A DNA stretch of 64,000 nt from Promethearchaeota archaeon (GTDB lineage Archaea; Asgardarchaeota; Lokiarchaeia; Sigyniarchaeales; SOKP01): the NCBI GenBank assembly GCA_019058445.1, contig JAHPZA010000009.1, forward strand, positions 32,001 to 96,000, written 5' to 3'. The notes under the pieces are model-generated. The model saw only the letters and a program-made list of their open reading frames with translations, was not told the origin of the DNA and did no database searches. The position numbers were made by a program, and so were the translations under genes. Positions 1-64,000 of this stretch are shown here, one piece after another. Numbering within the stretch: the first letter of the stretch is position 1; each line of letters begins with the position of its first letter.

Positions 1-8
1 TGGATACA

Positions 9-2000
9 ATGTATATTGATACATCCAATACAGCAAATGGAAAACCGATCTATTATTATAAAGATAAAACAGATTTAAAAAAAAATGATTTCGATAATGC
101 AGCTCAAGTAATTCTAGTAAATTGTAGTGATTCATTAATAGCAGATATAAATGTTTCATATGCTTCAAGAGGTATTTCACTTTTTCATGACTCTTCTAAT
201 GTTTCCTTATCAAATATTACTTCAAATTATGGTGCTGACTATGGGTTGTATATAAGGGACTGTAATAATATAACTCTTTATAATAATTCAGTAAGCTATA
301 ATAAAGGAACAGGGATTTCTTGCAATGGGGATGATTACAATCTAACAAAGAATGTAATCAATTATAATGGTGAGACTGGATTATATCTATCTTCTAAAAA
401 CGCTAATTTATCTGATAATATATTAGTATACAATAGATATGGAGGTATTCAAATTTCTGGTGAAAATTGTATTCTTAAAAATAATGACATAACTTGGGGT
501 GGGATAGATATATATGGTAATGAACAAGAATTAGGATCTCATTCAATCGACACATCTAATACGGTAAATTCCAAAAAAATATATTATTATCCTCAACAAA
601 CTAATTTAAAAAATACTGATTTCACTGACGCAGGTCAAATAATTTTGGTCTCGTGTAACGATTCTTTCATCTCTTATTATAATATTTCTTATGTATCTAA
701 AGGGATTTCAATATATCATTCTGAAAATATTACAATTTATAATTGTAACATCTCAGAGAATATAGAAAATGGTCTCCACATAGAATATTCGAGTAAATGT
801 AATTTTAGCGTCAACACTGCTAATAAAATCAATGGAACAGCATTTTATTTTATGTATGAATGTAATTTTAATAAAATCTTAGGAAATACAATCAATAATA
901 ACTCTGGAGATGGAATCTATTTATTTACGAAATGTAGCAACAATACTATTACTGGAAATACAGTGAATAATACTAGGAATGGAATTACTGTTTATACTAA
1001 TTGCGATGATAACAATATTACTGGAAATGATATTTGTTATACAGGTAAATATACTTCCCTCTCAAAAGCAATACTTCTCAGTGATACTGATAGATGCAAT
1101 GTCTCGGGAAATGTTATTAATAATAACTATTATAGAGGAATTTATATTCAAAATGGTATAAATAACACTATTAGCAACAATGAAATTAAAGAAAATAGTG
1201 ATTTTGGATTATATCTTTATTACGGAGAGGGTCACAATATAACTAAAAATACATTAGTAGGATGCGGCTTAGGAATTAATCCAGATAACACTATATCAAA
1301 AATGACAAGCAATTATATTGATCAGAGTAATACTGTGAATGGAAAAACCTTATACTACTATGCTAATGAAGTGGGATTAGATGCCACTTCGTTTTCTAAT
1401 GCTGGACAGATTTTTCTAATAAATTGCAGCTATGCTACAATAGTAAATGTTAATGTTTCACGTGGATCAACTGGAATTACTTTATATTTCAGTGAAAATA
1501 ATACCATAATGCGCGTTAATGCGACACATAATCAACATTACGGCATATACCTCTATCGAAGTAGCAAGAATAACATTACAGAGAGTATGTTCACTAATAA
1601 CAATAAAATTGGTGTTTACTTAAGCTATATATGTGAAGATAATCAAATATATGCTAATGTATTTATTAATAATACTCTTAATAACGCTGAAGATTATGGT
1701 TCTAATAATAAGTGGAATAATGCAACAATAGGAAATTATTGGGATGATTACACTGGCTGTGATAATAATAATGATGGTATAGGAGAATCCGCATACATAA
1801 TTCCAGGAACTGCGGGTTCTCAAGACGACTTTCCTATAACAAATAGAAAATGCACACCTTCTTCTAGTGGTGGGGACGATGATGATGAGGAAGAACCACA
1901 AGTCGTTCAAATTCCGGGATATGATATTATTTTGATAATTGCCATAATTTGTGTAGCTACATTAATTTTAACTCAAAATAAGTTTAGAATTTATAAATAA
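9..2000 (+). CDS. NosD/right-handed beta-helix cell-surface protein with C-terminal Loki-CTERM-like anchor (probably 5'-truncated)
   Basis: Many 'GIYL..S.NN.I..N' beta-helix turns; three copies of 'ID(T/Q)SNT(A/V)N(G/S)K.(I/L)YYY...AGQI.L..C'; 'GNYWDDY..CDNNNDGIG'; C-terminus IPGY + hydrophobic helix + basic tail. Frame is open to the window edge (gat aca atg). Confidence 0.85.
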   Translation: MYIDTSNTANGKPIYYYKDKTDLKKNDFDNAAQVILVNCSDSLIADINVSYASRGISLFHDSSNVSLSNITSNYGADYGLYIRDCNNITLYNNSVSYNKGTGISCNGDDYNLTKNVINYNGETGLYLSSKNANLSDNILVYNRYGGIQISGENCILKNNDITWGGIDIYGNEQELGSHSIDTSNTVNSKKIYYYPQQTNLKNTDFTDAGQIILVSCNDSFISYYNISYVSKGISIYHSENITIYNCNISENIENGLHIEYSSKCNFSVNTANKINGTAFYFMYECNFNKILGNTINNNSGDGIYLFTKCSNNTITGNTVNNTRNGITVYTNCDDNNITGNDICYTGKYTSLSKAILLSDTDRCNVSGNVINNNYYRGIYIQNGINNTISNNEIKENSDFGLYLYYGEGHNITKNTLVGCGLGINPDNTISKMTSNYIDQSNTVNGKTLYYYANEVGLDATSFSNAGQIFLINCSYATIVNVNVSRGSTGITLYFSENNTIMRVNATHNQHYGIYLYRSSKNNITESMFTNNNKIGVYLSYICEDNQIYANVFINNTLNNAEDYGSNNKWNNATIGNYWDDYTGCDNNNDGIGESAYIIPGTAGSQDDFPITNRKCTPSSSGGDDDDEEEPQVVQIPGYDIILIIAIICVATLILTQNKFRIYK

Positions 2001-2022
2001 TTTTTTTTTCATTTTTTATTTT
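2001..2022 (+). terminator. Oligo-T tract, likely archaeal terminator
   Basis: tttttttttcattttttatttt immediately after the stop codon. Confidence 0.5.
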
Positions 2023-2251
2023 AATACGCATTAGTTTAGAGTTCATGGTTAGTTAAATTATTAATACCGATTGTATGATTTTAAAAAATGCTTTTTGTTA
2101 TCCTATTTTCCAAACAAATATTCTAATTGCTAAAAATTAAAAATAAAAACTTTTACCTTCAACTTTAAGATATATTTTTGTGAAAAAACTAAAATTCTCG
2201 AGGTAATCTCAGAATTTTAGGGATTATTATATTTAAAAATTTAACAAAAAA

Positions 2252-5200
2252 TTGGTTTTAACGTTGAATAAAAGTAAAAAGCAAAAGATTTTGATGATAC
2301 TGCTTTTTTCTATGATTTTTTTAACCTCGACATTTCAAAGTAATTTATCAAATTATCAAAATAGAGACACTGGCAATTCAATTATTTTTAATGAAGAAAC
2401 AGAAAGTGCGGATGAGCGACCAGATGTAGTAATCTACATAAATGGAAGTTCAGAATCGTGGGAAGATGCAAAAACTGCAGGATGGGTTGATAATGCAGGA
2501 GACGGTAGTTACGGGAATCCTTATGTTATAAAAGACAAAATAATTGATGGTGAAAATTTGAAACATGGTATTTTAATTGAAAATTGGGGCTATTATGATT
2601 TTTACTTTAGAATTGAAAACTGCACATTCATCAATATTGGATCTTCAAATGATCAATTTCCAAAAGCGGGGATTTCAATACATAATGTTGGATTTGATTG
2701 GATGACACAAGGCGGTGGGATTATACAAAATAATGAATTTGATACTAACTCTGACTTAGATAATTATGGAATTTATTTTTTTCACAGTGGAAATTCCACT
2801 TTTTCCAATAATGTTTTTACTGACTTTAAGCATGGTATATATTTTGATAATGGAAGCCGGACTTGTAGTGTTTCGGAGAATCTATTTACTGATAACCAAA
2901 ATGGAATCTTTTTGGATAGATCATGTAACAATATTAACATCACGGAAAATGATTTTTTGGATAACGCTATTTCTGGATTATATGTATTAGATTGCTATGA
3001 TATCCTCATTTATAATAATTATATAGAAGATAATACCAATTTTGGAGTGATTATCTCTGCCTGTGTTGCAGGGTGGAATTGGGGTTATAAGTGGGGGATG
3101 TGGGGCTGGTATTATTTTGATCCAATAAGAGTAATCGATAATACAATTAGTAAAAACAATTATGGAATATTCTTAGACTCAAGTGTTGAACAACAAATTA
3201 AGGGGAATGATATCATTGAAAATAATGAAAAAGGTATTTGGGTATTTCTTTCAGTTTTTAACAATATTACAGATAATACTATAAGCGATAATACAGATAA
3301 AGGAATTGTACTTGATGATAGTAATAATAATAAAATTAACTATAACTTTTTCTTAAGAAATGGAGAACATGCTATTGATGGTAATTCAAAAAATAACTTT
3401 AGTATAAATGGTATTGGTAATTATTGGGATAATTATTCACAAATCTCTGGAGTTGCAGATGATGATGATGATGGGATTGGAGATTTATGGTATAACTTTA
3501 CAGGTGGGCGTGATAAATATCCACTCTATAATGATGGAATATTTGGTGATATTATTGAAATTGATGCAGATGCAACCGGTTATGGAGCACATAATTGGAC
3601 TTGGGCACGAGAAAAGTTCTGGTGCTCTGGTAATGGTCAACCTTGGGATCCATATGTAATTAGTCCCAGTCAAATTTGGGATGGTATTATAGATGGAAAT
3701 GGAAAAACTTGCATTACAATTGAGAATTCAGACTATCAATACGGTGAATCATTTAGAATTGAGGGTTGTACAATTAAAAACTCTGGATCAAGTGGCGCAG
3801 GAATTCAATTAAATAACTCTGGTAATGCGGTAATAAATAACAATAATATCACAAATAACGGAATTGGAATATCACTTAACTGGGTTTTTTTCACTAATTT
3901 TACAGATAATACTATCATTAATTCTCTAAATAAAGGCATTTATCTGACTAACCATTCTAATATGAATGATTTTATTTGCAACACGATTTCCAGTAGTCAA
4001 AATGGAACTTATTTAGAAAAGGATAGTAAAGACAATGAGTTCATTTTAAATATTTTCGAGAATAATGCTAAATATGGGGCTGTCGTAGCCGATAATATTA
4101 GCATTAATAATGTTTTTTATGAAAATACATTTCGAGGAACGACAACAACTAACGAATATGCTCTTGACAATACTAATACAACAATGTGGTATAAAGACGA
4201 GAGAGGAAATTCTTGGGGAGATTATGTTGCGAAAACTGGTGGTTCAGATCTAGATGATGATGGTATTGGAAATGTTAAATATGATATTATTGGAAAGGGC
4301 AACAATAAGGATATATTCCCTCTTTACGACGACGGACTTAATGGTCAACCCTTATACATTAACGGAGCTGCTTCTGGTGTTGATGCGCATAATTGGACTT
4401 GGGCAAGTAAGCGACTTTATATTTCAGGGAATGGTACACAACTGAATCCATATGTTATAAAAGATGTGACTATTAGTGGTCTTGATTCAGAAAGCGCTAT
4501 TATCATTGAAAACTCTGATTGGACACTTAATACCTATTTTAGGATTGAAAACTGTACTTTAACGGATATTGGTGGCTCTGGACGCTCAGGAATTAAATTG
4601 TATAATGTCACGAACGGTGAAATAATCGATAATGAGTTTTCAACAGATAATGTAGGGAATTATGGGATTCATACAGAACGGTGTAGTTATATTTCAATTG
4701 AAATGAATACCATCTCAAGTAACGAACAGTTTGATATTGGGATTTATCTAGATAAAGATAGTCATCATATCAATATTGTAGAAAATGAAATTAATGATAA
4801 TCTCTGGGGTATATATCTCCACAATATGACTAATTATAACAACATTACAATTAATACTATAGAAAATAACGATTTCTCTGGTATATATATGAGTAATTGC
4901 TCAAATAACAACGTTATGTACAATTTCATTAATTATAATGGAAATGGTACAAAATTAGACAATGGTGGCTATTTACATAAAATTTTTGGAAACATCTTTA
5001 AAGATAACGTTGAATATGGATTAATCATAAATCACTCTGCTGTTGAAACGACTACAATTTATAATAATACTTTTTCGGGAAATTTAGCTAATGCTAGAGA
5101 CGATGGTCGCTGGAATGAATGGAATACTACATCTATAGGAAATACTTGGAAAGATTATAAAGATAATGTAGAGGGAAGAGGATATGTAGCTCAAGACCTC

Positions 5201-7174
5201 GATGATGATGGGATTGGTGATGTAAATTATACTATTTCTGGGTCAGCTAATTCGACAGATGGCAAACCTATTTATGACGATGGATTTGATGGAGATCGAA
5301 TTTACATAATTGGTAATGCTCAGCCAAGTTACTTATGGGACGATATTTGGGTTATGTCTTGGAATGAAGCTACTAGTAAAGTCTGGTGCTCAGGGAGTGG
5401 AACATCTAACGACCCATATGTTATTAAAGATATAGAGATTGATGCTAAAGGCGATAATAGCTCCATTTATATAATGCAGTCTCAAAATGATTATTTTAGG
5501 ATTGAAAATTGTAATATAACCAATTCAGCTGAAGCGAATGAAACTGCGGGGATATATTTAACTAATGTAAATTATGGCGAGATAAGAAATAATAATTGTT
5601 CGTTAAATGGTTACGCGGGAATACAGTTGGATAATTGTAATAATATTACGATAATCGACAATGATATTGAAAATAACGGAGAATTTGGGATATTCATAAC
5701 TAACTGGTGTGGTACAATTGATATAGAGAATAATAGACTAAAGCAAAACGGTCTTGGCAACGAAGGGTCGGGAATACACTTGGAAAATGGATACTTTAAT
5801 AATATCATCTATAATAATACTTTAAATGGAGATAATGTAGGGATATCCCTGAAATATCTCTGGTATATGACTCTTATTTCAGAAAATATTATTAAATCTG
5901 ATTCCCATGGATTAGCTATAATCGATCATTGTGATAAACTCCGAATAATCGGCAATACTATCTATGAATGTGGAGAAGATGGAATACACTATGGGTGGAA
6001 ATCGGGTCAGCCTTGCTTTAATAGCACTATTAACGGAAATAACATACATGATAATACTAATTATGGTATTCTTTTGGATTTCCTTGAGGACAGTGACATT
6101 TCAGGAAACATTTTAAATAGTAATTTAAAGGGAGTTGTAGTTAACGCTAAATGTAGATTAAATACGTTCAATAATAATCTTATTTTAAATAATTTTGGAG
6201 AAGGAATGTTGTTCAAGATGGGAACAGGTGGTAATCTCATATATAATAATAATTTCTCTGGAAACTTAATTCACGCTGCGGATTTTGGGCTTGATCCTGT
6301 ACAGTCAAATCTTTGGTATAAAGGAAGTAAACAGTGTGGTAATTATTGGGACGATTATGGCGATTTTGGAGGAAAAGACATGGACGACGATGGAATTGGA
6401 GATGATCCCGTAGATTATATGATTCCAGGAGGCTTAGGAATAAGCGAAGACAAATATCCTATTTGGTGGGATGAACCAGGTATTAAAGCTAAAAAACCCC
6501 TTGATAATGAGGAATTTCTGCCACATCAACCTCCAAGTTATGAGATTAATATCACCGAGGGAAGAGGATGCTTTTTCTGGTATGAAATAGATGGAACTTC
6601 CTCTACACCTATGATATTATTAGGAAATATACATGAAATAATAACGGGTACTGTAAGTTTAAGTTTATGGGATCCATTAACAGATGGGACTTATGCTATC
6701 ACATTTTACGTAAATGACACTCAAGGATATGAAAATTCTCAAGTTGTTACGATCACAAAATTAAATGCTACTACAACTACAACTCCTTCTAGCGATAATG
6801 GCGGCGGTGATGGGACTTCTGATGATTCAACCTCTGAAGACGAAGAAGGGTTACCATGGTATATACAAGCAGCAATGACGGGTGCTGTTAGTGCGAGTGT
6901 TGGTTTAATTATTAAACAGTCATATAGTTCAGCCAAAAAGAGGAGGATTATTTTAGAAAAGATACACGAAAATTTTGCGAGAGTTGATAATCTTGAGAAA
7001 TTCTTAAAAGATAAATTAACTTACGAGGATTGGGAAAAAATTCAAGAAGCATGGCAGAAATATCAAAATGATGAGATAACGGAAAGACAAATGATTAAGG
7101 AGAGTAAAAAGACCTTAGGAAAAAGATTTACTGAGTTGTTTATTCCACATAAAAAATCGAGAAGAAGAACTTAA
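2252..7174 (+). CDS. Large multi-module NosD/beta-helix surface protein, single C-terminal TM and ~85-aa cytoplasmic tail
   Basis: N-terminal signal-like hydrophobic stretch; four modules each opening with 'G.G....PYVI' and closing with 'GN.W.DY...D.DDDGIG(D/N)'; Ig-like segment; Thr/Ser/acidic linker; TM 'LPWYIQAAMTGAVSASVGLII'. TTG start. Confidence 0.85.
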   Translation: MVLTLNKSKKQKILMILLFSMIFLTSTFQSNLSNYQNRDTGNSIIFNEETESADERPDVVIYINGSSESWEDAKTAGWVDNAGDGSYGNPYVIKDKIIDGENLKHGILIENWGYYDFYFRIENCTFINIGSSNDQFPKAGISIHNVGFDWMTQGGGIIQNNEFDTNSDLDNYGIYFFHSGNSTFSNNVFTDFKHGIYFDNGSRTCSVSENLFTDNQNGIFLDRSCNNINITENDFLDNAISGLYVLDCYDILIYNNYIEDNTNFGVIISACVAGWNWGYKWGMWGWYYFDPIRVIDNTISKNNYGIFLDSSVEQQIKGNDIIENNEKGIWVFLSVFNNITDNTISDNTDKGIVLDDSNNNKINYNFFLRNGEHAIDGNSKNNFSINGIGNYWDNYSQISGVADDDDDGIGDLWYNFTGGRDKYPLYNDGIFGDIIEIDADATGYGAHNWTWAREKFWCSGNGQPWDPYVISPSQIWDGIIDGNGKTCITIENSDYQYGESFRIEGCTIKNSGSSGAGIQLNNSGNAVINNNNITNNGIGISLNWVFFTNFTDNTIINSLNKGIYLTNHSNMNDFICNTISSSQNGTYLEKDSKDNEFILNIFENNAKYGAVVADNISINNVFYENTFRGTTTTNEYALDNTNTTMWYKDERGNSWGDYVAKTGGSDLDDDGIGNVKYDIIGKGNNKDIFPLYDDGLNGQPLYINGAASGVDAHNWTWASKRLYISGNGTQLNPYVIKDVTISGLDSESAIIIENSDWTLNTYFRIENCTLTDIGGSGRSGIKLYNVTNGEIIDNEFSTDNVGNYGIHTERCSYISIEMNTISSNEQFDIGIYLDKDSHHINIVENEINDNLWGIYLHNMTNYNNITINTIENNDFSGIYMSNCSNNNVMYNFINYNGNGTKLDNGGYLHKIFGNIFKDNVEYGLIINHSAVETTTIYNNTFSGNLANARDDGRWNEWNTTSIGNTWKDYKDNVEGRGYVAQDLDDDGIGDVNYTISGSANSTDGKPIYDDGFDGDRIYIIGNAQPSYLWDDIWVMSWNEATSKVWCSGSGTSNDPYVIKDIEIDAKGDNSSIYIMQSQNDYFRIENCNITNSAEANETAGIYLTNVNYGEIRNNNCSLNGYAGIQLDNCNNITIIDNDIENNGEFGIFITNWCGTIDIENNRLKQNGLGNEGSGIHLENGYFNNIIYNNTLNGDNVGISLKYLWYMTLISENIIKSDSHGLAIIDHCDKLRIIGNTIYECGEDGIHYGWKSGQPCFNSTINGNNIHDNTNYGILLDFLEDSDISGNILNSNLKGVVVNAKCRLNTFNNNLILNNFGEGMLFKMGTGGNLIYNNNFSGNLIHAADFGLDPVQSNLWYKGSKQCGNYWDDYGDFGGKDMDDDGIGDDPVDYMIPGGLGISEDKYPIWWDEPGIKAKKPLDNEEFLPHQPPSYEINITEGRGCFFWYEIDGTSSTPMILLGNIHEIITGTVSLSLWDPLTDGTYAITFYVNDTQGYENSQVVTITKLNATTTTTPSSDNGGGDGTSDDSTSEDEEGLPWYIQAAMTGAVSASVGLIIKQSYSSAKKRRIILEKIHENFARVDNLEKFLKDKLTYEDWEKIQEAWQKYQNDEITERQMIKESKKTLGKRFTELFIPHKKSRRRT

Positions 7175-7183
7175 ACTTTAATC

Positions 7184-7210
7184 TTTATTTTTTTTTATTT
7201 ATTTTTTTTT
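7184..7210 (+). terminator. Oligo-T tract, likely terminator
   Basis: Long T-runs directly downstream of the stop at 7174. Confidence 0.5.
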
Positions 7211-7371
7211 AATTCTTTAATTATTGAATACATTCAGATAACTGATAAATCGAAATTTCAATAATTTTATTACTTTTTTAATATAAATAGTAAAAATTTA
7301 AACTCTATTACTATTTATATCATAAGAAATAAAGTTTAATTTAGAAATTAATTAGGTATAGAGCGAACAAA

Positions 7372-8709
7372 GTGGTACGTCCTCCGACAGAAAAAAATAT
7401 TTGTTTACGATGTAAAGGAGCAAGATTGTTATGTGGAAAAAAAACTTGTCCAATCTTGTTGAAAAAATCAATTTTAAAATCTATGCTCCCCTTTGAGATT
7501 GGCAAGTCAAAAAGAAATATTGAGATATTCGGAGCGAGTCCGCCAGGTTTTTTCGTAGGAAGGTATAATTATCCCAATGTTGCAGTTGGACCACTTGTTC
7601 CTTTTAAGGAATTTGAATCCTATAAAAACATTAATGATTATCACATTTTAGATGCTCCAGAGTTATGGTTTGGTAAGCAAATAGTGGATGTAATAAAATA
7701 TAGAAGCAGTTTAGTTCGAAGTAATTTTAAAATAAACGTCAAAATAGGAGAAGAAATTAAAAAAAGAAAAAATACACCTACTTTACGAGCTCAAAGATTT
7801 TTAGAAACTTCTCAAGAGTTATCTATGGCTGCGAGACCAGTGGATACTGAAACGAAGATAGAAAAACTCAATTTCCGAATGATGATGGACAATCATGCGT
7901 TACCTATGGGCCCGTCTGGAACAACCGAAAAAATAAGAATAACAGAGAATGTAAAAGTCCATCCAAAGGTAGACTATTGTGTTTCAGATATCGATTTAAA
8001 AGCTCAAGAAGCAATTTCGGAGCATCTCTATCTTAAAGGAAATGTTCCTTTTTCTTCAATTATACGAGTATTTTCAGCAGGATTGCTTGGAGAAAAAGAA
8101 CGTCGCAAATTAGTACCAACAAGATGGTCTATTACAGCAATAGATGATATAATATCTAAAAGATTGATTAAAGAAATTAAAAAATTCCCTGAAATTAATG
8201 ATTATCGAATATTTGAAGCCACTTACCTTGATAATCATTTTAAAATTCTCCTGTTTCCCGGTAAATTTATGTACGAGATGAATGAAGTATGGGCTCCTAA
8301 TTCTTTATGGAATATTTCTCTTTCAGGAGAAGATGTTAAATTAGAACCACAAATCATGACAGATTATGAGTTCTATAAGGGGCGAAAATCATATGCAAGT
8401 AATATAACTGGTGCATATTACGCCGCACGAAAAGCAGTTTGTGAATATTTATATAAAATAAGAAAGCAAGCTAGAATTCTAATTTTTCGAGAAGTTTCCT
8501 CAGGATATCTTGTTCCATTAGGAGTCTGGGTAATCCGGGAAACTGTTAACAATGCAATGGAGCGCGCCAAGCCGATTATTTTAGATAGTTTCGATAGTGC
8601 TTTAAATAAGATGGCCGATGGATTAATTCTTGATTTAAAATATTGGAAAAATAGTAGCAAATTAATAAACTTTATAAAAACACAAAAAACTATTGATTCA
8701 TATCTTTAA
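7372..8709 (+). CDS. nreA: Archaeal Nre DNA repair protein (DUF650/DUF651), PCNA-interacting
   Basis: N-terminal CxxC-x6-C-x4-CP zinc motif; 'SPPGFFVGRYNYPNV'; 'LVPTRWSITAIDD'; 'GAYYAAR'; 'PLGVWVIRE'; C-terminal PIP-box-like QKTIDSYL. Confidence 0.9.
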   Translation: MVRPPTEKNICLRCKGARLLCGKKTCPILLKKSILKSMLPFEIGKSKRNIEIFGASPPGFFVGRYNYPNVAVGPLVPFKEFESYKNINDYHILDAPELWFGKQIVDVIKYRSSLVRSNFKINVKIGEEIKKRKNTPTLRAQRFLETSQELSMAARPVDTETKIEKLNFRMMMDNHALPMGPSGTTEKIRITENVKVHPKVDYCVSDIDLKAQEAISEHLYLKGNVPFSSIIRVFSAGLLGEKERRKLVPTRWSITAIDDIISKRLIKEIKKFPEINDYRIFEATYLDNHFKILLFPGKFMYEMNEVWAPNSLWNISLSGEDVKLEPQIMTDYEFYKGRKSYASNITGAYYAARKAVCEYLYKIRKQARILIFREVSSGYLVPLGVWVIRETVNNAMERAKPIILDSFDSALNKMADGLILDLKYWKNSSKLINFIKTQKTIDSYL

Positions 8710-8742
8710 ATTGGAATAAATATATTTTTTTGGAGATTAATT

Positions 8743-9630
8743 GTGATTTGGAAAACTCAAATAAATAGCATAACTAAGACGAAATATCCGATAGTCATGG
8801 GTGCATTCGCAGGATTAGGAACTGGAAAGTTCGCTGCATCATTCTCAAATTCCGGAGGATTGGGAATTGTCACTGCTTTAAATTACGATTTAGATTCGTT
8901 TAAAGCGGTACTAAAAGAGATAAAAACATTAACAAATAAACCAGTTGGGATAAATCTTTCCATTGCTCCTCCTGGTATTAAAACAGCTCGAGGAAATCTA
9001 AATGAAGAAGACTACTTACAATATGTGGAAATAGGCCTTAATGAAGGGATAAAAATTTTCACTACTTCAGCATATAGGGCTGCTTTTATTGGAAAAAGAG
9101 TCCATGAAGCGGATTGTTATTGGTTTCATAAGTGTGCACTTCCCAGACATGCATTATCAGCAGAGAAAGCAGGGGCAGATGCGGTTACTATTGTGGGCAT
9201 AGAAGGAGCGGGAGCTAAGCACCCCCTTCAACAATCTACATTCGTAAATATACCGCTCACAAAAGGGTTATTAAAAATCCCGATAATAGCTGCGGGAGGA
9301 ATTGGTAGTGCGCATAGTTTTCTGGGAGCATTGGGGCTCGGAGCAGAAGGAGTTTGTCTTGGGACAGTGCTAATGGTTACCGAAGAATGTCCCACCACAA
9401 AAGAAATTAAAAAAAAATGGATAAATACAAATATTTTTGAAGAAAATTATCATAAAAAAATTTATGATTTTAATTCTAAGGATATCAAAACTCCTTCTAC
9501 GGCAATAAATTATGCAAAAAAAATAATTCCTATTAAACAACTCATTAAAAGAATAATTAAAAATGCTGAATTCATTTTAAAATCATGGGGCTTTGATTCT
9601 GAAGAATTTTCCACTTTTCCTAAGAATTAA
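8743..9630 (+). CDS. Nitronate monooxygenase / FabK-like FMN oxidoreductase
   Basis: 'KYPIVMG', 'GGLG', 'T.KPVGIN', 'GIEGAG.KH', 'PIIAAGGIG', 'GAEGVCLGT...TEEC'. Confidence 0.85.
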   Translation: MIWKTQINSITKTKYPIVMGAFAGLGTGKFAASFSNSGGLGIVTALNYDLDSFKAVLKEIKTLTNKPVGINLSIAPPGIKTARGNLNEEDYLQYVEIGLNEGIKIFTTSAYRAAFIGKRVHEADCYWFHKCALPRHALSAEKAGADAVTIVGIEGAGAKHPLQQSTFVNIPLTKGLLKIPIIAAGGIGSAHSFLGALGLGAEGVCLGTVLMVTEECPTTKEIKKKWINTNIFEENYHKKIYDFNSKDIKTPSTAINYAKKIIPIKQLIKRIIKNAEFILKSWGFDSEEFSTFPKN

Positions 9631-9777
9631 TTTAAAATTAAGAATGAGTCTTAGGTTATTTCAAAAATACTCTAAGAAAAATATTAATATCTTTTAATCT
9701 TGGGATATAAAATTAAAGATTTATATTAAAGTAAATTTAATCTATTCTTATATTTAAAATAAATATGGGAAAGTATT

Positions 9778-11076
9778 ATGGAAAACAAGAATTTTGAGTA
9801 CAAAAATTCATACACATCTATATTTTCATTGAACTATTTTGCTCAGGGGATCTATACGAGTATTTTTACTATGGTGCTGCCAGTCTACATTTTAACAACA
9901 TACGGGACCATTAATTCTGCTGCATTAGCTTTCATGCTCTCAATAATCTTTATACCAGCAGCAATTAAGATTTTTTATGGTATTGCAACTGATAAAACAC
10001 CCGTAGGAAAAATGGGAAGGAGGAAACCCTGGATCATATCTTCTTCGGTTCTTACGGGATTGGTTTGGATAATAGTTTCTTTTTTGATTCCATCAACTGC
10101 TGATGCGGCAATAAGATTGTTTACCATAGCTGGTCTAATTATTTCTTTTGGAGTTTATATATCAGATACAGCTTTAGATGGATTCATTCTTGATATTTGT
10201 CCCAAAAACCAATTAGGGCGAACTCAAGGCTTTTGCTGGGGATTGAGAGCTATTGGAATAATTTTTGGCGGACCAATAATTCTCCTATTTCTGATATTTT
10301 TGCCTTTACAAGTTATCCTCATTACATTAGGAGTAATAATGATTATTTTTCCGCTACTGACTCTCAAAATTGAAGATATCGAAACTCCTAAAGCTGAGGG
10401 TCTTGGTAAAACTCTAAAATTAATATTTAAAGACACTGAAAATTGGAAGCTATTTTTTTATTCGTTTTTTATGCAAATTGTCGGTGGGGTAGTATACACT
10501 TTTCTGGCGCTCTATATTCTCATAAAAGGCGGATATATAAATCCTCAGGGAGCAAATCTTTCATCATTAGATCTTAGTTTGTATCAACCTCAAGCAATAA
10601 TCACCTTATTTATAAGTTTAGGAATTATTTTGGGAGCAGTTTTAGGTGGAATTGTTGCAGATAAAATCTCAAGAAGAACAGCTGTATACTCTTCAATGGG
10701 ATTAAATACTATATCTTTACTTCTCCTTTTATTACCTGCACCATTTTTCGTACTTATTTTCTTTGCATTTTTAGTTGGACTTGCAAGTGGATGGATCTTC
10801 TCATCATATGTCGCCGTTGCTGGAGAATACTCGCAACAATATCCCGAATTTGACAGCACCTATTTTTCAATCAGTATCTCGTTTATTAATTTTGGAACAT
10901 TATTAGGATTGGTTTTAACGGGAATGACTTTTAATATTTTGTCTGGCATAACATCCGATACCCTGATAATTTTTGGCACTCTATTTGTAGTGATGATCAT
11001 TTTAGAAAGTATAGCTTTAATTCCGTTTATGATGTTAAATAGAGAAATTTATGAATATAAATTAGCTGAGAAATGA
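9778..11076 (+). CDS. MFS transporter (AmpG/BT1-like)
   Basis: ~12 TM helices; 'YFAQG', 'KIFYGIATD...GRRKPW', 'DTALDG', 'GIVADKISRR'. Confidence 0.85.
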   Translation: MENKNFEYKNSYTSIFSLNYFAQGIYTSIFTMVLPVYILTTYGTINSAALAFMLSIIFIPAAIKIFYGIATDKTPVGKMGRRKPWIISSSVLTGLVWIIVSFLIPSTADAAIRLFTIAGLIISFGVYISDTALDGFILDICPKNQLGRTQGFCWGLRAIGIIFGGPIILLFLIFLPLQVILITLGVIMIIFPLLTLKIEDIETPKAEGLGKTLKLIFKDTENWKLFFYSFFMQIVGGVVYTFLALYILIKGGYINPQGANLSSLDLSLYQPQAIITLFISLGIILGAVLGGIVADKISRRTAVYSSMGLNTISLLLLLLPAPFFVLIFFAFLVGLASGWIFSSYVAVAGEYSQQYPEFDSTYFSISISFINFGTLLGLVLTGMTFNILSGITSDTLIIFGTLFVVMIILESIALIPFMMLNREIYEYKLAEK

Positions 11077-11228
11077 GAATTTACTAACTCCTATATTTTT
11101 TTTTAACTTTTATTTATTCCTATTTAAGAAAGTAAAATCATAAAGAAGTAATATAAGAAATAGATTTTTATCTTAATTAGAAAGAATTAGGAAATACATT
11201 TTTTTATCAATGAAATGAGGTTAAAAAT

Positions 11229-12086
11229 TTGATAATAGATATGCATATACACCCTTTCTGTAAAGAAGCAACAATGGGAGATTTAGAGAAGGTTGCAGAT
11301 GTGATGTGGGGTGCAGGCACTCTGAAACGTAAAAGAATGCGTCGTATGTTAGATCAAATAGCATATAAAACATCGATAGATGATTATATTTCATTAATGG
11401 ATAAATATAAGATCGATAAAGCTGTAATAGTGTCATTTAATATTACAACTGCATTCGGAGTTTGTATGGTAACCAATGATGATGTATCTAACCTAGTTGC
11501 TCGGTATCCTGAAAGACTAATTGGATTTGGTTGTGTAGATGTTCCAGCCTCTGATGCCATGGAGCAATTGGATTATGCAATAAATTCCTTAGGACTTAAA
11601 GGTATTAAACTTGTACCACCAGTTCAAAAATTTGATATTTCTGATAAGAAATATGATTCGCTCTGGAAAAAAATGACAGATCTTGGCATTATTTTATGGA
11701 CTCATGGTGGACATCAAGTTTCGACTAAGGGCTCCGTGGCAAAATATGGTCATCCTTTACTAATTGATGAGGTAGCAATGCGCCATGAGGATTTACCAAT
11801 AGTTATAGGGCATATGGGGACGCCATGGTTTTGGGATACTTATTCCGTTGTTTTAAGACATCCTAACGTGTACGTTGACATCTCTGCCCATTATGACCTT
11901 TATGGCTATTTTCCCTGGGATGCGTATACAAAGTACAATATAGAACATAAAGTTTTATTTGCATCTGATTATCCATTAATTCAATGGGGTGCGATTGTAC
12001 CTGCGGTGGAGGCATTACCAATTTCAAATGGTTTCAAAAAAAAAATATGGGGCGAAAACGCGATGAAACTATTAGATATTAAATAA
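11229..12086 (+). CDS. Amidohydrolase_2 family TIM-barrel metallohydrolase
   Basis: 'IIDMHIH', 'YPERLIGF', 'LKGIKL', 'GHMG.PW', 'NVYVDIS', 'VLFASDYP'. Confidence 0.9.
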   Translation: MIIDMHIHPFCKEATMGDLEKVADVMWGAGTLKRKRMRRMLDQIAYKTSIDDYISLMDKYKIDKAVIVSFNITTAFGVCMVTNDDVSNLVARYPERLIGFGCVDVPASDAMEQLDYAINSLGLKGIKLVPPVQKFDISDKKYDSLWKKMTDLGIILWTHGGHQVSTKGSVAKYGHPLLIDEVAMRHEDLPIVIGHMGTPWFWDTYSVVLRHPNVYVDISAHYDLYGYFPWDAYTKYNIEHKVLFASDYPLIQWGAIVPAVEALPISNGFKKKIWGENAMKLLDIK

Positions 12087-12166
12087 TCTCTTTTTCTTTT
12101 TTTGTAAGATCTGATATTTTATATCTAATAAAAATAAGGAATTTGAAAAAAATGTAAATATTTCTT

Positions 12167-13879
12167 TTATTCTAATTCTATTGGTTCGATCTTCTTGAGT
12201 TTCTTAAATTTCTTAACTTTAGTGTTTTTTATTACATTACCTCTAATGAAAACCATCGAGACTTGTCCAAGATACTCCAAGTTTTCGAAAGGATTTCCAG
12301 GTACAACCTGAATATCTGCCGACTTGTTAATTTCTATACTTCCTGTAATATCTCCAACACCGATAATTTCAGCATTGTTTTTTGTAGCGTAATATATTGC
12401 CTCTTGATTCGACATTCCCGTATATTTAACTAAATATACAAGTTCTTTCCATAGATCATAATGTGGCACATAGGGGACAGAAGCGTCAGTTCCCACGCCA
12501 AATCTAATATCTTCCTTATATGCTCGTTGTACTGCCTTAATCATGCCAAGTTCGATAATTTTTGCGTTTTCACGTTTAACAGGGGTAATTTTTGTGTCTT
12601 TTGCTGGAAGTGTGGCCAAACCCATTCCCGCTGAGATTGTAGGGACGACTGCTGTATAACCTCGAAGAGTCTTCGGATTATTTTTAAACATATCAATGAG
12701 ATCATCAGTGATTTCTGCGCCATGCTCAATCGTATCAACTCCACCTAACAAAGCTTCTTTCATTCCCTCTGTGCTCTCGCAATGCGTAGCGATAAGTAAA
12801 TTACCTCTGTGTGCTTCAATACACGCAATTACAATTTCTTCAACCGTCATTTGTGGCCTCCCGGCTTCACCAACCATCCTTGCATCCATAACTCCACCCG
12901 TACTTAAAATTTTAATATGATCAACTTCATTTCTAATATTTCTCCTTACCGCTTTTCTAATTTCTCCAGTGTCATCGACTGCAAAGCCAAACCACTCTCC
13001 ATGCCCTCCTGTTGGACAAATACCTCTGCCAGCACATAAAAGTCTAGGCGCTATTAATTCCCCTTTTTCAATTTTCTTTCGCAATTTGATGTCAAAATAC
13101 ATTGGCTCCCCCATAGATCGTAAAGTGGTTACTCCCGCATTAAGCGAAACTAAGGCGTGCTTTTTCATTGATCTCATCATATAATACTTTCCAATTGGAG
13201 TTTCAAGAATTTTGGCAATTTTTTTTAATTTTTCCGAATCGATTTCCATTAATTTTGTAGGTTTTCCGCTACCAAATATATGACAATGGGCGTTAATTAA
13301 TCCTGGAAGGACATACTTTCCTTTTAAATCAATAATTTTATAATCTTTAGGAATTTCAATATCGTCCTTTTTGCCTACAGCAGTAATAAGTCCCGGCACT
13401 TCTCCCTCTTCAACAATATTTTTTACTAATATAATTCCATCATTAATTATTTTGCTATCTTTATGACCATCGATAATTCCACAATTAATAATTGCAAGAT
13501 TCTTTTTTGGTTCTTTCTTCTTTAATCGTTTGAGCCACGAGATAATTTTAATCATCGAGATTATGTTGATTATGATGCTAATAATTGACACGATCCAATA
13601 CCATAATAAAGATAACCAGCTAGATTCTAGATGAGCAATATTTAAACTTAGTTCATATATACCAAAATCTAAATATCCAAGAAGTTCTAATATCCCTAAA
13701 GGAATTCCTATGAATGGGATTATCCAAGGATATACTGCCAAAAATCCTACAATTATGTATGACAGCATTCCAAGTACGCCCCTTAGTGTTCCATATGTTA
13801 TCCATGCTAATATTGAGACAAGTAATGCAAATAATAAAAGACAGGAAAATCGGTTTGATGATGATTTATTTTCACTCAT
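12167..13879 (-). CDS. Metal-dependent amidohydrolase (Xaa-Pro dipeptidase-like group) with N-terminal membrane domain
   Basis: 'PGLINAHCH', 'GVTTLR', 'TGGH', 'IKILSTGG', 'GVDTIEHG', 'GTDA'; first ~115 aa form ~3 TM helices. Confidence 0.85.
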   Translation of the reverse strand: MSENKSSSNRFSCLLLFALLVSILAWITYGTLRGVLGMLSYIIVGFLAVYPWIIPFIGIPLGILELLGYLDFGIYELSLNIAHLESSWLSLLWYWIVSIISIIINIISMIKIISWLKRLKKKEPKKNLAIINCGIIDGHKDSKIINDGIILVKNIVEEGEVPGLITAVGKKDDIEIPKDYKIIDLKGKYVLPGLINAHCHIFGSGKPTKLMEIDSEKLKKIAKILETPIGKYYMMRSMKKHALVSLNAGVTTLRSMGEPMYFDIKLRKKIEKGELIAPRLLCAGRGICPTGGHGEWFGFAVDDTGEIRKAVRRNIRNEVDHIKILSTGGVMDARMVGEAGRPQMTVEEIVIACIEAHRGNLLIATHCESTEGMKEALLGGVDTIEHGAEITDDLIDMFKNNPKTLRGYTAVVPTISAGMGLATLPAKDTKITPVKRENAKIIELGMIKAVQRAYKEDIRFGVGTDASVPYVPHYDLWKELVYLVKYTGMSNQEAIYYATKNNAEIIGVGDITGSIEINKSADIQVVPGNPFENLEYLGQVSMVFIRGNVIKNTKVKKFKKLKKIEPIELE

Positions 13880-13916
13880 TTCTATTTTTAACTCCTTAAT
13901 TTTTTGATTAAAAAAA

Positions 13917-15329
13917 TTAATGATATTCGATCGTTACTGAAGGATATTTTTTGAATACGGGTTTCTTAAGTTTCCAAAGTTCATCAGCTTGGTTTACCCA
14001 TTCATCGAATTCACTTGGATTTTCAGGGTAGGTTTCATAGTGTTTTTGAATTTTTCCAGCAAGACCGTTAGCTTTTAGTAGTTTCCGAACGTTTTTAAAT
14101 GATAATTTTCGCTTAAGAACCCCACCCAATAACCCTAAGGCAATTTTTAAGATTTCTCCAAATGTCATTTCAGCTTCGTATTCTTTATTAGGTTCTGGTA
14201 TTTCTCCCTTCCTACTCCGATAAATAATATTGCTTCCTACAAGATAATTCCATTCTTTTTCGGTGAAATTTAATATACCGGATAGTTGCATATAAAGCCC
14301 GGCAAATTTTGCTCCTTGATCCCTATAGTATCTTAGGTTAATGTCCCATAATTTTTCTTTAGACACATAATCATCTTGTTTTAGCGCTGTTTCTATCACA
14401 TCTGTTGCGACCATACATAACATCCATGTTGCAGTGACTCCGTGCCCTGAGAAAGGATATGTTATGACAGAAGCATCACCGATGCAAAGAAATCCGTCTC
14501 CTACTAATGAATAAGGGGGACGCCTATAAGGTGTAAATCCCCTTTCAGATTTAATAATTTCATAGGGGGGAAAATTTGCTTTCTTAAGAAGATCATCTCT
14601 TACTTTGGCAACATTTTCATATGATCCTGGTTGACCTACTCCAATAATTACACCGTTCTCAATATGACATGGCCCCAACCAAGCAAGATAATAAATAAAC
14701 CCATTGAGATGTTGAGGGTATGGTTCTTCAGGCTTAGACCACTTGATGTATTGCAATAGTACATACATCACATCGTTAGGACCTAATTTAAAAGTTTCAA
14801 CCCCGTAATCGGGGGGTAAAATAGTTCGAATCGCACCACTTGTACCAGATGCATCCACTACTAATCGAGCACGATATTCTATTTTTGTACCATTTTTATC
14901 TGCTTTTAATCCTATTATTTTATTATTTTCGAAAATGAGTTCAGTGAATTTACAATTAAATTCGAATTTACCACCATCCGACTCTACAACCTTATACATT
15001 CTTTGTAAAAAAAATGAAAGCCTAATTACCGTTTGAAGTGCTCTAATCTTCTTTTTAGTTTTAAAATCAGGAGCATTTACCGTGTCTTCCTCAAATACTC
15101 CAACTAATTCTGGATACCCCTCTTTGGGAGGTGGAATTCCTGCTTTCTTAATTCGATCCGTCTCAAAATGTATTACATCTAATCTTTTCCCGACTTCTTC
15201 CCTTTTATCTTTTTCAATAATAATTACTGAGAATCCCTTTTTGGCCAGAAGCCATCCAAGATAAGTTCCAGCAGTTCCAGCACCCACAATAACGATATCA
15301 TAATTTTCAACCATATTTTCTAACTCCAA
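13917..15329 (-). CDS. FAD-dependent oxidoreductase, geranylgeranyl-reductase-like
   Basis: 'YDIVIVGAGTAG', 'ARLVVDASG', 'IGDASVITYPFSGHG'. Confidence 0.8.
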   Translation of the reverse strand: MELENMVENYDIVIVGAGTAGTYLGWLLAKKGFSVIIIEKDKREEVGKRLDVIHFETDRIKKAGIPPPKEGYPELVGVFEEDTVNAPDFKTKKKIRALQTVIRLSFFLQRMYKVVESDGGKFEFNCKFTELIFENNKIIGLKADKNGTKIEYRARLVVDASGTSGAIRTILPPDYGVETFKLGPNDVMYVLLQYIKWSKPEEPYPQHLNGFIYYLAWLGPCHIENGVIIGVGQPGSYENVAKVRDDLLKKANFPPYEIIKSERGFTPYRRPPYSLVGDGFLCIGDASVITYPFSGHGVTATWMLCMVATDVIETALKQDDYVSKEKLWDINLRYYRDQGAKFAGLYMQLSGILNFTEKEWNYLVGSNIIYRSRKGEIPEPNKEYEAEMTFGEILKIALGLLGGVLKRKLSFKNVRKLLKANGLAGKIQKHYETYPENPSEFDEWVNQADELWKLKKPVFKKYPSVTIEYH

Positions 15330-15521
15330 ATAAAAAAATTTATTTCATTTAAATTAGATAATATTAATTAGTAATTAAATTATCAAGATTTCAAAACTGA
15401 ACAATTTTAAATAGTTTTACAAAATAAAAGTTTATATAACTTTCCAGTTTAATAGTGATATCATTAATGAGATTTTATTTTTTGCATAAATCACTATTTT
15501 AAATAGCTACTAATAGAGAGG

Positions 15522-16052
15522 TTGATCAATTTGAATACGGAAAATAATGAGATCGAAAAAAGAGCTATTGGATATGAAAAGGGACTTGCTAGTTTGAGAG
15601 TAGGCATTATTTCTATTACTGCAGCTCTCTATATTGCTTTAGGTTATATTTTTCATGCAATAAGCTTCCTGGGATTACAATTTAGAGTAGCTGAATTAAT
15701 GGTTGGTATGTGTATAATATTTCCAATAGAAGGAATGATAGGGAAAATTATTGGTGTATTTATTGTTAATTTAACATCACCTTTAGGACCAATTGATTTG
15801 CTTAGTACCATTGTAAATATTCCGGCATTATATTGTATTATTTATTTCAGAAAAAAGGGAAAATTGAAATACTTTGGGGGCATTTTATACGCGATAATCA
15901 TTTCGCTTTATGTTGCTATAATTTTAAACCTTGTATTGGGTTTACCAATTTGGCTGATGTTCATTCAAGTATTTATTTCCGAAGCTATTTTAGCGTCTTT
16001 AGGGATTGCTCTCTTTGATAAGATTAAAACAATGCTAGAGATCGAAGATTAA
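15522..16052 (+). CDS. QueT-family transporter (S-component-like)
   Basis: 'AALYIAL....AISF.GLQFRVAE', 'NLTSPLGPID', ~5 TM helices. Confidence 0.8.
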   Translation: MINLNTENNEIEKRAIGYEKGLASLRVGIISITAALYIALGYIFHAISFLGLQFRVAELMVGMCIIFPIEGMIGKIIGVFIVNLTSPLGPIDLLSTIVNIPALYCIIYFRKKGKLKYFGGILYAIIISLYVAIILNLVLGLPIWLMFIQVFISEAILASLGIALFDKIKTMLEIED

Positions 16053-16175
16053 TATCTGTTAATTTTTCTGTTATGTAATTATAGTTCAAAATCAGTAATT
16101 TTATAATTCTCATTATATTTTGAAAATTAACTTTTAAATAATGATATTATCTTATTAAAGGGGTATTTTAATATT

Positions 16176-17375
16176 ATGAATAAAGCTAAGGTTTTCTGGG
16201 CTTCGCCAAATGAGATTGCTTCCTTAAGAAATACTGCAAAAAATATGGTTACAAATAATTTAGTAAAGACTCGATTGATATTGGATGAAATACTTGATAA
16301 TATCAATAAAGGTGATAAGGTAGCCGTTAAGGTTCATGTTGGAGAGGCATTAAATACTCATTACTTACGTCATGATTATGTACGTGAAGTGGTCGAGGCT
16401 ATTAAATCAAAGGGAGGAACTCCGACTCTTATAGAAACTCATGGAAGGGGGAATGAGTATGAGTTATTAGACATATGTGAAGACTATTCTGTATGTGTTG
16501 GTCACAGAAGAAAAACAGCTGATCATAATAAAATCGCCCATCTTCATGGATATACTGAATCAATTATCGGAGCACCGTTGAAATTTATTGATGGAGAAGA
16601 AGGATTGGAAGGAAAAATAGTTCCTATTAATGGAATTCATTTTAAAGATGTTTCCGTTGCGTCAGGATTATTTGAATTTGACAAGATGGTCGTTATTTCC
16701 CATTTTAAAGGGCATCCACAAGCAGGATTTGGTGGAGCGTTAAAACAGGTTGGGATAGGATGTGTAACCAAGAAAAATAAATTCTTAGCCCATATGGAAA
16801 AGGCATATGAGGTTAATTCTAAAAAATGTGATATCACAAAATGTAATAAGGAATGCATTACGGCATGTCCTGTAAATGCTATTGATATGAATGGAGAAAA
16901 AGCCTTAATTAATGCTTCTAAATGTTTTGGCTGTCATTTATGCGTGAAAAAGTGTCCTATAAAGAGAGCAATTAAAGCACCAAGAATGAATGAAGTGAAG
17001 GATTTTGTGGAAAGATTTATGGATAGTTTTGCCGCAGTTCTAAGTTTTGGACCTGAAAATATTCGTTACATTAATTTTGCTTTTGATATAACAATGATAT
17101 GTGATTGCACTCCAAATCCCGGAATGCCAGTAGTTCCTGACCTTGGAATTTTTGGCTCATCCGATCCAGTTGCAATAGATAAAGCATGCTTTGATGCCGA
17201 GACTAAAGCACCTGGACTTCCAATTCTAAATAAGGAAGATGAATGGAAAGAACCGTTACAAGCAGGAGTTGAAAAATTTGGAGCTATGATGGATATAGTT
17301 AAACCATATTATCAATTCGAAGCAGCACTCAAAAATAATATTGGCTCTATTGATTATGAATTAATAAAAATTTAA
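16176..17375 (+). CDS. DUF362-domain Fe-S protein with ferredoxin insert
   Basis: 'GDKVAVKVHVGE', 'SHFKGH..AGFGGALK..GIGC', CxxCxxCxxxCP motif, 'CDC', 'SSDPVAIDKAC'. Confidence 0.85.
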   Translation: MNKAKVFWASPNEIASLRNTAKNMVTNNLVKTRLILDEILDNINKGDKVAVKVHVGEALNTHYLRHDYVREVVEAIKSKGGTPTLIETHGRGNEYELLDICEDYSVCVGHRRKTADHNKIAHLHGYTESIIGAPLKFIDGEEGLEGKIVPINGIHFKDVSVASGLFEFDKMVVISHFKGHPQAGFGGALKQVGIGCVTKKNKFLAHMEKAYEVNSKKCDITKCNKECITACPVNAIDMNGEKALINASKCFGCHLCVKKCPIKRAIKAPRMNEVKDFVERFMDSFAAVLSFGPENIRYINFAFDITMICDCTPNPGMPVVPDLGIFGSSDPVAIDKACFDAETKAPGLPILNKEDEWKEPLQAGVEKFGAMMDIVKPYYQFEAALKNNIGSIDYELIKI

Positions 17376-17408
17376 ATTTACCAATAAAGAATTAAAAAAA
17401 TTATCATT

Positions 17409-18371
17409 TTAGACAAGTACTTTACCATCTTTTAGTATTTTTTCACCGTCAATTTCAATCGTAACTTCCTTCATAACACCATCATGATGAATATTGCTAT
17501 AAGTTTGGCCACCAATATTAATATTTTTACCCACTGCTAAATGAGCTGTTCCTTTCATCATTTTATCCCCTATGGTTCCAGTGGTATTTTTTAAGGTGTG
17601 GTTTGTCCCAATTCCTAGTTCCGCAATATTATTTCCATTTTCATCAGCAGCTTGAATTATAGCTCTGATCTTCGCAGCTTCTTCTGCACCTTCAATTTTT
17701 ACTGCTCGACCTTTTTCTACAAATATTTTTACGGGAGTGGTAATCCCACCTACTTTTTCAAACATCGTATCAATTATCCATAAACCTTCAGCGGTTCCTT
17801 CCACGGGTGCGATAGCTGCTTCAGCATATTCAGGAACAGCACCCCATGCGCCTGGGACTGCATGTCTGACTCGTAATGGTGCAGATATTCGGTTCTTAAT
17901 AGACAATGTAACATCAGTTCCAATTTTAGAAGTAATTCTTGCCTCGTTTCCATTAGTCAATATCTCTGATAATTTTTCTGTTAATTCTGTAATTTCAAAA
18001 ATATCTTCCCGTGTAATATCAGGTTTAATATAGGGTACACCGCCCACTCTTGCCCCAACATCGGTTGCGGCCCGTCTGGCATTCATATGCAAAAATAATT
18101 GAATAGTGCTATATGGGAGCACAGCCATAATTACATCAGACTTAAGCATCATCTTACTCACTTCTTCGGGAGGTTCAATTTGTATTTCTTCGTTATTAAC
18201 CATTAAAAGCGTTATATTTGCGCCTAAAGCCTCAGCTTCCTCCGCCAAAAGTTTTGCGTTCCTATTGAAACCTTTAGAATATATAATCAGGACATTCTCA
18301 TTTGGTTTTATTGCCATGCACGTATCCACAATTACTCTCGCTCCTTTCCGATAATCCAGCCTTTTACTCAT
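17409..18371 (-). CDS. M29/aminopeptidase T-like metallopeptidase
   Basis: 'EAAIAPVEGTAEG', 'IAELGIGTN', 'GTAHLAVG', 'IHHDGV'. Confidence 0.8.
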   Translation of the reverse strand: MSKRLDYRKGARVIVDTCMAIKPNENVLIIYSKGFNRNAKLLAEEAEALGANITLLMVNNEEIQIEPPEEVSKMMLKSDVIMAVLPYSTIQLFLHMNARRAATDVGARVGGVPYIKPDITREDIFEITELTEKLSEILTNGNEARITSKIGTDVTLSIKNRISAPLRVRHAVPGAWGAVPEYAEAAIAPVEGTAEGLWIIDTMFEKVGGITTPVKIFVEKGRAVKIEGAEEAAKIRAIIQAADENGNNIAELGIGTNHTLKNTTGTIGDKMMKGTAHLAVGKNINIGGQTYSNIHHDGVMKEVTIEIDGEKILKDGKVLV

Positions 18372-18659
18372 ATACTCAAATGCCTCATTAAATTTTTTAT
18401 ATACTTTTTTAACACAAATAATTCATGCGATAGTTATAAAAGGAGAGGGAAAACTATTAATTTTTTTTCATTAATTTAAATATAACATTTGTGAAAATCA
18501 TAGAATAACCAATTATAAATTAAGTATTTTTATTTTACTAAGTTTTGAATTACATGCAGATTTCTGCTTATGTAAGAACAAATCTTAATTTTATAAAAAC
18601 TAAATTTATTAGCCCGCATATTCTGACTTTAATTAATTAACTAATTTTTTTAGAAGAGT

Positions 18660-19361
18660 ATGAGTTTTAAATTTCCAGCGAATCAAAAGTATAAGGAGCG
18701 GATCTGCTTTCATTGTAAAAAAAAGATCGATATTGCCGATTATTTTGTAACAAATAAATCAAAATATCCCATAGAAAAATTAATTCAATTATGGGAACAT
18801 GATAAACTGGAGTTTTATTGTTGCTTGTGTTATGATAGATATTTAAAGAGTGAGAATTTAACTAAATTAACCGCTAGTTTAATTGAAAAAGACCGGGAAA
18901 TTTTAAAATTACTAAAACTAAAGTATTCGATTGACCTTCAAATAGTAGATAAGATTGAATATAATACTATTGGGGTCACAATCCGAAATAAGCAAATTAC
19001 TGGATTGGGACTCTTTAAATGTGTTGAAAAATTTCCAGAGATAATTGCAATGCTTACGTCTCTTGAGAATTTGAATTTAGCTTGGAATTCACTAACAGAA
19101 TTACCTAAATCTATATGCAATCTCCATCATTTAAAGGTACTAGATTTGATAGGAAATAATTTGACTTCAATCCCCAAAGAAATAAGACTACTAACTTCTC
19201 TTGAGGAATTAGATTTAAGTTATAATAAATTAAGAAATATTCCAAATACAATAGGAGAGCTTCCGTCGCTAAGAACATTGAATTTAATACATAATGAGAT
19301 TATAATGATTCCAGAAAGCTTAAAAGAATTAGAATTAAATGGTCTTAAAATTCTGTTTTAA
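18660..19361 (+). CDS. Leucine-rich repeat protein with N-terminal Cys-rich zinc-binding motif
   Basis: About four LxxLxxLxLxxNxL repeats in the C-terminal half; N-terminal 'CFHC...YCCLC'. Confidence 0.85.
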   Translation: MSFKFPANQKYKERICFHCKKKIDIADYFVTNKSKYPIEKLIQLWEHDKLEFYCCLCYDRYLKSENLTKLTASLIEKDREILKLLKLKYSIDLQIVDKIEYNTIGVTIRNKQITGLGLFKCVEKFPEIIAMLTSLENLNLAWNSLTELPKSICNLHHLKVLDLIGNNLTSIPKEIRLLTSLEELDLSYNKLRNIPNTIGELPSLRTLNLIHNEIIMIPESLKELELNGLKILF

Positions 19362-19574
19362 AAACAACAATAATTTAATATAATTTTTATAGTTAATCTT
19401 GTAGGTTAATCCAATTATAGGGAATTTAATAGGAACTTCTACTTTATTAGAAAGGACTAGTTTTAAAAATTAGAATTTTTGATATTAATATAATTTAGTC
19501 ATTATTTATCAAAATTTGAACAATATTTATAATCTAATATAAAAAAAAATTCAAAAAAAGAGGAGAAATAATCA

Positions 19575-22500
19575 ATGAAAAACAAAAAAATTATTCTATT
19601 GTTTTTTATAGTGTGTATGAATTTCTCTATGCTAATTGTAGCAACTAATAAACCAATTAAACAGAGTAATAACACTCCAGGTACTTTAAAAACATCTCAA
19701 ACAGAAGCAGGAGGAAAAGTCTTCACCACTAGACAAGAGACATTTTATAATTGTTACATCAATAATAAACAGCCAGCGCTAAATAACTTACCAAAAATAA
19801 ATATTCCTAATTATATTCTTTCAAGTGCATCAATGAATTTTGAGGAAATTTTAGCTCATAATTTCACTTACGAACTGGAACCAGAATATACAGCGGCTTT
19901 TAAAACCAGTTCTTATACAGAACCTACTTATGTATATCAAAAATTCTGGGTTGAACGAAGTCAATATATTAATAATGTCAGCATTTATATATTAGATGAA
20001 ATAAATGAAAATGATTATAATGAGCAAAATTCATGGGAAGTTGCTATATTGAATTGCTCAAATGACTTATATGGAACACCGAATGAAACAATACAATCAC
20101 CATTAGTAATACCTCATCCCCGGAATGCAATTCCTCACTGGGAACTTTTTGACTTTTTAAATTCTGAAATAGGATCTATCTTTTTAGATAAAGATAACAC
20201 AAACTTTACAATAGAAAATGGATTCATTAAATACTGGTTCGCACTAAGAATAAAAATACCTCCTAATGATTTTTGGCAAGGAGGTGGGGAAAAATATCTT
20301 TTCTTCAATCCAGATGGCGATGATCCCACTGATATTGGAGAGGGTGCAACTTTCGCCAGAGGTCAGTTTGGCTATGGTTCTCACCGTAAAGCTTATTCTC
20401 ATACTAATGTAAGTGCGATTAATGTTATAAATGGCACTAAAAAAAGCGGTGGAATCCCTTCTTTCGCATTTATGGATAATGACAGATTTTTAGCTCAATC
20501 AAATTCTAATAATTTAACATTAAACGCCACACTTGATTTTAGTTTTGGAGATGATTGGTTGTTCTGGTTTATCAAAGAAAGGCTTCCCAGTGTATGGGAT
20601 ACTGAATATAAACCCATATTTGGATTGGAATGGGAAGAATTCTGGAATCTATTGCATCCTTATCTACTATTTGGATTTGACTTTAATATCGTAACAAACA
20701 TAAGCGACTTTAGTGATATACTTACTGCTGATATATTTCTATTCAATTCAACGGATAATACATGGATGAATGTATCCCAGTATATGAATGTTAAACAAGA
20801 AGATGAAACATTAATTACTGTCAATGTTAGAGACCGTGAAGGGAAAGATGATATCTTGTCATTAATGGGGGATGGGATGGCCTACCCAGCGCCAAATGAA
20901 CATCGGAATTATAATCTTACTGTTAAATTTAACTATACAAGTAATGGTGCTGTTTTTAACGTATCATTTGATGAATTCACTATAGATGTTCTTACTTTAT
21001 ATGAAATTTCTGATCTTCAGATATTTGATCCCGGTATAAAAGATTTATTTTATCCCATTAAAGCAACGGTAGACCCGACTACTGGAAGCACATTAGAAAA
21101 TTATAATTTAGATGTATTAGAATTAAATGATGGTAATTATTTTATAGCAAATTCTATAGATGATAATCTTACAATTGAATTTGAATTTAACTTAGTTCCC
21201 TATTTGAACAGTTCATTATGGAATATGGACCAATATGAATATCAATATGTTTACCCAAATCCCACGATCCCTGAAATGACTTTGCGTCTTAGTTCTAAGG
21301 TAAGTATAAAGGGAAACTCTTCAGTGCAAAATAATCTAACTACTGCTCTGTTAGAAGTTTATGTACCCGAAGAAATGGATTGGTTTCCAATTTGGGGAGA
21401 AAATTTATTAGCTCATGAGGAAGAGTTTCAAATACCTGCTTGGATAAATGTTACAAGCTCTTTATTTATTCTACAAATGATAAATTCTTCGGCTCAAAAA
21501 AATTCACTTAAATTTCGGTTAAGATATGAATGGAATGATGCTCAAACACCCCCTCCCGGAGGTTTTAATGTTACCATTGATGAGTTTAGTTTCGATATCA
21601 CCGTTCAAAATGCTAGGTCTTCAGATTTCGCTACGATGATTGGTTACGGGTATAATAATACTTCAGTAAAGCCCCCTGATATTTCCATGAAAGTTCAGGG
21701 CACAAGTGTGGCAAATGATAGTACATGGAGTGGTGCCATTGCTAATGGTAGTCCCTCTTTGGACGGGAATTTTGAATTTAATATAACATCCCGATGGGAG
21801 GCTGTTAGTTTTAATGTGACTATTTCATATACCATTTATAAATACATTATTGACCTAGATTTTAAGAAAAGTATAAAATCTCAGTATATGACAGGAACGA
21901 ATTATTTTACAGTTGAAGTAACAGATGATAATGGTAATGAACTGGAAGATATCGAATTACTTTTCGAACTTTTGGATAGCGATGATAAAGTTGTAGATGA
22001 GGATACTGCTATTACAAATGAGGATGGCGAAGCTAAGGGGTCATTAGATTTTGATGAAGTGGGAGATGGATATAAGATTAAAGTCAGTTTTGAAGAAGAT
22101 AGTATCTATGCTGAAGAGGATATAGAGTCGGACGAATTCAGAATAGTAGATGAAACAACCTTGTTTATTGATAATGTTCTATTTTTTCTGCCATATATAT
22201 TAATCGCTGTTGCCGGGATTACTATATTTGCCACAGTTAGGCATCATAGAATGAATAAATTACGCAGGTTCTGGGCAGGAGAGGCACTTACTTTGGATGA
22301 TTTACTTAAAATTAGTTACCTTTTAATAATACATAAAGACGCAGGGGTGACAATATATAATAAGCAGGTTTCAATGGAACTTGATTCTGATTTGATCGGT
22401 GGATTTCTCACAGCAATTTCTCAATTCAGGAGTGAGCTTAAGAAAGATTCAATTCCTAAATCCGCAGATCAAGGGATTGAAATGGATTATTATGATTTTA

Positions 22501-22931
22501 AAATAGTTATAACTGATGGAAATTATGTCAGAGTTGCTTTAATTCTGGATGGTATACCTTCAGAGAGACTAAATGAGAGTCAATGGGAATTTACTCGAAG
22601 ATTTGAAATGAAACATCAAGCAAGTTTAAAAGATTTTACTGGTGATATTAGAACATTCAAAGAAACTGATGATTTAGTAGATCAGATTTTCAATATTAGA
22701 TTAATGTATCCTTTACAGTTAGCAAAACATTGGGAATTTACAAAACTTACCAAACTAGAAAAAGCTCTTGTTGAAGTGGGATTAGAGATGCAAAAAGAAA
22801 GAAACTTTATTTTTACCTCAAGTCTATTGAGTTATGGATTAGCGGGTCGCAAAGAATCAAGAGATCAAATCATAAGTACGATTCTAGATCTTAAACGTAG
22901 AGGAATACTTATTCCAATGGAAATAGAATAA
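19575..22931 (+). CDS. Single-pass membrane protein: large ectodomain + TM + cytoplasmic longin-like and winged-helix-like domains
   Basis: Signal peptide; beta-rich ectodomain with many NxS/T; Ig-like 'VTDDNG...TNEDGEA'; TM ~22180-22240; tail 'LLIIHKDAGVTIY...LIGGFLTAISQFRSEL...VRVALIL'. Confidence 0.7.
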   Translation: MKNKKIILLFFIVCMNFSMLIVATNKPIKQSNNTPGTLKTSQTEAGGKVFTTRQETFYNCYINNKQPALNNLPKINIPNYILSSASMNFEEILAHNFTYELEPEYTAAFKTSSYTEPTYVYQKFWVERSQYINNVSIYILDEINENDYNEQNSWEVAILNCSNDLYGTPNETIQSPLVIPHPRNAIPHWELFDFLNSEIGSIFLDKDNTNFTIENGFIKYWFALRIKIPPNDFWQGGGEKYLFFNPDGDDPTDIGEGATFARGQFGYGSHRKAYSHTNVSAINVINGTKKSGGIPSFAFMDNDRFLAQSNSNNLTLNATLDFSFGDDWLFWFIKERLPSVWDTEYKPIFGLEWEEFWNLLHPYLLFGFDFNIVTNISDFSDILTADIFLFNSTDNTWMNVSQYMNVKQEDETLITVNVRDREGKDDILSLMGDGMAYPAPNEHRNYNLTVKFNYTSNGAVFNVSFDEFTIDVLTLYEISDLQIFDPGIKDLFYPIKATVDPTTGSTLENYNLDVLELNDGNYFIANSIDDNLTIEFEFNLVPYLNSSLWNMDQYEYQYVYPNPTIPEMTLRLSSKVSIKGNSSVQNNLTTALLEVYVPEEMDWFPIWGENLLAHEEEFQIPAWINVTSSLFILQMINSSAQKNSLKFRLRYEWNDAQTPPPGGFNVTIDEFSFDITVQNARSSDFATMIGYGYNNTSVKPPDISMKVQGTSVANDSTWSGAIANGSPSLDGNFEFNITSRWEAVSFNVTISYTIYKYIIDLDFKKSIKSQYMTGTNYFTVEVTDDNGNELEDIELLFELLDSDDKVVDEDTAITNEDGEAKGSLDFDEVGDGYKIKVSFEEDSIYAEEDIESDEFRIVDETTLFIDNVLFFLPYILIAVAGITIFATVRHHRMNKLRRFWAGEALTLDDLLKISYLLIIHKDAGVTIYNKQVSMELDSDLIGGFLTAISQFRSELKKDSIPKSADQGIEMDYYDFKIVITDGNYVRVALILDGIPSERLNESQWEFTRRFEMKHQASLKDFTGDIRTFKETDDLVDQIFNIRLMYPLQLAKHWEFTKLTKLEKALVEVGLEMQKERNFIFTSSLLSYGLAGRKESRDQIISTILDLKRRGILIPMEIE

Positions 22932-23008
22932 ATATTAATATTTTTTTTCTCTATTTTTTTTCATTTGATTGATTAAATATGAAAATTAAAATTAAAAAAA
23001 AAAAGAAA

Positions 23009-24325
23009 TTAATTATTTAGTAGGTGGGCAAATAATAGATGAAGTCCTAAGGCTATACCCCATCCAGCAAGTGCAATTGCACTCCACGGGAATGTTGAAT
23101 ATAATGCATTTAAGACAATCAAGTAAGCACCTGTAGAGATATAAATTGATAAATGGATTATGGCTGTTGATTTCCAAAAACCTTTAACATTTTTTAGAAC
23201 CAGATAAAAAATAGAACCATGCACTGCTATACCAATTAGCCATCCCATAGCGGGATGAATTATTAGAATTACTGGTATTCCAAATAGAAAGAAATGAATG
23301 CCGATCAAGATTATTCCAGCTAACCACATGGTGAAATGACCAATAAATGACCACATCCAAAAAACCAACCAGCGAGCCTTTGACCGCAATTCAAATTTAT
23401 CAAGATCCTCTCCATATTGGCTTTTAACAGTATTGAGTGCCTTATCAATAATTGAATTCCAATACATAGTGATATATGCATGATAAGCAATGAGAATTCC
23501 CCATAAAATTAAGGAAAATATTGGCCAGAAAATCTTCGAAGGATTCGTAAAATATTCATATAACTGCCAACCATTGCCAACTATATAGAATCCAATATGA
23601 ATAATAAGACCTTTCATAACGGACTCAATAGCTTCAATATAAAAATAGAGAATGTACGAGAAGATATGGACAGCAAGAACACTCCCCCATCCGAGAGTTA
23701 CTTCTATTATCTCTGAGGGATCGGAAGGACTTATTATATTGTACGAATAAAGCCAAATATTTACAATGATATAATAGCTAATATGGATGATTACTAACCA
23801 AAAATTAGAAATTTTTGAGGTGGCTTTCATTTTTAATTTTTTATCTGCTTCATCGGGAAATTTCCTTTTAAGATTTAGAAGTTCCCGATTTAATGAACTA
23901 TCCCACAAAAAGAATCCTAATGCATGGAATCCAAATGCTATACCCCAATACATTAAGGGATAGATAAAAAATATTGTTCCAGTCGCAACAGCCAGATTAA
24001 TGATTAATAAGAAAAGATTTACAGTAATATAGAACCATGCATGGAAGATAAACAATACTTTGAAAGCAGGATCATGCCTTATTTTTGAAAGATACTCGAT
24101 TTTATCGTTATACATTACGTAGACTAGAGTATGAAATCCACTTCCAAAACCCCATCCAAAAATCGCGAAAAAAGGCCAAAAAAAGCCTGCGCCTGTTACT
24201 GCCCATATTAATATTAACAATCCCATAACGGCACAGTAAGTAAAAAGATGGAGTGCAATTAGTATTCTGTGTGATAACAGCCTAATTAATGCATTTTTCT
24301 CTCTAGATTCATTCATTTTTAACAC
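23009..24325 (-). CDS. Polytopic membrane protein made of six tandem 2TM-domain repeats
   Basis: Six copies of 'H...(Y/W).....L.......WP....W(G/L).....H'. Confidence 0.75.
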   Translation of the reverse strand: MLKMNESREKNALIRLLSHRILIALHLFTYCAVMGLLILIWAVTGAGFFWPFFAIFGWGFGSGFHTLVYVMYNDKIEYLSKIRHDPAFKVLFIFHAWFYITVNLFLLIINLAVATGTIFFIYPLMYWGIAFGFHALGFFLWDSSLNRELLNLKRKFPDEADKKLKMKATSKISNFWLVIIHISYYIIVNIWLYSYNIISPSDPSEIIEVTLGWGSVLAVHIFSYILYFYIEAIESVMKGLIIHIGFYIVGNGWQLYEYFTNPSKIFWPIFSLILWGILIAYHAYITMYWNSIIDKALNTVKSQYGEDLDKFELRSKARWLVFWMWSFIGHFTMWLAGIILIGIHFFLFGIPVILIIHPAMGWLIGIAVHGSIFYLVLKNVKGFWKSTAIIHLSIYISTGAYLIVLNALYSTFPWSAIALAGWGIALGLHLLFAHLLNN

Positions 24326-24519
24326 TTTATTTTTTTTTTTGTTTTAATTTTTAATTAAATTATATTAGTCAATTGAAAGTAAAATCAACTTGAATTTAAG
24401 AAATAAATAGACCGATATTTGATTTTATCAGGAATAAAAATGAAAATAGCTTTTATTTATATACTTAATATTGTTCTCATTATTAGAGAATCTTAAAGAA
24501 AGTGCGTTTCTGAAGCAAA

Positions 24520-25851
24520 TTGAAAGATGATAATAGAACTTCTATTTGTAAAATTATACCTTTAATTAAGGAATTTATAGAAGGAAAAAGGGTTAATTTG
24601 GATATTACTGTCCGTAAAGATCCTATTATATTTCATTATTATACTGAGATTATACGCTATTGGAGTAAACTAAATTTCATTTTACAAAAAACCCAAAGAT
24701 CATTAGGTTTTTATCATTTCCCCCAAAATGAAATACCAATTTATATATATATTATATATCGAAAATTCCAAGAATATGCATCCAAAAAGAGTATATTAGA
24801 GGAATTATACTTATCATCTAACCAAATAAAGAAAATAAAAAGATTTATTAATAAATTAGAAACTTTTACTTGGAAGATTGCATTAAAAAGTAAATCATAT
24901 AAGGAGATACTAAGTATAACAGAAGCTATTCCCACTTTTGTTATTGACCGCCTTTTGCCAGTAATGTCTTTTGAGTTTATAGAACAAAATATTCAATCAA
25001 TGAATGATTATCAAAAATATAATAATTTTATACGTATATCTGATTGGAAGTTAAAGAGTTCGGATCATAGTTTTTTAATTTCATTGGAAAATGAATTGTG
25101 GTCTCATAATATTCCATCGAAACGAGATCGAGACCTCCCTGAATTAGTATTTATACCAAATGAAAAAAAAAGCTTGATTTTGAAAAGTAAATCCTACTCA
25201 TCACGTAAAATAACTTTTCAAGACAAGGCTTCTGCCGCGGTTATTAAAGTATTATCACCTCAATCCTTTGATTATATATGTGATATGTGTGCAGCTCCAG
25301 GTATCAAAACAAATTTAATTGCTCACTATACGTCTAATCAAGCAAGAGTCATTTCTGGTGAATTTCTTCTCAAAAGAGCGTTTGAAATGTCTAAACTCAT
25401 TAAAAGGACAAATACTGTAAATACACATTTAATTAATTGCGACAGTATTCAGTTTCCTTTAAGAATTAACACTAAATTCGATAGAATCTTGTTGGACGCA
25501 CCTTGTACGGGAAGTGGAACATTTATTTCGAATCCAGAACTAAAATGGCGTCAAAACAACAATTTTTTGTATCAAAATGTAATAATTCAAGAGAAATTAA
25601 TAGGGAGTGCTCTTAGACTACTAAAGCCCAACGGCATTTTCGTATATAGTACTTGCAGCCTATACCCCGAAGAAGGGGAATTACAAATCTTAAAATATAT
25701 TAGTATGTTAGAACCTCTCCAATTGCCAGACTGGTTTTCACCGAGTTATAAAATAAATGGTCAAATAGTTTCCGGGACTGGAAGATTATTTCCCTCAATG
25801 CACCATACCCATGGCTTTTTTATAGGAAAATTCAAAAAAAAAGAAAAATGA
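24520..25851 (+). CDS. RsmB/NOL1/NSUN-family RNA m5C methyltransferase
   Basis: 'QDKAS', 'DMCAAPGIKT', 'FDRILLDAPCTGSG', 'VYSTCS..PEE', 'GFFIG'. Confidence 0.9.
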   Translation: MKDDNRTSICKIIPLIKEFIEGKRVNLDITVRKDPIIFHYYTEIIRYWSKLNFILQKTQRSLGFYHFPQNEIPIYIYIIYRKFQEYASKKSILEELYLSSNQIKKIKRFINKLETFTWKIALKSKSYKEILSITEAIPTFVIDRLLPVMSFEFIEQNIQSMNDYQKYNNFIRISDWKLKSSDHSFLISLENELWSHNIPSKRDRDLPELVFIPNEKKSLILKSKSYSSRKITFQDKASAAVIKVLSPQSFDYICDMCAAPGIKTNLIAHYTSNQARVISGEFLLKRAFEMSKLIKRTNTVNTHLINCDSIQFPLRINTKFDRILLDAPCTGSGTFISNPELKWRQNNNFLYQNVIIQEKLIGSALRLLKPNGIFVYSTCSLYPEEGELQILKYISMLEPLQLPDWFSPSYKINGQIVSGTGRLFPSMHHTHGFFIGKFKKKEK

Positions 25852-25889
25852 TACTATGTAAATCAGATTGAGAAGAAGCGGCTCTAAGC

Positions 25890-26702
25890 ATGTCAAATGA
25901 GAAGAAAAAATTCATAACCATTGGTCAAATTGATGCTACTGGAGTGAGAGGTCCTCATGAAAAGGAATTAAAGGATATTAGCAACAATAAATATGCTATG
26001 TTTATCAAGATAAATGAAGAACAGTTAAAAAATATCGTACAAAATGACCTTGGGGCGAAAATTGAAAATATCGGATTTAATGAAGATTGGACAATATCTA
26101 TCGAGATGTTTCCTGAAGTTAATATTCATATGTCCTATTCTTATTTTGGTGATGAATTTGGAGATGATATCGAAGCTGAATTTAAATTTTACTTTTCTGG
26201 TGAAAGAGTATATTGGGTTCCCGGAGAAGATTCTGCAACATTCATCGATATTATAATGGATTTTATGGAAGAGCGAAGTAAAAATAAAGCTCCCTTTCAA
26301 AAAGAATATACTAAGAAAACAGATTTAATGAAAAAGGTTTTAATACAAAGAGAAAAACCATTCAACCTTTTAAAGGCAGACGATAAAAATAAATTAACCT
26401 CCTTTTTAGGAGCCAAAGTATGGAAAACAGATGAGGGTTGGAGAATTAAAAAAGAAGTTTTTCCAAAAATCTTTATTGAAATAACATGGAATAGCAAAAA
26501 TGGCTTAGATATTGCATTTTCAGGAGAAAATCTAGAAAATATTAGTAGCTATCATATCGAATTTGTTGGGATTTTTATCATTAATCACATACTCCGATAT
26601 ATAACCGTAAATAACCAAGATAAGGATTTACCAGATATTTGTTATATGATGTTCTCAAGATTATACACTAAAGAGAAGGGTTGGGAACACAGAACACGAT
26701 AA
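25890..26702 (+). CDS. Hypothetical protein with two internal repeats (DUF3786-like)
   Basis: Repeat 'LGAK....W.I..E.FP...I....(x)..FSGE' occurs twice; resemblance to DUF3786 is by eye only. Confidence 0.5.
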   Translation: MSNEKKKFITIGQIDATGVRGPHEKELKDISNNKYAMFIKINEEQLKNIVQNDLGAKIENIGFNEDWTISIEMFPEVNIHMSYSYFGDEFGDDIEAEFKFYFSGERVYWVPGEDSATFIDIIMDFMEERSKNKAPFQKEYTKKTDLMKKVLIQREKPFNLLKADDKNKLTSFLGAKVWKTDEGWRIKKEVFPKIFIEITWNSKNGLDIAFSGENLENISSYHIEFVGIFIINHILRYITVNNQDKDLPDICYMMFSRLYTKEKGWEHRTR

Positions 26703-26730
26703 AAAAATTATAAATTAAATTTAAAAAAAC

Positions 26731-27297
26731 CTATACAGTTGTCCATATTACAGCTCTTCCTTTTTTCTTATCTGACCTTTTAATTTTTTGTGAAGCCTCA
26801 AGATCGGACATTAGTTTCCAAACTTGAGAATTACTTAATTTAAAATACTTTCTCAAATCTGGAGTTGACATCTCAGTTCCATTTAATAAATTTAGAATTA
26901 ACCGTTTAATCTCTTCCACCGTATCCTCATCAGATTCTGAAGCATCATCATCATTGTTTTCTTCCTCCTCTGGTTCTTCCATTTCCAACATAATTCGTGA
27001 AGCTATACTGTTAAGTTGTTTAATGTTATTTTCTATACCTTGAGGTTTCATAAATAAACAGCATAATTCTAAATCTTTCGGAAAGGCTACGATGTAAAAT
27101 TTATCATATAATATTGCTCTAGGTTTTTTACCAGCGTTTCCTCCACGAAATGCAAGATAGAAATTCATTGCAAAATCATCCAAATTTACTACACCTTTAG
27201 ATGCTTCAAAATTCTTTTTCCATTTAAGAAAAGGACCGTCAATCATATCAAATCCTATTAATGCAGCTCCAAATAATTCCTTTTCACTAAAATTCAG
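26731..27297 (-). CDS. Putative uDENN/longin-like protein with C-terminal winged helix (CTG start proposed; ORF track starts at 27246)
   Basis: In-frame upstream extension CTG-N-F-S-E-K-E-L-F-G-A-A-L-I-G-F-D joins M-I-D-G-P, giving 'FD-x3-GP'; acidic linker; HTH-like 'MSTPDLRKYFKLSNSQVWKLMSDLE'. Confidence 0.6.
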   Translation of the reverse strand: MNFSEKELFGAALIGFDMIDGPFLKWKKNFEASKGVVNLDDFAMNFYLAFRGGNAGKKPRAILYDKFYIVAFPKDLELCCLFMKPQGIENNIKQLNSIASRIMLEMEEPEEEENNDDDASESDEDTVEEIKRLILNLLNGTEMSTPDLRKYFKLSNSQVWKLMSDLEASQKIKRSDKKKGRAVIWTTV

Positions 27298-27298
27298 T

Positions 27299-27826
27299 TT
27301 ATTTTAACCCCCTTCTGATTAAAGTTTGATTTAATTCTTTTTCAATTATTTGAATTAATGATTTTTTTTCTGTAGGATTTATTGCAGTAAGACCGTAAGT
27401 TTTTACATGAAGTAAATCCTCAATCAGTTTAGGATCCATTCTACTTACATCATTCATACATAAATCTTGTTTATTCGCAATCCCTATAATAGGGCACTCC
27501 TCATCTACAATCTTTTTGGCCAGCTCAATTAATTTTTTTGAATTTAAGACATTTCGAGGAGTAGAATCTGTTACAATAAAAACGAGGTCAGAACCTTCAA
27601 GATAATCTTCAAGATATTTTAGATATGCTTTTTGTCCACCAAAATCCCAAACTTTTAGGTTATAATTATTTAATCTTATGGACTCCAGATCAAATCCTTG
27701 AGTAGGAATGTATAATGGGTCAATGGTATCATTTCTAGTTAATAATTTCAGCATTGTTGTCTTTCCTACAGCAGGATGTCCCATGATCGAAATTTTTGCC
27801 AATGTATTAAATGTAGAACTTACCAT
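27299..27826 (-). CDS. Small Ras-superfamily GTPase (Arf/Rag-like Asgard type)
   Basis: G1 GHPAVGKT, G2 PTQG, G3 WDFGGQ, G4 NKQD, G5-like LTA. Confidence 0.92.
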   Translation of the reverse strand: MVSSTFNTLAKISIMGHPAVGKTTMLKLLTRNDTIDPLYIPTQGFDLESIRLNNYNLKVWDFGGQKAYLKYLEDYLEGSDLVFIVTDSTPRNVLNSKKLIELAKKIVDEECPIIGIANKQDLCMNDVSRMDPKLIEDLLHVKTYGLTAINPTEKKSLIQIIEKELNQTLIRRGLK

Positions 27827-27935
27827 TATAAATCATAACTTTCGAAATTTGCTTAAGAAAAAGTGAGAATTCAAGTAATATTAATCTGGATGATATCTGT
27901 ATATTATTTTTAAGAAATGAATTCAAGCTAATTTA

Positions 27936-29867
27936 TTAAAATATTCCAGTTATAGGAATATTATAATAAAATGATAATAAAATAAGCGAGAAAAATGTTG
28001 GAACAATTAGACTAAAAGTCAATAATCTTTGGGACACTCTTAAGCACTCTTGTAGCGTATCAATGATTGTATTAAAATAGATTGGATTTCCCCATATTCT
28101 AACATCATTCACTGTTGAATTATAGTAGAAAAATTCAACCGGTTCTAAGTTTTTTTCTGCTTCTTGAATTAATTTGTCTAGCTTCTCAATAATAAAATCT
28201 AGTTTTATTTTATCTCCTAAAGGTGAATACCCTCTACTAGTGAATTGTCGCGCTACGGTATGTGAGTCTGAGGTTGTGATTTCACCTTTTTCAATTCCCC
28301 GGTTTTGTAGCATATTTAGGATATATGATCGAATATCAACATATGCGTTATTTGCATCGAAATGAATTAAAGCGGTTTTTTGATTAGTTTCAATATTTTT
28401 AAAAATGTGAACCACAATCCCACCATACCCAATACCATCAGTTTCAGAAAACCGTTCCATAGGATCATTTGCAACTCCATATAATAATGGAATAGGAGAG
28501 CTTGACTGCCTTTTTTTGCTTGTTAAATACTTCTCTGAAACGTTAATGAATTCCTTTCCCTCTAAAGATTTTTTAATAATTAAAACTTCATCTCCTATTA
28601 TTGAGTTATGAGAATCAATAATCAATACTTCATTAAATTTGTTCCATTGAGCAATTTTTCTTATCTTCTTACCAATATCGGATTGTATATCATCTGAGGG
28701 AAGGGGATGTCTTGTTAAAAACATAATAGGTACATTATCTATTTCCATCCCTAAAACTTTTGAATTATTGGATATTTTTCTGGAAAAATCTTTCACTTTT
28801 TTTATCCATAGTAGATTCTTATCATTTTTTATCCTTTTGATATCAGAATTAATCTGATTTAAAATTTTATTTTCCTCATTCTGAGTAGTTAGATTTTGTG
28901 TATGATCGGTTGTGGTATGATAGACAGTTGTTCCAGGAATACTTTCTCTAAACGATCTATAGATTAATTCCGGTAAATCACTAGAACCACATGTTTTAAA
29001 TGGTCCGAAATGAACGTGAGGAACAATAAATAATCCTTTTAATTTTTTTGTCTCGTCATTTCTTATTGCTAAATATTGTATTTTTACACTGGAATTTACT
29101 CCAACTGTATCAAATATTTGTTCTATTTTATCATCATGACCACTTGTCATCATAGAAAGTACAAATGCTCGAATAAACGGATATCCTCCCAAATCTCCAC
29201 CTGTTGCGTCTCTATATGTTCTACTTACATGAAATAAACCTCTTGCGTAAAAGATAGTGAATATAAAAGCACATGTCCCGAAAAAAATCATAGCTCTAAT
29301 AAAAAATGTTAAGGATAATTGAGCTGTATATATACTGTAAAGGATAATACTTGAAACCGGTTGTATTAACGCTAAAATGAAGTGGCCGTACTTTCCTACC
29401 GTTGTAAATGAAAAATAAATAACAAAAGCTAAAATATAGGAAATAATTATACCTAACATAAAAAATACTTCACGAAAAGTGTGGTTTCGGAAATATAGTG
29501 CTAATAACTGTCCAACTAAAAAACTTCCCCCTATAATTGAATTAAAAATAGCATTCATTTGAATTGACCATCCTCTTGGTGGAGAAGCTAAAACAGGCGC
29601 TTTTTTTGAATATATTAATGCAACAATCACACCAATCAATGATGTAATCATAAAAATAATAAAGATCTGCAAAAAGTAATTAAAAAGCATGTTAATACAG
29701 ATTATGTTAAAACATCGCTCATAAATAGCATGAAATATTGTTGATAATAATGCAATTAAAAAAGGCAAACCAAATAAAGCAGTATAAGCGAGGAATCTGG
29801 AAGAAAATAATTCAACATAAGAAAATATTCCAGGTGCTTTTCGAGATGGTTGCTTCTGAACAAACAT
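27936..29867 (-). CDS. DUF2070 family membrane protein
   Basis: N-terminal TM bundle; 'PHVHFGPF..CGSS.LP', 'IIDSHN', 'FDANN', 'TSDSH'; C-terminal TM. Confidence 0.85.
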   Translation of the reverse strand: MFVQKQPSRKAPGIFSYVELFSSRFLAYTALFGLPFLIALLSTIFHAIYERCFNIICINMLFNYFLQIFIIFMITSLIGVIVALIYSKKAPVLASPPRGWSIQMNAIFNSIIGGSFLVGQLLALYFRNHTFREVFFMLGIIISYILAFVIYFSFTTVGKYGHFILALIQPVSSIILYSIYTAQLSLTFFIRAMIFFGTCAFIFTIFYARGLFHVSRTYRDATGGDLGGYPFIRAFVLSMMTSGHDDKIEQIFDTVGVNSSVKIQYLAIRNDETKKLKGLFIVPHVHFGPFKTCGSSDLPELIYRSFRESIPGTTVYHTTTDHTQNLTTQNEENKILNQINSDIKRIKNDKNLLWIKKVKDFSRKISNNSKVLGMEIDNVPIMFLTRHPLPSDDIQSDIGKKIRKIAQWNKFNEVLIIDSHNSIIGDEVLIIKKSLEGKEFINVSEKYLTSKKRQSSSPIPLLYGVANDPMERFSETDGIGYGGIVVHIFKNIETNQKTALIHFDANNAYVDIRSYILNMLQNRGIEKGEITTSDSHTVARQFTSRGYSPLGDKIKLDFIIEKLDKLIQEAEKNLEPVEFFYYNSTVNDVRIWGNPIYFNTIIDTLQECLRVSQRLLTFSLIVPTFFSLILLSFYYNIPITGIF

Positions 29868-29991
29868 TTTTCAATAATTTTGATCTAGTATTAATTAATA
29901 ATTCCTTTTGAATTAATTACTCTTATGATATAAATAAAAATAATAAATAAATAAATAATTGAAATAATATTAAACGATCAAGAGAAGGATC

Positions 29992-30774
29992 ATGTTTTTT
30001 AATATAGAAAAAAAATTCGATTTAGATATTAACAATCTAAATTCTCCCATTATATTAATTGGTTGGCCAGGTATAGCCCTTGTAGGTAAATTAGCAATTA
30101 GTTCTATAAAAGATGCAATTAACGCAGATTTATTTCTAAATATAGAATTTTTTGATTTTCCTCCAAAAAGTACAGTCGAAGAGGGACTCTTAGAAATACC
30201 CACTGCTAAAGTTTATTATAAATCTAGGGATATTCATGATTTTTTTATTTTAACAGCTGATTTTCAGCCTCAAAGTGCTGAAGGTGTTTTTGAATTTACT
30301 CAAAAATTCTGTGAAGTAATGAATACACTAACAGGAGGAAAAATAGAAATGTATGTAAGTACTGGAGCTTTAGTATCTGATAAAATTTCTAAGCAGCCAA
30401 AGGTACATGTCTGTTGCACAGACAAAAGTATTATTGAAAGTTTTCTAAAATTAGAAAATACAACAATAATGGAAGGTGGAATAATTGCTGGTGCGAATGG
30501 GATATTACCAGCTTGGGCTGGAAATAAAGGTTTTGCACCAGGCGTTTGCTTGTTAGCTGAAACCATTCCTCTGCCTATGATGAGCCTTGATCCAAGAGCA
30601 TCAAAAGCTTTGGTTCAATTATTAAAAGATTACTTTAGTATTGATATGACCTTCGAAGAATTAGATAGAAAAATCGAAGAGATGCAGAATATTTTTGATT
30701 CTTTCAAAAAACAAGCAGATTATTTTATGAAAGGCGATCAGGAAGAAAGTGGACCAGATTCTTACTTTAGATAA
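29992..30774 (+). CDS. PAC2-family proteasome assembly chaperone
   Basis: 'IGWPGIALVGKLA', 'DFQP', 'G.IAGANG', 'CLLAET...DPRAS'. Confidence 0.88.
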   Translation: MFFNIEKKFDLDINNLNSPIILIGWPGIALVGKLAISSIKDAINADLFLNIEFFDFPPKSTVEEGLLEIPTAKVYYKSRDIHDFFILTADFQPQSAEGVFEFTQKFCEVMNTLTGGKIEMYVSTGALVSDKISKQPKVHVCCTDKSIIESFLKLENTTIMEGGIIAGANGILPAWAGNKGFAPGVCLLAETIPLPMMSLDPRASKALVQLLKDYFSIDMTFEELDRKIEEMQNIFDSFKKQADYFMKGDQEESGPDSYFR

Positions 30775-31013
30775 ATAACTTTATTTAACATTTTTTTACC
30801 ATAATAAATTTAGATTCCAAAATTAATCTTCATTGAATCGTAAAAAAATTTTGAATTTGAATAGCATTTTATTACTTTTTTAATGACATACAAAATTTTA
30901 AATTTATATAAATAAATATTTAATTAAACCGTTTTTTGAATAATAAAAATTAGGAAATACACTTCCAAAGAGTCTCTATAACAAAAAGAATAATAAAAAA
31001 TTAATGATACTTC

Positions 31014-31958
31014 TTGCAAGAAACTCAATTAATTGAATCAAAAAAGTTCAGGGAAGAAATCGGCTCAAATTTAATAGATATTAATGAGCAATCTAGAAAT
31101 TATATCTATGATGTTATTTTACTTGTAAATAAAGAAATTGGGATTGATAAGATTTTGTCAATTATCCTTTTTGGAAGTCAAATGAAAAATCATCATCAAA
31201 GAAGAGAAAACACTGTTATATCAGATTGCGATTTACTCATTGTATTTAATGATAATGTTTCAACTTCTTTTATTAGGCGGATGGAAAAATACTTCATTGC
31301 CTTAGAGAATAAACATAATTTTCGAAAGTATAATTCTAAATTTGTAAATAAAATGCTTGATGTTATGCAACAGTCGACGGGAATGTTTGTGAGTCATTTT
31401 TTAACCAAAAAAACTTATTTTGAAAAGGGTACTTTTCATAAAATATTTAGTGTTAATAAGATCCTTTCAGATATTTTTGCACCAAAAAAACTTGTATTAA
31501 GTAGTGTAGTTGATAATAGTACTGTTCTTTGGGGAGAAGATTTACGGGATCTCGTAAAGGAGAAAGTAGAAATTGAACCCTTTGATATGGTAAAGAGTAT
31601 TACAATGAATTTATTGATCTCTCTCTTATGTATTTTATTTTCTCCCCTGAAAATATTCAAACCAAAATATCAATTAGAGGCTATTAAATGGTCCCTTCGA
31701 GCTTCTAACTTTTATGTTTTTGAAGATTCTAAATCTCTTGAAACGATTATTAAACGATTCACTATATTTGAAAAATCAACAGGATATAAAAGAAGAGCGT
31801 ATAGATTCTATTCAAAATTTCTAGAATTAAGACATAATCCTTATAATGATCTAGACTTTATGCTTCGTTGTCCTTTCAGAATAATAAAAATTCATATTAA
31901 AGGGATTCTTTTCAAAAAACTGAGAATGAAAATGATAAAAAGATTACAGAATAGTTGA
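31014..31958 (+). CDS. Pol-beta-superfamily nucleotidyltransferase-domain protein with helical C-terminal domain
   Basis: 'SIILFGS...SDCDLLIV' catalytic signature; 'VLWGED'. Confidence 0.7.
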   Translation: MQETQLIESKKFREEIGSNLIDINEQSRNYIYDVILLVNKEIGIDKILSIILFGSQMKNHHQRRENTVISDCDLLIVFNDNVSTSFIRRMEKYFIALENKHNFRKYNSKFVNKMLDVMQQSTGMFVSHFLTKKTYFEKGTFHKIFSVNKILSDIFAPKKLVLSSVVDNSTVLWGEDLRDLVKEKVEIEPFDMVKSITMNLLISLLCILFSPLKIFKPKYQLEAIKWSLRASNFYVFEDSKSLETIIKRFTIFEKSTGYKRRAYRFYSKFLELRHNPYNDLDFMLRCPFRIIKIHIKGILFKKLRMKMIKRLQNS

Positions 31959-32141
31959 ATGATACAATTTTTGAAAAACTATTGCTCTAATTCTCAGTAT
32001 ATTTAAATAAAAATCATCTTTTAATATTTGAATAATTGTTAAAAATAAAATTTATTAATACATTTAGGATTCTATAAATAGTAGATTTTTATAGATTGAT
32101 GATATTATATAAACTAAATATAAAAAAAAGAGAGTTAAAAA

Positions 32142-32690
32142 ATGGCTAAAGAAATTAATATTCGAGAGCTTTTTTTTGATATCTTAGATCTCGTAAAATT
32201 TGAATTAAAGTTTTATAAAGATAAAGAAAGTCCTATGTTTGAACGAATTGTGAAGACCAGAGTTTTTCAAACCAAGGTCCAACGGTTAAAGGACTTCATT
32301 ATGAATTATTTCGAAATTCTTTATAAAGATGAGGATTCTCCGATTAATCAGGCCGCTCTTCAGACTCAGTTAGAGAATATCGCTCGTCTGACTAATTATT
32401 ATAATGATCTCTCAAATTTTTACAAAGATCACACAAAAGATCTTATCACAAAAGACAAATTATTGAATTTGATTGACTACAGCCATATAGAAATTTTGTT
32501 TTTAATCTTTTCTAATATTCTCGACTGGGAACATTACCGAAGCAGTTTATTATTTCCTACAGATAAAGCTAAGGAAAAGATACTAAAGGAATTTTTAAAT
32601 AAGCTAGCTAGCATAGATATCAAAGATGCTGATGATATAATAGATTTGGAGCAAAGTATTGATATCTTTATTGAATCAGTGGAAGTTTAG
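32142..32690 (+). CDS. Hypothetical alpha-helical protein
   Basis: 182-aa ORF with ATG start and purine-rich upstream stretch; no recognised motif. Confidence 0.7.
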   Translation: MAKEINIRELFFDILDLVKFELKFYKDKESPMFERIVKTRVFQTKVQRLKDFIMNYFEILYKDEDSPINQAALQTQLENIARLTNYYNDLSNFYKDHTKDLITKDKLLNLIDYSHIEILFLIFSNILDWEHYRSSLLFPTDKAKEKILKEFLNKLASIDIKDADDIIDLEQSIDIFIESVEV

Positions 32691-32979
32691 AATTTTCCCA
32701 TACCATTTAAACCTCCAATAAGGGAACTTAACCATAAAACTAATTTTAAAGAATGTTCTTTAATTTCCTAACATATAATATTCAAATAGATAAATTTAAT
32801 TAAGTGAAATCTATTAACCCACCTTCTATTTTTAAACATTTTTCTTGTTTTGAGAAAAAACGTTTCATATGTCGATAGAATTCTCAAATTTTTCTCAATA
32901 CACAAAATTTATATTTGTAAATCATTATGTCTTTTTTGGTATAGGAGAAAGGAATTTCAAATTATTTTCCCCATTAAAA

Positions 32980-33276
32980 ATGGATTGTGTAGATGAAATT
33001 TTAATATATTATGAGAATAAAGAGAGTCATCAATCTCGAGCAATTAAGACTTGGATTAGCCATATTTTGATTGATTTAATGAGAGATTTAGAAGAGGATG
33101 ATCCAAAAAGTAATTTAAGAGTTCGAAATTGCTTAATCCTTTTAGTAAATCTATTTTTCGATGTAGATAATCCTGATCATTACCACTCACAAGGAATTCC
33201 TATCCATGAGATTACGGAAAAAGACAGAGTAAAATTTATTGAAATTTTGAAATCAGAAATAACTCATTTCAATTAA
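32980..33276 (+). CDS. Hypothetical protein (ORF track start 32869; ATG at 32980 looks more plausible)
   Basis: Protein-like composition from MDCVDEIL onward. Confidence 0.55.
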   Translation: MDCVDEILIYYENKESHQSRAIKTWISHILIDLMRDLEEDDPKSNLRVRNCLILLVNLFFDVDNPDHYHSQGIPIHEITEKDRVKFIEILKSEITHFN

Positions 33277-33316
33277 GCTGAAGATTTTTACTAAAACTAA
33301 GATCTATAAATTCTTT

Positions 33317-35572
33317 TTAAAAAATAGGGGTATAGTCGGGTCGCGTTTTATCATATTCATTAAAAATGTTATCAATTTTCTGTAGTATTTGTATTATAGC
33401 ATCCTTAGTTTCTTTATCTTGACCAAATGTATCAACAATCACACTATAGAGATCCACTTGATATTCAGAAGTCAGTTGCGAAATTTTCCTTAAATCCCAC
33501 TGTCTAATTCCGTGCTCTTTTAATTGGATAAATACATTATCTATTTCTTCTTTAAGTTTAAGTGTCGCAGAAAGCGATTTAGTACAATTCTCTAAAAGAT
33601 CTTTTTCTTTTTTAAAAACAATTAACTCCTCGCCATTTAAATCTTCCTTAGCTTCAATATCTTCAATTCGTTCAATTAATAAATACTTTAATCTCTCATA
33701 TATATGAATTGTTTGAGCTATTTTTTCTCTACTTTTTATTAAATCTTGACGATTCAATCTGGCTTCCACAATTTTTAAGTACGCATCTTCATAATAGGTC
33801 TCTAACTCACCGAAGGTACTTTTCTCCCACTCATTAATTTTCTTTCTGATTTGTCGCAGTTGCTCATTTAAAACATCAATTTCTTTCACATTTAGGTTTT
33901 GATTATTTAACTGATTGAAAATTTTATTGGCATCTGATTTTATTAATATAGTTCTTAGTTTAAGGATATGTGCTTTTTTTTCTATATTAGTAATGCTTCT
34001 AGAAACACCCTCTTTTTCACAGATCGTAAAGATGCTAATTGCACTGTCCAATAATTCATTAAATTTATCTTGATTAGATTCAATATAATATTTTGAGTCT
34101 TGAACTTTCTGAATGGCTCTATCCATCTGAATTTCTAATTCGAAAATAAAATCAATCAAATTTACTTGCGTTCTTTCAGATAATATCTTCGATTTATTGA
34201 CCATATCCTCTTCTACAGATTTACTGGCAAGATACCAAAAAACAGCTGCGGGTATCCAGAAAAAGACTGAAAACACCATCATATTGAAAATGCTTCCTAA
34301 CATTGAAATCAACATAAATGAAATTAAAAGAGTAAATCCTTTACCCAATTGCTCCGAAAGGTTGAAAAAAGAGGCAGCAGTTCCTTTATGTTCGGGCATA
34401 TTTACATCTACCATTATTGCATTTTTATTGGCTACTGGGGCAGCTCCTAATGTTGAACCAATTAATGCTACAACAAAATACCATATATAGGAGGGATAAA
34501 CTCTAAATACTGCTTGAATGGTTAAAAAAATATAATGCCATGTTTCTCCTGTCGGGATTGGATCGGGATAATCAATATTTAACTTCGCGACGCTGACGGG
34601 TTCAATAAGAAATAGCATTATTAAACAACAGGGAATTGCAATTATCATACAGACTGTCGCTAATCTCGCGCGGTTTCTTTTATTTCTCTTGTATAATACA
34701 TCACTTAAACGTGAAATGATTACATTACCTAATAAATAGCCAATACCAACCATTCCAGCAAAAATAGTAGCGGTTTGTAGTCTAATTTCTGGAGGTAATT
34801 CAGCAAAATAATATAATGCTAACATTGAAGTTAAGAAATAAATAAGAATTGTTCCAGGGATCACCGTTAAGAACCCTTGGCTAACTAAATGACGGTTTGT
34901 CTTTTTTCGAATGATCTCTGCTAAATCCTCTCTAGAGATACGGTAACTATATTCTAAATTAAATTCAGTCAAATCTAATAGTTCACTTTCACTCGCACCC
35001 CGTTGAGGTATTTTTATAAAGAACAAAATACCTAATATGAAAAAGCTAATTATCGATAAGAGAATAAAAGGAAATCTCCATCCAAAAATTGGACCTATAA
35101 ATGATGACAAGGCTTGTCCTGTTCCGTTCGAGATGGAACTTAAAATTGCTAATGTACCAAACCAACCAGATCTCTCCTCAGGAGGGATGGCATCAGATAT
35201 AATTGAATATCCCACTGGCAAAACACATCCTAACCCGGCCCCACTGAGCATTCTACTTAAAATGAGCATTTCATAAGAAGTACAAAAGGCAGTAAGGAGC
35301 ATTCCAAAAGTCCAACAAAACGCTCCTACCCTGATAACTTTTGTTCTATTTATACGGTCGGTATAATACCCCCATATAATAGCAAAACAGGCGCTAACTA
35401 AAATAAATAATGCATCTGGAATTGCAATTAAAGCAACGGGAATGTCAAATTCTTGCTGAATCGCTGCATAACTTGGGATAAGCATATTCGCACATGCGAT
35501 TGAAACAAATAATAAGAGCACAACTAAGATTATCGGAATTAAATCTTTTGTTTTGACTGTTGTAAGTGGAAT
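33317..35572 (-). CDS. MFS transporter (spinster-like) fused to ~290-aa cytoplasmic helical/coiled-coil domain; start uncertain
   Basis: 'WGYYTDRINR', 'SRMLSGAG', 'IISDAIPPEERS', 'GWR.PF'; 12-TM pattern then charged helical tail. Frame stays open upstream of the track's GTG (35521) to 35578; ATT at 35572 is a candidate start. Confidence 0.8.
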   Translation of the reverse strand: MPLTTVKTKDLIPIILVVLLLFVSIACANMLIPSYAAIQQEFDIPVALIAIPDALFILVSACFAIIWGYYTDRINRTKVIRVGAFCWTFGMLLTAFCTSYEMLILSRMLSGAGLGCVLPVGYSIISDAIPPEERSGWFGTLAILSSISNGTGQALSSFIGPIFGWRFPFILLSIISFFILGILFFIKIPQRGASESELLDLTEFNLEYSYRISREDLAEIIRKKTNRHLVSQGFLTVIPGTILIYFLTSMLALYYFAELPPEIRLQTATIFAGMVGIGYLLGNVIISRLSDVLYKRNKRNRARLATVCMIIAIPCCLIMLFLIEPVSVAKLNIDYPDPIPTGETWHYIFLTIQAVFRVYPSYIWYFVVALIGSTLGAAPVANKNAIMVDVNMPEHKGTAASFFNLSEQLGKGFTLLISFMLISMLGSIFNMMVFSVFFWIPAAVFWYLASKSVEEDMVNKSKILSERTQVNLIDFIFELEIQMDRAIQKVQDSKYYIESNQDKFNELLDSAISIFTICEKEGVSRSITNIEKKAHILKLRTILIKSDANKIFNQLNNQNLNVKEIDVLNEQLRQIRKKINEWEKSTFGELETYYEDAYLKIVEARLNRQDLIKSREKIAQTIHIYERLKYLLIERIEDIEAKEDLNGEELIVFKKEKDLLENCTKSLSATLKLKEEIDNVFIQLKEHGIRQWDLRKISQLTSEYQVDLYSVIVDTFGQDKETKDAIIQILQKIDNIFNEYDKTRPDYTPIF

Positions 35573-35712
35573 GTGAGATTACCATTTTAAATTTTGATAA
35601 TTATATTAAATAAGATTAGGACGTTAAAAAATTTTCAGACTTAAAATATTAAGAATCTAATATTTTCGAAATATAACAGTAAGTAAAATAATGATGCATT
35701 AGAGTAAAGTAA

Positions 35713-35816
35713 TGGAGACGGCGGGATTTGAACCCGCGGCCTTTCGCATGCCAAGCGAACGATCTTCCGATTTAATCCTGCACGGAGCTTGTCCGTAGAG
35801 TCTAATCCACGTCCCC
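35713..35816 (-). tRNA. tRNA-Ala (anticodon GGC) with 30-nt D-loop intron; CCA not encoded
   Basis: Acceptor GGGGACG/CGTCTCC with G3:U70 and discriminator A73; anticodon arm TTCGC-TTGGCAT-GCGAA; T-arm GCGGG-TTCAAAT-CCCGC; D-stem GATT/GATC interrupted by 30 extra nt. Confidence 0.93.
35772..35801 (-). other. tRNA intron at junction 15/16 with relaxed bulge-helix-bulge motif
   Basis: GATT-AG^A...GATT-AA^A: 4-bp GATT/GATT helix (two G.U), 3-nt bulges, inner stem CTCTACGGA/TCCGTGCAG; removal gives D-loop AGATCGGAA. Confidence 0.75.
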
Positions 35817-35930
35817 ATTTTAAAAAGTTTTATTTGAAGACAGTTCTATGTTAAATAGTTATAATCAATTTTTAAAAAAAATTATGGTTTTTACATAAAA
35901 GAAATAAGAAATAAATACAAAATTGAATAT

Positions 35931-38414
35931 TTGAGATCTATGAAAAATCTAAAAAAAAAAGCGAATTCATTTATCCTTATTTTTATCCTTACAAGCAACA
36001 TTCTCACGCCATTTATCGGGATGCCTTTAACTCGGGCTACATATAATAATACTATTCAAATTCAATCAGATTTAATTTCATTCCGAAAAGAAAATGATGT
36101 GGCTTATAATAACAATTGGGAGAAAATGCTTGCCAAATTTGACAAGAATGGAAATGAAGTAGCTGATCAACTTGATAATAAGCTTGAATTATTAGAAATA
36201 TCTTATGATTTTGTAAATTCAGGTCCATCTGAACCAATAGACTTCATCATTCAATTTCCAGATGGTTATGACTATTCAAAAGTGATTGTAATTTTAAAAG
36301 AAAACGGTGGAAATATCAAATATGAGTATAATGCTGCTATTAATGGTTTTGCTGGAAGCATTGAATATAATAGATTAAATGATTTTTGCGAAAAGTTAAA
36401 ACAGAATAAAGTAGATTTTTTAATTGAAGAAGATGCAAAAATCAAAGCGAACTTATATTATGCATCACGTAATTTAAATTTACGACCTTATGTGTGGAAA
36501 ACACTAGATGGGGGTTATACTGGAGATAATACTAGTTCAATAGCAATAATGGATACCGGGATTGATGAATCTCATGAGTTTTTTGATAATTATTCTTTTG
36601 GTGATTTTAGATATAAAATTGTAGGATGGAGAGACTTTACTCCAGGAGGAAATAATGTAACTCTTTATGATGATGTCGGTCATGGGACTCATGTCGCGGG
36701 AATAGCAGCAGGAGTTGGCACTCCAATTAAAGATGGCTCAGATAGATCTATTGCCACTAGTGCTAGCAATGTAGATTATTTTGCTAGCGGAAGTGTAGTA
36801 GATGGTGATGAGTGGTTAGAACCTCTATCAAGGTTTAATGTGCCAACATTAGGTGAGATTGAAGTTGAATGTGGATTTAATGACTCAACACCAGCAATGG
36901 ATTATACAACATCCAAATTTTATATCCTTCGTCTCGAGGGTGATATAGGTTATATATATGCCGAGATTGGTCAAACTTCTCCAGGTGATTGGCAAAATAA
37001 TATGACTTATAATATTGATTCTACTGATAAACTGGGAGATTATGTGATAGTTGCGTTAATCACTTACAACGACGGTCCTGATGGTGATAATGATTGTTCG
37101 AATCCTAACAGTACAGTAAGAGCCGAAGTACATTGGCCATTCAATCCTCCTACATATGGATGTGGAAATCTCTGGAAAGGTGTTGCCCCTGATGCACACC
37201 TTGTGAGTGTGAGAGTACTTGGTAAATCAGGTGGAACAGAATCAGAATTTCTACAAGGTATCGATTGGGTCATTGCTAACAGAACGACCTTAAATATAAC
37301 TGTGATGTCGATGAGTCTTGGATTAGAAAATATCTATGGTCCCGTATCGAGTGCTGCTATGATCAATGCCGTTAATAACGCCGTAGAACTTGGAATAGTG
37401 GCAGTAGCTGCAGCAGGAAATGATGAGTCAGGAGGTAATAATATTGGATCCCCTGGAGATGCCGATAATGCGATTACGGTTGCTGCTATGAATTATGGAG
37501 ATCAAATAACAGATTATAGTAGTCAAGGGGGTTCCGAAAGTTACCAAAATACAACAAAGCCAGATATAACTGCTCCTGGCGGAAGTTTCAATCAATATCA
37601 AATGTTTTCGGCTGATACCAATGACAATGATGCTGAAGGTGCAATTCCTGATGACTATAGCAATGATTTGTATGGTGCCCAAGGCACCTCAATGGCAACT
37701 CCTGTAGTAGCAGGTGCGGCTAATCTTTTAATCCAAGCAATGGGAGGAGGAAACAATTGGGATTGGAATAGTGGAAGTAAATCAAAACTCGTAAAAGCAA
37801 TTTTATTGATGACAGCTACAGAAACATATCCATTAAAAAGAGAAGATGATACAAGTTATAGCCCTTCTCTAAATAGAGGTGGAAAAGATGTTCATGAAGG
37901 GTATGGACGGTTAAATATTGGTGCCGCTATACAAGCTTGGACGAATGACTTAAATGGAAAAAACCTCAGCCCCATCCTTTATTCTTCCATTGAAAATTCT
38001 TTTGCAAACCATTCTTATGCTGGTTATGTAGATTTAAATAAAGACAATACATATCTATTTAATTTAACTGTTCCAGCTGGCAAAGATTACGATTTATATT
38101 TGTATAACTATACATTCAAAGAATGGGGTGAACCTGATTTAATTGCTTCAAGCATATCTGCAATACCAGGACAAGATGAACAAATTAATTTTACCGCTAA
38201 ACATGATGGGAAATATTTCTTGGTTGCTAAAGCAATAGGAATACCTACCCCTGGTGAAGATGATGACGATGATGAAGATAAGGAAATTGTAATAGATTTA
38301 ACGTTATTTCTCATAATAAGTGCTATAGTTGCCTTGATTGGTATAATTATACTTATAAAGGTTTATAAGAAAAGTAGAGAAGATGATAACTACGAATACT
38401 ACCCAGAATACTAA
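35931..38414 (+). CDS. Membrane-anchored subtilisin-like S8 serine protease
   Basis: Signal peptide; I9-like propeptide 'Y..AINGFAG'; triad motifs 'MDTGID', 'HGTHVAG', 'GTSMATP'; oxyanion 'AAGN'; PPC-like 'DYDLYLY'; acidic linker and C-terminal TM. Confidence 0.92.
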   Translation: MRSMKNLKKKANSFILIFILTSNILTPFIGMPLTRATYNNTIQIQSDLISFRKENDVAYNNNWEKMLAKFDKNGNEVADQLDNKLELLEISYDFVNSGPSEPIDFIIQFPDGYDYSKVIVILKENGGNIKYEYNAAINGFAGSIEYNRLNDFCEKLKQNKVDFLIEEDAKIKANLYYASRNLNLRPYVWKTLDGGYTGDNTSSIAIMDTGIDESHEFFDNYSFGDFRYKIVGWRDFTPGGNNVTLYDDVGHGTHVAGIAAGVGTPIKDGSDRSIATSASNVDYFASGSVVDGDEWLEPLSRFNVPTLGEIEVECGFNDSTPAMDYTTSKFYILRLEGDIGYIYAEIGQTSPGDWQNNMTYNIDSTDKLGDYVIVALITYNDGPDGDNDCSNPNSTVRAEVHWPFNPPTYGCGNLWKGVAPDAHLVSVRVLGKSGGTESEFLQGIDWVIANRTTLNITVMSMSLGLENIYGPVSSAAMINAVNNAVELGIVAVAAAGNDESGGNNIGSPGDADNAITVAAMNYGDQITDYSSQGGSESYQNTTKPDITAPGGSFNQYQMFSADTNDNDAEGAIPDDYSNDLYGAQGTSMATPVVAGAANLLIQAMGGGNNWDWNSGSKSKLVKAILLMTATETYPLKREDDTSYSPSLNRGGKDVHEGYGRLNIGAAIQAWTNDLNGKNLSPILYSSIENSFANHSYAGYVDLNKDNTYLFNLTVPAGKDYDLYLYNYTFKEWGEPDLIASSISAIPGQDEQINFTAKHDGKYFLVAKAIGIPTPGEDDDDDEDKEIVIDLTLFLIISAIVALIGIIILIKVYKKSREDDNYEYYPEY

Positions 38415-38451
38415 TCTTCAATTTTATTCTTTTTTTTTCTAATATTAATAT

Positions 38452-39162
38452 TTATTTCGTAATAATTAGGACTGTACCATCTTCTTTTCCTATGTATGCT
38501 TTAGAGGTCATCCCAATAAAGAACCCCGTATCCACTACACCCGGAATTTTAAGAATTTTCTCATTTAGTTCAGAAGGGTGTTTAACAATCCCAAAATTCA
38601 CATCAATAATAAAGTTTCCATTATCCGTTACTAAAGGACCCGCCTTTGCTTGAGCCATTCTTAAAACTGGTTGACCCCCTAAAGACTCAAGTTTCTTCAT
38701 GATAGGAACATAAGCCATGGGAATTACTTCAATAGGAACTCCTTTCTTCCAATTTTCACCAAGATATTTCGAATTTTTCCTGTAATCTGCAATAATGACT
38801 AATTTCTTTGAGTTTGATGCGATAATTTTTTCTTGTACTAAGCAACCTCCCCCTCCTTTAATTAAATTAAGTTCCTTGTCAATTTCATCTGCCCCATCAA
38901 TATCCAAATCAATTTCAGGGTATTGATCTAACGATACTAGATTCAATCCATTTTCCACAAGTAATTGATAGGATTGAAAAGAAGTGGGAATACATTTTAA
39001 ATTTAAATGATCACCCTTATTTTTTTCAGCTATTTTTTGTACAGCATAGACAACAGTAGAACCACTGCCAATGCCTAAAATCATGTCCTTTTTAACATTT
39101 TCTTCCACGGCTTTTTCTGCAGCAGTTCTTTTTCCTAATTCAATTAAATTTTCATTCATCAT
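38452..39162 (-). CDS. rpiA: Ribose-5-phosphate isomerase A
   Basis: 'GIGSGST', 'DGADEID', 'IKGGGG.L.QEK', 'TDNGNFIID', 'IPGVVDTG'. Confidence 0.96.
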   Translation of the reverse strand: MMNENLIELGKRTAAEKAVEENVKKDMILGIGSGSTVVYAVQKIAEKNKGDHLNLKCIPTSFQSYQLLVENGLNLVSLDQYPEIDLDIDGADEIDKELNLIKGGGGCLVQEKIIASNSKKLVIIADYRKNSKYLGENWKKGVPIEVIPMAYVPIMKKLESLGGQPVLRMAQAKAGPLVTDNGNFIIDVNFGIVKHPSELNEKILKIPGVVDTGFFIGMTSKAYIGKEDGTVLIITK

Positions 39163-39179
39163 AATTCTATTTAATTTTA

Positions 39180-39599
39180 TTATTTTAATAGATTAAGAAT
39201 TCGAATAGCAAGATAAGCAGCGTTTTCACCGCGATCAATTCCAACACATGCCACAGGAACTTTAGGAGGCATTTGAACAATCGATAATAATGCATCTAAT
39301 CCTCCTAATTTAGAATCCACAGGAACTCCAATAACAGGCCTCTCTGTTTTTGATGCAACAACTCCTGGTAAAGCTGCTGACAATCCAGCAACTGTAATAT
39401 AAATTAAAGATTCACAAGAATTAATATATTCGTCCAATTTATCAGGATCACGGTGTGCAGATATAATTTGTAAGTCATATGGAATATTATTTTCTATCAG
39501 GACATTTTCAGCTTTCACATACACTTCCTTATCGCTTTTGCTACCTGCTATTATTGAAATTAAAGGCTTCTCATCTCTGTCTTTGTTTGAAATTGACAT
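39180..39599 (-). CDS. purE: AIR carboxylase / N5-CAIR mutase
   Basis: 'GSKSD', 'SAHR.P', '[13 protein letters not shown]', 'PVIGVP', '[14 protein letters not shown]'. Confidence 0.95.
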
Positions 39600-39803
39600 A
39601 ATTAAACTAAATTTTCGAAAAATAAAAAGAATTCTAGTCGTTTTTTAACAATTTTTAAAAAAAAATACTTAAGTAAAAAATACGAATTATTATTTTCAGA
39701 TATCCATTCATCAAAAACTTTAATATTTTTTGAAGACTTCATCACTTACTTACTAATACTAAATATTTAACAATAAACATAAACTAAAAAGTGATTATTA
39801 AAA

Positions 39804-41090
39804 ATGGTAGAATTAAACGAAGTATGGTTAATTGATTATGCGAGAACTGCCTTTTCTCGCTCAAGACCAAAGCAACCTGAAAGAGACGTGTTTGGAGAGA
39901 TAAGGAGCGATGAGTTAACTGCTACATTATTGATGAAATTTTTTGATCAGAAATTAGCTGATAAGGGAATTGAGAAAAAAGACGTTGATGAATTTACTAT
40001 TGGAACTGCTATGGGAGTTTGGGAGAATTGGACTTATGGAGGAAGATTACCACTTTTCTTAGCGGAGTTTCCCGTTGAAGTGCCTGCTTTGTTTGTAGAC
40101 AGACAATGTGGATCAGCAGGTAGTGGAATGCATGTTGCAATCATGGAAATCATGACTGGAATGAGTAAATGTTGTCTTTCGGCGGGAGTGGAGCATATGA
40201 CTCGGGTTTCTATGCAGAACAACCATATCAATCCTAATCTGGGAATGGTTAACAAAAAGGATAAATGGTATAGACCCCAGTATGATATAATGACGACAAT
40301 CAATATGCTTCAAACTGCGCAAAAGCTTTACGAGCAAGAAGTTCCTGCGTTTACTAAAGAAGATCTAGATAAGTTTGGAGTACGAGCCCACAATTTAACT
40401 GTAGAAAATACTGAAAAAGGATGGTTTAAGGGTGAAATTATTCCAATAGAAGGACATGCTGAAGGAAATATTGAAGAAACAATGATGATTGATAGAGACA
40501 TGGCAGCGAGAAGATCTACATTAGAAAAGGTTTCAACATTACCTCGATTATCGAAACCTTATTATTTAGAAAAGAATGGTGGCAGAAAAGGTTATGTTGA
40601 GAGAGAAGGAACTAAAGATGGCGTAATCACCCCGGGAAATTCTTCACCTCTTAATGCGGGAGCTACTGCAGCGCTATTAATGGAAGCTAAGGAGGCTGAA
40701 AAGAGAGGGCTCGAACCAATGGCCAAAATTGTTTCTATTGGTTGGGCAGGAGTTGATCCATCAGTAATGGGTCGAGGACCTGTCCCTGCAACAGAAATGG
40801 CTTTAAAACATGCTGGTTTAACCGCTGACGATATCGATTATTGGGAGATTAATGAAGCTTTCTGCATCGTGGCATTAAACTGTATGAAACATTTCAATAT
40901 TCCTGAAGAAAAGGCTAATGTCATGGGAGGTTCAACTGCTATTGGGCATCCTCTTGGTGCTACAATGATTCGATTACCAGGTACGCTTGCACGAATCTTA
41001 AGAGACAAAAAAGCGAAATATGGTTGTGCAAATGCCTGTTGCGGAGGAGGCCAAGGAGTAGCAACAATTATAGAAAATCCTGATGCCTAA
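39804..41090 (+). CDS. Acetyl-CoA acyltransferase (thiolase)
   Basis: Catalytic 'DRQCGS', 'GVEHMT', 'NSSPLNAGA', 'EINEAF', 'GHPLGAT', 'CCGGGQG'. Confidence 0.95.
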   Translation: MVELNEVWLIDYARTAFSRSRPKQPERDVFGEIRSDELTATLLMKFFDQKLADKGIEKKDVDEFTIGTAMGVWENWTYGGRLPLFLAEFPVEVPALFVDRQCGSAGSGMHVAIMEIMTGMSKCCLSAGVEHMTRVSMQNNHINPNLGMVNKKDKWYRPQYDIMTTINMLQTAQKLYEQEVPAFTKEDLDKFGVRAHNLTVENTEKGWFKGEIIPIEGHAEGNIEETMMIDRDMAARRSTLEKVSTLPRLSKPYYLEKNGGRKGYVEREGTKDGVITPGNSSPLNAGATAALLMEAKEAEKRGLEPMAKIVSIGWAGVDPSVMGRGPVPATEMALKHAGLTADDIDYWEINEAFCIVALNCMKHFNIPEEKANVMGGSTAIGHPLGATMIRLPGTLARILRDKKAKYGCANACCGGGQGVATIIENPDA

Positions 41091-41323
41091 AATTACATCT
41101 AGATAGTCCTAGATTAACAAATAATTATAATCCCTATTTTTCTTTTTTTTTAATTTTCAAATTGTTGAGATTTTCTTTATCATTAGCTAATTTTAAAACA
41201 ATCTATTTGCAAAATATTTATATATCCAACTATACCAAATATACACTAAATCAAGAAACTTTAATTATAACATAGGGTATATTCAAAATTTAAAAATTAT
41301 TTAAAAAAAGTGGTGATTAATAA

Positions 41324-41530
41324 ATGCCAGTATATAAATCTATCCAGCTCGTGGGCACGAGTGATGTAAATTGGGCAGAAGCTGTAAAGAATTGTTATGC
41401 TGAAGCAAAAAAGTCTCTTCGGGGTATACGTAACATTCAGATTATAGAATCTGATGTAAAGGTAAAGGAAGATGTAGATAAGCTCATTTATCGTGTAAGA
41501 GTTCAAGTAAATTTCGAAATAGAGAAATAA
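41324..41530 (+). CDS. Dodecin family protein
   Basis: 'VYK.I.LVGTS...W..A......A.KSLR.I...YRV...V.F'; GGTGA Shine-Dalgarno upstream. Confidence 0.85.
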   Translation: MPVYKSIQLVGTSDVNWAEAVKNCYAEAKKSLRGIRNIQIIESDVKVKEDVDKLIYRVRVQVNFEIEK

Positions 41531-41686
41531 TATTAACGCTCTAATGAAATTCTAATAATATTTTTTTTTATTAATTTTTTTGTATAAATCCATGAATTAT
41601 CTTTTTTCTTTAAACTAATATACAAAAATTTATTTATTCCTCCTATAATATTTAATTTAAATTAATAATATAATTTTCAAGATAAA

Positions 41687-41803
41687 ATGTTATTAAATGG
41701 ATTAGAAGAGACTTATACTCAATATATCATAGGTGGGTTTGTACTTTTATTAATTTTTATTATATGCTGTCTTATACATAATAAACTTTTAAGAGAGTCG
41801 TAA
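41687..41803 (+). CDS. Putative 38-aa single-TM small protein (not in ORF track)
   Basis: MLLNGLEETYTQYIIGGFVLLLIFIICCLIHNKLLRES*; fills an otherwise empty gap. Confidence 0.45.
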   Translation: MLLNGLEETYTQYIIGGFVLLLIFIICCLIHNKLLRES

Positions 41804-41875
41804 GTAATACCTAATATTTTATCTTATTTATTCGGCGTTGTGTTTCCATTTTACACAGTGTGATAATAAAAAAGA

Positions 41876-42493
41876 TTATAATCTGTCACCGCATTCATCA
41901 CAAAAGCGCGCTCCTCCTCGATTAATATTCCCACATTTCTTACAAATACTTTTTTCTTCTGGTTCTATTTCTTCATTCCGTTGTTGGTCCAACTTTTTCC
42001 GTATAAATTCTTTGGCATGAACGGCGTAAGGGAAGGTAGGATCAATATCTAAGGCTTTTTGATAATATGTTAAGGCCTTATTTAAGTTTTCTTTTGTTTC
42101 ATAAATTAAACCTATATTATAATAACAATGCTTATAATCTGGTTTAATTTTAATTGCGTCATAGTATGCTTTTAACGCATTCTCAACCTGACCTAGATTA
42201 AAATAGGCAATTCCTAAATTGTAGTGGACTTTATAATTTTTTGGCTCAATTTTAAGAATTCTTTTGAAAATTTCAACTGCCTTCTCGTATTCTACCATAT
42301 ATTCATCGTTAAGATACCCACCATAAGAAAATAAAGCATTAATTAAAGTTTTCTTAATTAATTCCGATTGTGGATCTTTGTGATACACATCTTCTAGCAA
42401 TTCAATTGCTTCTTCGAATTTCTCTTTATTAATTAAACTTTTAGCCTGATTAATAATTTCTTGTGTGTTATTCAATGTTTTCACTTTTTCCAA
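41876..42493 (-). CDS. TPR protein with C-terminal zinc ribbon
   Basis: 'YNLGIAY..LG..E.A...Y..AI.I.P' repeats; 'CKKCG.......FCDECG'. Confidence 0.9.
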   Translation of the reverse strand: MEKVKTLNNTQEIINQAKSLINKEKFEEAIELLEDVYHKDPQSELIKKTLINALFSYGGYLNDEYMVEYEKAVEIFKRILKIEPKNYKVHYNLGIAYFNLGQVENALKAYYDAIKIKPDYKHCYYNIGLIYETKENLNKALTYYQKALDIDPTFPYAVHAKEFIRKKLDQQRNEEIEPEEKSICKKCGNINRGGARFCDECGDRL

Positions 42494-42537
42494 TCTATTT
42501 CATGAATTTAGTAATCAAACAAGAAAATAAATAAGAA

Positions 42538-42993
42538 TTATATCTCTTTTTCATACCAGATATATTGAGATTTTTTTAATCCAAGTTTCATTAATAAACT
42601 TCGCATTGACCCATCTGAATCCGGACAAATAATATGGATTTTTTTCATATCCGGAATGGTTTTTTTTATATACGTAAGAAGTTCACGTAATATCTTTTCC
42701 TCAATACCTTTTTTGAATGAATCTTCTTTTCTCGTTAAAACTTGATGTATTAAAACCCTACTATTTCCAAGATAATCTCTAAAAATTGTATAAGTGCCCC
42801 AGCCAACCATTTTATCACCCTCTTTTATCATAACCATAGAATTCCGATATTGTAAGTCAAGGAGTCTTTTATTCAATTCTGTTTCAAAATTCTTCCAGTT
42901 TGAAGAAAAATATGTTTTATTTTGAATAAAATCATTAAATAGTTCTATTAGGGCTTCCTTATCTTTTCTGGGGTCATATCTATATACCTGCAT
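42538..42993 (-). CDS. GNAT-fold protein (putative acetyltransferase); track start 43032
   Basis: 'KMVGWG...VLIHQVLT...KKGI...IL...KLGLK' pattern resembles GNAT motifs A/B. Confidence 0.55.
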   Translation of the reverse strand: MQVYRYDPRKDKEALIELFNDFIQNKTYFSSNWKNFETELNKRLLDLQYRNSMVMIKEGDKMVGWGTYTIFRDYLGNSRVLIHQVLTRKEDSFKKGIEEKILRELLTYIKKTIPDMKKIHIICPDSDGSMRSLLMKLGLKKSQYIWYEKEI

Positions 42994-43259
42994 TATTAGG
43001 TTAATCCATTTATAATTAAGAATAGAATGCAATTAGCAATAATTTGAATGTTTCTCATTTATTATATTTTTACAAGATATAGACTGATTTTCAAACTAAA
43101 CCAAAAAATTATAACCCTTTTTTAATTTATTTATTGTTAACGGATTAATATCCTAATATAAGAACGATTGAACAAATACATCTTATTAATCAGTTAAGAT
43201 TGTCTAATGATTAATAGGAATTTTTTTTTTAATAGGTGGGTTATAAAAGAATGATATAA

Positions 43260-43823
43260 ATGAAACAACGAATAAATCATATGAAGTCAGAAAATAAAGA
43301 GTTAATAATCCCTTTTAACTTTATTAAAGAACAAATCTTAATTCCATTTAAACCTTTAAGAAAGGGAGTAGTTATACCAAAACCATCAAAAAAAGGAGAT
43401 GCAGGTGCTGATGCGCGGATTATGGGATTTAAAAAGATTATAAACGAAGATGGCAAAAAAGAATTGGTTGAAATTGATTTAGAAAGTTACACATTACAAC
43501 CTCTAGAGAGAATAGGATGTCCTTTAGGTTTTTCTACAGCTATTCCTGAAGGGTATTATTTTAAAGTTGTCCCTAGAAGTGGTTTGGCTTTGTGGGAAGG
43601 CTTATCAATCGTAAATACTCCTGGTACCATAGATACTGGATATAGAAACGAATGGATGGCAATTGTAGTAAATTTATCAAATAAAGAAGTTATTTTAAGA
43701 AAAGGGGATCGAATTTGTCAAATAATTCTTGGCAAACTTCATGATTATAAGTTTATTGAGACAAATAAACTGCCAGATTCAGAACGAGGTTTAGGTGGAT
43801 TTGGCTCCACTGGGAAAGAATAA
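43260..43823 (+). CDS. dut: Trimeric dUTPase
   Basis: 'AGAD', 'PRSGLA', 'NTPGTIDTGYR', 'GDRICQ', 'RGLGGFGSTG'. Confidence 0.95.
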   Translation: MKQRINHMKSENKELIIPFNFIKEQILIPFKPLRKGVVIPKPSKKGDAGADARIMGFKKIINEDGKKELVEIDLESYTLQPLERIGCPLGFSTAIPEGYYFKVVPRSGLALWEGLSIVNTPGTIDTGYRNEWMAIVVNLSNKEVILRKGDRICQIILGKLHDYKFIETNKLPDSERGLGGFGSTGKE

Positions 43824-43933
43824 GAGCTTGTTTCCAAAGTATACTTTTTTTTAGAATATCTTGTTTTTTTATTTAGTATAATAGATAGGTTTTATTATTT
43901 AAAAAAAAAACTTCTTAAAATTTTATTAATTTC

Positions 43934-45526
43934 TTGAAATATAATTCTTTATTTAAAGTAGTATTATTTCTGGTATTTAATTTGACTAATATTAATGAAA
44001 ATAAATTAGCGAAATCAGATCAAACTAATGAAGATCTGTCAAAAAACCATTTTCTCTATAAAATCTTAAATCCTAAAAGCATGTGCGTTTTTGGAGCGAA
44101 CAATAATTTAATCCAAACGATGGGGAGCATGCAATTAAGAAATTGTATAGCTGGCGGAGGTTTTGACCAAAATATTTACCCGATTCATCCGAGATTGGAT
44201 AATGTTCAAGGATTTAAAGCATATAAATCAGTTTTGGATTTACCTATTGTCCCTGAATTAGCATTTATTATTTTACCGCCTAATGCTGTTCCTGAAGTTA
44301 TGGAAGAATGTGGCCAAAAGGGAATAAAAAATTTAATTATTACGTCAGGAGGTTTCAGAGAGAGTGGTCCTGATGGAATTCAACTATCTTCTAAGATAGA
44401 TGAATTAGCTAAAAAATATAAAATGCGCTTTATTGGTCCTAACTGTTTGGGTGTATATAATGGATGGTTCCACTATCCCAAAAAACAAAATGCATACATT
44501 AATACCTTTTGGATTTACATACCTCATAAAAGAGGTAATATATCATTAGTAAGTCAATCAGGTACCATTGCAGCTCAAACTGCATGGCATACGAACACTA
44601 TGGGTGTAAAAATCGGGAAATCTATTTCTATAGGGAATGAAAGAAATATTGATATTGTCGATTTTTTAGAATTTTTTAGAGATGATCCTCAAACTGATGT
44701 AATCGGTATGTATTTAGAAGAAGTTAAGCGTGGTAAGGAATTTGTAAAATTAGCACAAGAAATAACTCCTAAAAAACCTATTGTAGCGATATATGCGGGA
44801 GGCTCAAATGCTGCAAATAGGTCGATTATGAGTCATACAGGTTCTATAGGAGGGAATGAAAAGATATATAATGCTGTTTTTAAAGAAACGGGCATTATTT
44901 ACACTACTTCAGTTACAGACTTTTTATATTATCTGAGAACGCTGTCATATGCTCAAATTAAAAATGTATTTCCTAAAGGTAGAAGGCTGGGTATTATTAC
45001 GGATTCAGGAGGATCTGGGTCTATTATTACGAAAATGGCAGAAAAATACAATTTAAAAGTGCCAGAATTCTCGAAGGAATTACAAAATAAAATCTCTGAT
45101 TTGATACCTCCCACGGGAAGTAAATCTAATCCGGTAGATATCACTTTTTTTAGAAATTATAATGATTTTTTCGTTAAATTACCGAAAATTATATTGAAAT
45201 CTGGTGAAATTGATTGCCTAATTTTTGATGGTATCTTCGATTTTCAAGAAGTTTTTGAGGTTATGGAAAATTCTGGATATCCTGTTGATGAAAAAATCAA
45301 ATCCTCAATGGGTTTATTCTTTAGTATGATTATACAGCCTTTACAAAAATTAGTTCGGAGAAAATCCATACCGTTTTTTTATAGTGGACCTCAACTTTAC
45401 ACGCATCCGTTATATAAGGAATTTCTTGATAATAATATTAGTATTTTTGATCTATGGGACCAACCTTCCAAATGTATGACAATATTAGTAAAATATGCTG
45501 AATATCGAAGAAAACACTCTTTATAG
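43934..45526 (+). CDS. Acyl-CoA synthetase (NDP-forming), alpha-subunit-like, copy 1 (TTG at 43982 is a plausible true start)
   Basis: CoA-binding N-domain; 'SGGFRE', 'GPNCLG', 'SQSG', phospho-His 'SHTGS', 'NPVD'. Confidence 0.88.
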   Translation: MKYNSLFKVVLFLVFNLTNINENKLAKSDQTNEDLSKNHFLYKILNPKSMCVFGANNNLIQTMGSMQLRNCIAGGGFDQNIYPIHPRLDNVQGFKAYKSVLDLPIVPELAFIILPPNAVPEVMEECGQKGIKNLIITSGGFRESGPDGIQLSSKIDELAKKYKMRFIGPNCLGVYNGWFHYPKKQNAYINTFWIYIPHKRGNISLVSQSGTIAAQTAWHTNTMGVKIGKSISIGNERNIDIVDFLEFFRDDPQTDVIGMYLEEVKRGKEFVKLAQEITPKKPIVAIYAGGSNAANRSIMSHTGSIGGNEKIYNAVFKETGIIYTTSVTDFLYYLRTLSYAQIKNVFPKGRRLGIITDSGGSGSIITKMAEKYNLKVPEFSKELQNKISDLIPPTGSKSNPVDITFFRNYNDFFVKLPKIILKSGEIDCLIFDGIFDFQEVFEVMENSGYPVDEKIKSSMGLFFSMIIQPLQKLVRRKSIPFFYSGPQLYTHPLYKEFLDNNISIFDLWDQPSKCMTILVKYAEYRRKHSL

Positions 45527-45611
45527 CAATTTCATGATTTATTTAAAATTAAGTTCATATTACCTTATTCATTTTTAAATTCAAAATTATTGAAATAAAT
45601 GTGATTTATTA

Positions 45612-47129
45612 TTGACCGAATTGTCGGAAAAAAATACACATCCTTTAGAGGGACACTTCTTATATTCTTTTCTAAATCCTAAAAGCATTACTGTATTTGG
45701 TGCTAATAATGAATATTTAGGCACAATGGGTGCAATGCAACTTCGAAACGTTATTTTTGGCGGATTTCCAAAAGATAAGATCTTTCCCATACATCCAAAA
45801 CTTAAAGAAGTTCAAGGATTAAAAACATATCAAAGTGTATTAGATTTACCCGAGATCCCAGATTTAGCGTTTATTATTTTAAGACCCCACATAGTGCCTC
45901 AAGTGTTAGAAGAGTGCGGACAGAAAGGAATAAAAAAAGTAATTATCACTTCTGGAGGATTTCGGGAGATTGGAAATGAGGATTTATACAATGAACTTAT
46001 TAAGATTACGACCAAATATGACATGAGATTTATAGGCCCCAATTGCTTAGGAGTATATAACGCATGGTACAGATATCCTGAATATTCTGACACCAATTTC
46101 AACACCATGTGGATTCATGAAACTCCCGAAAGAGGTAATATTTCAATCATTGCTCATTCAGGAACGATAGCTTCTCATATTTTCTGGGCATGTAGAGACA
46201 TTGGAGTAAAGATTAGTAAATCATTTTCAATCGGTAATGAAGATGATATTGATATTGTTGATTGCTTAAATTACTTAAAAGATGATCCTGAGACGAGTGT
46301 AATAGGATTATATATTGAAGAGATCAAGAGGGGAAAGGAATTTATGGATCTGATAAAGGACATCACTTCCAAAAAGCCTATTGTTGCAATATATGCTGGT
46401 GGAACAAAAGCAGCCTCAAGGACAATTATGGGACATACAGGTTCAATAGCAGGTGATGATAATATCTTTGAATCTGTGTTTAAAGAGACAGGTATTATTT
46501 CTACTATATCGATTAAAGATTTTATGTATTACTTAAGAGAATTTTCAAGTGGAATTCTTCCAAAGGGTAATAGGCTTGGAATTTTAACAGATTCTGGAGG
46601 TTGTGGAGCAATGATGGCAAAAGCAGCTGAAAAAAGTGGTTTGGCTGTTCCCGAATTCTCAGAAGAGTTAAAATCTAAACTTAAAGAACATGTTGTGGAT
46701 ATTGCAAATATTGATAATCCGCTCGACCTCACTTTCTCATTTGGTGTGCATAATAAATATATTAAAATTCCTAAACTAATGATTAACTCAGATGAGATAG
46801 ATGGTGTCGTTATTTATGCTGCTTGGGCAGTTGAAGAATTTTTAGACATAGTTAAAAAGTCTGGTGGAGACGTTCCCGATATATTCGCTCAAACGAGTAA
46901 CGAAATGATGAGTAGGGCTTATTTAAAACCTATGCAAAAATTTGCTCGTAAAAAATCTGCTCCAATTTTGTATATTTGTCCACAAGGGTATTCTAATGAC
47001 TGGGTTAAAGAATTTATCAAATTAAATATTCCAATTTTTGATTTGTGGGATATGCCAATTAAATGTTTTGAAGTTCTTGCTAAATATTCCGAATATCGCA
47101 AAAAGTTATCCCAAACATCTAAATCTTAG
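45612..47129 (+). CDS. Acyl-CoA synthetase (NDP-forming), alpha-subunit-like, copy 2
   Basis: Clear paralog of the preceding gene; 'GPNCLG', 'GHTGS', 'NPLD'. Confidence 0.88.
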   Translation: MTELSEKNTHPLEGHFLYSFLNPKSITVFGANNEYLGTMGAMQLRNVIFGGFPKDKIFPIHPKLKEVQGLKTYQSVLDLPEIPDLAFIILRPHIVPQVLEECGQKGIKKVIITSGGFREIGNEDLYNELIKITTKYDMRFIGPNCLGVYNAWYRYPEYSDTNFNTMWIHETPERGNISIIAHSGTIASHIFWACRDIGVKISKSFSIGNEDDIDIVDCLNYLKDDPETSVIGLYIEEIKRGKEFMDLIKDITSKKPIVAIYAGGTKAASRTIMGHTGSIAGDDNIFESVFKETGIISTISIKDFMYYLREFSSGILPKGNRLGILTDSGGCGAMMAKAAEKSGLAVPEFSEELKSKLKEHVVDIANIDNPLDLTFSFGVHNKYIKIPKLMINSDEIDGVVIYAAWAVEEFLDIVKKSGGDVPDIFAQTSNEMMSRAYLKPMQKFARKKSAPILYICPQGYSNDWVKEFIKLNIPIFDLWDMPIKCFEVLAKYSEYRKKLSQTSKS

Positions 47130-47336
47130 TAAATTAGTTTCTAATATTTTATTTTTCTATTTATTTCAAGATTATTTATGTAAATTTTTCAAAATAAATA
47201 AGTCAAATTTGTTTTGAATTGTTTTATTCACATCAATTTAATATCTATTTTCAATTAAATTGAATTTTATACAAGTTAATAGAACGAACATCAAAAATAA
47301 AAGGTAGTTTAAAAAATCAGTTCTTGTTTAATCTAA

Positions 47337-49355
47337 TTGAAAGAGAAGACATTATCATCTCTAATTATTTTAACAAAAAGCCCATTAAAAAAGTTGAGTA
47401 AATCCGACAAGGATAAGAGGAACACTGTGAAGTCGAAAGGACTTTATTCAAATTCAAATAGTGAACCAGAAGAATTGATGAAAACCCGAGAAACCTTAGA
47501 AGAATCAGAACAGAGATATCGAGATTTATTAGAGTCATCCTCAATGGGTTTAATGGAATTAGATATGAAGAAATGGCAGATATCTTATGTTAATCAGAGA
47601 TTAATAGATATTATAGGTTATTCAAGAGAAGAATTAAACAAAAATAATTTAATGGCAAAGGTTATTCACCCAGACGATATCTATGAGATTATAAATTCCT
47701 TTGAAGATGGGGATTTAGAGTGTAGAATTACATCTAAAGATGGACAATTAAAATGGTTAGCAGGCACTAAGATAGGACAATATAATGAGAAAACGGAGCT
47801 TATAAGTTTAAGGATATGGTTATATGATATTACGGAAAAGAAACTAAAAGAACAGAAATTGTCAGAATCTGAAGAGAAATATCGATTTCTGTTTGAAAAT
47901 TCACCATTTCCCATCTTTTTAATTAATATGAAAGGTAAAGTTTTGGATTGTAATCCAAGTTTTGAGGAAGTTACAGGATATAGAAGAGAAGAAATATTAG
48001 GAATAAATTATGCTAACCTTAAGTTAATTCATCCAAAATATCTCCCAATACTATTAAATCGTTTCAAATTAATTAAAAAAGTTAAAAAACATCCTATCTT
48101 GGAAATAGAGCTATATAAAAAAGATGGAAGTATAATTTGGGTAAGATTTCAATCATCATTGGTAGAAATTGGTAATAAAGCATTTATTCAAGTAATTGGA
48201 GATGATATTACACCTCAAAAGGAAGCTGAAAAGAAATTAAGAGAATCTGAAATAAAATACCGAAGTATAATTGAAGCATCTCCAAATTTAATGCTTTTGT
48301 TTGATGACAAGGGAACTGTTATTGACTGTAACAATTCAGTATTACAATATTTTGAACTACCGAGGAAAAATATAATTGGATTTAAAATTTATGAACTTTT
48401 ATCAAATTTCTCAGAAGATAGTACGATTTCAATTTTAAATCTAATTAGCAATAATCTAAGGAATAATAAGTCCGATCCAATTGAATTCTCGTATATAAAC
48501 AGTAAAAATAAGACACAATGGTATCAACTTTACTATTCTACGGTTAAAATAGGAGAAAATTCTTTCTTTCATCTTGAACTTCAAGATTTTACGAAATTAA
48601 AAGAAGCAGAAAATATAATTAAAGAAGAAAACAGACGACTTATGGATTTAGATAAATTAAGAAAAAAGTTTTTAGACACTGCAGCTCACGAGTTAAAAAC
48701 TCCTCTCACATCTGTTTATGGAGCAATTCAGCTCATATATGAATTAAATATAGATATCTTAAATCCGGAATCACTAAAATTTATTGAAATAGCGAAAAAT
48801 GGTAGCGAAAGATTAAAAGATTTAATTCTTAATTTACTTGATATTTCACGATTAGAATTTAACAACTTTAGGATTCATAAGAAAAACCATGATTTAGTTA
48901 ACATAATTAAGAATTGTATCAGTGACATTAATTATTTATTCTACAAAAGGGGACAATTAATAATTCTGGATCTTCCTGAGAATTTATATGTAGAAGTAGA
49001 CAAATCTGGAATTGAACGTGTGATTATCAATTTATTATCTAATGCAACTAAATATACACCTCCAAAAGGAAAAATTGAAGTAAAATTGGGGGAAAATAAG
49101 AATTATATTGAGTTATCAATCAAGGATACAGGAGTAGGATTAACTAAAAAAGAAATAAATAAAATTTTTAATAAATTTAGTAAGATCGAAAGGTCTAAAG
49201 ATGTAGAAATCGATTTAATTAAAGAGGGAACTGGATTAGGGTTGAATATTTCAAAAGAAATTGTTGAAATGCATGGTGGACAGATATGGGTTTCCTCAGA
49301 AGGGCGAAATAAAGGCTCAACTTTTATAGTTAGACTCCCAGTGAACAAAAAATAA
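47337..49355 (+). CDS. Soluble multi-PAS sensor histidine kinase
   Basis: Three PAS-like repeats ('ESE..YR'); H-box 'AHELKTPL'; N-box 'NLLSNATKYT'; 'DTGVG'; 'GTGLGL'; 'HGG.I'. Confidence 0.93.
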   Translation: MKEKTLSSLIILTKSPLKKLSKSDKDKRNTVKSKGLYSNSNSEPEELMKTRETLEESEQRYRDLLESSSMGLMELDMKKWQISYVNQRLIDIIGYSREELNKNNLMAKVIHPDDIYEIINSFEDGDLECRITSKDGQLKWLAGTKIGQYNEKTELISLRIWLYDITEKKLKEQKLSESEEKYRFLFENSPFPIFLINMKGKVLDCNPSFEEVTGYRREEILGINYANLKLIHPKYLPILLNRFKLIKKVKKHPILEIELYKKDGSIIWVRFQSSLVEIGNKAFIQVIGDDITPQKEAEKKLRESEIKYRSIIEASPNLMLLFDDKGTVIDCNNSVLQYFELPRKNIIGFKIYELLSNFSEDSTISILNLISNNLRNNKSDPIEFSYINSKNKTQWYQLYYSTVKIGENSFFHLELQDFTKLKEAENIIKEENRRLMDLDKLRKKFLDTAAHELKTPLTSVYGAIQLIYELNIDILNPESLKFIEIAKNGSERLKDLILNLLDISRLEFNNFRIHKKNHDLVNIIKNCISDINYLFYKRGQLIILDLPENLYVEVDKSGIERVIINLLSNATKYTPPKGKIEVKLGENKNYIELSIKDTGVGLTKKEINKIFNKFSKIERSKDVEIDLIKEGTGLGLNISKEIVEMHGGQIWVSSEGRNKGSTFIVRLPVNKK

Positions 49356-49501
49356 GTAGTATGAGGAATTTTTTAAATTATTGTGTATAAGAATAAAAAT
49401 TGTGCCTCAAAAAATTTTCACTAATTATTTATATCATTATTAGAATATTATTATTAGAATTATTAAAAATGCGATAAATTTCATTAGAAAAGGATTTACT
49501 T

Positions 49502-50500
49502 TTGACAATAGAATTTTATAGACCGCCCAAAGCAATATTAGCTTCTGGAACTAAGGAAGGTGTTGAACTTGGTGGAGATAAAAGCATATTAAGTGTTGAT
49601 GGACAGCATAATTTGTATGACGAGGGAACTATTTTTACTGAGATGAGTTGGGCAGAGTTTTATAAAGAGTCAGGACTAGAAGACCAAATAGATACGTTTC
49701 AAACTACGGAATATAAATCTGTGAGAGATGATCCAAATGCATTAGTTAACACGATTGTTGAGAGCATTGAAAGGATTATAAGAGAAAAAAAACTTTTTTA
49801 TGGTATTGTTGATTTTGAGGTGGATGCATTTTTAAACCAAAATTGTGTGATTCCAGGGCTCACTTTAGATCCTGAGATTATAAATAAATTTATGGAGGCT
49901 CATAAAAAAACAAGAGATGAAAATTTATTTCCTGAGATTACTATTGGTGCTGGAGGAATATATAAAATTAAATTTGAGTTTCAGGGAAAGAATAAAAAGA
50001 ATTTAAGAATTTTTGGGTCGAGTCTAGAAGATATTTCTGATAAATTGCGATTGGCAAGGGGATTTGCTACTGGTATCGTTTGTACTAGTAGAGGGGCTGC
50101 AAACTTGTACATCATGAGCGATAACATTATTTTCTCTGAAAATGAGTTACCGGAGTTATATATTGATGAAGAAAACATAGGGATAATCGAAATGGGAATT
50201 CAACGAGAATTGCTATTCCCCATTAGTTGGTTTAGAATAGATATCGGTATAAAGTCCTTGGAAACTTTGGAATTGTGGGATGAGATAAAAGACAAGCCGA
50301 AACTTCAGAAAGCATTGGAGCAATATAATGATTATATTTCAAAACTGCTTATCAAAAAGTATAAAGCAGTCGCTTCGGGTGATCAGTTTAGCACTACTCT
50401 TGAGGAAGATTTTTACAATATGTCTCCAGCAGAAAGAAGAAAAGCATTGAAAGATATGGCAGACGCGATAAAAATCCTTACAAAAAAATATAAAGAGTAA
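49502..50500 (+). CDS. Hypothetical protein
   Basis: 332-aa ORF, soluble and acidic, no recognised motif. Confidence 0.75.
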   Translation: MTIEFYRPPKAILASGTKEGVELGGDKSILSVDGQHNLYDEGTIFTEMSWAEFYKESGLEDQIDTFQTTEYKSVRDDPNALVNTIVESIERIIREKKLFYGIVDFEVDAFLNQNCVIPGLTLDPEIINKFMEAHKKTRDENLFPEITIGAGGIYKIKFEFQGKNKKNLRIFGSSLEDISDKLRLARGFATGIVCTSRGAANLYIMSDNIIFSENELPELYIDEENIGIIEMGIQRELLFPISWFRIDIGIKSLETLELWDEIKDKPKLQKALEQYNDYISKLLIKKYKAVASGDQFSTTLEEDFYNMSPAERRKALKDMADAIKILTKKYKE

Positions 50501-50513
50501 AATCTTTTTCTGT

Positions 50514-50819
50514 TTAATCTTTTAAGATTCTTGGAGCTTTAAAATACCCATCCTTTTTATGTTGCGCATTTTTTAAAACTTCCTCATTAGAAAGGCTTTT
50601 CCAAGGAACATCTTCTCTAAACACATTCTTTAAGCCATCAATCGGATGTGTTGTGGGCTCGACGTCTGTGGTGTCCAAGTCATTTAATTTTTGAAAATAA
50701 GAGATTATATTATTTAATTGTTTGGAGAATTTTTCTTTCTCTTCCTCAGTTAAATCTAATAACGCTAATTTCGAAACATGATCAATAGTTTCTTTTGAAA
50801 ATTCTTCTTTTTTTGACAT
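50514..50819 (-). CDS. gatC: Asp-tRNA(Asn)/Glu-tRNA(Gln) amidotransferase subunit C
   Basis: 'HVSKLALL.L.EEE', 'LDT.DVEPT.HP', 'NVFRED', 'DGYFKAPRI'. Confidence 0.93.
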   Translation of the reverse strand: MSKKEEFSKETIDHVSKLALLDLTEEEKEKFSKQLNNIISYFQKLNDLDTTDVEPTTHPIDGLKNVFREDVPWKSLSNEEVLKNAQHKKDGYFKAPRILKD

Positions 50820-50979
50820 GAGCAATAGAAAATAAATAATAATTTGTATTCAATCGATAATAATGTATTGTACTAATTAAGCTTAATTCTAAAGAAATTA
50901 AATAGAAATTGAATAAAATAAAAGAGATGTTATAACAAAGTTACCAATCATAATCATTTGGATCTGGGATTTACTATTC

Positions 50980-53172
50980 TTAAGTCATAAGAGAAATCTC
51001 TTTAGGAATAAAGGGAACAATTATTTTCAATTCTATTAACGATTCTATAGCATTTATTACTAAATCTTTATTTTGTTCGCTGACTATGTTAAGTACAGTT
51101 TCTAATTCAAACTTATTTTTATCTTTTGAAATTGAAATAATATTATTAATCACACGAGTTTCCAATTTAGTAAACTTTCTTTCTTTTGATAGTCTCATTA
51201 AATCAAATGTTTTTTGGTTTATTTCAAAAAATTCCTTATAATATAATTCATAGTGGTTATTTACAAATGAAGCAATAAGCTCTTCAAATTCATCAAGTAT
51301 CCCCTTCCAATTTTTTATTTGTTTCGCAAATTGGAGAAATAATTTTGATATAAACAATGCTGTATGATTTTTTAATCTTTCAGATGCTCTCTCATTAAGA
51401 ATTAGGACAACCCTTATCTCTTCTCTTTCCATAATCAAGCATATAAAATGTCTAAAGTCTAATTCATTTAATTTTTCAATGCCAAACTCCTCCTTTAATT
51501 CTATTAAACCATTCTTTTCTATAGATCTTCGGGTAATCTCTTCGCTTATAGTCATGATAGCTTGAATAAAACCTGAAAACATTACTTCCTCCTCCCCTTC
51601 TAAGAATGTATAATTTTTAAAATACATTAAATTCCCGCCCTCCCTATGACTTATTACAATTGCTTGGATATTTTTAATATCTTTATATTTCTGTGTTCTT
51701 TGTAGTAAATATCGCTCCATTTTTCTTTTTCTTGGGGCTAAATAATATGTTCTCAGGCTTATAACTCCTAAAACCCCACTTACAGCAAATAATATACTTA
51801 AGATTATCCAATTAAGCCCTGATTCTTGTATGATTTTATTTGAATCTCCATTTTCATCTGATTCAGGAGTAATTATGACATATGATATATAAAGATAAAC
51901 CTCATCAATCGAAATGTTAATATTCTGATCTAAATGAAATTCATCTGCAATAAAAACTTGAATCGATAAGTTCACAGAGTCTGTAGGAGGTGAAAGATAT
52001 AAATTTATTTCATTAAAGGTGGTGTTAATTTGGCTTAGTTTAATGGTTATTGGATGAAATTGACCATTTAAATGAATTCTAATCTCTGAATTTATAGATA
52101 AAGTGGTTTTGGTCCAATTTTGACTAATTTTATATTTAAAATTTAAGTGTGCTTCTGTACTTAAAACTTTGTAATTTTCAGAACTGAGTTTATTAAGTTC
52201 ATCTCCATTTTGATTCCAGGAAACAGTCGTTAATTGATTAATCTTTTTCTCATAAGTAAAAGTGAAATTCAGATAATTAATTATTAAATCATTAAAAGTA
52301 TCTTCATCAATTCCTGTTGCACTATTATCTTCCGTAAATAATTTCATTCCTAATGTTACAGTAAAATTACAGTGGTCTGTACTTAAAACTGAAGAAAGAT
52401 AAAAGATCAGAACTTCTTGAGGAACAGTTATCATATATGTATCTGATAAAATATCCGTGCCAGGAGGGTTACCCCTGCCTAATTCTTCTGTTTGAAAATA
52501 AGCAATTTCATACACTTTATTTTTTTCCAAATCTGAAACTAAAACGTAAAATCTGACATAATCTCCAACAACATAACTATTCATATAAGTTGTAGGCCAT
52601 CCAGATTTAGCCAAGGTATCTCCAGATCGATCAAGATTTTCATCTACCGAGGCATTAACTCTAGCTTGAATGGATGCAGAAGTGATAATAAAATCTGAAA
52701 TATCAACAGGCATGCTAATATTTTTGTCCCAATGAACACTTGGATTTTGATTGGCTGTCATATCATCGTAAGTATGACGAACCCAACATCCTTCAGAAGT
52801 AATTTCATGATATTGAGTTTTATTTGGAAAATTAGGATTATTTACTTCTGTCCAATTTGAAGCGGTAGGAGGATCTGCAATTAATGAAAAAGTTTTTTTT
52901 TCTCCCAACACCTCGAAATTTGCTACACCCTCTCTAATTGAAGCATTAACATCTTTTTTATCCCCACTAATAGATTTTTTCCATGATGTTTGAGAACTAA
53001 AATCAGAATTGTTTAACCATTGCCTCTTCCCACTTATTTGACCTGAACTGTGGGGAACTTTTTGGCTATATACATCGATCGAGGTTATCATAGTTCCTAC
53101 ATAAACAAAGTGATAATGAAATGTAAAAATAATAAATAATACTATTAAGCCCAGATTTCTCTTATATTTCAA
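50980..53172 (-). CDS. Single-pass membrane protein: beta-rich ectodomain + TM + cytoplasmic longin-like and winged-helix-like domains
   Basis: N-terminal signal anchor; TM 'WIILSILFAVSGVLGVISL'; tail 'IVISHREGGNLMY...MFSGFIQAIMTISEEI...IRVVLIL...ASERL' aligns by eye with the tail of 19575-22931. Confidence 0.7.
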   Translation of the reverse strand: MKYKRNLGLIVLFIIFTFHYHFVYVGTMITSIDVYSQKVPHSSGQISGKRQWLNNSDFSSQTSWKKSISGDKKDVNASIREGVANFEVLGEKKTFSLIADPPTASNWTEVNNPNFPNKTQYHEITSEGCWVRHTYDDMTANQNPSVHWDKNISMPVDISDFIITSASIQARVNASVDENLDRSGDTLAKSGWPTTYMNSYVVGDYVRFYVLVSDLEKNKVYEIAYFQTEELGRGNPPGTDILSDTYMITVPQEVLIFYLSSVLSTDHCNFTVTLGMKLFTEDNSATGIDEDTFNDLIINYLNFTFTYEKKINQLTTVSWNQNGDELNKLSSENYKVLSTEAHLNFKYKISQNWTKTTLSINSEIRIHLNGQFHPITIKLSQINTTFNEINLYLSPPTDSVNLSIQVFIADEFHLDQNINISIDEVYLYISYVIITPESDENGDSNKIIQESGLNWIILSILFAVSGVLGVISLRTYYLAPRKRKMERYLLQRTQKYKDIKNIQAIVISHREGGNLMYFKNYTFLEGEEEVMFSGFIQAIMTISEEITRRSIEKNGLIELKEEFGIEKLNELDFRHFICLIMEREEIRVVLILNERASERLKNHTALFISKLFLQFAKQIKNWKGILDEFEELIASFVNNHYELYYKEFFEINQKTFDLMRLSKERKFTKLETRVINNIISISKDKNKFELETVLNIVSEQNKDLVINAIESLIELKIIVPFIPKEISLMT

Positions 53173-53465
53173 TAAGAACCCTCAGATCTAAATGTAATAT
53201 TAAATTGATACAAAAACCCGTATTTATATGAGTTTATTGAGTTATATTGGAACAAGTAATAATATGGATTTAAACTATTTAATACTTTTTCAATTTATAC
53301 CTTAATGTGGAAAAGTTAGAAAGGTTTTCTCCCATGAAAAAAAGGAAAATTATTACTAATTCTCCTCGATTTTACTCATCTAACACTTTTCTTAATAAAA
53401 ATAATGGATTCAATTATTTACGTAAAAACAAATTTAGATTTAATTTTATTTAGATAAAAAAAAAT

Positions 53466-54191
53466 CTAATTTTTTTTAGATATTCGTTTTTCTATCCATT
53501 CTGGCAAATAAAATCCCCAATAGAACTCTATAGTACTAGTTAAGACTAATAATCTCATTATGACTACCGTGGCGATATGAATCGGTAATATAGCATCTAC
53601 GAGACCACCTACCGCATAGGTTAAGAATGCTAAAATAAGCAATTTTCCTTTTAGCTTATTTTCAGGCTTTTCTGACCTTAGAGACTCTCGAGCAAATAGA
53701 ATTCCCGTCATTTCAAGAATAACTATTAAAAAGAGAATATAAAAAAGAACAAAACTTTTATATTCTACATTGACAGGCCCAGTTAATTCTCCGATTTGAG
53801 AAGGATCAGCAAATAGAAAATAGAAGAAAATGGATTCAAAAATAACAGCTGTAATGGAAAATAATAAAAGAATCATTTTCTGCTTGTCTTTATATAAAAA
53901 CTCCGTAAATGCGGTTAACCACACAATCATAAAGAATGGAAGTAAAGAAATTCCAAGGATAAAATAAAGTTCAGGATTAAGTGGTGCGCCTGTTGTTAGA
54001 ACCAATATAAAGGAGACACTAGATGGATACCACGGAGTAACTACTCCAATCCATGTGACTCCCACAAGTACGAATGTTTTTTGCCTATATTCAAAATATT
54101 TTGAAGCTATTTTTAATCCTACAATTATTGAGATAATAACAATAATGATACTAAACAAGCCAGATATAAACTCAACCGTTGATAATTCCAT
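53466..54191 (-). CDS. Stand-alone seven-transmembrane protein
   Basis: Seven hydrophobic segments in 241 aa, no soluble output domain. Confidence 0.7.
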   Translation of the reverse strand: MELSTVEFISGLFSIIIVIISIIVGLKIASKYFEYRQKTFVLVGVTWIGVVTPWYPSSVSFILVLTTGAPLNPELYFILGISLLPFFMIVWLTAFTEFLYKDKQKMILLLFSITAVIFESIFFYFLFADPSQIGELTGPVNVEYKSFVLFYILFLIVILEMTGILFARESLRSEKPENKLKGKLLILAFLTYAVGGLVDAILPIHIATVVIMRLLVLTSTIEFYWGFYLPEWIEKRISKKN

Positions 54192-54406
54192 AAAATCCCC
54201 TTTTATTTTGATAAATTTTTTTCTAACTCAAATATAGTAGAAAATATATATAAAGCTTTTCAATAAGAGTGAGGATCTTTTTATTACAATAGTATTTTTC
54301 AATCCTCTCATATCTTCTATAAATTATAAGATAAAAAAATTAATTATCTTAAAATATTAAAGTAATTAGATTAATACCATTTAACATATTAAAATTAAGA
54401 CGAATT

Positions 54407-54781
54407 ATGACAGAAAAACAAAAAGAAGATTTAAGGTTAGAAATCCCTAGCTATGCGTGGATCTCCTTAGCTCGAAGAGGCATGGAAAAAATAAGCCTTG
54501 ATCAATGCTTCCTAAAAAACTGTGATAATGAGGACCCAAAATTGTTAGAACCTTTCGAGAAGAAAGAGTTTGAAGAGGAAAATAAGCATATTAAAATCAT
54601 TTCAATTAAATGCAAAAAATGCAATGGAATTTTTAAATTCAAATTAGAAACTCTTAAAAAAGTAGCGAAACCTACAATAAAGAGTAAAGGTGAAGATGAT
54701 GATGAGGGCGCATTATCTATGGGAATTGTTTATGCTTTAGATGAAAATGATAACAATTTAGGGCATATTGGTTATTTTTAA
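54407..54781 (+). CDS. Hypothetical protein, possible zinc ribbon
   Basis: 'CFLKNC' and 'CKKC' cysteine pairs. Confidence 0.65.
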   Translation: MTEKQKEDLRLEIPSYAWISLARRGMEKISLDQCFLKNCDNEDPKLLEPFEKKEFEEENKHIKIISIKCKKCNGIFKFKLETLKKVAKPTIKSKGEDDDEGALSMGIVYALDENDNNLGHIGYF

Positions 54782-54932
54782 TTATTCTAATCAATAATTC
54801 TATTCTTTTTTTAATTTTTAAAGAGAATTATTGTGTTGTATATCTAAAGAAAACAATTCTTAATATCACTTAAATTTCTTTTAAAAAGGAGGAATAGAAA
54901 AATTAATAACTAGTAATTAATGGGAATTAGTA

Positions 54933-55706
54933 ATGAAAGAAATAGATTATGATCAATTTAGCCAAATATACGATTTAAGTAGAGGGACTAATCCTAAGAC
55001 CGTTAATGATTTGGTTAAATTTACTCATATAGATCAAAATTCATTGCTTCTTGATATGGGATGTGGTACGGGCAACTATACAAATGTATTAAAACCGTTT
55101 GTAAAGAATATTATCGGGTTGGATCTTTCTATAGGCATGATTAAGAAAGCAAAAAATAAATATCCAAATTTAGAATATACAAATAGTAATATCTTATGGA
55201 TTCCTTTCCGTTCGGAAGTTTTTAATGGATTATATCTCATTCAAGTCATTCATCACATATCAAATAAATTAGACCTATTTAAAGAAGCATACCGAGTGCT
55301 TAAAAAAAATGGATATATAGCAATACATACTTGTTCTCACGATCAAATTAATACATATTGGTATACCTATTATTTTCCTGAAGGATTAAAAGCGGAACTA
55401 AAACGATTTCTTGAGATAAAAGACTTAATTTATCTACTTAAAAAGACGGGATTTTCAAAAATAGGAGTAAAGATTTGCTATTATGATACGGTTATTTTGA
55501 ATCAATCCCCAAAAAATTATTTAGACAAAAACTTTCGGAATGGAGATTCTTTCTTTTCATTAATGGAAGAGGATGAAATAGAAGCAGGATGTAAAAAACT
55601 ACAAGATGACATAAAATCCGGTGTTATTAATAAAATCCTGGAAGAATATAAGGAAAGAGTAACCTTGTACGGAGGATCTCTAATTATTTATGGTCAAAAG
55701 CTATAA
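54933..55706 (+). CDS. Class I SAM-dependent methyltransferase (UbiE-like)
   Basis: 'LLDMGCGTG', 'GLDLS..M', 'VIHH', 'RVLKKNG'. Confidence 0.9.
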   Translation: MKEIDYDQFSQIYDLSRGTNPKTVNDLVKFTHIDQNSLLLDMGCGTGNYTNVLKPFVKNIIGLDLSIGMIKKAKNKYPNLEYTNSNILWIPFRSEVFNGLYLIQVIHHISNKLDLFKEAYRVLKKNGYIAIHTCSHDQINTYWYTYYFPEGLKAELKRFLEIKDLIYLLKKTGFSKIGVKICYYDTVILNQSPKNYLDKNFRNGDSFFSLMEEDEIEAGCKKLQDDIKSGVINKILEEYKERVTLYGGSLIIYGQKL

Positions 55707-55771
55707 GAGATTAATCTTTAATAAATTTAGAAATTATATTGATTCTACTAAAAAACTGATGATGATTGTTT

Positions 55772-56416
55772 TTATCTAGGAATAAGTTCTATTAAACTTT
55801 CAGGACAGCTGGTAACACAAAGACCGCAACCAAAACATAAATCTTGCTTAAAAACAATATTATTGTTAGAGTCTAATACTCTTGCTCCAAAGTGACATCG
55901 ATCGACACAAACCCCACATTGTTTACATGATTTTTGGTTGAAAGTTGCAACAAACTCGCTTTTTTTTACCAATCCTTTCATATTCATCAATTTAAGTCCT
56001 TGGAGCGCTTGGCAACAACAACTACAACAGCTACAAATTTCAAGGGGGAATTGATCTGTATTATTCGATTGATGCATCGCTAAATGGACTAGTCCTCGTT
56101 CATGAGTCTCAGAAACAATGGCCATTGCCTCTTTAATAGTAATATATTTTGCCCTTCCACTCTTAACAAATATTTCAGCCCTTTTATTAAGTAAGATACA
56201 GGTATTTCGCGGCATGCTACAATTTTGAAGACTCGTTCGACAAACACAATCTCCCAGAGCAATTTTTTCAGCCTGCAATAGAATTTGAGTAGCTCTAGTT
56301 AGATCGAGTGCAAATTGTCTATTTTCAATAGAAATATTCACAGGAATGGTAATAGCCTGCCATTTTTTTTTGAAATTAAGAAGTTTCGTCTCCGACCATC
56401 TTTTAAACTCATTCAT
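55772..56416 (-). CDS. Cys-rich 4Fe-4S dicluster protein
   Basis: 'CVCR', 'ICSCCSCCC', two CxxCxxCxxxC motifs. Confidence 0.88.
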   Translation of the reverse strand: MNEFKRWSETKLLNFKKKWQAITIPVNISIENRQFALDLTRATQILLQAEKIALGDCVCRTSLQNCSMPRNTCILLNKRAEIFVKSGRAKYITIKEAMAIVSETHERGLVHLAMHQSNNTDQFPLEICSCCSCCCQALQGLKLMNMKGLVKKSEFVATFNQKSCKQCGVCVDRCHFGARVLDSNNNIVFKQDLCFGCGLCVTSCPESLIELIPR

Positions 56417-56753
56417 TTAGGGATCATCCTCCTATTTTAAATTGACTATGTTACATCTAATAAGTATGTTATGACGTTCTTTAGCAATGGGATTTCTTTA
56501 TACTGTATATGAATGTAATAACAATTTAAGGCATATGGGTTGTTTTTAGATGTTTTAATTATATTTTCTGAATTTAATTTAGCTAATTCTATTTTTCTTG
56601 ATTATTATAATTATTTTAAGAAATATAATTTTAGCTTATAATTCATTATCATTAACTGCCTTAAACTAGTACGTAAACAAGAAGTGAAAGATAAAAAATA
56701 AAAATGCAAATTTCTTCTTATTTAATATTGATTATCCTAAGAGGATCGCCCAA

Positions 56754-58475
56754 ATGCCGACAAAATTAGGAGAAGAAGATTTATTACGGAAAAAAGTCTG
56801 GAAAATAATTAATTTAATCCAAGCGAATCAACTTTTCGTACATTCTCAAAATTTGATAATACAATATATAGACGAGAAAAATAAGCTTCAGACTAAAACT
56901 TTACCAGAGATTTTAAGTTTATGTGTATTAAATGCATTAGTACCCAATTCTGCCATGCTATTAATCGGTGGCCACGGAGGTGGAAAAACGACCCTCGTTA
57001 AATTGCTAGGCAGAATGTTTACCGCAAATTCACTAAGTGAGATAGAAAACTCTATTATCCGGGGACATCCACAACTTACAGAGGAAAAATTAGTAGGTAC
57101 GCTTAAATTGGGAAAATTAATGCATGAAGGGGAAGAAGAAGTTGTATGGCGGCAATTTGTCACAAATTTTTGGAAAATAATTGATGAAGTTAATCGATTA
57201 ACTCCCTATGCTCAAGATATATTATTATCTTTATTGGCAGAGGGTACTGTGAAATATTACGATTCAATTACCACAATAAGTAAATACTGTCTCTTTGCTA
57301 CCATTAATCCACAAGATGTTGGAACTTTTGAATTGAGCAATCCCTTCAAAGATCGCTATGGGATATCCGTTCCTATCTCTATGCCAGCTAGTCAAGATTT
57401 GCAATTAATACTTAGTGGGAAAGATGAGAAATATAGTGGATGGGATGAGCTTATCCAAGTACCAAAAGTTTTGACCATCGATGAATTAATGGAAATTTGG
57501 TATCATGTAAATAAGGTTCGCTATGAAAGCGACGTGAATAATTATATCCATGCCATCATTAGAGAATTTACGTTATGTGCAAGAATTAACAAGGGTAATA
57601 CTGAAGATTTAAAACCAAGTACAGGGCTCTGCTCAGGGTGCCATTTTAATACCGCTCAAAATATTTGTAATAAGATAGATTCAATTCTCTCAGTTAGAGT
57701 TGCGAAGGATCTTTTAAGGTATTCAAAAGCATTAGCTTGGCTAATGGGCTTAGATAAAATTGATATTAACATTGTCAATACCATTGCACCTTATGTGATA
57801 TCTCATAGAGTTAGTTATGTAAAAAGAGACCTCGAAAATGCTCCATACTGGGGAAATAAGTATGAATTTAGCAAAAATATTTTAAGTTTAATCCAAAAAA
57901 GATTTAAAACACGAGAAATTTGTTATCAAATCGCAGAACGATTTCGAAATGGGATTCCCAAGCAAGCAGATTTAGCTGAGCTAAAAAAGTATCAAAAAAG
58001 CGATTTAATTGTAAAATATGATTTATTTCCATTCATAGAATCTATTAAGGACAAAGATTATTCTAATTTAGCACAAAAGATCAATGATGCAAGCAAAAAG
58101 GGTAATATTGAAGAATTATCAAAAATTAGGAATAATTTATTAGAAGATCTTGATTTTCCAAATCGAGCTGATTTAATAAATAAATGCAATTTAGAATTAT
58201 ACAAGCAGACCGTAACAGATTTTGTATTTAAATATCGTGATAATAAAGAAATATGGGCGGATATTGCATCTGAATTTTCAAATTTGGATGGACCTATTAA
58301 GGAAGCTTTTAGTAGAAGACAAACGAAACAAATCAGATCTGAAGACTTATTGTTAGAAATTAACGTGACTGGCACTGATGATGATTCTATAGTGAATATG
58401 CAAATATCGGGAGGTTCAGAAGCTTTAAGATTAATAAAAGTTCTGGAAAATAAAGAGTATATTCAAGAGGAATGA
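56754..58475 (+). CDS. MoxR-like AAA+ ATPase
   Basis: Walker A GGHGGGKT; Walker B 'IIDEVNR'; 'FATINP'; 'F.DR'; internal 'CSGCHF...C'. Confidence 0.85.
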   Translation: MPTKLGEEDLLRKKVWKIINLIQANQLFVHSQNLIIQYIDEKNKLQTKTLPEILSLCVLNALVPNSAMLLIGGHGGGKTTLVKLLGRMFTANSLSEIENSIIRGHPQLTEEKLVGTLKLGKLMHEGEEEVVWRQFVTNFWKIIDEVNRLTPYAQDILLSLLAEGTVKYYDSITTISKYCLFATINPQDVGTFELSNPFKDRYGISVPISMPASQDLQLILSGKDEKYSGWDELIQVPKVLTIDELMEIWYHVNKVRYESDVNNYIHAIIREFTLCARINKGNTEDLKPSTGLCSGCHFNTAQNICNKIDSILSVRVAKDLLRYSKALAWLMGLDKIDINIVNTIAPYVISHRVSYVKRDLENAPYWGNKYEFSKNILSLIQKRFKTREICYQIAERFRNGIPKQADLAELKKYQKSDLIVKYDLFPFIESIKDKDYSNLAQKINDASKKGNIEELSKIRNNLLEDLDFPNRADLINKCNLELYKQTVTDFVFKYRDNKEIWADIASEFSNLDGPIKEAFSRRQTKQIRSEDLLLEINVTGTDDDSIVNMQISGGSEALRLIKVLENKEYIQEE

Positions 58476-58682
58476 TAATCTAGGTTCCTTTTTAAATCAA
58501 TGAATTATAAAGAATAAGTCTTTTAGTAAATCACCTTTTTTTTTATAACCAATTATTGGACTCTATAAATCTTATATTTTAAGGAGTGATATTAATACAA
58601 TAGTGCTTTCAGTCTTTAAGATTTACCAGAACACATTAAAAAGAACAAATATTTTTAATAAGTTAATAATTAAGTTTAAATT

Positions 58683-59732
58683 TTGATTAAAATGGCAGTT
58701 TATACTAATGTTAGAAATAAATTTCAATTATCTACAAAAATTGAGAATAAATATAAAATTATTTCAGAAAAGGTGTTACAGTTAATTTCCTATTTTGATT
58801 CATTTGATTATCCTATTACTTTTGATGAGATTGTTTCTTTATTAAACTTTGAAAAAAACAGGATATGGATTGCTCTAAATGATTTGAGCTACCAGCAAAT
58901 CATATCTCATAAGTATAATTATTATTTTATTCCAGGTAAAGAATGGACGATTGGAGAAAGAAATAATTCGATGAATTTATTTCTTCAAAATCTACATAAA
59001 ATCATAAAATCTGGATGGATTTTATCTCATCTTCCATTTGTGAGAGGTTTACTTTTAACAGGCTCTGCTTCTAAGGAAATCATGGAAAAAAATGATGATT
59101 TTGATTTTTTAGTAATTGCTGAACCAAATCACATTTGGTTATGCCGATTAATTATTGAGATGTTTCGGAAACTTATTTCTAAAAATTTTAAATTCAAAAA
59201 TTATCGATACTTTGATTGCAATTATATTATTAGTCAAAAAAATCTCACAATTAAAGACCAGAATGAATTTACTGCTATTGAAATCTTTTTTGCTAAACCA
59301 ATTTTTAGTTATAGTAATTATAAAATGTTTATTGAACAAAATAAATGGATAAAGAAATTCTTTAAATTACCAAAAAGAAATAAATCAATTCCCTTAGTTA
59401 AACATCGAATTCAATTAGTTCAAAGTATAACTGAAAAGCTAATCAAGATATTTTTAACATTTTTTTATAGAAATAATAGATTGGAAAAATATCTTTATCT
59501 ATGTTATTATAATAAGAGTTTAAAAAGAAATAATGTTTCTTGTTTGGATGATTATAAAAAACACAAATCACTGACTCAGATTAAGAATTCGAATAATACA
59601 CAGCCTTTTATGTTACAATTGTTTAGACATTATAAAAAAAATGAATCTAGAAACAAATTGAAGACTAAGTTAATAAGAAAGCTACTTGTCCAACAAGGTA
59701 ATAATTCAATAATTGATTTTAATGAGATTTAA
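58683..59732 (+). CDS. Nucleotidyltransferase-like protein with N-terminal winged-helix-like region
   Basis: 'FDYPIT.DEI'; 'LPFVRG.LLTGS.S......DDFDFLVI....IWLCR'; 'EFTAIE'. Confidence 0.7.
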   Translation: MIKMAVYTNVRNKFQLSTKIENKYKIISEKVLQLISYFDSFDYPITFDEIVSLLNFEKNRIWIALNDLSYQQIISHKYNYYFIPGKEWTIGERNNSMNLFLQNLHKIIKSGWILSHLPFVRGLLLTGSASKEIMEKNDDFDFLVIAEPNHIWLCRLIIEMFRKLISKNFKFKNYRYFDCNYIISQKNLTIKDQNEFTAIEIFFAKPIFSYSNYKMFIEQNKWIKKFFKLPKRNKSIPLVKHRIQLVQSITEKLIKIFLTFFYRNNRLEKYLYLCYYNKSLKRNNVSCLDDYKKHKSLTQIKNSNNTQPFMLQLFRHYKKNESRNKLKTKLIRKLLVQQGNNSIIDFNEI

Positions 59733-59821
59733 ACCTATATTATTGAATTTTTTGAAAATTTATTATTAAAACACCGTAAATAGAATAAAAAATATTAGAT
59801 TAAAAGGAGCAAATATTAATA

Positions 59822-61174
59822 ATGTCAAAAATTGGAAAAATCTTTTGGTTGCTGGTCTATTTCCTCAGTCCTTTAATAACTATTTTGCTGTTTTATTTAA
59901 TAACACCAAATTTTTATCATACCCCTCTACATTTATTAGCAACTGGGTTCGCAATCGCCGCATTTGTGTGGTTAACATATGAATTCATTCTAACAGCAAG
60001 ACCTAAATTTATTGATAAAAATTTTGGTATGGATAATGTAATTAATTTTCATACGATTATGTCTATTGTTGCTTTAATGTTCGGAATCATTCACGGAATT
60101 ATTATTATTAATATAAGACGAGCCAATATTACTCAAATTGGAACTGGAGTTATTCATGTAATATTATATATTCTCCTTATGATATTGGGTCTAATTTTTT
60201 TGAGTAATACTATTTTGCTAAAAATCAATCCACTCCAAAAATTACGCGAAAAAACAATCAAGAAAAAATCAATGAAATATCATATTGCTAAAATTATCCA
60301 TAATATAACGATGATTGCAACTATTGTATTATATCTACATCTAATTGTTGCTACGGCTACGACCTATTCATTATTACTACAATTTGTATATACAGTGCAT
60401 TTTGCTTTAGCTATTATTTTTTGGGTGAATCATAAATTTATTAGAGCTTATCGCATACGAAAAGATCCTTATGTCGCAACAGAAGTGATCCAAGAGTCAT
60501 CTATAATATGGTCCTTAAAAATTTCACCAGAAAATGGTGAAATTATAAAATTTGAACCAGGACAGTATGTTTATCTTACAATTATTGGAAAAAATATCAC
60601 AAAAGAACCCCATCCTTTTACGATCTCATCGAGTCCAAATCAAAAGAAATATTTAATACTAACAATCAAAGAGTCAGGTGACTATACCTCAAATATTGGT
60701 CGAGTTAATTTAGGTGATAAAGCATATATAGATGGACCATATGGAATATTTAAACCACTAGACTCTAAATCTAATGAGCTAGTTTTTATAGCAGGAGGAG
60801 TCGGGATTACACCATTTTTAAGTGTTTTTAGATATCTAAGAGATATTAATCAAAACCGCAAGATTACGCTAATTTGGGGAGTTCGATTTCAGGAAGAAAT
60901 GATTCTTACTCAAGAAATTGAAGATCTTAAAAATTCGATGCCGAATTTAAGAGTTATTCCCGTTCTTTCAGAAGATGATAATTGGTTAGGGGAATGTGGA
61001 TTTATTAATAGAGATAAACTTGATAAATATTCGGCATGTGAGACTCCTTATGAAGCTGAGCAAAAAAAGGATTATTATATTTGCGGTCCTAAGGCTATGT
61101 CAGATAAAATCGTTCCTACTCTTAAAAAAATGGGAGTCCTCAAAAAATATATTCATATTGAAAGATTTGGTTAA
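59822..61174 (+). CDS. Ferric-reductase/NOX-like flavocytochrome (6 TM + FAD + NAD(P)H domains)
   Basis: H-x13-H and H-x12-H heme-ligand pairs; 'F.PGQY', 'HPFTISS', 'DGPYG', 'AGGVGITP', 'CGP', 'ERF'. Confidence 0.88.
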   Translation: MSKIGKIFWLLVYFLSPLITILLFYLITPNFYHTPLHLLATGFAIAAFVWLTYEFILTARPKFIDKNFGMDNVINFHTIMSIVALMFGIIHGIIIINIRRANITQIGTGVIHVILYILLMILGLIFLSNTILLKINPLQKLREKTIKKKSMKYHIAKIIHNITMIATIVLYLHLIVATATTYSLLLQFVYTVHFALAIIFWVNHKFIRAYRIRKDPYVATEVIQESSIIWSLKISPENGEIIKFEPGQYVYLTIIGKNITKEPHPFTISSSPNQKKYLILTIKESGDYTSNIGRVNLGDKAYIDGPYGIFKPLDSKSNELVFIAGGVGITPFLSVFRYLRDINQNRKITLIWGVRFQEEMILTQEIEDLKNSMPNLRVIPVLSEDDNWLGECGFINRDKLDKYSACETPYEAEQKKDYYICGPKAMSDKIVPTLKKMGVLKKYIHIERFG

Positions 61175-61554
61175 AATTTTTAAATTTTTTCTAATATTTA
61201 CATTTAATGACTAATATCTATTATTTAATTAAGTTACAAGTATTTTAAAGGTCAATACACATTTTTTTTAAAAGATTTTACTAAGCTCAAAAAGAAAAAT
61301 GGAATGAATATAAGAAAGTTTTTTTCTATATCAATTGAAAACTTTGATATTAAAATTATAAATTGATAAGTTAAAAATATAGATTATATTAAACCTAAGG
61401 ATAAGCTACTTATATTATTTTAAATAAAATCATCTTTTGAGCAAAAAAAAAAAATAAGAAGAGAATAAAAATAAATAATTAAAAAATACATATTTTGATA
61501 TAATTTAATATTCAAGCTTTTTAAAATTAAAGAAAGAATTTACATTAAAGAATA

Positions 61555-63408
61555 ATGGGAGAAAGTTTAATAAAAGAGAAAGCAAGTAAAAAAGAAATAA
61601 TATCTAAAGAAGCAAAATTAATCAATTTAGCTGAAATTGCTTGGGGAAAGACTTTACAAGAATTTTATTATCCCCCTCTTGAGCTGCCCAATTTTGTGTT
61701 TGATTATACCCATAAAGAAGGTTTTTACATTGATCCGGATCGTAAGTGGCAAATTACCATGAATTTAGCAAATACGCCACTTTTTAGAGACGAGGAAGAT
61801 TATATTAAATATTTTCATGCGATTTCTATGCATGAAGTATCTCACTATGAGATCATTCCGTATGACGGATTAATTCACGCTAAATTGCTTAAAGCTGCAA
61901 TGAAACATGTTAATTCTAATTTTGCACCAATAGTTGTAAATATCTTTGCTGATTTGATAATTGATACGTTGTTATTTAAAAAATATCCTGAATTAATGCT
62001 TTGGGAATTGAGAAAGGGATATGAACATATCACTGAAAGATATAAGGATAAATTAAGTGATTTTTCAAAATTTCTTTTTAGATCTTATGAAAAAATGTGG
62101 AACGAGCACTTAATTAACAAAAATTTAAGTTCAAAAGTTAGTAAAGTTAAAGAAATTATTACAAATTCAATGTCTGCTAAAGAAAAGTCAGATGTATTAA
62201 GAGATAACTCTATTTCTGAAAAGGAGTTGCACCAAATTGAAATTTATAATTCTCTTTCAAAAGTAGATAATTTGGCAAATAAAGTGACTAAGGAAATCTT
62301 AAAGAATTTTGAGGATGAAACAACATGGGAAAAAAAAGTGGCAAACATTTCAAGAATGTTAAAGAATATGATTAATGATACATTCACTTTAGTTGGCAGA
62401 TATGTTAAAGTCGAGGAAGGAAAAGAAAGAAGAAAAGCTCCAGGAAAAGGAGGAGGAAGTATAGATATTCCCGAAGATATCATCGAAATAATGGATAATC
62501 CTCTTGAAAATAAAAATCGTGATAAATTAAAGCAAGATAATGAAGATGAGTTAAGGCAAAAGAGCGAGGAGTTTGCAAAAGAGACCCCTTATTCTGAATT
62601 TGGATCTCCAGCAGATCAAGCAGGGATCTTAATAGATGGGAGCCCTTTAGCTACTTGGTATCGGGGATTAGCCAAAAATCTTATTGAAATCAAAATTTAT
62701 GAAGAAAAATCTGGTGGGCAATTACCTATATATCCAGATATCTGGAGGATTGGTGATCCTATAGAAGATTTGGATGTGGTTCAAACTCTTTTAAATAGCC
62801 CTGTTATAATTCCAAATATAACTACGCGTAAATGGATCTTTAAGGAAGGTCCCGGACATATGATTGAAAAACAAATCCCCGATTTATTAATTGTACTTGA
62901 TTCCTCCGGCTCAATGATGTGGAACTATACAGCTAAAACTGACGCGGGAAGAGGTCCTTATCACACAGCTTTAGTTGCTTCATTTGCAGCGTTACATTAC
63001 GCAGCAAGTAAAGGTGTAAAATTTAGTATAATAAATTTTTCAGGTCGGCCGGATACATGCCAATGGACCTCAGATTATCATATAGCAGAGCAAACACTTT
63101 TAAGATACCAAGGAAGTGGAACAGTTTTACCCATAAAAACTATAGCGACTCAATGTGAAAAAGCAGAAGGAAAGGTATTAGTTTTCATAATAACTGATTT
63201 TGGGATTCATAATTGGGGTAAAGCCAAAAAAATTATGATTGAATTATCAAAAAGAGGTCATAAAATTGTTGGATTTTTTATTGGTGCTACATCTATTCCC
63301 AAAGCTCAATTTAAAGCCTTGCTAGATAAGGTCACATTTTATCCTATAAAAAATTCCAGAGATCTCATTAATCTAGTGATAGAGGAAGTCAAAAAGTACT
63401 ATTTTTAA
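61555..63408 (+). CDS. VWA-domain protein with N-terminal HExxH metallopeptidase-like domain (likely MoxR partner)
   Basis: 'HEVSH...N(x)D'; MIDAS 'LDSSGSM', 'GSGT', 'IITD'. Confidence 0.85.
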   Translation: MGESLIKEKASKKEIISKEAKLINLAEIAWGKTLQEFYYPPLELPNFVFDYTHKEGFYIDPDRKWQITMNLANTPLFRDEEDYIKYFHAISMHEVSHYEIIPYDGLIHAKLLKAAMKHVNSNFAPIVVNIFADLIIDTLLFKKYPELMLWELRKGYEHITERYKDKLSDFSKFLFRSYEKMWNEHLINKNLSSKVSKVKEIITNSMSAKEKSDVLRDNSISEKELHQIEIYNSLSKVDNLANKVTKEILKNFEDETTWEKKVANISRMLKNMINDTFTLVGRYVKVEEGKERRKAPGKGGGSIDIPEDIIEIMDNPLENKNRDKLKQDNEDELRQKSEEFAKETPYSEFGSPADQAGILIDGSPLATWYRGLAKNLIEIKIYEEKSGGQLPIYPDIWRIGDPIEDLDVVQTLLNSPVIIPNITTRKWIFKEGPGHMIEKQIPDLLIVLDSSGSMMWNYTAKTDAGRGPYHTALVASFAALHYAASKGVKFSIINFSGRPDTCQWTSDYHIAEQTLLRYQGSGTVLPIKTIATQCEKAEGKVLVFIITDFGIHNWGKAKKIMIELSKRGHKIVGFFIGATSIPKAQFKALLDKVTFYPIKNSRDLINLVIEEVKKYYF

Positions 63409-63492
63409 TAGAATTAACAATATTACAAAAAATTTTGTTCTTAATCAAATCAAAAAACATATATAGTTCAAACTTATGTCTTAATTAATTCT

Positions 63493-64000
63493 ATGTCAAT
63501 CAAAATTTTATTGCTAGAACGTTCCGCCTACCAAAGAATATTATTTTCAAATATGCTCTCGTCGCATAAGAGTATTAATACTGTAATTGTGGCGAGAAAT
63601 GCAAAAGACGCATTTGAACGCATCATTCGAGATAAACCTGATGTTTGGATTATTGATATAGGACTTACTGAATTAAATGATCTAAAGATCATTCAAACTC
63701 TAATTAAAAAGTTCTCTATTCCTACAATTTTTTTAATTCCTACTCATTTAAAAACAGAAGAACCGCCACTTAAAGCACTAATTTCAATTGCTTTTGATTT
63801 TATTATTAAACCTAGTGGGATTTGGAAAGACGAAATCCCAAAGATTAAAGATGAATTAATATCTAAAACATTATTAGCTTCTAAGTCTAATAGAGAGAAA
63901 CCAGCCGATGCAGTTAAAATAAGTAATGAAATACTAGCTGAGCATATTCATAATATTTCATCTAAAGAAAAAGAGAAATTAGAGGGGGGAGAGCAGTTAA
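63493..64000 (+). CDS. CheB-type receiver-domain protein, 3'-truncated (not in ORF track)
   Basis: MSIKILLLERSAYQRILFSNML...ARNAKDAFERIIRDKPDVWIIDIG...AFDFIIKPSG...IKDELISK; frame open to the window end. Confidence 0.7.
   Translation, partial: MSIKILLLERSAYQRILFSNMLSSHKSINTVIVARNAKDAFERIIRDKPDVWIIDIGLTELNDLKIIQTLIKKFSIPTIFLIPTHLKTEEPPLKALISIAFDFIIKPSGIWKDEIPKIKDELISKTLLASKSNREKPADAVKISNEILAEHIHNISSKEKEKLEGGEQL

Follow-up and report, generated by a model that had tools for sequence, protein, structure and literature searches.

An Arf-like small GTPase gene and its neighbouring longin-winged-helix gene with a CTG at the start-codon position in a Lokiarchaeia-type archaeon

The window, i.e. the whole stretch of 64,000 nucleotides that was analysed, comprises on its minus strand a gene for a small GTPase, directly followed by a gene for a protein with a predicted longin-type domain and a predicted winged helix-turn-helix (wHTH) domain, in the following called the longin-wHTH protein. 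The features of the locus are as follows:

27826..27299, minus strand: gene of an Arf-family-like small GTPase, 175 aa (ORF and Pfam Arf match)
27308..27313, minus strand: Shine-Dalgarno-like AGGGGG, still inside the GTPase gene near its 3' end and with a spacing of 10 nt to the CTG (sequence)
27295..27297, minus strand: CTG at the start-codon position of the family (aligned codons of relatives)
26731..27297, minus strand: gene of the longin-wHTH protein, 188 aa including the start codon (stop codon TAG at 26731-26733)
27247..27297, minus strand: 17-codon N-terminal extension with strand β1 (residues 8-17), F16 and D17 (AF2, alignment)
27232..27252, minus strand: FDMIDGP motif (F16 D17 ... G21 P22) at the β1-β2 turn (alignment of 28 sequences)
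26977..27276, minus strand: predicted longin-type domain, residues 8-107 (AF2 and structural neighbours)
26932..26976, minus strand: acidic low-complexity linker, residues 108-122, EEPEEEENNDDDASE... (low pLDDT, alignments)
26734..26931, minus strand: predicted wHTH domain, residues 123-188 (structure and profile matches)
26701..26729, minus strand: two T7 runs right behind the stop codon of the longin-wHTH gene (sequence)

The GTPase ORF ends with AGA AGG GGG TTA AAA TAA, and its stop codon TAA (27301-27299) is separated from the CTG (27297-27295) by a single A (27298), corresponding to a distance of +1 nt. Both the TAA-A-CTG junction and the downstream ORF in frame with it, as described in the initial annotation, were read directly on the minus strand. 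The two T7 runs behind the second gene probably represent a terminator-like signal of the archaeal type. At 26702 lies the end of a convergent gene, facing the longin-wHTH gene.

The GTPase showed the motifs G1 (GHPAVGKT), G2 (T42), G3 (WDFGGQ with the catalytic Q65), G4 (NKQD) and G5 (LTA). These motifs and the catalytic Gln were invariant across 28-30 GTPase orthologs, with G1 in the form GxPAVGKT. The Pfam Arf profile matched with 2.8e-19 and 69.7 bits compared to a cut-off of 22.3, and the top sequence matches in the PDB were all Arl3, Arl1, Arl2 or Arf1, down to 8e-18. An N-terminal amphipathic helix, Gly2 and a lipidation motif were not found in the GTPase, in which about 10 residues (MVSSTFNTLA) precede β1. 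Based on these sequence features, the GTPase has an Arf-like core without being a canonical Arf, since Gly2 and the N-terminal amphipathic helix are missing.

The CTG lies in frame with the ATG at 27246 of the listed 171-aa ORF and 51 nt (17 codons) upstream of it. The upstream limit of this frame is given by a TAA at 27306-27304, the third codon before the CTG, and a run of G at 27312-27308 ends 10 nt before the CTG, so that the in-frame stop three codons upstream and the spacing of about 10 nt to the G-run, both noted earlier, were confirmed by reading. No ATG, GTG or TTG was found within the 17-codon extension on reading its sequence. The extension reads LNFSEKELFGAALIGFD, followed by M18-IDGPFLKW; the string previously quoted for it matches, but represents only the final part of the full extension.

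Among 20 loci at the level of the family, the aligned codon was ATG in nine, TTG in six and GTG in four cases, and CTG was observed in this genome only. Hence the start codon has the form NTG, with all four bases occurring at the first position and invariant T and G, and the orthologs start with M, V or L precisely at the position of the CTG. The closest relatives carry GTG or ATG, and nine of ten relatives at the level of the order showed an ATG. None of the 120 database proteins listed (of 482 matched) had a CTG at this position; among roughly 150 sequences inspected, the CTG is unique to this genome. The contig of a related strain (run X4) ended at 27300 and lies outside this comparison. 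Met18, the start of the 171-aa form, is not conserved, and five of the 20 loci carry Leu instead.

Codons 2-17 of the extension were variable at 8, 5 and 15 of 16 first, second and third positions, respectively. As this bias to the third position shows, the extension is under purifying selection. The lengths of the 120 listed relatives lie between 180 and 190 aa and their alignments extend over 96-100% of the 188-aa form, which is the form of the family. The model of a 188-aa protein starting at CTG, as put forward in the initial annotation, is thus sustained by the ATG, GTG and TTG codons of the orthologs and by the location of β1, F16 and D17 inside the extension. The proposed check of the orthologs for an ATG at the CTG position yielded ATG, TTG or GTG, and the conservation upstream of MIDGP, the lack of which had been named as a counter-argument, was present with invariant F16 and D17. 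Judging from the reading frame and its relatives, the 188-aa protein in this strain would have to start at a rare CTG. With a CTG at this position, gene callers restricted to ATG, GTG and TTG would lose β1 together with half of the diagnostic motif, as had been pointed out before.

The orthologs carry an AGGAGG or GGAGG Shine-Dalgarno sequence at an equal spacing of 10 nt. In this genome, the 3' end of the 16S rRNA is ...GGATCACCTCCT, with which AGGGGG pairs including one G·U.

Since the CTG differs from the codons of the relatives by one base, a sequencing or assembly error at the C of 27297 with GTG, TTG or ATG as the real codon would be conceivable. This is very improbable, since the CTG was found without differences in a contig of 25x depth from the probable source sample, with no listed variant, as well as in an independently assembled contig (3.4x) from another sample belonging to the same study. 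Another explanation would be that the CTG originates from a recent mutation of a GTG, TTG or ATG start. In this case little or no protein would be formed, or the 171-aa form starting at Met18, which would probably be misfolded without β1, and in this strain the module would be impaired or on the way to being lost, though functional in the relatives. The restriction of CTG to this genome among the 20 loci, with GTG or ATG in the nearest relatives, is in line with such a loss of the start. Furthermore, CTG is reportedly a weak start codon in measurements in E. coli (Hecht 2017) and a poor initiator in the systems tested. Against a loss speaks that the ORF is fully intact with every invariant residue of the family, I159V being the sole unusual change, that the Shine-Dalgarno sequence and the stop-start spacing of 1 nt are kept, and that the CTG is present in the assembled sequence of both samples. 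In addition, weak starts are already tolerated by the family, as 10 of the 20 loci use TTG or GTG. Altogether, a loss of the start is considered unlikely.

The GTPase gene was located immediately upstream of the longin gene in 20/20 loci of the family and 10/10 loci of the order, and the earlier claim of a two-gene operon of GTPase and partner, together with its synteny check, is thereby borne out by adjacency in 30/30 loci. Among four distant database relatives, the GTPase was upstream in three and the contig of the fourth was cut; other Asgard families contributed a sample of ten loci, and the GTPase was upstream in four of the five closest of them. The pair was also kept in one locus of another family with a longin-only form and in another distant relative with a different C-terminal domain. 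Accordingly, the synteny of the two genes extends throughout the order and further out. Farther longin-only homologues (E 1e-14 to 1e-19) were not found beside the Arf-like GTPase. A third conserved gene was not observed, and the upstream neighbours vary (DUF2070, 7-TM proteins on either strand, soluble proteins). The longin-wHTH protein is single-copy in this genome and present in 38 of 41 relatives, with a family-wide identity of 70-88% compared to 55-87% for the GTPase.

The distance from stop to start ranged from -14 to +22 nt in 33 loci, with -4 and -11 as the commonest values. Archaeal termination-reinitiation works at stop-start distances of about -8 to +10 nt, and pairs of Haloferax volcanii with this spacing are 8-fold enriched for heteromeric complexes (PMC10666635). 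By this spacing criterion, the GTPase and the longin-wHTH protein are probably translationally coupled. A prediction of their complex from the alignments of the GTPase and the longin N-domain with GTP and Mg resulted in 0.27 and 0.30, the mark being 0.32, and speaks neither for nor against a complex.

The close junction could also be read as a site of programmed +1 frameshifting or read-through at AAA-TAA-A, which would fuse the GTPase to the longin-wHTH protein. The downstream frame is indeed +1 relative to the GTPase and open from 27303, and a longin-GTPase fusion protein (P0154) exists in the same genome. Nonetheless, this is hardly conceivable, as the genes of the relatives overlap by 4-14 nt and have separate Shine-Dalgarno sequences and start codons, with no conservation of the junction sequence. 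Relatives in which the N-domain is part of a longer, fused protein were searched for and not found, which is weak evidence.

For the N-domain of the longin-wHTH protein, AF2 with the alignment gave the topology ββαβββα with β1 at residues 8-17, β2 at 21-29, α1 at 39-51, β3 at 61-63, β4 at 68-74, β5 at 77-83 and α2 at 88/92-107, with a pLDDT of 77-79. A roadblock-type N-terminal helix is absent, as just three helical residues were modelled ahead of β1, and a second C-terminal helix (α3) was not evident in the model. Every structural neighbour of the N-domain in Foldseek and VIA belonged to the longin/roadblock superfamily, including the uDENN of DENND1, NPRL2/3, TRAPP and Mon1-Ccz1. The Z values were middling and all Foldseek E-values of the N-domain were >1e-3: TRAPP (7e2c) showed Z 9.6 and 8.2 (Z 9.6 over 106 aa, 3.6 Å), Mon1-Ccz1 (5ldd_D) 9.2, ζ-COP 8.8, LAMTORs/LC7 8.2, NPRL chains 7.1-7.8 and MglB 7.6, and DENND1B (3tw8_C) was also among the best neighbours. 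With Z-scores of 7-9, GAP longins were not separated from roadblock, TRAPP or adaptor longins. A Foldseek alignment spanning both domains was obtained with the GATOR1 chain 9o5a_C (192 columns, E 3.6e-3). Pfam and NCBIfam gave no match on the N-domain. Based on the model and its neighbours, the N-domain is predicted to be a longin-type domain, in agreement with the fold claimed beforehand.

F16, D17, G21 and P22 were conserved without exception in 28 sequences with identities as low as 28%, and G21-P22 is located at the start of β2 in the AF2 model. The combination of a GP motif in the turn between β1 and β2 and an aromatic residue at position -5 has been described as specific to GAP longins, namely C9orf72 (W33-D34...G38-P39), SMCR8, FLCN and NPRL2; the GP motif also occurs in Asgard longins, for which the partner GTPases were left open (PMC12290439). 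The family shows the GP motif as defined there for GAP-type longins, and the initial annotation was right on this motif. This does not extend to the specific kinship with NPRL2, FLCN, SMCR8, C9orf72 or uDENN proteins that it had also proposed, since Pfam matches were missing, hhalign aligned the motif only and the Z-scores were tied. NPR2 (PF06218) and Folliculin (PF11704) matched neither the longin-wHTH protein nor 23 members of its family, and a genome-wide scan with both HMMs matched other loci, but not this one. In hhalign comparisons with three FLCN-like longins of the same genome, only the 7-residue motif was aligned without significance, and a 16-sequence profile of one of these three gave a probability of 0.1 with only FDmiGP/YDiLGP aligned.

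An invariant Arg column was not found across the alignment of the family. R51 is invariant only in close orthologs and replaced by K, Q, N, M or L in distant members, and the column of R60 comprises R, K, L, Q and M. For comparison, KYDxxLGP and ARG are both invariant in the family of FLCN-like longins found in this genome. A kinship to the GAP longins C9orf72, SMCR8, FLCN and NPRL2 would rest on motif and layout only. In a feature search of the ESM Atlas, the best cluster reached 0.79-0.80 with NPR2 in 19% of its members; shuffled sequences scored higher than that, and this cluster is a lead only. The tails of two receptor-like proteins in the window (19575-22931 and 50980-53172), considered as candidate longin plus winged helix, gave no significant hhalign match to the family.

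The structural neighbours allow a different reading, in which the longin domain would not act as a GAP, but as an exchange platform like the longins of Mon1-Ccz1, TRAPP and DENN, or as an anchor like Ragulator. TRAPP, Mon1-Ccz1, DENND1B and the LAMTORs were among the best neighbours, and most longins serve as GEF platforms (PMC3747258). On the other hand, the structural ranks are tied within about 1 Z unit, and the GP motif is missing from the TRAPP, adaptin and DENND longins (PMC12290439). We therefore regard a GEF or scaffold function as rather improbable.

The linker (residues 108-122) had a pLDDT <50 and varies in length and sequence between the orthologs, but is acidic in all of them. The C-terminal domain was modelled with helices at 123-138, 145-149 and 156-168 and strands at 172-179 and 182-187. 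VIA comparisons with wHTH domains gave Z 9-10 and an rmsd of 1.5-2.6 Å across 61-64 residues, and a PDB profile search matched MarR/ArsR-type regulators. A relative (P0131) passed the Pfam cut-offs for HTH_DeoR (31.7 bits) and HTH_11 (27.4 bits), and the copy of this genome stayed below the cut-off (FaeA, 17.2 compared to 20.7). From these data the C-terminal domain is predicted to be a wHTH, as already suggested by the initial annotation, and the combination of longin and wHTH resembles the layout of NPRL2/3 (Levine 2013, PMC3747258). For the alternative C-terminal domain of P0144 and P0148, a helix-hairpin-helix was considered, but this was an impression by eye and found no support in Pfam.

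The presence of a wHTH raises the possibility that the longin domain merely senses the GTP-bound GTPase and that the protein is a GTPase-switched transcription factor with the wHTH on DNA and no GAP or GEF activity. Prokaryotic analogues of such an arrangement would be pairs of the MglA/MglB type and the Streptomyces conservon. The types matched (DeoR, HTH_11, MarR/ArsR) are typical for DNA-binding regulators, and an invariant arginine finger is missing in the family. Furthermore, the gene adjoining the longin-only relatives of two other Asgard families encodes a PF0610-like wHTH with a Zn-ribbon; a run of the PF0610-like_N HMM on this genome did not match the longin-wHTH protein. The wHTH domains of the eukaryotic relatives (NPRL2/3, ESCRT-II, cullins), by contrast, bind proteins, and the invariant FDxxxGP turn corresponds to an element at the catalytic pocket in GAP longins. 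The persistence of the pair in loci where the wHTH is missing or replaced also suggests a core function independent of the wHTH. A pure effector role is possible, but we do not favour it.

Altogether, the reading preferred here, with a probability of about 60%, is that of a conserved two-gene module in which the longin domain is the platform of its cognate GTPase and of the GAP-longin type, the second gene is translated from CTG and the wHTH relays the state of the GTPase. Translation from the CTG would be aided by the conserved Shine-Dalgarno sequence, and termination-reinitiation at the GTPase stop codon, which lies 1 nt upstream, could help the initiation, the efficiency of which is probably lower than in the relatives with ATG. 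The longin domain would bind the neighbouring GTPase and read or control its nucleotide state. By its motif it may be of the GAP-longin type and closest to C9orf72 (WDxxxGP, without arginine finger). The wHTH could hand the state of the GTPase on to DNA or another partner. A more far-reaching version is speculative and seems doubtful. In it, the module would be a reduced archaeal precursor or analogue of the eukaryotic longin-GAP systems (C9orf72-SMCR8, FLCN, GATOR1), with a GP-motif longin that works directly on an Arf-family GTPase, the winged helix wired to DNA and the start codon acting as a dial of stoichiometry. If true, it would imply transcription controlled by a small GTPase in Asgard archaea, and the ATG, GTG, TTG or CTG start would be an evolutionary dial for the ratio of regulator to GTPase.

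The module is a real, uncharacterised variant of the theme of GTPase and longin/roadblock protein in Lokiarchaeia-type Asgard archaea. Asgard genomes comprise dozens of small GTPases and dozens of longin/roadblock proteins, and since these are generally not in operons (PMC10933270), regulators cannot be matched to GTPases from the genome layout. As a nearly universal, single-copy coupled pair in Lokiarchaeia-type genomes, the module offers one concrete match of GTPase and longin to test. Both proteins are small, apparently soluble and suited to binding, GAP/GEF and structural work. The longin-wHTH protein is labelled 'hypothetical' everywhere, and its N-domain has no Pfam family.

Among known systems, the eukaryotic C9orf72-SMCR8 (for Arf), FLCN-FNIP and GATOR1 NPRL2-NPRL3 (for Rag) likewise comprise an N-terminal GP-motif longin. 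As in the longin-wHTH family, C9orf72 has an aromatic residue at -5 and an Asp at -4 of the GP. The clients of the eukaryotic GAP longins are Arf/Rag-type GTPases whose switch II reads WDxGGQ, as it does in the neighbouring GTPase here, and NPRL2/3 combine the longin with C-terminal winged helices in a similar layout. In contrast to the eukaryotic proteins, the longin-wHTH protein comprises only 188 aa with one wHTH, without DENN core and TINI/INT regions, and shows neither an invariant arginine finger nor detectable sequence homology; the arginine finger is likewise missing in C9orf72, the non-finger subunit. While the eukaryotic longins form heterodimers of paralogs, the longin-wHTH protein is probably a homodimer or monomer, and its gene shares an operon with that of the presumed client.

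In MglA-MglB and other prokaryotic operons, the gene of a small GTPase lies beside that of a roadblock/LC7 regulator, and the Streptomyces conservon comprises the roadblock protein CvnB, the HTH-containing CvnC and the GTPase CvnD. The location of a GTPase next to a regulator of the roadblock/longin superfamily is shared with the present locus, and the conservon adds an HTH protein. Compared to the roadblock proteins MglB and CvnB, the topology here is of the longin type without N-terminal helix; compared to MglA, the GTPase belongs to the Arf-like kind and possesses a catalytic Gln; and compared to the conservon, regulator and HTH are fused in one chain.

The GP motif is shared with the Asgard GP-motif longins of 'FLCN/SMCR8-type' (PMC12290439) and the NPRL2-like longins (Liu et al., bioRxiv 10.1101/2020.10.19.343400). 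The described Asgard GP longins carry an arginine finger, whereas the longin-wHTH family does not, but has a wHTH on the same chain and a GTPase as constant neighbour. A physical link between longin and Arf/Rag-like GTPase is also given in the Asgard longin-GTPase and GTPase-roadblock fusions (Tran et al. 2024, PMC10933270; P0154), compared to which longin and GTPase are here encoded by separate, probably translationally coupled genes. As stated by the same authors, the GTPase genes of MK-D1 generally do not share an operon with a roadblock or longin gene, so that the pair of GTPase and longin-wHTH protein represents an exception.

The initial annotation had described a CTG-started, longin- or uDENN-like gene directly behind that of a small GTPase, and all elements named for it are present: GTPase stop, a single A, the CTG, its frame and an in-frame TAA three codons further 5', which closes the reading frame. 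The CTG shares its frame with the 171-aa ORF called from the ATG at 27246 in the ORF listing. Starting at the CTG yields a product of 188 aa (27297-26731, minus strand), here called the longin-wHTH protein, whose additional 17 codons (LNFSEKELFGAALIGFD, 27297-27247) contain no ATG, GTG or TTG. The window has a GC content of 30%, and its contig belongs to a 4.6-Mb genome, which the names of close protein relatives assign to Lokiarchaeia/Promethearchaeota. The features of the locus are as follows:

27826-27299, minus strand: Arf-like GTPase ORF, 175 aa, 3' end ...AGA AGG GGG TTA AAA TAA
27297-27295, minus strand: CTG start position, one base 3' of the GTPase stop
27936-29867, minus strand: membrane protein with DUF2070 (Pfam 2.9e-83), in the same orientation as the GTPase and 110 nt 5' of it
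25890-26702, plus strand: convergent 270-aa gene without Pfam family (55-82% identity)

Queried with the 188-aa form, the database yielded 482 matching proteins. The 120 matches listed have 180-190 aa at a query coverage of 96-100% and start with MNFSEKELFGAALIGFD...; V or L stands first in records that retained the literal start codon. It had been proposed to check whether orthologs carry ATG at the CTG site. Across 20 loci from related genomes, the aligned codon is ATG in nine, TTG in six and GTG in four, with CTG in the window alone; all four bases occur at position 1, while T and G at positions 2 and 3 are invariant. A GGAGG-like box lies 10 nt 5' of the start in all 20 loci; that of the window, AGGGGG, pairs with the genome's 16S 3' end (...GGATCACCTCCT) via one G·U. 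Codons 2-17 vary at 8 first, 5 second and 15 third positions (each of 16), and residues F3, E7, A12, L13, G15, F16 and D17 are unchanged at the protein level. The extension is genuine coding sequence, and the CTG occupies the start position of the family. Since the internal Met18 is replaced by Leu in five loci, it cannot be the start of the family.

CTG was found in the window genome only, and for this strain the main rival explanation is that it represents a start-loss mutation which weakened the module. We regard this as unlikely. An assembly slip is ruled out, as the CTG is unchanged both in a 25x contig from the probable source sample and in a separately assembled contig from a second sample of that study. 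The start codon used changes from lineage to lineage (loci L001-L030): ATG occurs in nine of ten order-level relatives compared to 9/20 in the family of the window, with TTG, GTG and CTG in its place in the others.

Small GTPase genes beside roadblock or longin regulators, such as MglA/MglB, are an old theme. For MK-D1, Tran et al. state that operons generally do not combine GTPases with longin or roadblock genes (PMC10933270). GP-motif and NPRL2-like longins are already on record for Asgard archaea (GP motif: PMC12290439); literature searches yielded no description of a FDxxxGP longin that carries a wHTH in the same chain and consistently follows one Arf-like GTPase. The conserved unit is the pair of GTPase and longin. 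The GTPase lies immediately 5' of the longin-wHTH gene in 20/20 family-level and 10/10 order-level loci (43-63% identity). It is also upstream in three of four distant database relatives, those whose contigs extend far enough; one of these three has a different, non-wHTH C-terminal domain. For other Asgard families (10 loci sampled), it precedes all but one of the five closest relatives, and a longin-only form of 131 aa is among these four; more remote homologues consisting of the longin domain only (E 1e-14 to 1e-19) do not adjoin this GTPase. The longin-wHTH protein is single-copy, present in 38/41 relatives and 51/54 family genomes, and more conserved in sequence than the GTPase. DUF2070, the 270-aa protein and an RsmB-like methyltransferase are kept as neighbours within the family only, and the upstream gene varies.

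The convergent 270-aa gene adjoins the pair in 17/20 family-level loci; DUF2070 lies upstream in some genera, 7-TM or other proteins in others. Two distant members (P0144 and P0148 at loci L033 and L034; 21-26% identity) retain the longin domain, but an unrelated C-terminal domain without Pfam match, about 70 aa long ('...IKGLGPKR...'), takes the place of the wHTH; L034 keeps the upstream Arf-like GTPase, and the L033 contig ends before that position. Next to longin-only relatives from other Asgard families, a regulator gene with PF0610-like wHTH and Zn-ribbon was observed (Pfam 46-54 bits):

L040:2419-2766, plus strand: PF0610-like wHTH + Zn-ribbon gene
L046:1032-1400, minus strand: PF0610-like wHTH + Zn-ribbon gene

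Three members of the fused family match PF0610-like_N weakly, and the wHTH may be encoded either fused or as a separate gene.

The protein encoded upstream is a small GTPase similar to the Arf family (Pfam Arf 69.7 bits, cut-off 22.3), and Arl3, Arl1, Arl2 and Arf1 are its closest relatives by sequence among solved proteins. Its 28-30 orthologs conserve GxPAVGKT, T42, WDFGGQ (catalytic Q65), NKQD and LTA; the GTPase has neither the N-terminal amphipathic helix nor the Gly2 of true Arfs.

The first 110 residues of the longin-wHTH protein matched no Pfam or NCBIfam family. An AlphaFold2 model (alignment of 23-28 sequences, pLDDT 77-79) predicts β1 8-17, β2 21-29, α1 39-51, β3 61-63, β4 68-74, β5 77-83 and α2 88-107, followed by a disordered acidic linker (108-122) and a winged helix (123-188), with β1 wholly within the 17-codon extension. 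The modelled N-domain has the longin topology and lacks the N-terminal helix that roadblock proteins have. Its structural neighbours are all GTPase-associated members of the longin/roadblock superfamily: TRAPP (Z 9.6), Mon1-Ccz1 (9.2), ζ-COP (8.8), LAMTOR/LC7 (8.2), NPRL chains (7.1-7.8) and MglB (7.6), as well as DENND1B and DENND11. The C-terminal domain resembles wHTH structures (Z 9-10, 1.5-2.6 Å); MarR/ArsR-type regulators were matched in a PDB profile search, and relatives exceed the Pfam HTH_DeoR and HTH_11 cut-offs. Both domain assignments of the initial annotation, longin-type and wHTH, are supported.

The stop-to-start spacing of the pair lies between -14 and +22 nt, with -4 and -11 predominating (window +1). 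In this range Huber et al. measured termination-reinitiation, and such pairs are enriched for heteromeric-complex subunits 8-fold in H. volcanii and 4.5-fold in E. coli (PMC10666635). The pair is probably co-transcribed: most loci have 98-190 nt of non-coding DNA 5' of the GTPase, and in the window T-runs follow the second gene. Ribosomes ending GTPase translation would reinitiate at the NTG one to few bases away, aided by the Shine-Dalgarno sequence embedded in R-R-G/R codons. The frequent weak starts (TTG/GTG in 10/20 loci, CTG in the window) suggest a lower output of the regulator relative to the GTPase. We estimate a probability of about 0.6 that both products form a cognate complex, in which the longin platform would contact the GTPase switch regions. 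Given such a complex, a GAP-type regulator and a GTPase-switched wHTH effector are given roughly equal weight and are not mutually exclusive; the longin domain may accelerate hydrolysis, accelerate exchange or only read the GTP state and relay it to the wHTH. The pair is of interest for the question of how GTPase regulation in eukaryotes originated.

Further longin proteins were observed in the same genome:

L036:636-1901 (contig C3, ~122435-123700), plus strand: longin-GTPase fusion P0154; ORF exceeds the stretch examined
L037:217-855, minus strand: stand-alone FLCN-like longin P0153 (contig C10)
L035:602-1441, minus strand: stand-alone FLCN-like longin P0155 (contig C10)

P0154 combines an FLCN-like longin ('SIFDDEGP', 'ENARGN'; Pfam Folliculin 19.8 bits, below cut-off) with a Rag/Arf-like GTPase (Gtr1_RagA 3.1e-25) and a roadblock-like tail, a fusion architecture already known in Asgard archaea. 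P0153 and P0155 carry the GP motif and 'ARGG'. In the P0153 family (307 database relatives, annotated as hypothetical everywhere, slightly under the Folliculin cut-off), KYDxxLGP and A-R-G are invariant. Cytoplasmic tails of receptor-like proteins at 19575-22931 (plus) and 50980-53172 (minus) showed no relation to the longin-wHTH family detectable by hhalign.

The initial comparison with NPRL2, FLCN, SMCR8 and C9orf72 is supported in part, by motif and layout and not by profiles. Neither the Pfam NPR2 nor the Folliculin model matches the longin-wHTH protein, and membership in these families is not supported by motif and layout; Folliculin gave near-threshold matches to three other proteins of the genome. 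Profile-profile comparison with the FLCN-like family aligned seven motif residues only, and structural scores fail to separate GAP longins from other longin/roadblock proteins. While the FLCN-like proteins of the genome combine invariant KYDxxLGP with an invariant A-R-G finger, the longin-wHTH alignment contains no invariant arginine. Down to 28% identity, F16, D17, G21, P22, Y47, F50, G53 and P59 are invariant, with FDxxxGP at the predicted β1-β2 turn. According to a 2025 survey, C9orf72 (W33-D34...G38-P39), SMCR8, FLCN and NPRL2 share a GP motif in the loop or where β2 begins; the motif is missing from TRAPP, adaptin and DENND longins and carried by some Asgard longins with unknown partner GTPases (PMC12290439). 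WDxxxGP of C9orf72 and FDxxxGP show identical spacing. In NPRL2/3, too, the longin domain is N-terminal and winged helices follow at the C-terminus (PMC3747258), and in one Foldseek match both domains align to a GATOR1 chain. Motif and layout support the reading that the longin-wHTH protein works like a GTPase-binding longin, possibly of GAP type, with the finger-less C9orf72 subunit as its closest counterpart.
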